IMG/VR virus record: IMGVR_UViG_3300044695_001827
Coordinates: 1 to 31,266 of that record
Origin: a virus
Taxonomy: Duplodnaviria; Caudoviricetes
Length of the DNA: 31,266 nt
Strand: one strand, 5' to 3'
Shown: positions 1 through 31,266 of the stretch, one piece after another
How positions within the stretch are numbered: position 1 is the stretch's first letter
Layout of the letters: each line of letters begins with the position of its first letter
Position numbers and translations under genes: made by a program
Notes under the pieces: model-generated
Told to the model about the DNA's origin: nothing
The model's database searches: none
What the model saw: the letters and a program-made list of their open reading frames with translations, nothing else

Positions 1-129
1 CAACTGACTGACGATGTCATCAAGGCATGGTCGGACTACCACTCGACTAGGATTGATGCGGAGTTGGCGAAGAAACATACCGCCAGTGCAATCGACTTCA
101 TCAAGACCGCAATGGAGGGACAGCGATGA
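1..129 (+). CDS. 3' end of hypothetical protein (partial)
   Basis: Frame 1 is open from base 1 (QLTDDVIKAW...AMEGQR*); its TGA overlaps the next ATG (ATGA at 126-129). Confidence 0.7.
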   Translation, partial: QLTDDVIKAWSDYHSTRIDAELAKKHTASAIDFIKTAMEGQR

Positions 130-308
130 ACGATGCTGATATCAAGTTGCTACAGGGACAGGACATCGACATGGAGATTCTCCGTGCGTTGATGAAAATC
201 CAACACGACCTACGATTGTTGGTTGATCGTGTCGAGTCCATCGAACAGATGATGATTGCTCCACCACATGGATGGGACGACATCGAAGTAACCAACCCCC
301 CTTTCTGA
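126..308 (+). CDS. hypothetical phage protein (60 aa)
   Basis: GGAGG upstream, ATGA coupling, short coiled coil and acidic tail ending PPF. Confidence 0.7.
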   Translation: MNDADIKLLQGQDIDMEILRALMKIQHDLRLLVDRVESIEQMMIAPPHGWDDIEVTNPPF

Positions 309-321
309 TAGGAGTTTAAAC

Positions 322-708
322 ATGGACAGAATGTTTATCGATCCGGCGACTGGCGAGATGCACAACGAGCGATGGTTCCGCATGCAGGACATCGACCTCG
401 ACACCGTCATCGAGGCAGTCAAGATTGATGATGGAGACCTCGCGTTCGTCATCATCCCTGAGAACATAACCCGGATGAAGGTTAGGGATGAAATGGTCAT
501 CAGTCTCATCAGTCAGTTCACTGGAGCGATTCTTGAACGCATGAACGAGACTGACGATGAGGATGAGCGTGAGCAGTTGCGTGAGATTGGAAAAAGAATC
601 TGCACCGTGATGATGTTCAACCTCGCAGAGTTGGAAAAGGAGAAGAACCATGCAGACTTTCACCAGAGCGGAGGAAAATTCCACTGGAACCGTAGTGACT
701 TTCACTGA
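322..708 (+). CDS. hypothetical phage protein (128 aa)
   Basis: AGGAG RBS at 310-314; co-directional with neighbours. Confidence 0.75.
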   Translation: MDRMFIDPATGEMHNERWFRMQDIDLDTVIEAVKIDDGDLAFVIIPENITRMKVRDEMVISLISQFTGAILERMNETDDEDEREQLREIGKRICTVMMFNLAELEKEKNHADFHQSGGKFHWNRSDFH

Positions 709-868
709 CTGCGACGGGAACCCTGTGCTGTGGGTGTTCCCCTCACCGGGGCGCGTCTGGAAAGATCGTTGGGTTGCCTTCACCAACAGCGAGGAGTTCA
801 ATTACTTCAAGGGTTCCGAAGAAGAAGTGTTCAAGTGGGCTGATGCCTACCTATCCAAGTGTGTTTAA
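650..868 (+). CDS. hypothetical phage protein (72 aa)
   Basis: AAGGAG just upstream of ATG 650; overlaps the previous ORF by 59 nt. Confidence 0.7.
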   Translation: MQTFTRAEENSTGTVVTFTDCDGNPVLWVFPSPGRVWKDRWVAFTNSEEFNYFKGSEEEVFKWADAYLSKCV

Positions 869-883
869 CCAAGGAGAGATGAC

Positions 884-1075
884 ATGAAGAAGTCTGTGAT
901 GCTGATTGCGATGGCACTGGCAAGCATGTCTGCTCATGCGGGTACGGCGTACCTCAAGTACGAGCGGAACACCGGCATGACCAAGCAGTGCTACTACGAC
1001 TATCTTGGCAGCGAGTATGTGCGGACGGTGAGCGTGACTGCTCTGTGTCCGCTGACCATTCAGGTCAATCGCTGA
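884..1075 (+). CDS. small exported protein with Sec signal peptide and two Cys
   Basis: MKK + hydrophobic core + A-H-A cleavage motif; mature part has two Cys; AAGGAG RBS. Confidence 0.8.
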   Translation: MKKSVMLIAMALASMSAHAGTAYLKYERNTGMTKQCYYDYLGSEYVRTVSVTALCPLTIQVNR

Positions 1076-1080
1076 TTGAA

Positions 1081-1114
1081 GAAGCCCCGGCTCCCATCAT
1101 GGGGGTCGGGGTTC
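1081..1114. terminator. hairpin terminator between convergent genes
   Basis: GAAGCCCCGGCTCCCA-TCA-TGGGGGTCGGGGTTC stem (with G-U pairs on +) between the stops at 1075 (+) and 1117 (-). Confidence 0.75.
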
Positions 1115-1116
1115 TC

Positions 1117-1602
1117 TCACAGCAGTTTAAGATTCTCAGGCCCGATCTCACGGGTGTTGTCAGGGTCGTAGTCTGTCGGGGTTCCCAACTCCCACGCCCT
1201 GTCGTACTGAATCCACCCGTAGATTTCTACCTCCCTTAGTTCCGGCATCACCGGCTTGGCTACAAACAGCACAAGCCCCTTCCCTACCTGATGCCGTCGA
1301 ACCGCTGCGCTATCACGGGTACGCAGCCTCTTCACCTCGATGTTATCTCCAACATCCGCCATGCCTTTGTGTGTGTCGTGATGTTTAACCGGCCAGACAT
1401 GACCAGACCAGTATCGATTGGCGTACTTGGCAACTGCCAGTTCCGCCACACAAGCGGCGACCTGAGCGGTACGGTCATCCTCCATCCTCGCGCTGTCGTA
1501 GTGCTTGGCATTCTCCCGCGACCAGTTCTCAATGAACCGACGCGCACCGACATGGGATGCCCATTCGTATTCCCACGGGTCGAGTTTGATGATGGGTCTC
1601 AC
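1117..1602 (-). CDS. putative PD-(D/E)xK restriction-endonuclease-fold protein
   Basis: Helix with AELAVAKY followed by ADVGDNIEVK (E...D...ExK); start overlaps the primase stop. Confidence 0.6.
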   Translation of the reverse strand: MRPIIKLDPWEYEWASHVGARRFIENWSRENAKHYDSARMEDDRTAQVAACVAELAVAKYANRYWSGHVWPVKHHDTHKGMADVGDNIEVKRLRTRDSAAVRRHQVGKGLVLFVAKPVMPELREVEIYGWIQYDRAWELGTPTDYDPDNTREIGPENLKLL

Positions 1603-3284
1603 AGGTTCCCCCAGTCGTAGAAGTTGGTGGGAGCCTTGTCGCTGTATCTGCCAGTCGGTAGGTCGTAGTTCAATTCGATATCACCCACCGCACCGACCCA
1701 TTTGAACCGGCTCTTCCAGACATGGACTTGGGTCTCGTTCTTGTTGCGATGGACGGTGACACCCATGTCTGCCTTGGCAAACCACGCAGCCGATCCGCTG
1801 ATGTGCTGTCCCTTGGGGATGCCACTGTCTGGCAATGCCTTGGCAGGGTGCGCCACGAACCATGCATGAATCTCATGCGACTTACAGAACAGGACGATGT
1901 CGGTGAGCATCTTGCTGATAGCCTGTTGCTCTGAGTCACCCTGCATTTCGAGATAGTTGTAGGGATCGATGACCAACCCACGCACACCCATTCTCATGAC
2001 CGCCTGTTTGGTGCGGTCTATGATGGACTGTACAGTACTGGGCGCACCGTCATGGGATTGGAGGAACACGAAGTGTTGGTTCAGGAACGCGAGTGCATAG
2101 TCGCGCTCGTCGGAAGTCATCCGGTCATCCCCGAAGAACGGTTTACCAATGACCTTCTCTGCCAACTTGGCGATGTGCATGTGGGGCGGGTTCTCGAAAC
2201 TCGCAATGGCAAATCGCCACCCCTTCTGCATGGCGATGTTTACACATATCTGGTCGATGAGTTCTGACTTGCCGGAACCCGGAAGCCCAGTCACTACCGA
2301 CAGTTGTCCCGGTAGTATTGTGTACAACTTATCAAGTGATTCCATCCCGGTGCTTGCACCCTTGACCACCCCCTGCTCGTAGAGGCTAAGGATCTGTGGG
2401 CTGAAGTCCTCTGGGAGGTACACGCCCTCAAGGGGGAGGGGTCTAGCCGCCAATAGGGCTTCTCGTAAAGCCTCAGGGCCATGTTTCTGGAGGGTCTCGT
2501 TGGAATCCTTCTCAGGGAGGGTGACCGTCCAACACTTGGCTCGACCGATACGCCTCGCCAGTTCCTCGACCAGTGCCATCCCCGGCTCGTCTTGGTCTGG
2601 GAAGAACACCACCCTCTCGACCTTGTCGATCAGTTCCCGTGCGTCCCAGATGTACGAGAAGCGACCGTCCTGCTTGGGGTCTACCTTGCCATCGGTCACC
2701 TTCTGGGGTGCGCCGTTCGGGACAGACACGGCATGGATACCGGCTGACGCAAGGGCTAGGACATCCATCTCGCCTTCGCAGATGACCAGTTCCGTAATGT
2801 CCTGCGGTAGTTGGTTTAAACCAAACAGTGATCTGGCAGAGCCTTGCTGAGTGAACTCCTTGTCCCCGGTGCTGCGCCACTTGATGGCCTCAGGTTGGCG
2901 GGGGTCTCCATACACGAACCCGATGGCGGGTGAACGACCTGTCCCTGCGAAGTACTTCTCGGAACCGACCAAGGGAAACTGGTTGGCTATCTCGGGATTG
3001 ATTGCCCGTTTAACCAGAAAGTCTGTGACGATCTGGGGGATATGCTCAGTGGGTGGATCGATGTGCTTAGGTGCTGTTGACTTGGTGATGTGGACTTGTT
3101 GCATGAATGTTTTCTTCCTCATTGCTCCAGAGGTTCCGCAGTGGAAGCACTGATAGACCACTCGGTCTTCTTCCACCATGACCCCCATCGTTCTCTCATG
3201 GGTTTTCCTGCGTGAGTCTGCACAGACTGGACAACGGATGCGTGTTGTCTCTGTCTGCAAACTCAGTACTTCTTCCAGTGACAT
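1599..3284 (-). CDS. primase-helicase (T7 gp4/Twinkle-like: Zn finger, TOPRIM, SF4 helicase)
   Basis: CPVC...CFHC zinc finger, ICEGEMD and DQDEPG TOPRIM motifs, Walker A GLPGSGKS, LVIDPYN, VAHP, ISGSAAW. Start set at MSLEEV (3284) because of the ACAGGAG RBS; the ORF track extends to 3365. Confidence 0.95.
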   Translation of the reverse strand: MSLEEVLSLQTETTRIRCPVCADSRRKTHERTMGVMVEEDRVVYQCFHCGTSGAMRKKTFMQQVHITKSTAPKHIDPPTEHIPQIVTDFLVKRAINPEIANQFPLVGSEKYFAGTGRSPAIGFVYGDPRQPEAIKWRSTGDKEFTQQGSARSLFGLNQLPQDITELVICEGEMDVLALASAGIHAVSVPNGAPQKVTDGKVDPKQDGRFSYIWDARELIDKVERVVFFPDQDEPGMALVEELARRIGRAKCWTVTLPEKDSNETLQKHGPEALREALLAARPLPLEGVYLPEDFSPQILSLYEQGVVKGASTGMESLDKLYTILPGQLSVVTGLPGSGKSELIDQICVNIAMQKGWRFAIASFENPPHMHIAKLAEKVIGKPFFGDDRMTSDERDYALAFLNQHFVFLQSHDGAPSTVQSIIDRTKQAVMRMGVRGLVIDPYNYLEMQGDSEQQAISKMLTDIVLFCKSHEIHAWFVAHPAKALPDSGIPKGQHISGSAAWFAKADMGVTVHRNKNETQVHVWKSRFKWVGAVGDIELNYDLPTGRYSDKAPTNFYDWGNL

Positions 3285-3289
3285 GGACT

Positions 3290-3620
3290 CTCCTGTGTTC
3301 TTATAGCGAATACCTCCCCCTTTTCCGGGTGGCTGGGGCCAACCGTACTCAGTGTCACCATGCATTGCAGCATGGCACTGGAACTGCTTTCAGGGGAGAT
3401 ACCTATCTCATGCCCTACTTACACAAGTCCAGTCCGGTTTGGCTGTAAAGCCACCCACCATGTTGTCAGGGGTAGACAGAGCATGGATTTCACATGGCAC
3501 TTTGGGGCGGGAAGGATGATCCCCCTCCACTCACTTACGGCTCGCCTGACCGGCGTATACAAGACAGATTTGATTTCCACCCGTTTAGCGTGTAGATTCA
3601 CGCCTGTCTTGTCTTCGCAC
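3290..3620 (-). ncRNA. candidate structured RNA leader or ncRNA upstream of the primase-helicase
   Basis: No convincing ORF. Nested inverted repeats: 3559-3567/3604-3612, 3588-3592/3599-3603, 3327-3334/3449-3456, 3338-3349/3431-3443, 3350-3363/3370-3380, 3392-3400/3405-3416, 3465-3470/3545-3550. Confidence 0.6.
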
Positions 3621-3624
3621 TTCA

Positions 3625-3654
3625 AGACTACCGTTTGTTCACCCGGACGGTCAA
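3625..3654 (-). promoter_or_regulatory. putative sigma70-type promoter
   Basis: On the minus strand TTGACC (3654-3649)-N18-TAGTCT (3630-3625), directly ahead of the structured region. Confidence 0.55.
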
Positions 3655-3686
3655 GCCCCAGAGGAGAAATCTTCTGGGGCTTTCTT
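3653..3686. terminator. intrinsic terminator hairpin at the rusA 3' end
   Basis: AAGCCCCAGAGGA-GAAA-TCTTCTGGGGCTT 13-bp stem; T-rich tail on the + strand; abuts the rusA stop on the - strand. Confidence 0.8.
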
Positions 3687-4035
3687 ATTCCAGAGTCCTG
3701 ACAGTTATCTCTGCTCTGGGATTCGCCTTATCAAGGCGATGAAAGATGTGCTTCTCTTTCACCTGTCTATCATTCTCGTAGATGAATCCTTGCATGCAAT
3801 CAAGGATTACAGACTCATCCAAGTCAGGTCTGCGAGTCGCGTAGTAGATGGTGATATCTACCCGGACATCCCCGGACATCAGCGGATCAATCTTTTTGCA
3901 CTGCAACTTAAAGTCGCGCTCGTAACCACGAGCCTTCGCGGACTTGATGAACGCAGGCCGTCCGTTTAAATGCACAAGCATACGACTATTCGACTTGCTT
4001 GCTGGCTCACCATACACGACCAATTGTATTTCCAT
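3685..4035 (-). CDS. rusA: RusA-family Holliday junction resolvase
   Basis: GEPASKSN, RRPDLD, ILDCMQGFIYENDRQV conserved acidic motifs; start placed at MEIQLV. Confidence 0.85.
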   Translation of the reverse strand: MEIQLVVYGEPASKSNSRMLVHLNGRPAFIKSAKARGYERDFKLQCKKIDPLMSGDVRVDITIYYATRRPDLDESVILDCMQGFIYENDRQVKEKHIFHRLDKANPRAEITVRTLE

Positions 4036-4084
4036 ATACGACACCACAGGTTACAATGACAATAGTTTACAACAAGGAGGACGC
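4024..4084. promoter_or_regulatory. divergent promoter region
   Basis: AT-rich ~50-bp gap between divergent operons; + strand TACAAT at 4052-4057 with TTTCCA 17 nt upstream; AAGGAGG RBS. Confidence 0.45.
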
Positions 4085-4324
4085 ATGAAGATAGACAACA
4101 ATGTCCCTCTTCCCAAGCACCTAGCAGGGCGCGTGAGGATTGGGCCACTTCCACTTCTTGATCTTGATGTGGGCGACAGCATCCTAGTCGAGTGCAACCC
4201 TGATGAGATCGAGCGTGTTCTGCATTCGGTGCGCGTCAGGCTTTCAAGGTTCAGATCAAAGAACAAAGCCTTCAGGTTCAGTAGCGCAGCAGAGAAGAAA
4301 GGCATTCGCATCTGGCGGGTATAA
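4085..4324 (+). CDS. small putative DNA-binding phage protein
   Basis: MKIDNNVPLP...LDVGDSILV...GIRIWRV pattern common in phage early genes; AAGGAGG RBS. Confidence 0.75.
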   Translation: MKIDNNVPLPKHLAGRVRIGPLPLLDLDVGDSILVECNPDEIERVLHSVRVRLSRFRSKNKAFRFSSAAEKKGIRIWRV

Positions 4325-4337
4325 CACAGGAGACAAC

Positions 4338-5219
4338 ATGAAACTTACCAACAAGTTCGGGCTTCCCGATACGGTGGTCAAAGCATTGACCCGAAGCGAA
4401 TACAGCAAGGGTGAATCCAATCGCAGTGTGACTCAACTCATCGACTCACCCCGTGTCCGCATCCTCCGTCAGGAGAACTGGGACAACATGGAAGAAGATG
4501 TCAGCGAGAAGATGTGGGCTGTCCTTGGGACTGCCGCACACAAGATGTTCGAAGACACGGGTGATGACAAGCACCTTACCGAAGAGCGTCTCTACACTGA
4601 GGTCGAAGGTTGGGCTATCAGTGGAGCCATCGATGTTCAGCGTATCGAGGGCGATGGTGTAACCATCATGGATTACAAGACCACATCTGTCTGGTCTGTG
4701 ATCTTTGGCAAGAAGGAATGGGAACATCAGTTGAACTGCTATGCCTATCTCGTCCGGCATGCAAAGGGTGTAAAGGTCAAGGGTCTGAAGGTCGTTGCAA
4801 TCCTGCGTGACTGGAGAGCGAAAGACGCAGAGCAGAAGGCCGACTATCCCAAGGCTCCCATCGTGGAGATCGACATCCCTCTCTGGACTACAAGCAGACA
4901 GGATGAGTACATGCGGGGGCGCGTCGAGTTGCACCAAGAGGCTGAGTTCGACCGACTGACTGGCGCGGAACTGCCTGAGTGTTCAGCCGATGAAAGATGG
5001 GAGAAGCCGCACATCTGGGCTGTCAAGAAGACCGGCAACAAACGCGCACTCAAACTCTACGACAACGAGAAAGATGCCAACGAGGCACTTGCTGCGGGTC
5101 AAGAGATTGAGTTCCGTCGAGGCGAGTCAACCCGATGTGCAAATGATTGGTGTCGTGTAAACGCATGGTGTTCGCAATATAAAAATATGGCACCAAGCAT
5201 AGACAACACCGACGAGTAA
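4338..5219 (+). CDS. PD-(D/E)xK exonuclease (RecB/Cas4-like phage recombination nuclease)
   Basis: GTAAH, ISGAID, IMDYKTTS, QLNCYAYL and C-terminal Cys cluster (RCANDWC...WCSQY); RBS supports ATG 4338. Confidence 0.9.
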   Translation: MKLTNKFGLPDTVVKALTRSEYSKGESNRSVTQLIDSPRVRILRQENWDNMEEDVSEKMWAVLGTAAHKMFEDTGDDKHLTEERLYTEVEGWAISGAIDVQRIEGDGVTIMDYKTTSVWSVIFGKKEWEHQLNCYAYLVRHAKGVKVKGLKVVAILRDWRAKDAEQKADYPKAPIVEIDIPLWTTSRQDEYMRGRVELHQEAEFDRLTGAELPECSADERWEKPHIWAVKKTGNKRALKLYDNEKDANEALAAGQEIEFRRGESTRCANDWCRVNAWCSQYKNMAPSIDNTDE

Positions 5220-5255
5220 CTCGTATACTTCTATATAACAACACAGGAGAAGTTG

Positions 5256-5990
5256 ATGACTGAAGAAAACATCATTGATCAAAAGGCCATTGCGGATGAG
5301 TACCGCAATATCTGGGAGACCCTGTCCAAAATCGATGTGTCGAAGCATGTCGAGAAGAAGAACGGGTTGTCCTATCTGTCATGGGCATGGGCATGGGGTG
5401 TTCTCATGGAACACTTTCCGCATGCTGAGTATTCGTTCTCTTCCCCGGAACTGCATCAGGACGGAACCGTCACCATTCATTGTGATGTGATGATCGGTAA
5501 CTGCCTCCGCACAATGTGGCTCCCGGTAATGGACTACAAGAACAACGCCATCAAGAATCCCGATGCGCGGAAGATTAGTGACACGAAGATGCGGACATTC
5601 GTCAAGTGTCTCGCAATGTTCGGGTTGGGTCATTACATCTATGCCGGTGAGGATATCAATCCTTCAACGGAATCAGAGTCCGTTGTGCAGTTGTCCAAGG
5701 ACGAACTCAACGCTCTGTCGGAACCGCCTGAGCCGAAGAAGAAGAAGCCAGTACCCACCAAGTCTGGCCCCAATGACATCCCGACAGAAGAGGGTGCGGC
5801 TGAGGTGGTCGGTAAACTCTTGGAGTTCGCCAACAAGTTCTGCGCCGATGAGGCAGGGCTTGTCGGTTTCTGGAAGGAGAACAAGAAGATCATCGACATC
5901 GTGGATAGCAACTATCCGAAGCAGTACGAAGTACTCAAGCAAGGTTTCATTCAACTCAAGGCCAAAGTAGGAGGCAATGCAAATGTCTGA
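5256..5990 (+). CDS. single-strand annealing protein, DUF1071/Sak-type (Rad52 superfamily)
   Basis: LSYLSWAWAW, LPVMDYKN, KCLAMFGLGHYIYAGED motifs; located between exonuclease and SSB. Confidence 0.9.
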   Translation: MTEENIIDQKAIADEYRNIWETLSKIDVSKHVEKKNGLSYLSWAWAWGVLMEHFPHAEYSFSSPELHQDGTVTIHCDVMIGNCLRTMWLPVMDYKNNAIKNPDARKISDTKMRTFVKCLAMFGLGHYIYAGEDINPSTESESVVQLSKDELNALSEPPEPKKKKPVPTKSGPNDIPTEEGAAEVVGKLLEFANKFCADEAGLVGFWKENKKIIDIVDSNYPKQYEVLKQGFIQLKAKVGGNANV

Positions 5991-6261
5991 ATATCAGAAC
6001 CGGGACATGACCCAAGGCGCACTGTTCATCAACAACCGCAAGACAGCAACGAACCAACCTGACTTCCGGGGGGAACTGACTTTGAGCAAGGCTCTCCTCA
6101 AGGAGTTGGTCGAGCGTGTCAAGGAAGGCAAGGAGGCGAAGTTGTCTCTTGCTGTGTGGAAGAAGAAGTCGAAGGCGGGTAACGAGTACCAGTCCATCGC
6201 TGCTCAAATTCACACTGAGTACAAGAAGGAAGGATCAGAGGACATCGAGGTTCCCTTCTGA
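5983..6261 (+). CDS. phage single-stranded DNA-binding protein (short OB-like)
   Basis: GALFIN..K...QPDFRG, LAVW...SKAG.EY, acidic tail EDIEVPF; follows the annealase. Start could be 5977. Confidence 0.75.
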   Translation: MSEYQNRDMTQGALFINNRKTATNQPDFRGELTLSKALLKELVERVKEGKEAKLSLAVWKKKSKAGNEYQSIAAQIHTEYKKEGSEDIEVPF

Positions 6262-6491
6262 TGAAAAAGAAAACGCTTACCAAGTCTGACAAGATCAGAA
6301 AGTTTCTAGACCGTGGTTTACCAAGGCCGCAGATCTGCAAGAAACTCAATGTGTCTCAGCAGTTGGTCTACATCGTTGCCCGGAACCATGGGATGGTTAG
6401 CCCGGTTAAACGCAAGAGCAAGCGCAATACGGAACGCGAGGTTCTTGAAAAGTTGTGGTCAATCCTGAAAGACCACATGGAAAACAAATGA
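6261..6491 (+). CDS. helix-turn-helix DNA-binding protein
   Basis: GLPRPQICKKLNVSQQLVY is a HTH pattern; basic protein. Confidence 0.75.
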   Translation: MKKKTLTKSDKIRKFLDRGLPRPQICKKLNVSQQLVYIVARNHGMVSPVKRKSKRNTEREVLEKLWSILKDHMENK

Positions 6492-6604
6492 TCCGTTGGG
6501 TCAAAAACTTTCTCCGCTCGTACTCTGATTTCTATCAGTACGAATGGAGAAAGGTTCCACCGCCTAACTGGCGGAGTTCTCGCGGCGGAAGGGAATACTG
6601 GTGA
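6488..6604 (+). CDS. 38-aa Trp-rich small protein (absent from ORF track)
   Basis: MIRWVKNFLRSYSDFYQYEWRKVPPPNWRSSRGGREYW; ATGA overlap with the upstream stop and GTGA overlap with the downstream start. Confidence 0.65.
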   Translation: MIRWVKNFLRSYSDFYQYEWRKVPPPNWRSSRGGREYW

Positions 6605-8436
6605 AAGAAGAATTCATCAAGGCATTGCAGTCAGGGGTCAACCTCGCGAACGAAGACAAGTTCGATGAGGCTGTCTCTAAGTTGGAACCATTGGCAGACC
6701 TGCATCAGTCCATGGTGCAAGCGTTGATACAGCGCGGTCGTTGCCATTGGGAGATGCGCCGTTGGGACAAAGCCACTGAGGACTTCCGTAAGGCAGGACT
6801 CATGGCTCCCGACAACATCGATGTCAAGTGGACAATGTCCTTGATGAACCTTCAACAGGGCAACTTCATCGAAGGTTGGAAGACTTTCGATGACAGATGG
6901 GAGTCGAAGAAGTTCGACAGCCCTAGGCTCAAGACCAAGAAGCCGCGATGGCACAAGGGCAGCGGGTACAAGGATGTACTCGTCTGGTCTGAACAGGGTA
7001 TCGGTGACCAGATTCTTTACTGCTCTTTGCTGCGCGAAATCAAGAGCGAGACTCCGGTGGTCACCGTCATGGTCGATGCGCGTCTGATCCCTCTCTTCGA
7101 AAGGTCTATGCCGGGGATAGACTTCATCCCGCAGAACGCTTTCGTGAGCGACATCGACGCACAGATTCCCATGGGAAGCCTCGTGTCTGAGTTCATCGAA
7201 AGCAAGGATGACATTGCAAGGGTACGCAGCGATGCGTTCCTGATCGCCGACTATGCCCGTGCCAACGAGATACGAAGTGGTTTAAACCTTGCCGAAGGAG
7301 AAAGGCTGGTCGGCTTGTCATGGATTTCTGGTGCGCCTCGCATCGGGAACCATAAGTCTGTCGCTCTGGAGGACATGCTCCCCATCCTTCAGATACCCAA
7401 TGTGAGGTTCGTCAGCCTCCAGTACGGGGATCACTACCAAGACATATACGAACTGGAGAAGAAGCATGGCATCCGGATCGAAGTGGTACCAGAAGTTGAC
7501 AACACCACCGACATTGATGGCCTCGCCGCACTCATCACGGCCTGTGACTGTGTGGTCTCGGTCAGCAATGTCACGGGTCACATATCAGGGGCAGTCGGAA
7601 CTCCAACCTTCCTCTTGGATTCCAACAAACTCTGGTACTGGAACAACACCAGAGGCAACAGGAATCTCTGGTATCCCTGCGTCAAGACCTACCGTAAATC
7701 ATACGCAACAGCACCGTGGACCACGCAAGTTGCTGACATTGCGGAAGACCTGAAGAGGCATCTGGTTCCGGGACACAGGCCGACATTCGTGTTCTTCAGG
7801 ACAGGCACTGAAGAGCAGATCTGGCACACCCGCATATTCGTGAAGTCTCTTCGTGAGACCAACCCCGATGCGCGGATCATCATGTGTACGGATTCCAAGA
7901 CCCCCATCATCGACGGCACAGAAAGATTCGAACTCGACTCTGACTCCACAGACTTCATGGAGTATAGGCTGCGAATCTACGCTGCATTGGGACTGGACTA
8001 CCCTGCGATGTATCTGGATGACGACATGGTCGTATGTTCAGAGATATTCCCAGACGCATTGCTTGGAGATCAAGAAGCATTGTTCTGCGAGAGATCGTTT
8101 AATCGCGATGCTGAGTTCAACCCTGACATCAAGGGTCTGCACTTCCATGAATACAAAGGCAAGACGCTGTATGAAGTGTTCCCGTATCTAGCCTGTGCAA
8201 CGGTGACGAAAGACCATACGGTCTGGGGGGAACTGCTTGGCATCTTGGATCACATCGACCCCAAGTATCGTAAATGGTACGGGGATCAGGAGGCCATGAA
8301 GATATGGTCAAAGATGTTTAAAAGGCACGGTGTGCTGAGTGAAGAAAGATATGCTTGTCTCCCGGAACATCTTGGTAACAAAGACCCCAAGATTATCCAC
8401 TACAAGGGAAACAGAAAAGATAAGATGAAAGGCTGA
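6601..8436 (+). CDS. TPR + GT-B (GT9-like) glycosyltransferase fused to a C-terminal GT-A (GT8-like) domain
   Basis: N-terminal TPR helices; EQGIGDQI, VGLSW, FVSLQYG, DCVVSVSNVTGHISGAVG (TPR-GT9-like); then YLDDDM (DxD), YGDQEAM and IIHYKG (GT-A). Confidence 0.85.
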   Translation: MKEEFIKALQSGVNLANEDKFDEAVSKLEPLADLHQSMVQALIQRGRCHWEMRRWDKATEDFRKAGLMAPDNIDVKWTMSLMNLQQGNFIEGWKTFDDRWESKKFDSPRLKTKKPRWHKGSGYKDVLVWSEQGIGDQILYCSLLREIKSETPVVTVMVDARLIPLFERSMPGIDFIPQNAFVSDIDAQIPMGSLVSEFIESKDDIARVRSDAFLIADYARANEIRSGLNLAEGERLVGLSWISGAPRIGNHKSVALEDMLPILQIPNVRFVSLQYGDHYQDIYELEKKHGIRIEVVPEVDNTTDIDGLAALITACDCVVSVSNVTGHISGAVGTPTFLLDSNKLWYWNNTRGNRNLWYPCVKTYRKSYATAPWTTQVADIAEDLKRHLVPGHRPTFVFFRTGTEEQIWHTRIFVKSLRETNPDARIIMCTDSKTPIIDGTERFELDSDSTDFMEYRLRIYAALGLDYPAMYLDDDMVVCSEIFPDALLGDQEALFCERSFNRDAEFNPDIKGLHFHEYKGKTLYEVFPYLACATVTKDHTVWGELLGILDHIDPKYRKWYGDQEAMKIWSKMFKRHGVLSEERYACLPEHLGNKDPKIIHYKGNRKDKMKG

Positions 8437-8471
8437 TTCCAACCAACAGATATCCAAGTCGGAGGTGAAAC

Positions 8472-8711
8472 ATGGATACCGAAAGAAAGCCTGAGTACAG
8501 CAAGGACAGGTTGAACCAAGAGATACGAGATTTGTTGCGCGAGAACTCGCTGCTCAAGAACTCGCTGTTCATCAAGGACAAAGAAGCCACTGTCCTTCAA
8601 GACAAACTGACGGAAGCCGACAGCACGATCAATGTTCTCAGCATCATGCTTGGAGTTGTGCTTCTCATGTTCATTGCTGTGTTGTTGTTCACTGTGCAAT
8701 GGTGGAGGTGA
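8472..8711 (+). CDS. coiled-coil protein with C-terminal transmembrane helix
   Basis: GGAGGTG RBS; heptad pattern followed by a ~20-residue hydrophobic stretch. Confidence 0.75.
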   Translation: MDTERKPEYSKDRLNQEIRDLLRENSLLKNSLFIKDKEATVLQDKLTEADSTINVLSIMLGVVLLMFIAVLLFTVQWWR

Positions 8712-8715
8712 AGTC

Positions 8716-8949
8716 ATGAGAAAAATTAACGACGGTGGCCCGGCGTTCCCAAGCACGATTCAATATTTTCCAGACGACAAGAACGCGAACGAAGAGCAAG
8801 GCATGACTTTGCGGCAGTACTACGCGGGTCAGGTCTTGATAGGGATAATGGCTAACCCCAATTCCACGGCAGTCACATCCGATACGATTGCAGCATGGTG
8901 CTTCAAAATGGCTGATGCCATGCTCAAGGCGCGGGAGGTGAAGCCGTGA
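8716..8949 (+). CDS. conserved small phage protein (GGPAFP...GMTLR family)
   Basis: INDGGPAFP, GMTLRQYYAGQ, MADAMLKAR; GGAGGTG RBS. Confidence 0.8.
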   Translation: MRKINDGGPAFPSTIQYFPDDKNANEEQGMTLRQYYAGQVLIGIMANPNSTAVTSDTIAAWCFKMADAMLKAREVKP

Positions 8950-9230
8950 GCGAGCACACACCGGGGCCGTGGATTGTTAACGGCCCGTCCGACGCCCTGT
9001 GGGTTTCTACGAGTGACTACCGTACAATCCTGCCACACACTACGGCCGATGCCCGCCTTATGGCCGACGCTCCGCGCCTGTACGATGAGAACAAGCGGTT
9101 GCGAGAGACCAACGCGGAACTGTTGGAGGCGTTAAAGCGCGTCAAGGAGACCCGTGTGTTCATCGGCGCTATAGCGCAGGGAATGATGGACAACGCCATC
9201 GCCAGAGCAGCACCGGAGGTGCAACCGTGA
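8946..9230 (+). CDS. small phage protein (HTPGPW family)
   Basis: HTPGPW...DARLMADAP...ELLEALK; GTGA coupling. Confidence 0.8.
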   Translation: MSEHTPGPWIVNGPSDALWVSTSDYRTILPHTTADARLMADAPRLYDENKRLRETNAELLEALKRVKETRVFIGAIAQGMMDNAIARAAPEVQP

Positions 9231-9562
9231 CCGACAACATCACCCTGCCCCGCGCTGTGGCTTTTGAGATGCTAGAGGCGTTGACTTGCGGCTCGTCAAT
9301 CCGTCATAAGTGCCAACATTGCGGCCAACACATCGGCAATTTCTACGCCGCCCTCTACGCCGCGCTTGCGGCTCCGGAGCCGGAGCCAACCGTCAAGGAA
9401 TCCTTGACTGTTGACGCCGCGCTTGCGGAGCCGGACGCCACGCCGAAGCCTGCGACGGATGAGCAGATATTCGACGCATACCAGAGTGCGCCCGACGATG
9501 ATTTCTATTACGGATGGTGCGCCGCCGAGCGGTTTCACGGGATCGGGGGGAGCAAGACATGA
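9227..9562 (+). CDS. hypothetical mosaic phage protein
   Basis: GGAGGTG RBS, coupled at both ends, CxxC motif, internal duplication. Confidence 0.7.
   Translation: MTDNITLPRAVAFEMLEALTCGSSIRHKCQHCGQHIGNFYAALYAALAAPEPEPTVKESLTVDAALAEPDATPKPATDEQIFDAYQSAPDDDFYYGWCAAERFHGIGGSKT
9357..9428. repeat. 15-bp direct repeats flanking a 27-bp palindrome
   Basis: ACGCCGCGCTTGCGG at 9357-9371 and 9414-9428; CAACCGTCAAGGAATCCTTGACTGTTG at 9387-9413. Confidence 0.85.
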
Positions 9563-9822
9563 CACGCGAGGACATCATCAGGATGGCGCGGGAGGCGGAG
9601 GATTACGTTGATACCATCTACGCTAAAGGCGAGTATCACCCCGGATGGTTGGAAGTCTTTAATGTTCGCTTCGCCGCCCTCGTCGCAGAGGCCGAGCGGG
9701 AGGCGTGTGCGAAGATTGCCGACAGCCAGATAAACAACACCGCCATCTTGTTGGTCAACCCCGGCAAATCTGCCGCAGCATGGGACATCGCTAACGCCAT
9801 CCGTGCAAGGGGGGATGCATGA
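9559..9822 (+). CDS. small phage protein (MTREDIIRMAREA / EREACA / IRARG family)
   Basis: Characteristic motifs; ATGA coupling. Confidence 0.8.
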   Translation: MTREDIIRMAREAEDYVDTIYAKGEYHPGWLEVFNVRFAALVAEAEREACAKIADSQINNTAILLVNPGKSAAAWDIANAIRARGDA

Positions 9823-10082
9823 AATCGTCCAAGCAAAAAAGAACTTGCAAAAAATGCCGCCAGATGTACTCCGCATCCGCATTCACTACACGCACAGGAT
9901 TTACTTGTAGGTGGTGTGCTGAACAAGTTGAGTTGCAAAAGGCGTATACGGATTGGAGTGCTGCATTCGCAGCAGCAGATAAAGCGTGGAAGGACGCATA
10001 CGAGGCTGATAAAGTGCGAGATGCCGCTGCAAAACGAGTGTCTAATCTTAACGCTACTATCCGTGCGAGGGGGAGCAAATGA
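9819..10082 (+). CDS. small protein with two CxxC motifs and IRARG C-terminus
   Basis: CKKC...CRWC; coupled at both ends. Confidence 0.7.
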   Translation: MKSSKQKRTCKKCRQMYSASAFTTRTGFTCRWCAEQVELQKAYTDWSAAFAAADKAWKDAYEADKVRDAAAKRVSNLNATIRARGSK

Positions 10083-10375
10083 CACGCGAGGAATTGGATA
10101 CGCTGTGGCTTCAGGCTGTTTACACCAAAGATGTATCAGATGAGCCGATGCTACGCGGCGATGAGGCACATAAAGCGGCTGTCTATCGCTTCGCAAAACT
10201 CGTCGCCTATTACGAACTCAGGACGCATCGAGCCACGGAAGATCGGCTTAACAAGTGGATGGACGAAGGTGAGCGCGTTTTCGGCAGTCGAGGATTGGGA
10301 ATGATGTTCCGACTTGGCGCTTGGTGGGCGGATAGACCTTTTAGAAAGAACAAGGACGCGAGGAAAGAGAAGTGA
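10079..10375 (+). CDS. hypothetical protein (MTRE-type N-terminus)
   Basis: GGGGAG RBS; ATGA coupling. Confidence 0.7.
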   Translation: MTREELDTLWLQAVYTKDVSDEPMLRGDEAHKAAVYRFAKLVAYYELRTHRATEDRLNKWMDEGERVFGSRGLGMMFRLGAWWADRPFRKNKDARKEK

Positions 10376-10602
10376 TGCACAAGTTAGAACGCACAGACAT
10401 CGTGCGTATAAAGCGCACGGGAACGATAGCCGTGATAACGGAAGTAGCCCATCCAAATCTTTCTAATCGCAATAGGGGCTGGGGTGATACATACGCCTTG
10501 ACCTTCCGTCACAGATCCAAGCAAAAATATGCATGGTACGAACGGGATGAACTGGAGTACATAGGTAGCGTGAAAGATCTGATTGCGAAGAGGGAGACAT
10601 GA
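10372..10602 (+). CDS. small SH3/KOW-like beta-barrel protein
   Basis: DIVRIKRTGTIAVITEV...YAWYERDELE pattern; coupled. Confidence 0.6.
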   Translation: MMHKLERTDIVRIKRTGTIAVITEVAHPNLSNRNRGWGDTYALTFRHRSKQKYAWYERDELEYIGSVKDLIAKRET

Positions 10603-11228
10603 AAGAAGTACAAGGTTGGTGGTTGCCTGATCAAGAAAGCCACATCACAACTTATTTCGATGCCATCAAACAGCCTGAGTATCAGCCGATACACCAGCAG
10701 TCTGTGGTTAAACACTGCAAGCAGTTCCGGACAGCCGTGGATATCGGAGCGCATGTCGGACTCTGGGCGCGTGGGCTGACAGAGAAGTTCGACAAGGTCA
10801 TCTGCTTCGAACCCTGTGACGAGTTCGCTGACATCCTTCCCCATAACGCACCCAAGGTGCATACCATCCATCGATGTGCTTTGGGTAAGGAGCATGGTTT
10901 TGTCGCCATGAACATCGCTCCTGACAACACAGGTTCCACCCATGTCGCAAGGGGTCAGGAAGGTATGACACCCATGTTCCCGTTGGATCGCTTCCAACTG
11001 ACGGACATCGACCTCATCAAGATCGATGTCGAAGGTTATGAACTGGATGTCATCAAGGGTGCCGTAGAGACCCTGAAGAACAACGACCCCGTGTTGATCG
11101 TGGAACAGAAGGACAGGTATGTGATACCTGAGGAAGGCAAGCATGCTGCGGTACGGTTCCTGATGAAGGATTTGCAGTACCGGATCATCGGGCGCGTGGT
11201 CGATGATTGGATACTGAGGAAGATCTGA
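10599..11228 (+). CDS. FkbM-family SAM-dependent methyltransferase
   Basis: AVDIGAHVGLW, VICFEP, IDLIKIDVEGYELDVIKGA, PVLIVE. Confidence 0.92.
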   Translation: MKEVQGWWLPDQESHITTYFDAIKQPEYQPIHQQSVVKHCKQFRTAVDIGAHVGLWARGLTEKFDKVICFEPCDEFADILPHNAPKVHTIHRCALGKEHGFVAMNIAPDNTGSTHVARGQEGMTPMFPLDRFQLTDIDLIKIDVEGYELDVIKGAVETLKNNDPVLIVEQKDRYVIPEEGKHAAVRFLMKDLQYRIIGRVVDDWILRKI

Positions 11229-11235
11229 GGCGGAT

Positions 11236-11442
11236 ATGAAGAAAGCCGAAACACCAGAGCCTCTTTATCGGATCAGTCTTCCGCCAGAAGACCATCACAA
11301 GGTGAGCGTGAGTAGGTATTACCGTGCTACACCTGACGATGCACGACTGATTTCGTATGGACCGTACCATCAGAAGTGCAATGTCCGCATCGACTTTGAT
11401 CTTGAGGGAAACATCTACAAGGTGGAGTGGCAGAACTCGTGA
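11236..11442 (+). CDS. hypothetical protein
   Basis: GAGG upstream; fills the gap between methyltransferase and glycosyltransferase. Confidence 0.6.
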   Translation: MKKAETPEPLYRISLPPEDHHKVSVSRYYRATPDDARLISYGPYHQKCNVRIDFDLEGNIYKVEWQNS

Positions 11443-12119
11443 AGATATTCATCGGTTGGGATAGCAGGGAGAAGATCGCCTATCAGGTGTGTCGAGCGTC
11501 CCTACTCAAACACACCACCGTTTCTCTTGATATCACCCCCATCAAGCAGAAGGACATGCGTGACCGGAACCTGTATTGGAGAGGTCATGACCCCATGTCC
11601 TCGACAGAGTTCACATTCACTCGCTTCCTGACCCCGTATCTTGCTGACTACAAGGGATGGGCTGTCTTCATGGACTGCGACTTCTTCTGGCGTGGGGATA
11701 TATCTACCGTCATGGATTACCGGGATCACAGCAATGCGGTCATGGTGGTCAAGCATGACTATGTCCCGAAAGAAACGACCAAGATGGATGGTGCTATCCA
11801 GACCCAGTACCCACGCAAGAACTGGTCATCTTTCATGCTTATCAATTGCGATCATGATCAGGTTAAACAGAATCTGACATTGAACACGGTGAACAAAGAG
11901 TCCGGTCTGCATCTGCATCGTCTTCAGTGGGCGACGGATGATTGCATAGGGAGCCTTCCCATTGCATACAACTACTTGGAGGGTTGGCACACCAAGGATG
12001 ATTGTCCTAACCCGTTGGCTGTCCACTTCACCCGTGGCGGTCCATGGTTCGTGGACTACATGGATGTCGAGTACGGTGATGAATGGATCAAGACATCAAG
12101 AGGGCTTGTCAATGAATGA
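11427..12119 (+). CDS. GT-A fold glycosyltransferase (CDI-like nucleotide-diphospho-sugar transferase)
   Basis: IFIGWDSRE, STEFTFTRFL, FMDCDF (DxD), YPRKNWSS, VHFTRGGPW. Confidence 0.88.
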   Translation: MAELVKIFIGWDSREKIAYQVCRASLLKHTTVSLDITPIKQKDMRDRNLYWRGHDPMSSTEFTFTRFLTPYLADYKGWAVFMDCDFFWRGDISTVMDYRDHSNAVMVVKHDYVPKETTKMDGAIQTQYPRKNWSSFMLINCDHDQVKQNLTLNTVNKESGLHLHRLQWATDDCIGSLPIAYNYLEGWHTKDDCPNPLAVHFTRGGPWFVDYMDVEYGDEWIKTSRGLVNE

Positions 12120-12342
12120 CGATGAAGTTTCATATCTCGATGTCCCGAAGAAGGAAGTCGAGAAGGTATGGTGCAAGATCGGTGAAGCCGGTGACTTGGA
12201 GTTCGTGGACTGGGACATGGTCCGTAGTATTGCGGACAGTTTCGATATCACGAAGCCTGAGAACAGGACTGAACAGATGCTCATCGGGAAACTGATGTGG
12301 CTGGTCAGACAGGACACACTCAATGGGGTGAGCCGTGACTAA
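12112..12342 (+). CDS. hypothetical protein
   Basis: Start MNDDEV overlaps the upstream gene end; GAGG RBS. Confidence 0.65.
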   Translation: MNDDEVSYLDVPKKEVEKVWCKIGEAGDLEFVDWDMVRSIADSFDITKPENRTEQMLIGKLMWLVRQDTLNGVSRD

Positions 12343-12541
12343 GGACAATGACGCATGGGATGAGGAATGGGATCGTATGCCTCACAGCAGCGACGAGTAT
12401 CGCAGGGAGATACGCGAACTCAGGGGAAGGATATTCACCTATGTTGAGGAGATAACCAAGTTGCGTAGCAGGATAGACTTGCTGCAAGGGGAGGTCTCGG
12501 CATTGGAAAGGATGGTATTTAAACAGGATCGAGAGACTTAG
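12335..12541 (+). CDS. small coiled-coil protein
   Basis: Heptad pattern; overlaps the previous stop. Confidence 0.65.
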   Translation: MTKDNDAWDEEWDRMPHSSDEYRREIRELRGRIFTYVEEITKLRSRIDLLQGEVSALERMVFKQDRET

Positions 12542-12760
12542 ATGTCTGACTGGAAACGGGAAGACATACTTGAGGTATTGTCTTGGGTCGAGGACGCGAA
12601 GGACGATGTGAATTCCATAACGACAGAACTGGAATACATCGTGATAAGCGAATTGATCAAGCGTTGCGCCGTTGAGATAAGGGCGCTACGGGAAGAGAAC
12701 CAACGGTTGAAACGCAGGAGGAAAGGTAATGGATCTAAGAAACAGAACGGAGTTCACTGA
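12542..12760 (+). CDS. small coiled-coil protein
   Basis: TAGATG junction; EIRALREENQRLK. Confidence 0.65.
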   Translation: MSDWKREDILEVLSWVEDAKDDVNSITTELEYIVISELIKRCAVEIRALREENQRLKRRRKGNGSKKQNGVH

Positions 12761-12926
12761 TGTTGATATCGCCTTGGAAGAGGCGCAGTTCCTTGTCAAC
12801 AAGGACAAGGTTCCGTACTGCATCGTCAGGGCATGGAGCAAAAACAAGCATGGCTACAAGTTGTATGTAGTCCCTGCTGATTCGGTGGTCGAGATACAGA
12901 TACTTGAGACTTTCAATCCGGGGTGA
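12729..12926 (+). CDS. hypothetical protein
   Basis: AGGAGG RBS; FTDVDIALEEAQFL. Confidence 0.65.
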   Translation: MDLRNRTEFTDVDIALEEAQFLVNKDKVPYCIVRAWSKNKHGYKLYVVPADSVVEIQILETFNPG

Positions 12927-13252
12927 ACATGGAGCCTGAACTTGAGATCGCCATCGCTCAGGTCATCAAGAAGAACCGCAGGAGTGTCGGTCAGAACTCC
13001 TTGATGTGGGCGTTGCTGTCTGACATCTCACATCAGGTCGAATGGCACGGCGAGAAGATGTCCAAGAAGGACTGGAAATGGGTATTCACCGCAGCCATAC
13101 GAAGGCAGCGCATGGTACCCGGCGTAGATGGGGGGATGGTGTTCCTTGGGGAACCCACCTCAGGCATGTCTAAACAGGAGATGTCTGACCTGATCGAACT
13201 TGTCTACGCTTTCGGGGCGGAACACGGGGTTGAATGGTCTGACCACCCTTGA
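12923..13252 (+). CDS. ninB: NinB/Orf-family recombination mediator
   Basis: RSVGQNSLMWALLSDISHQVEWHG, WKWVF, PGVDGG, TSGMSKQEMSDLIE...FGAEHGV. Confidence 0.9.
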   Translation: MNMEPELEIAIAQVIKKNRRSVGQNSLMWALLSDISHQVEWHGEKMSKKDWKWVFTAAIRRQRMVPGVDGGMVFLGEPTSGMSKQEMSDLIELVYAFGAEHGVEWSDHP

Positions 13253-13637
13253 TATCTTCCACCCCGACAGCCTCCTCCTGTGTGCTGTCAACCGGTGAAG
13301 TCTCATAACCCCCAGAGGCATCACCCTTAGAGGGGAGATAATCTCTCCCCTTGTTTTTGTCCATCTGGCGGACAGTCTCAGCCAGCAGATCCATCTCAGA
13401 CAGTTTGGCGATACGCATCAGGGCTTTGGTTCCGTGGAAACCATGGGTTCCCCTATGGCAATCCACACACAGGGCGACCGTCAGGAAGTCGCTGGCGCGG
13501 TCTCCCATGCCATGCCCTGTGCGGATATGGTGAGCCTCCGTTACGCTGCTCTGGGGCTGTCCTAGGAGGCTACAGAGGGTACATGGGAGGGACTTCACCC
13601 TGCCCATGTAGTCACTCTCATGCTTACCCCGGCTCAA
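13170..13637 (-). CDS. HNH/treble-clef nuclease-like protein (DUF968/Ref-like)
   Basis: LPCTLC, EAHHIRTG, VALCVDCHRG..GFHG; ATGA-coupled to the giant gene. Confidence 0.8.
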   Translation of the reverse strand: MSRGKHESDYMGRVKSLPCTLCSLLGQPQSSVTEAHHIRTGHGMGDRASDFLTVALCVDCHRGTHGFHGTKALMRIAKLSEMDLLAETVRQMDKNKGRDYLPSKGDASGGYETSPVDSTQEEAVGVEDIKGGQTIQPRVPPRKRRQVRSGQTSPV

Positions 13638-16600
13638 TCGCCAATCCCCATGCCAGCCCTAGACGCAGCCCGTCTGTAACGCATATCAGCACGACGGATC
13701 ATTTGATACTTCTCAGCGGGTAAGTTCTGCCTAGACCATCGCATGAAGGCTTGCAGTTCCTGTTGACTGGGTGCGCTGCCGCCAATCTGAATTGGCTGAC
13801 GATTCCTTACTGAAGCACGGATGCTTGCCTCAACACGATCCCTTTCCTCACCACGAAGACCACTGACTGCCTTCCGAACCAACAACCTCGCACGAGCCGC
13901 ATCACCTTGCTGAAGAGCATCGGTGATGGCCTTGTTGACTGGGGTCATCGGAGTTCTGACAACCGCACCCGGAGCAGTGCGCTGTTTAAACTCTATCTCC
14001 ATGGCCTCGCTGTATCGTCGTCCGTATTCCCGAACCTCGCGAATTTCTTTCTGGGCAGCAAAGCGTCTGACCTCACGGGCATCCGACCCAATTGCATCCA
14101 TCGCGGCAAGGCCGATGCGCTTATTGGCGCGATAGAAAGACAGCGTGGTCTCTGCAATCTCATCGAGATCACGGGCTGTCATCTTCTTTTGGTCACGCAA
14201 TCTGTTGAAGACATCGATTACAGCATCGACAGATGCCAGTCCCGGAGGGCTGAACGGATTCTTGACGCGCTGCTGGTCCTGCCAGTCTTTGGCAAACTGA
14301 GCATAGTTCGCAAAGAAACCAAGGCTTCCTGCGGTCATGATGTTCTGCCATGCGCGGGAGAAAATCAGACTCCATCCTCTTGCGGTGTCTTCGTTCTCAA
14401 AAGCCTTCTTGATTTCTTCATCATCCGGACCCGGATCTCCGTATCCAAATGCTTCACGGATAGCACTGATTGCTTCACCACCAATGATTGCCGAACCCAC
14501 GAACCCAGCAACTCGCATAAAGTTCCTTGGGGTTGGATTGTCATAGAAGACCTTCAGGAAATGGTTGTAGAAGAACCGGTTCACCTGAGTTCCAAACTTC
14601 TGGTACTTCAACAAAAAACGACCAGCCGCGCTATCAATGAACACAGGAGTCATGTCAATGCTGTAAGAACCCTGAGGGACATTGACAGCACGGCGCATGA
14701 ACTTTTCGGTCTCCTTTCCAGCACCGTCTTCGAGTATCAGCGAATCGACATCAAGGTTCTCTCGTTTAACCCATTCGCGGAACCGCTTCACTGAATCATT
14801 TTCTGACCCGTTTCTTACATCATTCAAGAACGAATTAAGCCTTGCTCTAGCAGCCAGCATCGCTGACGATCTGACTATGTTCTCAGCGCCGTTGAATCCT
14901 CCAACGGTAAGCATGAAGTTGGAGAACTTGGCGAGAGCCTGAGATATCTTCTGTTCTTTCGAGAAGTACTTGTCAGCATCCATCTCAACATGGTCGTTGA
15001 GGATGTTCATGAAGTCTTTATTCAGAATGCCAAGGGTTGTTCCTTCATTTTGGACATTCTTCCAGTCAAGAACCAAGTTCGCATAAGACTTTGCTATCTC
15101 CTTGATGCCGAAATCTTGGACATTTGTAATGGTTCCACCGAGCAAGTTAAGGCTTGCGCTAACTGGGTTACCCAACTGCACCGCAGTAGCCAGAGAGTTC
15201 GCCCAATTCGCCATGTTGGTCAGTGCGTTGAATTGCTCTATCTCGTAGATTCTTTCCTTGATTGAATTGAGATAGTTCTGGGTCTCCTGATCACGGACCT
15301 TTGGAATGTTTTTATCGAACCATTCTTTCTGGAACTTCCCAATCGTTTGACCGAAGTTCTCAATCTGTGCAGTACGGCGCGACCACTTGCGTAGGTAACG
15401 GGTCGCCGCATCCCATGAATAGTCATAGAAGATTTCTGGAAGAGGCTCAGTACGAGCCTTCTCAACACCAGCGAAATAGTCCTGAGCGACTTCATCAGAG
15501 AACCATTCGCGAAGCAGATAGTTCTCTGCATCTCTAGTGGTTTCTGCAAGTCCTTCTTCGACCAATGAGTCAAGCAGAGACTGCCAAAGAACGGGGTCAA
15601 GGTCAGGATTCTGCATGACCTCCATGACTTCCCTGCGGAATGCGCGAGGGAAGAAGTTCCGGACAGACCTGATCGGTCTCCATTCGTTACGCTTCGCATC
15701 CCATACCCGCATGGGCTTGCCATCAGGGGTGCGTATGCTGGTGTTGATTTCGCCAGTCTGTCTGGCGATCTCGTTCCATGCATCAATCAACTGACGCTCA
15801 CTGTCAGTTGCCATATCAAGGATACTCTGAGCATCTTCTGTACGCCCGTTCTCACGAGCGCGGATGAACTCTTCGAATGTAGTCAGTGCTGCGGTTTTCC
15901 CACCAAGATCGATACGCTTAAACGCATCACGGATGATGCCGTTTGCAACACCAAGTCTTGAGGCATAGGTGTCGTAATAGTTCTCGATCCTCTTTGCCAA
16001 GTCATCAAGCCCAAGCCCAGACCGCAACTTGTCAGGAGCAGACTGGATCATCTGCACTACAATCCGTCTGGTAAGCGGAGCGATACGCGCACCAGAGATA
16101 TCTACTGTGCCATCAGGCTCTGTATCGCTGATGGTAGGGCCAGTGGGGGTGCCGATAGAATCTAAAGGCTGACCATCGTTCAATGCTTCAGCAGCACTGG
16201 TGTTGTCAGTATCGTTTGTAGGACCGGGTTGAGTTGGGCCTATCGGCGTACCGCGTCTACGAGCCTCACGCGCAGCAGGAGGACGAGCCGCTTCAGCCAC
16301 TGGACCTTGTGGTGCAGCACCAATCCTGAGCCTTCCTTGATTTGGAATGACAAGCGCATCGCCATCACGCGCACGGTCATAATCCAAGAAGAATCCCTTG
16401 TACTTCTTGGCAGCATCTTCTGGTTTTGTGGTCTTGTCCTTGTTGGTCAAGCCGACAATCATGCCGATGCCGTCTTCCCGCTTGGGGTCCAAGAACCGCG
16501 CATCGTAGTTGTCACCGTCCCATACTTGGAACCGTTGTCCGGTGCGCTCATCAACCACGAAGTCAGGCATGTCCGTGCGACTGGTGAAAGCCATGGCGAC

Positions 16601-19600
16601 ATTCATGCCATTGTTCAACTGCTGAACCATTCTGTCCCAGTTGGTTTCCGGGTTCACAATGGTCTCGCCGTTGACGATCTGACTGGCTCCAGTAGAACTG
16701 TAGGTCAGATGATGGTTAGGCGCGATAGAGCGGGTCGGCAACTTCGTGTAGTCATAGAACATCACATTCGGGAATGCATTGATGATCGCCGCAAATGTCT
16801 GCGGCCTGAAATCAGATGTGACATTCAAGCGAATGGCAGGCTGATAAATCTGCTTGGGCTGCATGACTTGCTCACCAGCCTCATTCTCAACCTGCTCGAC
16901 CCCAGTCTCAGAGTTCGACCACTTCTCAAACTTTGCAATCTCGTCGTACAGAACGATGGCAAAGTCTTCTGAGTTCTGAACAATCGCCTCTGTCTTGAGG
17001 TACTGAGACAGGCGCGGACCAGACTTGAACTGTCCCTCACCTCCGTACAGAAGGTTCTGACCAGAGGTCTCACCCAAGCAAAGACCTTCGCAGATTGCAG
17101 ACTTGGGGCAAGTCGAAAGGTTCTGTTCGTTTATACGCTGTGCGCTTGCCAAACCAAGACCCATAGAGGCAACGCTCTTGCCATCATAGGTAAGACCGTA
17201 ATCACCGATACGGGTCTTCTGCAACTTGCCGTTCTCGCCCATCAGCGTTCCGACATTGTGTTCCTTCTTCAGGACATCACGGGCTTGCTTGAGACGAGCG
17301 CGTTTCCCCTTGGCATCAAGGGCAAGGTACTTGGTAACAGAGTCTGAAATGCTGCGTTCGATGTCTACAAGTTTGGTGTCCTTGGAGAGCGCACGGGTAC
17401 GCGGAGCGTCAAGAGTGAAGAGTTTGGTCTGCTTCATCTTTTTGGCATAGGACTCACCCTCTGCCAATTGGATGAAGAAGTCCTTGCGACCGTCTTCATA
17501 TTCCTGATCAATGTGCAACAACGAAGGATCAACTTGGATCAGCACATTCGCGCCGTCCATTGGCTGATCGATGTTGCCCGGATTCTGCATGACCTTCGGA
17601 CCACTTGATTCGTTGGTCAGGTAGATGCGATTGCTAGTTGGCGTGGAACCCTTGAGGCGTTTGTCTTGAATGGTACGACGAGCCGCCTCATTGGTGGCAG
17701 GGTAGTACAGTGTAACGGTGCCATTCTTGTTGAGTGGCAAGCCAAGGATTGGGTCATTCTCCTTGCCCTTGGCAAGATCCTTAGCCTCGTAAGGCTTCTT
17801 GATGGATTGCCGTGCGACAGGAACGATGGGTTCCAGTTGCCCTTCTGAAAGATACGGAAGTTCCCCAGTACGATTAAGGTACTCCTGCGCCATGGCAGCA
17901 TCTTCTGGGGTAGACTTTGCCGGGAATTTTCGCGACTCCCGGATGCTGGGCGCAACTGTTTTCCGTTGCTTTAATTTTTCAACTTCAGCATCGTAAGCGG
18001 CGAATGCCTGCTCTTCATACTTAGTTGAGTTCGGCCCAAAAGTATCTTCTTTTAGAGTCTCGCGAATGTTTTCTCTACTAGAATCTATACTGTCTTGAAG
18101 ATCGCTGTAGTCTCTTTGAAAATCAAATGCAGCCTGTGCGGCCCTTCTAGCAAAACTTTCTACTTCCGAGATCTTCTCACGCTCTACTGCTTCCGCTGCA
18201 TCAAGTGCTGCGATTTCAGAATCAATTTCATCTAGAGTCTTTTCTCTGGGTACACGCGACTCCCGTTCAATCGGCGGAATCCCAAGTCTTTCTCTAGCCA
18301 CATTCCGGGCTGCGATATCTCTTTCTGGATCGACAGTCTGAATGGTGTGGACATACGCACCATACTGATTATCACGACGATCTACAGCGCGACGCGCACC
18401 GCCGATGGTGTTGGCTTGACCAACTACTTCGCCAGTACGACTGTTGACAATGTTGTAGGTTGGTTCTTTGCGCGACTCCCGGATGCTGGGAGTCAGGGGG
18501 CTGAAGTCACCATTGTTGCCGATAGCAGACTTAATCTGACCGGGGTCGAAGACGGCGAGGTTCTTCTGACCGCCCTCTTCCACGAACATGCTGTCATAGC
18601 CAAGTTCCCGAATGGCATCAAGGATGGGGGCATTGCCATCACTACCCTCGATGGTCTGCCAGTTACCCTGACCAATCTCTTCAACCATGCTGGCGGTGAT
18701 ATCCGCGCCATTGTCTCTGGCTCGTTTAACCACTGCCTTGATATCGTCTTTGTTGCCATAGTCCCATGGCTTTTCAGCACGGACATAGACAGGTATGAGG
18801 TTGGCTCCAGAAGGAAGTCTCTTCTGGATGGCATCCAAATAGCGACTGCTACTACCTCCTGCTGCGGTGTCCTTGAAGATTTTAAGCAAGCCGGGGCGAA
18901 TGGCTTTACCGGCAGACACTTCCGCTACTGCTTTGTCTCTCGCCTCAGCGACCCTGTCGTACAGACTTGGGGTGAAAGCAGATGATCTTTGCAGTGTCTC
19001 ATTCAGGGCATCGATGACCTGCTCATCACTCATGAAGTCAGTGAAGTTTTCGACCATGTAGTCTTGAGACAGTGCTGAGAACTCTTCAGCGAATCTGGGA
19101 CTACGAGTCAGGAACACAGACCCTGCTTGCTTGGGCTGGAACGCGGTGATGTCAGCAGCGGTTCCGTGGTAATAGACAAGCGGACGCTTGCTGTTGTCTA
19201 CAGCCTTACTGCTACCAAACCAGTTCCAGAAGTTCCGCAACCCATCCATAGTGGGACGGGTCGGGGTGTTGAATACCTCCGGCCCTTCGAAGCCTGAGTA
19301 AATGAGGCGGCCTTCAGAGTCCCTTGTCGGAACTTCCTGCTCGTCCACAGTGATCTTGGGCGGCACCGGATCAATGGTTGATCTGGATTCCCTTACTGCA
19401 TTTAAACGCAAACTGTTGATAGCAGGGACAGCCACAGCAGGGGTTTCCTGCTGAACCTTCTGAACCGTTTCTTGCCGGAACTGATTGCGATCTTGCGGGG
19501 TGGCAAAGAGCCTTTGAACGCGATCTGGCAACTGACCCTGTTCCGCCAAGCGTTCTTCCGTAGCACGGAAGGTGCGAATACGACCGCGCTCTCTGGCTCC

Positions 19601-21583
19601 GACAGCACCCTGCTCAAACCGACGAATGACATCTTCGTAGGTCTGGAACCCTGCACCGGTCAGGGCATTCTTGGTCTTGTCGAAGAAGTTGATTGCCCGT
19701 TCAGACAGATTTCTAGGCTTACCGGCAACACGGGAAATGTTACCGGCTACATCCCGTATGAGATCTGCAACGCTTTCTTCAACCTGAATGACCTTGTTCT
19801 GATCGGCATAGTTCTCTTGGGCAATCTGTAGGTAGGTCTTATCCGTACCCGGCTTCTTCAGATTGCTGGCAGCACCCTCAAGGTTCTTCCACTCAGAACG
19901 CTTCCAAAGGTCTAGGTATCGCAGAGCATGCACTACCTCGTGACGGAGAACCCCTCTAAGGGCTTCCCGCCTCTGGTTGGTATCTAGGTTACCCTGCGGA
20001 TCTACAGCGTCTACAGCAAGGAATACGCGCCTTACAACGGGGTCGAAGAGACCTTCCGAGGTAAGAGCCTCGCCTCTACGGGTAAAGACCCTGTTGTTGA
20101 TGCTAAGACCAACATCATTCAGGCCAAACCCTTTCAGGGCATCAGAAAGAGATGACTGGAGAGGCTCAAGTTGCTTGATGACCTCTGCTCTTCCCCTTGT
20201 CGTATTGTTTAAACTTAACGATAGGGAGTCCGCTCTATCACGGCTATCAAGATCCTGTCCGTATTGGGTGCCGGTCTTGTCCGTGACAATGAACTTGGGC
20301 GCACCATCAATCGTCTTTTCCTCGACCTTGAACTCCGCATTGACAGGGATGTAATTGCCGATGGTGTCGTAGATTTTCTGTGCGTAAGCATCGCCATACT
20401 GGACAGGAGTGGCTTCTGTCTGCCCCGCGCCAATAGGTATCTTGTTGAGTTCCGGGGCGGAAATGCTCTTAGCCTTTTCGAATGCCTGATTCCGCAGTTC
20501 ATCGAGGATGTTGTTCTCAATCTGAGAACCCAACTCCTCGTTCCCACGGACACGCGCTTCAATGCGGCGTTGTGCAAAGTCTTGCACCCCAGCAAATGTA
20601 AGACCGATTCCTCCGCCAGCAATGCCAGCCTCAAGACCAATCAGACCGGCTGTGGTTGGATCAAACCCAGCCTTTGTACCTGCCGTCTGGGCAACATACT
20701 GACCTATCTCTTGGATTGCTTCAGTTCCACCTTGGATGGCGGTCTCACCAAGAATGGTTTCTGCTCTACCAAACCTTGCAGTAGCGAACTTCTCAAGTTT
20801 CGATTGCAATACAGCAGAAGCACCAGCAGCGGCAACATCAGCCACAGTGGCATCTTCGAAATTTCTGCCATCATTCTTTAGGCGTTCATTAAGGGTTTCA
20901 TTAGTCAACGAAACAATATATGCAGGCGCTGCATAAAGTGCTGATGCCATATCTGGAATAGATACAGCAAATCTTTCAAGCACAAACGGAACAACATTCA
21001 ACGGGTTATCAGCCAACTCCTTGAGTTGAGTTCCGTATGAATAATTAACCTTCTCAGATTCTTCCTTGAATCTTTCTGCTGCGCCTTGTAGACCCGGAGC
21101 AACAGCAGTCAACCCTGCCTTCACGCCACCAAGTATTGGTGATGTGGCATATGCAGTTTCGGGAATTGCAGAAGGAATCCTGCTAGTCCCTTCAAGAAGA
21201 TTGCCAAGTATGTCCTGCGCTCTTGATACGCCACCTACCAGAACATTGCTGGTTTTTCCTTCCTCTATTGCTTGTCTCTCAAGTTCGCCATATACGGATT
21301 GCAAAGGGGGTTCACTGACTGCCTTATAAGAAGCAGCCAATTGAGGCGTAACAGGTGCGCCGAACAGGTCTTGGAAAGATCTTCCTGCGCCTTGACCGGG
21401 AGTGATTGGCGCAGGACGAACTGGAGCAGCCTCTGTTTGAGCAGGCTCCTCTACGGGTCGTCCAATTTCCCACCAGTTCTGCTTCGCCTTATCTTCAGTA
21501 TCGCTTTCAGCAATCGAACCTTTTGCAGAAACGGTGTCAATGTCTTGGACGGGCTTACCAATCTCCCACCAGTTCGCAGACAT
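13634..21583 (-). CDS. giant polyvalent internal virion/ejection protein (2649 aa): zincin peptidase, ADP-ribosyltransferase, ART-like and GP88-like domains, helical C-terminus
   Basis: LRHEVVHAL...EESVAD (~19950-19770); YHGT / FLT / PVYV / GYDS / FDPGQIKSAIGNNG (~19340-18500); TCPKSAICEGLCLG, RLNVTSD, FYDYTK, DGDNYDARFLD (~17250-16385); last large gene of the virion module. Confidence 0.85.
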   Translation of the reverse strand: MSANWWEIGKPVQDIDTVSAKGSIAESDTEDKAKQNWWEIGRPVEEPAQTEAAPVRPAPITPGQGAGRSFQDLFGAPVTPQLAASYKAVSEPPLQSVYGELERQAIEEGKTSNVLVGGVSRAQDILGNLLEGTSRIPSAIPETAYATSPILGGVKAGLTAVAPGLQGAAERFKEESEKVNYSYGTQLKELADNPLNVVPFVLERFAVSIPDMASALYAAPAYIVSLTNETLNERLKNDGRNFEDATVADVAAAGASAVLQSKLEKFATARFGRAETILGETAIQGGTEAIQEIGQYVAQTAGTKAGFDPTTAGLIGLEAGIAGGGIGLTFAGVQDFAQRRIEARVRGNEELGSQIENNILDELRNQAFEKAKSISAPELNKIPIGAGQTEATPVQYGDAYAQKIYDTIGNYIPVNAEFKVEEKTIDGAPKFIVTDKTGTQYGQDLDSRDRADSLSLSLNNTTRGRAEVIKQLEPLQSSLSDALKGFGLNDVGLSINNRVFTRRGEALTSEGLFDPVVRRVFLAVDAVDPQGNLDTNQRREALRGVLRHEVVHALRYLDLWKRSEWKNLEGAASNLKKPGTDKTYLQIAQENYADQNKVIQVEESVADLIRDVAGNISRVAGKPRNLSERAINFFDKTKNALTGAGFQTYEDVIRRFEQGAVGARERGRIRTFRATEERLAEQGQLPDRVQRLFATPQDRNQFRQETVQKVQQETPAVAVPAINSLRLNAVRESRSTIDPVPPKITVDEQEVPTRDSEGRLIYSGFEGPEVFNTPTRPTMDGLRNFWNWFGSSKAVDNSKRPLVYYHGTAADITAFQPKQAGSVFLTRSPRFAEEFSALSQDYMVENFTDFMSDEQVIDALNETLQRSSAFTPSLYDRVAEARDKAVAEVSAGKAIRPGLLKIFKDTAAGGSSSRYLDAIQKRLPSGANLIPVYVRAEKPWDYGNKDDIKAVVKRARDNGADITASMVEEIGQGNWQTIEGSDGNAPILDAIRELGYDSMFVEEGGQKNLAVFDPGQIKSAIGNNGDFSPLTPSIRESRKEPTYNIVNSRTGEVVGQANTIGGARRAVDRRDNQYGAYVHTIQTVDPERDIAARNVARERLGIPPIERESRVPREKTLDEIDSEIAALDAAEAVEREKISEVESFARRAAQAAFDFQRDYSDLQDSIDSSRENIRETLKEDTFGPNSTKYEEQAFAAYDAEVEKLKQRKTVAPSIRESRKFPAKSTPEDAAMAQEYLNRTGELPYLSEGQLEPIVPVARQSIKKPYEAKDLAKGKENDPILGLPLNKNGTVTLYYPATNEAARRTIQDKRLKGSTPTSNRIYLTNESSGPKVMQNPGNIDQPMDGANVLIQVDPSLLHIDQEYEDGRKDFFIQLAEGESYAKKMKQTKLFTLDAPRTRALSKDTKLVDIERSISDSVTKYLALDAKGKRARLKQARDVLKKEHNVGTLMGENGKLQKTRIGDYGLTYDGKSVASMGLGLASAQRINEQNLSTCPKSAICEGLCLGETSGQNLLYGGEGQFKSGPRLSQYLKTEAIVQNSEDFAIVLYDEIAKFEKWSNSETGVEQVENEAGEQVMQPKQIYQPAIRLNVTSDFRPQTFAAIINAFPNVMFYDYTKLPTRSIAPNHHLTYSSTGASQIVNGETIVNPETNWDRMVQQLNNGMNVAMAFTSRTDMPDFVVDERTGQRFQVWDGDNYDARFLDPKREDGIGMIVGLTNKDKTTKPEDAAKKYKGFFLDYDRARDGDALVIPNQGRLRIGAAPQGPVAEAARPPAAREARRRGTPIGPTQPGPTNDTDNTSAAEALNDGQPLDSIGTPTGPTISDTEPDGTVDISGARIAPLTRRIVVQMIQSAPDKLRSGLGLDDLAKRIENYYDTYASRLGVANGIIRDAFKRIDLGGKTAALTTFEEFIRARENGRTEDAQSILDMATDSERQLIDAWNEIARQTGEINTSIRTPDGKPMRVWDAKRNEWRPIRSVRNFFPRAFRREVMEVMQNPDLDPVLWQSLLDSLVEEGLAETTRDAENYLLREWFSDEVAQDYFAGVEKARTEPLPEIFYDYSWDAATRYLRKWSRRTAQIENFGQTIGKFQKEWFDKNIPKVRDQETQNYLNSIKERIYEIEQFNALTNMANWANSLATAVQLGNPVSASLNLLGGTITNVQDFGIKEIAKSYANLVLDWKNVQNEGTTLGILNKDFMNILNDHVEMDADKYFSKEQKISQALAKFSNFMLTVGGFNGAENIVRSSAMLAARARLNSFLNDVRNGSENDSVKRFREWVKRENLDVDSLILEDGAGKETEKFMRRAVNVPQGSYSIDMTPVFIDSAAGRFLLKYQKFGTQVNRFFYNHFLKVFYDNPTPRNFMRVAGFVGSAIIGGEAISAIREAFGYGDPGPDDEEIKKAFENEDTARGWSLIFSRAWQNIMTAGSLGFFANYAQFAKDWQDQQRVKNPFSPPGLASVDAVIDVFNRLRDQKKMTARDLDEIAETTLSFYRANKRIGLAAMDAIGSDAREVRRFAAQKEIREVREYGRRYSEAMEIEFKQRTAPGAVVRTPMTPVNKAITDALQQGDAARARLLVRKAVSGLRGEERDRVEASIRASVRNRQPIQIGGSAPSQQELQAFMRWSRQNLPAEKYQMIRRADMRYRRAASRAGMGIGD
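17931..18490 (-). repeat. exact 20-bp direct repeats at module junctions (encode PSIRESR)
   Basis: CGCGACTCCCGGATGCTGGG (+ strand) at 17931-17950 and 18471-18490; partial copy CGCGACTCCCG at 18255-18265. Confidence 0.9.
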
Positions 21584-22944
21584 TACGGCTTGATCCTTAC
21601 GACTCCATCAGGGCCGCGATAACGCTGTCCCTTGCTGAGTGAGTTCAATTCATTTGGGGTGGTTACATTAACTACGGAAGAAGGTGAGTAAATACCTGCG
21701 GCCTCAAGAGACTTGATTGTCTGTTCTCTGGCGGAAGAAAGCAGTTGTTCCGGAGTTGGGACAATTGGATTGCCGTCTTCGTCGTTTCCGTAATCAGCGT
21801 CCTTCATCTCCTTCACGACTTCTTTAAAGATGCTTCCATAAGTAGAAGAGAATTGACGCTCATCAAGCCCTCTTTCACGAGCCGCATCCTTTACTGCCTG
21901 CTCAATGGACTGAGAAATTCCAATAGACAATCTCAGGGCATCGTTAAATGCCGCAGCCTGATCTCTACCAGCCTCGCGCTGTTGTGTGAACGCCCACTGA
22001 GCAAACTGATTCTGATCGCGAACAAACTCACGCTGCTTGTTCTCATCGTTCGTGATGTTCTGGGCCTGCATCATGAATGCTTGATCCGCCACGGATCTCT
22101 GACCACGAATTGCTTCGCGTTCCGAAGCCCGATAATCCTGACGAGCAGCACGGCGTTCCGCAGAGGCAACCTCACGAGCGCGACCAAGCGTTTGCTCTAC
22201 AGCCTCAGTGGCAGATGCCAGACCTTCTGCTGGTTTTCCTGCTGCAACACCCGCTCCAAGCCTCATAAGTGTTGAGGCAATAGCAGCCTTACGAGCCTCA
22301 TCCTGAGCAGCCTGAATCGGAGATTCGGCTTCTTTGAGGTATCTCTCAGCGGCAGCAATATCCTCAGCCCTTCTCGTGTCGCCCATAGCATTTAACTGAG
22401 AAAGAAGTTCAGCGCGACGAGCCTCTTGTTGAGGGTCGAAGTACTGCTCACGGGTAGGTCTAAGCCTCTGCAAACTTTCAGCAGAGACTCCACCCACATT
22501 GGGCATAAGACCACGAATCGTTTTGAACGCTTCAGGAAGACGGCCCATCATGTTTGAAAACATGGCTGCGCCGGGGTCTGCACCCGGAGCCACGCCACCT
22601 ACCTGCATGTAAGCAATACCACCCGGCGTGATACCACCGCCTGCCATACCTACCGGGGGCGGCATAGGGCCACCCTGAGGAGGCATCTGAGGTGCCATGG
22701 GGGGCGCACTGGTCATCTCTGGAGCCATGCCAGTGGAGCCGATACCGCCCTGAAGGATCTGGTCCTTGACGGTCGCCTGCTGTCCCTGCTGTGCAGCCTG
22801 AAAACGCTGACGCATGTCCTGACGGCGCTGTACTTCAGACACCGCAAGGAACTGGGGGATGCGACCAGAAGGAAACTGGGCTTCTTGGAACAGTGCCTGA
22901 TCAGGAAGCCCCTTGACCAAGTCTTCTGCTTCGATGATGTTCAT
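21583..22944 (-). CDS. internal virion/ejection protein (453 aa)
   Basis: Ala/Gln/Arg-rich helical protein; C-terminal LSKGQRYRGPDG motif; position ahead of the giant protein. Confidence 0.7.
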   Translation of the reverse strand: MNIIEAEDLVKGLPDQALFQEAQFPSGRIPQFLAVSEVQRRQDMRQRFQAAQQGQQATVKDQILQGGIGSTGMAPEMTSAPPMAPQMPPQGGPMPPPVGMAGGGITPGGIAYMQVGGVAPGADPGAAMFSNMMGRLPEAFKTIRGLMPNVGGVSAESLQRLRPTREQYFDPQQEARRAELLSQLNAMGDTRRAEDIAAAERYLKEAESPIQAAQDEARKAAIASTLMRLGAGVAAGKPAEGLASATEAVEQTLGRAREVASAERRAARQDYRASEREAIRGQRSVADQAFMMQAQNITNDENKQREFVRDQNQFAQWAFTQQREAGRDQAAAFNDALRLSIGISQSIEQAVKDAARERGLDERQFSSTYGSIFKEVVKEMKDADYGNDEDGNPIVPTPEQLLSSAREQTIKSLEAAGIYSPSSVVNVTTPNELNSLSKGQRYRGPDGVVRIKP

Positions 22945-22947
22945 TGT

Positions 22948-24507
22948 TTAACTCTGCCTGCCTCTTCCGCCAAAGGCTTGGTATAGACCCAACGCACCGA
23001 TTCCTGCACCCAACGCCTGCTGTTCCGGTGACGGAACCCTGCCGAATGTCGAGACCGTGCTGCCGGGTGTAACAGGGACACCCTGCAACAGGTTGCTAAG
23101 ATACCCCAACTGTTCCCGTCCGTATGCCTGCTGACGCAGGAAGTCTTCGTAGCCAAGATCCAGACCACGCTGCATGAGACCACGGCGCTCTGAACCCACC
23201 CCGCCCAGTGCGGCAAGGCGCTGAAGGTCCATCTCCTGCTGTCTTCCACCGAAGCCGGACAGAAGTTCCGCCGCAGCCAGTCGCTGTGCCTGACCGGCAC
23301 GATCAGAGGACAGTCCCTCCAGACCCAGAAGCGCCCTCTGACGCTGCTGTTCGATGTTGAACTGCTGGGCTTGGGTACGGAATTCCTGCTCTGCACGACG
23401 GGCAGCATCGGTCTGCTGCTGTGCAGTGAGTCCAAGACGGGCTGCTTCCTGACGGGCCTGTTCACCGGCCTGCTGCGACTGCAACTGGAACTGAGCCTGC
23501 TGCTGACGAGCCGCCTCTTGGGCTTGGAACCCGCTGAGTCCCAACTGAGCCTGAGCCTGACGACCAGCCTCCGTCTGCTGGAATGCACTCTGGCGGAACT
23601 GTTCCGCAGCCTGCCGGGAAGCCTCTGCTTGCTGTTGGGCGCTCATGCCCATCTCAGCAGCCCTCTGTCTGGCACCCTCCTGCGCTTGGAACGCCCCTAG
23701 GCCAAACTGAGCCTGTTGGAGACGAGCAGCACGATCAGCCTCAAACCCGGCACGGGCCTGCTCAAATCCAGCCTGAGAGCCTCTGGCTTGGATATCTCCC
23801 AACTGCTGACCCAAGTTCCGCTGACGCTCTGCCTCAAGGAGGGTTGCACGGGTTCCGCCCAACGCACCGGCACGAGCCGCCCCTGCGCCTACCTGAGGAC
23901 GCTGTGTTTCAGAGGCACGAACAGCCTCACGCTTCTCGATATCAGTGACCGCCTGTTGATAAGGCGACATGTAAGAAGTAAGGGTTCCGGGAGCCGCCAT
24001 GGAACCGGCTTCGAACCCTGCCTGAACCTGACCTGCCTGATACCCCGGCGCAAACTCACGGGCTTGGAACTGGGGCTGGTAACCCATGGCCTGATAGCCC
24101 GGACCCACCGCACCAGCCTGATAGTCCGCACCGAACTGACCCGGCCCATATCCTGTCTGGAACTGAGTGGCACGATAATCAGGGCTGATAGCACCGGGCT
24201 GGAACTGACTGGCGATATCCATGCCAGAAGGCATCTGCCCGTAGCCCACCTGAGCGGCGATGTCAGAGGCCATGCCCAGTTGTTCAGGACGCTGAAGACC
24301 GGCAATGCCTCTCTGTGCAGCGGTCTCTTCAGGGGCGAACTGCGCGAGACGCTGACCGCCATAAGGTTGATACGGACGCGCACTCTCGAAGAGTCCTCGC
24401 TGGAGAACCTGTTCGAAGTACGGCTGTACATAAGCCGGTAGGTTGCTCTGTGTAACCGTTGAGGTTACTTGCTGTTGACCACTACCACTGCCGCCGCCGC
24501 TGCTCAT
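22948..24507 (-). CDS. Gln/Ala/Gly-rich internal virion (DNA transfer/pilot-like) protein
   Basis: Gly/Ser-rich N-terminus, YMSPYQQAV, GALGGTR, internal YQAG and QQAQFGL repeats, amphipathic GAGIGALGLY end. Confidence 0.75.
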   Translation of the reverse strand: MSSGGGSGSGQQQVTSTVTQSNLPAYVQPYFEQVLQRGLFESARPYQPYGGQRLAQFAPEETAAQRGIAGLQRPEQLGMASDIAAQVGYGQMPSGMDIASQFQPGAISPDYRATQFQTGYGPGQFGADYQAGAVGPGYQAMGYQPQFQAREFAPGYQAGQVQAGFEAGSMAAPGTLTSYMSPYQQAVTDIEKREAVRASETQRPQVGAGAARAGALGGTRATLLEAERQRNLGQQLGDIQARGSQAGFEQARAGFEADRAARLQQAQFGLGAFQAQEGARQRAAEMGMSAQQQAEASRQAAEQFRQSAFQQTEAGRQAQAQLGLSGFQAQEAARQQQAQFQLQSQQAGEQARQEAARLGLTAQQQTDAARRAEQEFRTQAQQFNIEQQRQRALLGLEGLSSDRAGQAQRLAAAELLSGFGGRQQEMDLQRLAALGGVGSERRGLMQRGLDLGYEDFLRQQAYGREQLGYLSNLLQGVPVTPGSTVSTFGRVPSPEQQALGAGIGALGLYQAFGGRGRQS

Positions 24508-24947
24508 TGTGCTACCTCATCAAAATGCTTTTCGTAGACCACCGTCTTGACGGTGTACCCGCGCTTCTTGACATGCGGTTCCCAACCGGGGCGACCGAAA
24601 AACTCGATGCCATGACAGCCCATGTCCTTAGCGAACCCGTCTGCCATCTCATGCATCTTGTCTTCAATATGCTTCATGTGGTTCGGTGTCATAGCGCAAT
24701 ACTGGACAACGAACATCTTCTTCTGTGGGTATGACTTGATCTCAGTCATCACGAACCCATGTATCTCATCGGTGTTCTGGTCATAGACAGCCCACAACTG
24801 CATCTGTCCGGTCAATGCGAATCGGACGATGTCATCGATGTTTGCCCGTCCCATAGCCCATGACTCTGATTCGTTCAGGTAACGGACAAGATGTGGGATC
24901 AGGTAACTGATCTTTCCGTATGGGACAAGTGAGATATCAAGATTCAT
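24504..24947 (-). CDS. GNAT-like protein of the podophage virion module
   Basis: GQMQLW, TEIKSYPQKK, FAKDMGCHGIEFFGRPGW; start placed at MNLDIS just after the upstream stop. Confidence 0.65.
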   Translation of the reverse strand: MNLDISLVPYGKISYLIPHLVRYLNESESWAMGRANIDDIVRFALTGQMQLWAVYDQNTDEIHGFVMTEIKSYPQKKMFVVQYCAMTPNHMKHIEDKMHEMADGFAKDMGCHGIEFFGRPGWEPHVKKRGYTVKTVVYEKHFDEVAQ

Positions 24948-24948
24948 A

Positions 24949-25689
24949 TCATCGATAACCCATGAATCCTCGACCACCGAATGCGCCAATGCCACCACCC
25001 ATTGGGTTGAAGTTGCCCATGAGGGAAGGCGAAGAACTTTTCGTCCAGTTCGGTTGTTCTTTCTTAGCCATTCTTTCCCAGTATTCTGGATAGTCTGTCT
25101 GCCGCATTTCCTCTGTCACACCGCGAGTGGCACGATCTTGGTCATACGCTTTTTGAGTTTCTGGAGGAAGCGGCGTAGGCATACCGCCCATGCCCTGCCT
25201 CAACCCCATACCACCGCCAATCAAATCTCTCCCAGAGAGATCGTTACTACCCGGCCTGCTGTTGTCGTAAGCGGGGCTTTGCGGCCCGAGGCGTTGCTGC
25301 GGGGGCTGCGGCTGAAACTGCATCTGCGGGGGCATAGTCCTTGGATTGAACCCTCTTCCAAAAGGATTTCCAAACGAAGGTTGCGAAAATCCACCACTAA
25401 ACGGCTGCTGGAACCCACCACCAAACCCACCAAACCCACCGAACTGAGGCTGTTCAAAGCCACCATACTGCGGCTGTTGGAATCCGCCGAACTGTGACTG
25501 GAATCCACCCATCCCGGTGTTGGCTCCGTAGTACCCAGAGAACGGGTTGAAGAACGAAGGGGGTTGGAAGTTCCGTGCATAGCCCATGCTGTAATCAGCA
25601 GGGGGGAGAGACGGATTCGGGGATGTCTGCAACCTCTGCTGGTTGTCAATCGGTCCACCAGAAGGATTAAATGACCCGCCTGCGCTCAT
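24949..25689 (-). CDS. low-complexity G/F/Q/P-rich protein (246 aa)
   Basis: TAAATG junction with the upstream gene; FGGFQQP-type repeats. Confidence 0.7.
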   Translation of the reverse strand: MSAGGSFNPSGGPIDNQQRLQTSPNPSLPPADYSMGYARNFQPPSFFNPFSGYYGANTGMGGFQSQFGGFQQPQYGGFEQPQFGGFGGFGGGFQQPFSGGFSQPSFGNPFGRGFNPRTMPPQMQFQPQPPQQRLGPQSPAYDNSRPGSNDLSGRDLIGGGMGLRQGMGGMPTPLPPETQKAYDQDRATRGVTEEMRQTDYPEYWERMAKKEQPNWTKSSSPSLMGNFNPMGGGIGAFGGRGFMGYR

Positions 25690-28242
25690 TTAAACGCTCC
25701 TCTGATAGGGACGAATCTGCTCAGTCGTTCCCATGGTTTTCTGTCGGATGTCATCGACAAGACCGTCGAAGAACGATGCGCCGTCTCCGGAGTATCCGCC
25801 GCCTGCAAGGGAGACCACATCAGCCGGGATGATGTACTCACCCGGAGACACGGCGACAGGGCGTTGGGTGCCGATCATTCCCTCGACAAGGTCATCCTGA
25901 CCGCCGCCCATACCCTCGACCATGCCATCGGTCTGCGCTCCCGGAACGATGTCCTGAAGGACTCGCTCACGAAGTTGCGAGAACACCTCCGGTCCATACA
26001 TCTCAACGAAGCGACTGATGATCTGGTCAGCGTTCTCAATCTCCCCACGGATAGCGGCAACAGTCATCTCAACGATGCTGTTCTCAGCGCCCATCTGGGA
26101 TTGATCGTCCATACCAGTCATACCACCTTCAGCGAATCCTTCAGTCATGCTGAATTCATCGAATGGGTTCTGGAAGGACGGCATGTTCTGAGACGGTGCA
26201 GATCTCTGCGAAGCCAACAGGCTCTCAAGCGAGGACAGTCGCTCCATGATGGGGTCGAAACTTACCTGCGGAGTACCACGGCTTTCGATGGAGGCGAGTC
26301 GCTGTTCCAGACCAGAGAGGTCGAAGGAAGGTTGAGGACGGCTCTGCAAAGCACCAATGCCTGACTGAAGGTCAGCAATCTGCTGCTGGATGGGAGACAG
26401 ATCAAACTGTGGGATATTCACCTGCGGGGCAGGAAGGTTCTCGAAACGAGTATTCAGTCCAGCAATCTGACTCTCAAGATTGGAAAAGTCAGGCGGGGTG
26501 TAGGAAGGGATTCTGCTGTAGTCGAACTCAGGCATGGGTCGAGACTCGATAGCCGCAAGACGCTGCTCAATTGGTGAGAAGTCAATTTGTCGATTACCAA
26601 TTGACCCGACACCGGTCTCAAGACCGCTCAGTCTGTCTTCGATCATCGACATATCGAACTGCGGAATCCTGTCGTAATCGAACTGCGGCATGGGGCGCGA
26701 TTCGATACTTGCCAACCTGTCCTCGATGCCGCTGAAATCAAACGGGGTGTAAGCAGGAATCCTGCTGTAGTCAAACTCAGGTATGGGTCGCGATTCGATA
26801 GCCGCAAGACGATCCCGGATTGGATTGAACTGGTTGTTAAGCAGTTCTTCCATGATGGACCTATCGAAACCACCCTCGTTGAAGTCAGGGGTTCCGCCCG
26901 TGTAAACGGGCATATCCATGTCTCCTCTTCCCGGCCTGCCCGTGAAATCAGAAACATCGTCAGCCATTCCGCCTCTTCCCGGACCGCCTCTGCCGCCCAT
27001 GAAGTCGCCATAGTTGCTCAGATACTCATCCAAGAAACCGCCATATCCCGGTCCCATGATGGGCTGATTGAAGTCAGGTCTACCACCCGGAGGGGTTCCG
27101 CCCGGAGGTCTAGTTTCATCAATAGGTTCCGGAGGAAGTGCTGGATAAAAGTACTGGACCTCAGGAGCAACACCAGCGAGATACCCTTCGCCGCCTACAT
27201 CCAATGCGCTGTACGAAGACGCAGGGGGAGGTACAAATCTAGGTCCGCGCAGATCCTCTTGGACACTTTTTGCAACAGGGAGGCCTGAGAACCTCATGGC
27301 GTTCAACATGTCCTCGTTGATAGCCGGACCACCTTCGGCAAAACGCTCAACCATACCGCCTGCTGCATACCCGCGACCGGGATATGCGCTACGAACTTGG
27401 TTAAACACATCCGACATCTGACCCCGGATACGATTCTTCTCTGCCTCCTGCTCCTCTTCGTAGGCTCTGGCACTACCCTGACCAGCAATTTCTTGCTGAC
27501 GGGCCATACGACCAGTCTCACCCACATAGACAGGCAAGAACGATTCTGGCTTGGCAAGATTGCTGATGAACTGACCGGGCTGCTGGAACGGCTGCGCGAA
27601 ACGCTGTCCCGCTGTCATTTCAACAGGAGGAATCCTTGCAGCAGGCGAGAATGCATCCGGACTCATTGAAGCGCCAAATCCTTCGAAGACATCTCCCACC
27701 GCAGAAGGTGCGGCCTGAGAAGCGATATCAGCGACGGGGTTTATTGCGGAGCCGAAGCCTTCGGCAACTTGCGGGATTTGAGTGGCAAGTTGTGTAGTTG
27801 TATCAGCAGCAGCCTGAGTAGCCGCCTGAGTGCCTGCCTGAGCAACTTCGGTTACAGGCGTAGCCAATTTATCTAGTCCACCCAAGGCAGACCCGATACC
27901 AAACCCGGTGATGCCGGACATGATGCCCTGCTCAAGATCGCCTGTAACGGCAGTAGTGGCAAGGCCAGAGCCTATAGCACCAGCCAGCGCGGCTTTTCCA
28001 GCCAATGCAGGGATTGCCGCAGGCAACAAGGATGACCCTAGGAAAGACCCCAGCAGGGGGGCCAGAAAGGGCAGGAACGCCTCTTTGCGACCCGTCATGG
28101 GATTCGTGGTCAACTGCCCGGTTGGCGACATACGAGACAACATCTGAACCTCTATGGGGTTCAGGTGTACAAGTTCTGAGTCACCGAAGCGCCCGTACTG
28201 GGCCAGTTGGTCTGCGACTTTTGAATATGGGGCGTTATACAT
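25690..28242 (-). CDS. 850-aa putative virion-associated protein with conserved ends and central repeats
   Basis: N-terminal GRFGDSELVHLNPIE...TTNPMTGRKEAF, C-terminal GGGQDD...VSPGEYIIPADVVS, central RLAxIESRPxPxFD repeats; AGGAG RBS. Confidence 0.75.
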   Translation of the reverse strand: MYNAPYSKVADQLAQYGRFGDSELVHLNPIEVQMLSRMSPTGQLTTNPMTGRKEAFLPFLAPLLGSFLGSSLLPAAIPALAGKAALAGAIGSGLATTAVTGDLEQGIMSGITGFGIGSALGGLDKLATPVTEVAQAGTQAATQAAADTTTQLATQIPQVAEGFGSAINPVADIASQAAPSAVGDVFEGFGASMSPDAFSPAARIPPVEMTAGQRFAQPFQQPGQFISNLAKPESFLPVYVGETGRMARQQEIAGQGSARAYEEEQEAEKNRIRGQMSDVFNQVRSAYPGRGYAAGGMVERFAEGGPAINEDMLNAMRFSGLPVAKSVQEDLRGPRFVPPPASSYSALDVGGEGYLAGVAPEVQYFYPALPPEPIDETRPPGGTPPGGRPDFNQPIMGPGYGGFLDEYLSNYGDFMGGRGGPGRGGMADDVSDFTGRPGRGDMDMPVYTGGTPDFNEGGFDRSIMEELLNNQFNPIRDRLAAIESRPIPEFDYSRIPAYTPFDFSGIEDRLASIESRPMPQFDYDRIPQFDMSMIEDRLSGLETGVGSIGNRQIDFSPIEQRLAAIESRPMPEFDYSRIPSYTPPDFSNLESQIAGLNTRFENLPAPQVNIPQFDLSPIQQQIADLQSGIGALQSRPQPSFDLSGLEQRLASIESRGTPQVSFDPIMERLSSLESLLASQRSAPSQNMPSFQNPFDEFSMTEGFAEGGMTGMDDQSQMGAENSIVEMTVAAIRGEIENADQIISRFVEMYGPEVFSQLRERVLQDIVPGAQTDGMVEGMGGGQDDLVEGMIGTQRPVAVSPGEYIIPADVVSLAGGGYSGDGASFFDGLVDDIRQKTMGTTEQIRPYQRSV
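26190..26830 (-). repeat. intragenic tandem peptide repeats
   Basis: 26513-26562 and 26762-26811 match at 46 of 50 nt (offset 249 nt); about 8 related FD.S.IE.RL units. Confidence 0.85.
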
Positions 28243-28310
28243 GGCAACTCCTATGGTTGCATGGAGCCACGGCTCCGGTGATTCTGGGGGAACAGCGTTT
28301 AAATTTCAAA
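28243..28310 (-). promoter_or_regulatory. putative promoter and structured leader of the internal-virion genes
   Basis: Minus strand TTGAAA-N17-CAGAAT, then GGAGC-CGTG-GCTCC and GCAAC-CATAGGA-GTTGC hairpins, the second containing the RBS. Confidence 0.5.
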
Positions 28311-28316
28311 TGGATA

Positions 28317-28913
28317 TCAGGTCTGTTCATATCTGGACACCCAGTTGACGGTGAGAATGATGGACGGGATGCCGGGGATGTTCCCGGAGGGTGATACGGC
28401 AGCGATAACCACATCCGTGTCGTTCGACTGCCATGCCAGTTCGAAGTAGTCCCCGGCTTGCATAACTAGAAAGAAGTTCCAAGCAGGAACAATCTCGCTG
28501 TTTGGGCCATCAATCACTACTTTGGTCGCGCTGTCCGGGACATTGACTCCGTTTACACGGGGCCAGATATAGACCGCAGAAGCGCCGCCACCGGTTTTGT
28601 CCAACTGGGCTGAGAACTGAAAATTGTACAGGCCGGTGTCGTTGACATAGACCTTGCTTGTTGGATTGCTACGGGCTATCTGGAACTCTGTTACAGCAGA
28701 GTTGTAAGTGAATAGGTTGACAGCATCAGCCACCGGGTTGGTCTGGGTGGTGGTGTCGTAGTAGGAGGCATGAGGAAGGGGCGAGTTGATCTCGTTCGTC
28801 AGGCCATTGAAGAACAACCGAAGGGCATTGGAGAACTGGTCTTGATAACGCCGTTCATATTGACCCGGCGCTACAGGCAAGTTCGGTGGTGCAATGCCGC
28901 TGACAAGAGCCAT
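28317..28913 (-). CDS. tail-associated protein with C-terminal beta-sandwich (C1q/BclA-C-like)
   Basis: PNLPVAP..Y...YQDQFSNALRLFF N-terminus; GLYNFQFSAQL, WPRVNG, AGDYFEL strands. Confidence 0.65.
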   Translation of the reverse strand: MALVSGIAPPNLPVAPGQYERRYQDQFSNALRLFFNGLTNEINSPLPHASYYDTTTQTNPVADAVNLFTYNSAVTEFQIARSNPTSKVYVNDTGLYNFQFSAQLDKTGGGASAVYIWPRVNGVNVPDSATKVVIDGPNSEIVPAWNFFLVMQAGDYFELAWQSNDTDVVIAAVSPSGNIPGIPSIILTVNWVSRYEQT

Positions 28914-31201
28914 TAGCGTCTACCATCCGGGCGCAAATCAAATCGCATGGCACCCATTTGCCACGCCACCCCAAGATCCGTAGAGGTCACACGAAGGGCC
29001 AACTGCCTCCCACGGATACGGGTATAGACCTGCTCGGTATATTGTTCCACAGGTAATACAACGGTGGCTTGAACCGAATCAATGTCAGGGGTTCCGTAAA
29101 CCGCACCGGGGTAATTGTGCGGATAAACCGCCAGCGTTACAGACGGAGATGATGCACTCGATCCCAAGAACTTCAGGTCCGGGATGATGCGAGAGACGAA
29201 ACTGAATTGTTCCCCGTCCCCGATATCGAAGTCTGAGGTCTGGATGAACGCAGTGATGGGTTCCGCCATGCCAGTCGAAAGATCATCCCAACCGATTTCG
29301 TGGAACATCACTTGGTTCGGCGCAGACAGACCGATGGAGTCATAGATGCTGTGCGAAACAGCGGTAGTTCCATTGACCCCACGGACACACCCGGTGAAGG
29401 TGTTGCTGCTCCTACCCGTATAGGTGATCTTTTCACTGCCAATCAACAAGGTTCCGACAGTGGGGAACGAGCCTGCGTTGATGGCATTGATGGTGGTATC
29501 GGTGGCAGAAATACTGGCTGCGAGATAGGTTTCCTGTACCCCAAAGGCAAGCATTGGGTATGTTCTGAGCGTCTGCTGGACAAAGGCTGTTCTGTTTAAA
29601 CTACCATAGTGCCAAGAGCCATCTTGGTAGTTGTACGCCACATAAAGGCTGTTGGTGTCGCTGTCCGTACCCGGATAGAACCACCATATTTCGCTGTACG
29701 CTTCGTTGATGCCCACCATCACCTGTGAGATCTGAGATCGATTCAAGGTGCTGAAGACATGCTGACGAAGGGTACAGGGCAACGACTGGACGCGACCGTC
29801 GTAGACGAAGAACTTGTCTTGGCCCATCCAGTAAACAGAGTTGTTGACCGCAATCACCGAGTTCTGAGATGCCACTGAGATGTCTTGGTCAAGGAGATTG
29901 ACCGACCAGACAAAGGGCGGACCCACATACTGCATGGAATAAATCGCGGTATCGGTGAATACCACGATCTCTTGGCGCGTCGAAACCGCTGTCACGATGG
30001 TCGAGCCGTTGGTGATGCGGATCTCACCAGACTGGTTGGTCAACGCAGGAACCCATTCATACGGGTTCTCTTGGTCTGACCAACGGATCAATAGCGGGTC
30101 GAATGCCGGGTTGAAGTCAATCGGGTTGTATGGCTTGGAACCAAAGCAAATCAAGAAGTCCCGCACCGGGGATGTATTGATCATCAACGATTCATCAGGG
30201 GCATGTCGCCCAGCATAGGATGCTGTGATTGCCACCGTTGCAGAGGCTGTGGTCGCCGCAGAGAGCGTCAGGGAGGTTGTCCCAGTCCATGCGACAGTGA
30301 CAAAGGCTCCAGAAGGAATGCCGCTACCAGCGATTACAGAGCCTGTCTCGATGCCCGTCGCATCCGATACAACGATGGTGGTCACACCAGAGGCGAAAGT
30401 AGCAGTGGTAGCCACCTTGGGAACAGAGTTTATCTTGGCCTGCAATGTAATTGCGCGGGACCAACTGGTGGTGTCATCCGTCCAGTAATAGATGTTGCCT
30501 TCGCGTTCCGCAAAAATCAGGTCATCTTCGTAATTGACGATGGACCAGAGGCGCATAGACAAGCCTACCGGCACACTGGAACCCCATGCTCCCGATCCCC
30601 ATGGACCTGAACCCCAACCGATGGCAGTGGTTGATACCGCTGGACCTGAGTCAATGTCGTAGACAACTACTACCGCAGATCCACCGCCTGTGGCAGTGGA
30701 AGTGGCAGCAGAGGCAGCAATGATGGTGTACGAGTTATCAGACGGGACACCGATGATCTCGTATGCACCGCTGATCGTCAGGCCACCTACCGCTGTGGCA
30801 CCTGAGATACTGATGTAAGTACCCGGTGTAACGCCATGAGCAGTCGCCGTTATGGTGATTAAACGGCTTCCATTGGTTGTGGCAATGGGATTTGCGCCAA
30901 GCGTTACGGTGCCTTGGGACGGTGTGATGTCATGATAGGTGCCGCCCAGTTCGACATAGAGTTTCTGATTGGTCGCAACGGCAAGCAAGTTCTGGCTTAA
31001 CCGGGTGACATAGTTCCACATGTACCGGCAGACACCGGCAAAGGTTCCGCCAGAAGCAGTAATGTTTTGCCAGCCACCGATCTTCTGGGCATACCCTCCC
31101 CGGAACCTTACCTTTTCGGAAACGAAGAAGCCGCCTTCGTTGGCATAGTTAGTGGTCTCTCTATTGACCCCCGCCCGAAGTTCCAGTTTTTGCAAAGGCA
31201 T
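28913..31201 (-). CDS. podovirus tail nozzle / packaged-DNA stabilization protein (beta-propeller) with Thr/Ala-rich inserted beta domains
   Basis: KVRFRGG..QKIGGW, IRWSDQE, YWMG...FFVYDG.V..LPC, EIWWFYP, RIRGRQ, DLRPDGRR C-terminus. Confidence 0.75.
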   Translation of the reverse strand: MPLQKLELRAGVNRETTNYANEGGFFVSEKVRFRGGYAQKIGGWQNITASGGTFAGVCRYMWNYVTRLSQNLLAVATNQKLYVELGGTYHDITPSQGTVTLGANPIATTNGSRLITITATAHGVTPGTYISISGATAVGGLTISGAYEIIGVPSDNSYTIIAASAATSTATGGGSAVVVVYDIDSGPAVSTTAIGWGSGPWGSGAWGSSVPVGLSMRLWSIVNYEDDLIFAEREGNIYYWTDDTTSWSRAITLQAKINSVPKVATTATFASGVTTIVVSDATGIETGSVIAGSGIPSGAFVTVAWTGTTSLTLSAATTASATVAITASYAGRHAPDESLMINTSPVRDFLICFGSKPYNPIDFNPAFDPLLIRWSDQENPYEWVPALTNQSGEIRITNGSTIVTAVSTRQEIVVFTDTAIYSMQYVGPPFVWSVNLLDQDISVASQNSVIAVNNSVYWMGQDKFFVYDGRVQSLPCTLRQHVFSTLNRSQISQVMVGINEAYSEIWWFYPGTDSDTNSLYVAYNYQDGSWHYGSLNRTAFVQQTLRTYPMLAFGVQETYLAASISATDTTINAINAGSFPTVGTLLIGSEKITYTGRSSNTFTGCVRGVNGTTAVSHSIYDSIGLSAPNQVMFHEIGWDDLSTGMAEPITAFIQTSDFDIGDGEQFSFVSRIIPDLKFLGSSASSPSVTLAVYPHNYPGAVYGTPDIDSVQATVVLPVEQYTEQVYTRIRGRQLALRVTSTDLGVAWQMGAMRFDLRPDGRR

Positions 31202-31203
31202 CG

Positions 31204-31266
31204 TTATACCTTGCGTTCAAAATGAGGAACATCCTTGAACGACTTCCAGAACCCGCCCCATTGATT
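31204..31266 (-). CDS. C-terminus of M15-family peptidase endolysin (partial)
   Basis: Translates NQWGGFWKSFKDVPHFERKV*, matching the WGG.W...D.PHFE motif. Confidence 0.75.
   Translation of the reverse strand, partial: NQWGGFWKSFKDVPHFERKV

Follow-up and report, generated by a model that had tools for sequence, protein, structure and literature searches.

Why does a short peptide, RESR, recur along a giant viral protein that carries a peptidase, an ADP-ribosyltransferase (ART) and further domains on one chain? The question is raised by the window, by which we mean the whole 31,266-base stretch of DNA analysed, a virus record with a completeness of about 53% that is present in lake metagenomes. 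The giant protein is encoded by a single ORF of 2649 aa (13634-21583, minus strand). A sequence-only reading of this DNA had proposed that RESR is the cleavage site at which the protein's own peptidase releases separate anti-host effectors after ejection.

Genome setting and parts of the giant protein

The giant gene closes the virion module; the genes before it encode a virion structural protein (phrog_3287) and a DNA ejection protein (phrog_4287, E 2.6e-7; 519 aa in the window). The complete relative G001 (60,335 bases, with terminal repeats) has the same gene order and carries terminase, portal and major head genes. The giant protein is predicted to be an ejection protein, and from gene position alone, in an uncultured phage, we infer that it is packed into the head and ejected with the DNA. 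It also shows each feature testable here of the phage polyvalent class, as defined by Iyer, Burroughs, Anand, de Souza and Aravind in 2017 (PMC5512222). Disparate activities lie in one polypeptide (peptidase, ART-PolyVal and GP88 within 2649 aa, with ASCH and other domains in relatives), and the gene stands among the late virion genes of a terminase-portal phage, as seen in the window gene order and in G001. No cultured phage matched the window peptidase or the window C-terminus.

Several neighbouring genes deserve mention in their own right. A virion-module protein of 850-940 aa (window 25690-28242, minus strand; L002:2155-4710; L003:354-3185) has conserved ends, a variable Pro-rich low-complexity middle and no family match. 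An 807-aa ejection-region protein (L003:4278-6701), equivalent in position to the window phrog_4287 protein, contains long repeats, both G[YF]QAG-type and Gln/Ala-rich. The early region of the window (6601-12119, plus strand) holds a TPR protein, an FkbM methyltransferase and a glycosyltransferase-like gene, and in G001 a GroES co-chaperonin gene (L062:12548-12904) comes immediately after the portal gene.

Table 1 Parts and junctions of the giant protein in window coordinates.
Feature	Position	Strand	Evidence or remark
N-terminal scaffold, aa 1-465	20189..21583	-	Gly/Ala-rich hydrophobic stretches, no junction tag; constant cluster C2
Zincin-like metallopeptidase, aa 466-712	19448..20188	-	HEVVH 19928-19942, downstream EE 19775-19780
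Junction 1, V-RESR (RESR from aa 731, 19393)	19382..19396	-	Peptide identity 1.0 (partly circular), synonymous difference 0.69, 9 genes
Cassette, ADP-ribosyltransferase (ART-PolyVal)	18485..19381	-	PF18760; cluster C0
Junction 2, I-RESR (RESR from aa 1035, 18481), main exchange point	18470..18484	-	43/43 ART-end anchors; L028 DNA break
Small cassette, 72 aa tag to tag	18269..18469	-	Cluster C7, 8 members
Junction 3, E-RESR (RESR from aa 1107, 18265)	18254..18268	-	Tag position and cassette clustering
Small charged cassette, 108 aa tag to tag, no family	17945..18253	-	Cluster C15
Junction 4, I-RESR (RESR from aa 1215, 17941)	17930..17944	-	DNA near-repeat of junction 2
43-aa mini-module	17816..17929	-	Aligns with tag-bounded module in distant P0052, P0053, P0060
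Junction 5, degenerate A-RQSI (RQSI from aa 1258, 17812)	17801..17815	-	Aligned relatives' tags
ART-like domain, possibly inactive, aa 1262-1428	17300..17800	-	Pro at His position; weak ESM matches
GP88 domain with Cx5Cx3C	16334..17299	-	PF17338, phrog_1617
Junction 6, A-REAR (REAR from aa 1772, 16270)	16259..16273	-	Opens constant C-terminal region; L028 DNA break
Constant C-terminal scaffold, 878 aa, no family	13637..16258	-	Clusters C1, C11

The N-terminal scaffold gave a weak match (E 0.002) to the N-terminal part of phrog_2206, a family of virion RNA polymerases; this was the only match to that family, and no RNA polymerase domain was detected in the giant protein. The C-terminal scaffold gave no Pfam, PHROG, NCBIfam or cultured-phage match, and some relatives carry an LPD38-type C-terminus in its place.

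The sequence-only reading had placed an ADP-ribosyltransferase, two small modules, an ART-like domain and a GP88-like domain between the tags. Pfam supports the first (PF18760, aa 925-1027, E 7e-17, 62.9 bits against a curated cut-off of 31.2) and the last (PF17338, aa 1468-1713, E 7e-18 to 4e-16), and the two small modules are present as well. The layout needs amending in two places, since the boundary between ART-like and GP88 domains carries no tag and an extra 43-aa module (aa 1215-1258) had been overlooked. The ART-like assignment itself is ambiguous. Its ESM features reached 0.91 to Arr/PARP clusters, but the recognition score fell below threshold, Pfam gave no ART match for this second domain, and Pro replaces His in 14/14 close copies, whereas distant homologs have His. 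The small cassette at 18269..18469 had no Pfam or PHROG match, and the C15 cassette occurs without C7 in P0018. The Cx5Cx3C cysteine cluster of GP88 could be the binding site of a metal or an Fe-S centre. Queries of the PDB by sequence, made with GP88, cassette C4 and the peptidase profile, returned nothing useful.

The tag in the window protein and among its relatives

RESR is the most repeated 4-mer of the giant protein, and its recurrence after the HExxH zincin domain was found as the sequence-only reading had described it, with 4 copies compared with 0.07 expected from composition. Among 2000 shuffles, one RESR occurred in 143, two in 1 and three or more in none. When the word was not preset, some 4-mer reached at least four copies in 54 of the 2000 shuffles (p ~0.03). 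At this level a single sequence can only be suggestive, so the case rests on relatives.

A peptidase-region search yielded 63 long homologs, and the tag is carried by P0001-P0041. When 42 proteins were cut at their 166 tags (P0005, identical to the window, was left out), the pieces formed 30 clusters, of which 6 were terminal and 24 internal, and these occurred in 31 different arrangements with constant ends. Cassettes vary in order, number and neighbours, with ART behind GP88 in P0014 as one example; the tag is kept in orthologs while the intervening cargo swaps, as the proposal had anticipated. Tag-blind ends of full-length BLAST alignments were chosen to avoid the circularity of tag-based cutting. 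Within 5 aa of a tag lay 31% of 3458 such ends, compared with 3.9% at random, and their distribution (the ends are not independent) peaks at the tag's last Arg. The breakpoint signal was weaker in a more diverse set, where 11% of alignment starts were within 5 aa of a tag versus 3%. With the conserved end of ART as an anchor, I-R-E-[SA]-R came next at 43/43 sites in 37 close proteins.

The earlier proposal had made position at module boundaries a test of itself, and the tags do lie within Pro/Ala/Ser/Thr-rich linkers: these four residues make up 47% just upstream of the tag versus 27% in cargo, and aromatics are halved. Modules down to 25-43 aa are still tag-bounded. Besides the ART-like/GP88 boundary, a tagless boundary was seen in the fused C6+C10 cassette that forms cluster C9. 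The degenerate RQSI and REAR, which had also been listed as tags, proved to be true junctions. Relatives have RYSI (P0039, P0074), KFSL (P0052, P0053) or KYSI (P0060) at the position of RQSI, and at REAR (junction 6) the DNA identity between L028 and the window breaks, from 25/60 matches before the tag to 57/60 after it. At junction 2 the same pair goes from 56/60 matches before the tag to 13/45 after it.

P0004 and P0001 lack exactly 180 aa between junctions 2 and 4, and the residues flanking that block are identical to the window at 306/307 and 560/560 positions. Cover over the block also falls more than 20-fold in 2/4 lake runs (X8, X16), where depth at 17945-18480 is ~1-9 versus 150-200 on both sides, so that the window's form is a minority there. 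Contigs of X8 and X16 end at 17944, and loose ends of contigs from both runs lie at 16279. Since no explicit joint across the missing block is listed among the lake-run contigs, X8 and X16 show low cover and contig ends rather than the joined form. In the X11 and X14 runs the block (17945-18480) is evenly covered. Ten listed runs, X11 and X14 among them, contain 0.79-0.81 of sampled words, near the share expected without the block; in two RNA runs the share was small. Taken together, lake populations appear to carry forms both with and without the block.

Most cassettes had no Pfam, PHROG or NCBIfam match. Those for which no family match gives a name include C10 (P0029, P0030, P0031, P0041), C22, C16 (P0026, P0029), C4 (L003:12635-13945), C8, C17 and C23. 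One of these has a conserved HDxFGH...EE and one has GHEGRHRA, which we take to be ParB-like; several share a W-Y...D-x-W pattern and are presumably DNA glycosylase-like. C12, a tag-bounded piece of 59-68 aa in P0018, P0021, P0022, L036 and L037, resembles a duplicated start of the C-terminal scaffold and is likely a recombination trace at the last tag.

The peptidase and the wider tag family

The HEVVH motif occupies aa 548-552, and alignments A1-A3 show no variation at H548, E549, H552, E602 or E603. HExxH is intact in 209/209 homologs covering the site, under a profile that favours such matches; the downstream EE is nearly always present in them, and no natural peptidase-dead homolog occurs among these 209. 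An AF2 model built from 56 rows (pLDDT 85, pTM 0.82) has a helix at 8-20, strands at 27-31, 46-49 and 54-58, and helices at 70-91 and 132-148. This fits the zincin-like MPTase layout of a three-stranded sheet with one helix before it and two after. It superseded a first model from 24 rows, which had a pLDDT of 54 and made the Foldseek search meaningless. Foldseek on the 56-row model gave no match at E<=0.001. The top VIA matches were mostly zincin folds at a modest Z of 4-6 (acel_2062, PPEP-2, PPEP-3, the lethal-factor protease domain, PprI, ArdC, Wss1 and selecase). No model of this peptidase clade exists in Pfam, PHROG or NCBIfam. The HExxH zincin domain named in the sequence-only reading is thus borne out by motif and predicted fold, and the peptidase looks catalytically intact in sequence and model.

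Searching with the peptidase profile gave 1,728 clusters (50% identity) at E<=0.001, of which the best 150 were listed. A diverse set of 121 proteins, each of at least 1800 aa with more than 1100 aa after HExxH, was used for the wider comparison; these homologs were picked by a profile favouring intact HExxH, and all co-variation among them is confounded by kinship. In the cargo zone of these long proteins, YSR and FSR ranked among the 3-mers with the strongest enrichment. The pattern [RKLM][EYF]S[RL] occurred there 189 times versus 36 in shuffled sequence, compared with 31 versus 25 upstream and 23 versus 29 in the C-terminal part. These patterns indicate a far broader tag, x-[FYE]-S-R, spread through the family, of which RESR is the version found in one clade; the sequence-only reading had missed this. 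At least one tag was found in 97/121 distant homologs, and 24/121, with intact HExxH, had none by the pattern used.

The form of the tag changes across the family. Its second position accepts E, Q, Y, F and L, and the Glu share of tags drops with peptidase score (24/27, 21/51, 19/50, 8/131 and 0/8). A sister group has I-[LM]-E-S-R. A distant clade with the same ART and ART-like/GP88 cassettes has I-R-[YL]-[SND]-L-R at 12/12 anchored sites. At equivalent junctions relatives carry Tyr or Phe in place of Glu, and P0076 and P0078 hold RESR and RYSR within one protein. On a peptidase tree of 51 rows, whose deep branches are long and unsure, the E-type tag persists across swaps of the C-terminal scaffold. 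Tag similarity was compared with the similarity of the protein's parts in the 76 of the 121 proteins that have at least two tags. The coefficients, which kinship confounds, were 0.29 for the peptidase (0/500 permutations), 0.13 for the N-terminus and -0.03 for the C-terminus, and the peptidase value was 0.24 with peptidase-proximal tags removed. For the last tag alone, the peptidase gave 0.13 versus 0.10 for the C-terminus, and 0.14 versus 0.16 among homologous C-termini. Peptidase residues co-varying with E versus aromatic tags (14 versus 41 proteins) were clade markers only.

Readings of the tag and comparison with known systems

Could the peptide be functionless, and the tag no more than a site of DNA recombination or a leftover from the copying of cassettes? 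Codons were compared in 73 distinct tag contexts from 28 genes, once 8 repeats of a context and 14 ORFs that were duplicates or unrelated had been removed. A shared DNA version does exist: CGGGAGTCGCGT accounts for 15/73 contexts, junctions 2 and 4 of the window (aa 1035 and 1215) are identical at 24/27 bases, the block between them is cleanly missing in near-identical strains, and the synonymous difference at junction 2 is lower (0.32). Against this, the 73 contexts use 45 different 12-mers, with all six Arg codons at the first Arg, both CGN and AGR codons for Arg, and both TCN and AGC codons for Ser, and copies within one gene are no closer in codons than copies between genes (0.39 versus 0.40). 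At junction 1 the peptide is invariant although 69% of codon pairs differ and the preceding linker has 52% identity (only nine genes, picked for at least two tags, which makes the identity values partly circular). Because the peptide is kept while codons vary among relatives, selection acts on the protein, as the sequence-only reading had argued from the copy at 19382-19396. That copy (aa 731) indeed has AGG GAA TCC AGA, unlike the others, but the remaining three RESR copies (aa 1035, 1107 and 1215) have CGGGAGTCGCG in common, which had gone unmentioned. A purely DNA-level origin is therefore very improbable, and as sole cause it appears largely refuted. The frequency of the shared version and the near-identity of junctions 2 and 4 indicate that the site is probably also microhomology for exchange, and the shared DNA version probably also serves cassette recombination. 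This likely double role as a DNA exchange point was missed by the earlier reading.

If the peptide is what matters, it may be cut by another protease: a phage head protease as the virion matures or, after entry, one of the host. The sites of the T4 and phiKZ head proteases are hydrophobic-X-Glu, which the tag resembles, and Arg or Lys comes next in 35/73 tags, which would make a dibasic site. We regard this as quite unlikely, because no prohead protease was detected in the complete G001: a PF04586 match is absent, none of the 43/54 ORFs scanned is a stand-alone prohead protease, and the protease-named PHROG matches map to the capsid part of a 302-aa head protein. RE[SA]R is confined to the giant protein among the ORFs of G001 and of the window, and the G001 capsid and scaffold-region proteins are without it. 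Moreover, relatives have Tyr or Phe instead of Glu at these junctions, and overall the form of the tag appears to track the zincin sequence. It is likewise fairly unlikely, though somewhat less so, that the tag is bound and stays uncut, for instance as a docking site for the zincin-fold domain or for ejection machinery that orders, unfolds or threads modules while the protein is packed and ejected, the zincin then acting on a host target. Related HExxH-bearing virion proteins are described as delivered whole (PMC5512222), the metallopeptidase of phi24B gp47 was assigned to peptidoglycan by its authors in the preprint (10.64898/2026.04.10.717836), and the second tag position admits five residues (E, Q, Y, F and L), a loose requirement for a protease. 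Docking fits poorly with one tag per boundary in unfolded linkers, with tags bounding even modules of 25-43 aa, and with the lack of tag excess in scaffold parts, which also need ejection.

We hold it rather probable that modules are cut free at the RE[SA]R tag by the protein's own predicted zincin, likely after injection. What is observed is the tag, its position at module boundaries, protein-level selection on it, exchange exactly at it, and an intact HExxH...E. The tagless homologs (24/121), the tagless boundaries and the coexistence of E and Y forms in one protein count against self-cleavage, as do the near-equal coefficients of peptidase and C-terminus for the last tag, the lack of any peptidase residue that sets E-type apart from aromatic-type proteins other than by common descent, and the uncut delivery described for related HExxH proteins. 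Under self-cleavage, the giant protein would be packed whole into the head and then ejected, and the zincin would recognise hydrophobic-R-E-S-R in an unfolded linker and cut in or beside the tag. Cutting would free the ART, three small modules and the ART-like/GP88 pair from the N- and C-terminal scaffold, with expected pieces of ~304, 72, 108, 43 and 514 aa, a peptidase-bearing N-terminal part and an 878-aa C-terminal part. We lean towards cleavage after ejection, since the cargo, flanked on either side by a constant end, would depend on these ends for packing and delivery. Each recombined cassette would join in frame with its own release site; since one short coding sequence closes every cassette, the tag likely supplies the microhomology for in-frame recombination. 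The cargo may act against the host. Extended to the whole family of uncultured phages (1,728 clusters, 50% identity), we give an even chance to the proposal that it injects a self-processing magazine of effectors, in which the tag is both zincin cut site and DNA exchange point and has co-evolved with the protease from Y/F-S-R to E-S-R. In that case, a domain of any kind entering by recombination at a tag would acquire its own release signal.

The tag is useful in other ways. It splits many unannotated giant proteins into real modules, and it exposes as candidate enzymes of host takeover or anti-defence at least 24 cassette types, most of which lack a family match. It also points to a route by which phages reshuffle injected effectors inside one lake population, and a new sequence-specific protease with its tag could serve as a laboratory tool.

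Among known systems, LPD38-type C-termini are shared between some relatives of the window protein and polyvalent proteins of cultured phages (PTXU04 gp25, Vibrio phage 1.232.O gp28 and Pag-Yong1). The peptidases of these three are of other types (HExxxH in gp25 and gp28), and none has a run of the x-[FYE]-S-R tag. PTXU04 gp25 is described as needed for efficient infection (10.1101/2023.09.18.558157). It and the Vibrio 1.232.O protein were rejected as peptidase-free controls, as both have HExxxH. The Planktothrix phage Pag-Yong1 (OL906435) encodes, at L065:3-8321, its large polyvalent protein with two HExxH and four ESAR (twice as RESAR); ESAR may be its own junction tag, in a cultivable phage.

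Coliphage N4 virion RNA polymerase and phi24B gp47, which is treated as an ejection protein (bioRxiv 10.64898/2026.04.10.717836), are likewise giant ejection proteins that are encapsidated and contain an HExxH or metallopeptidase domain. Unlike our proposal, cutting into cassettes is not reported for them in the accessible parts of the sources; the available text of the N4 polymerase structure paper notes HExxH and reports no self-cleavage (PMC13434306). A domain of this kind is also present in N4 virion RNA polymerase, ArdC and TraC1, all described as packaged or transferred uncut (PMC5512222). The closest likeness is to the polyvalent proteins of that same paper, which are large, multidomain and encoded in the late virion module, with an HExxH...E peptidase, ART-PolyVal cargo and, as in some relatives of the window protein, an LPD38 C-terminus. 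There, autoproteolytic release of domains by the MPTase was already proposed in 2017, with an explicit analogy to RNA-virus polyproteins. Unlike for the window family, the accessible parts of PMC5512222 give no cleavage-site motif ('linker' has 0 matches in the main text) and no cassette exchange at a fixed peptide, and a literature search, largely of papers outside subscription, found none describing such a tag. From sequence comparison, what appears to be new here is a defined junction tag that recurs across the family, takes a clade-specific form and marks the points at which cassettes are exchanged, and this tag makes the 2017 prediction of self-cutting by polyvalent metallopeptidases directly testable, with exact predicted fragments.
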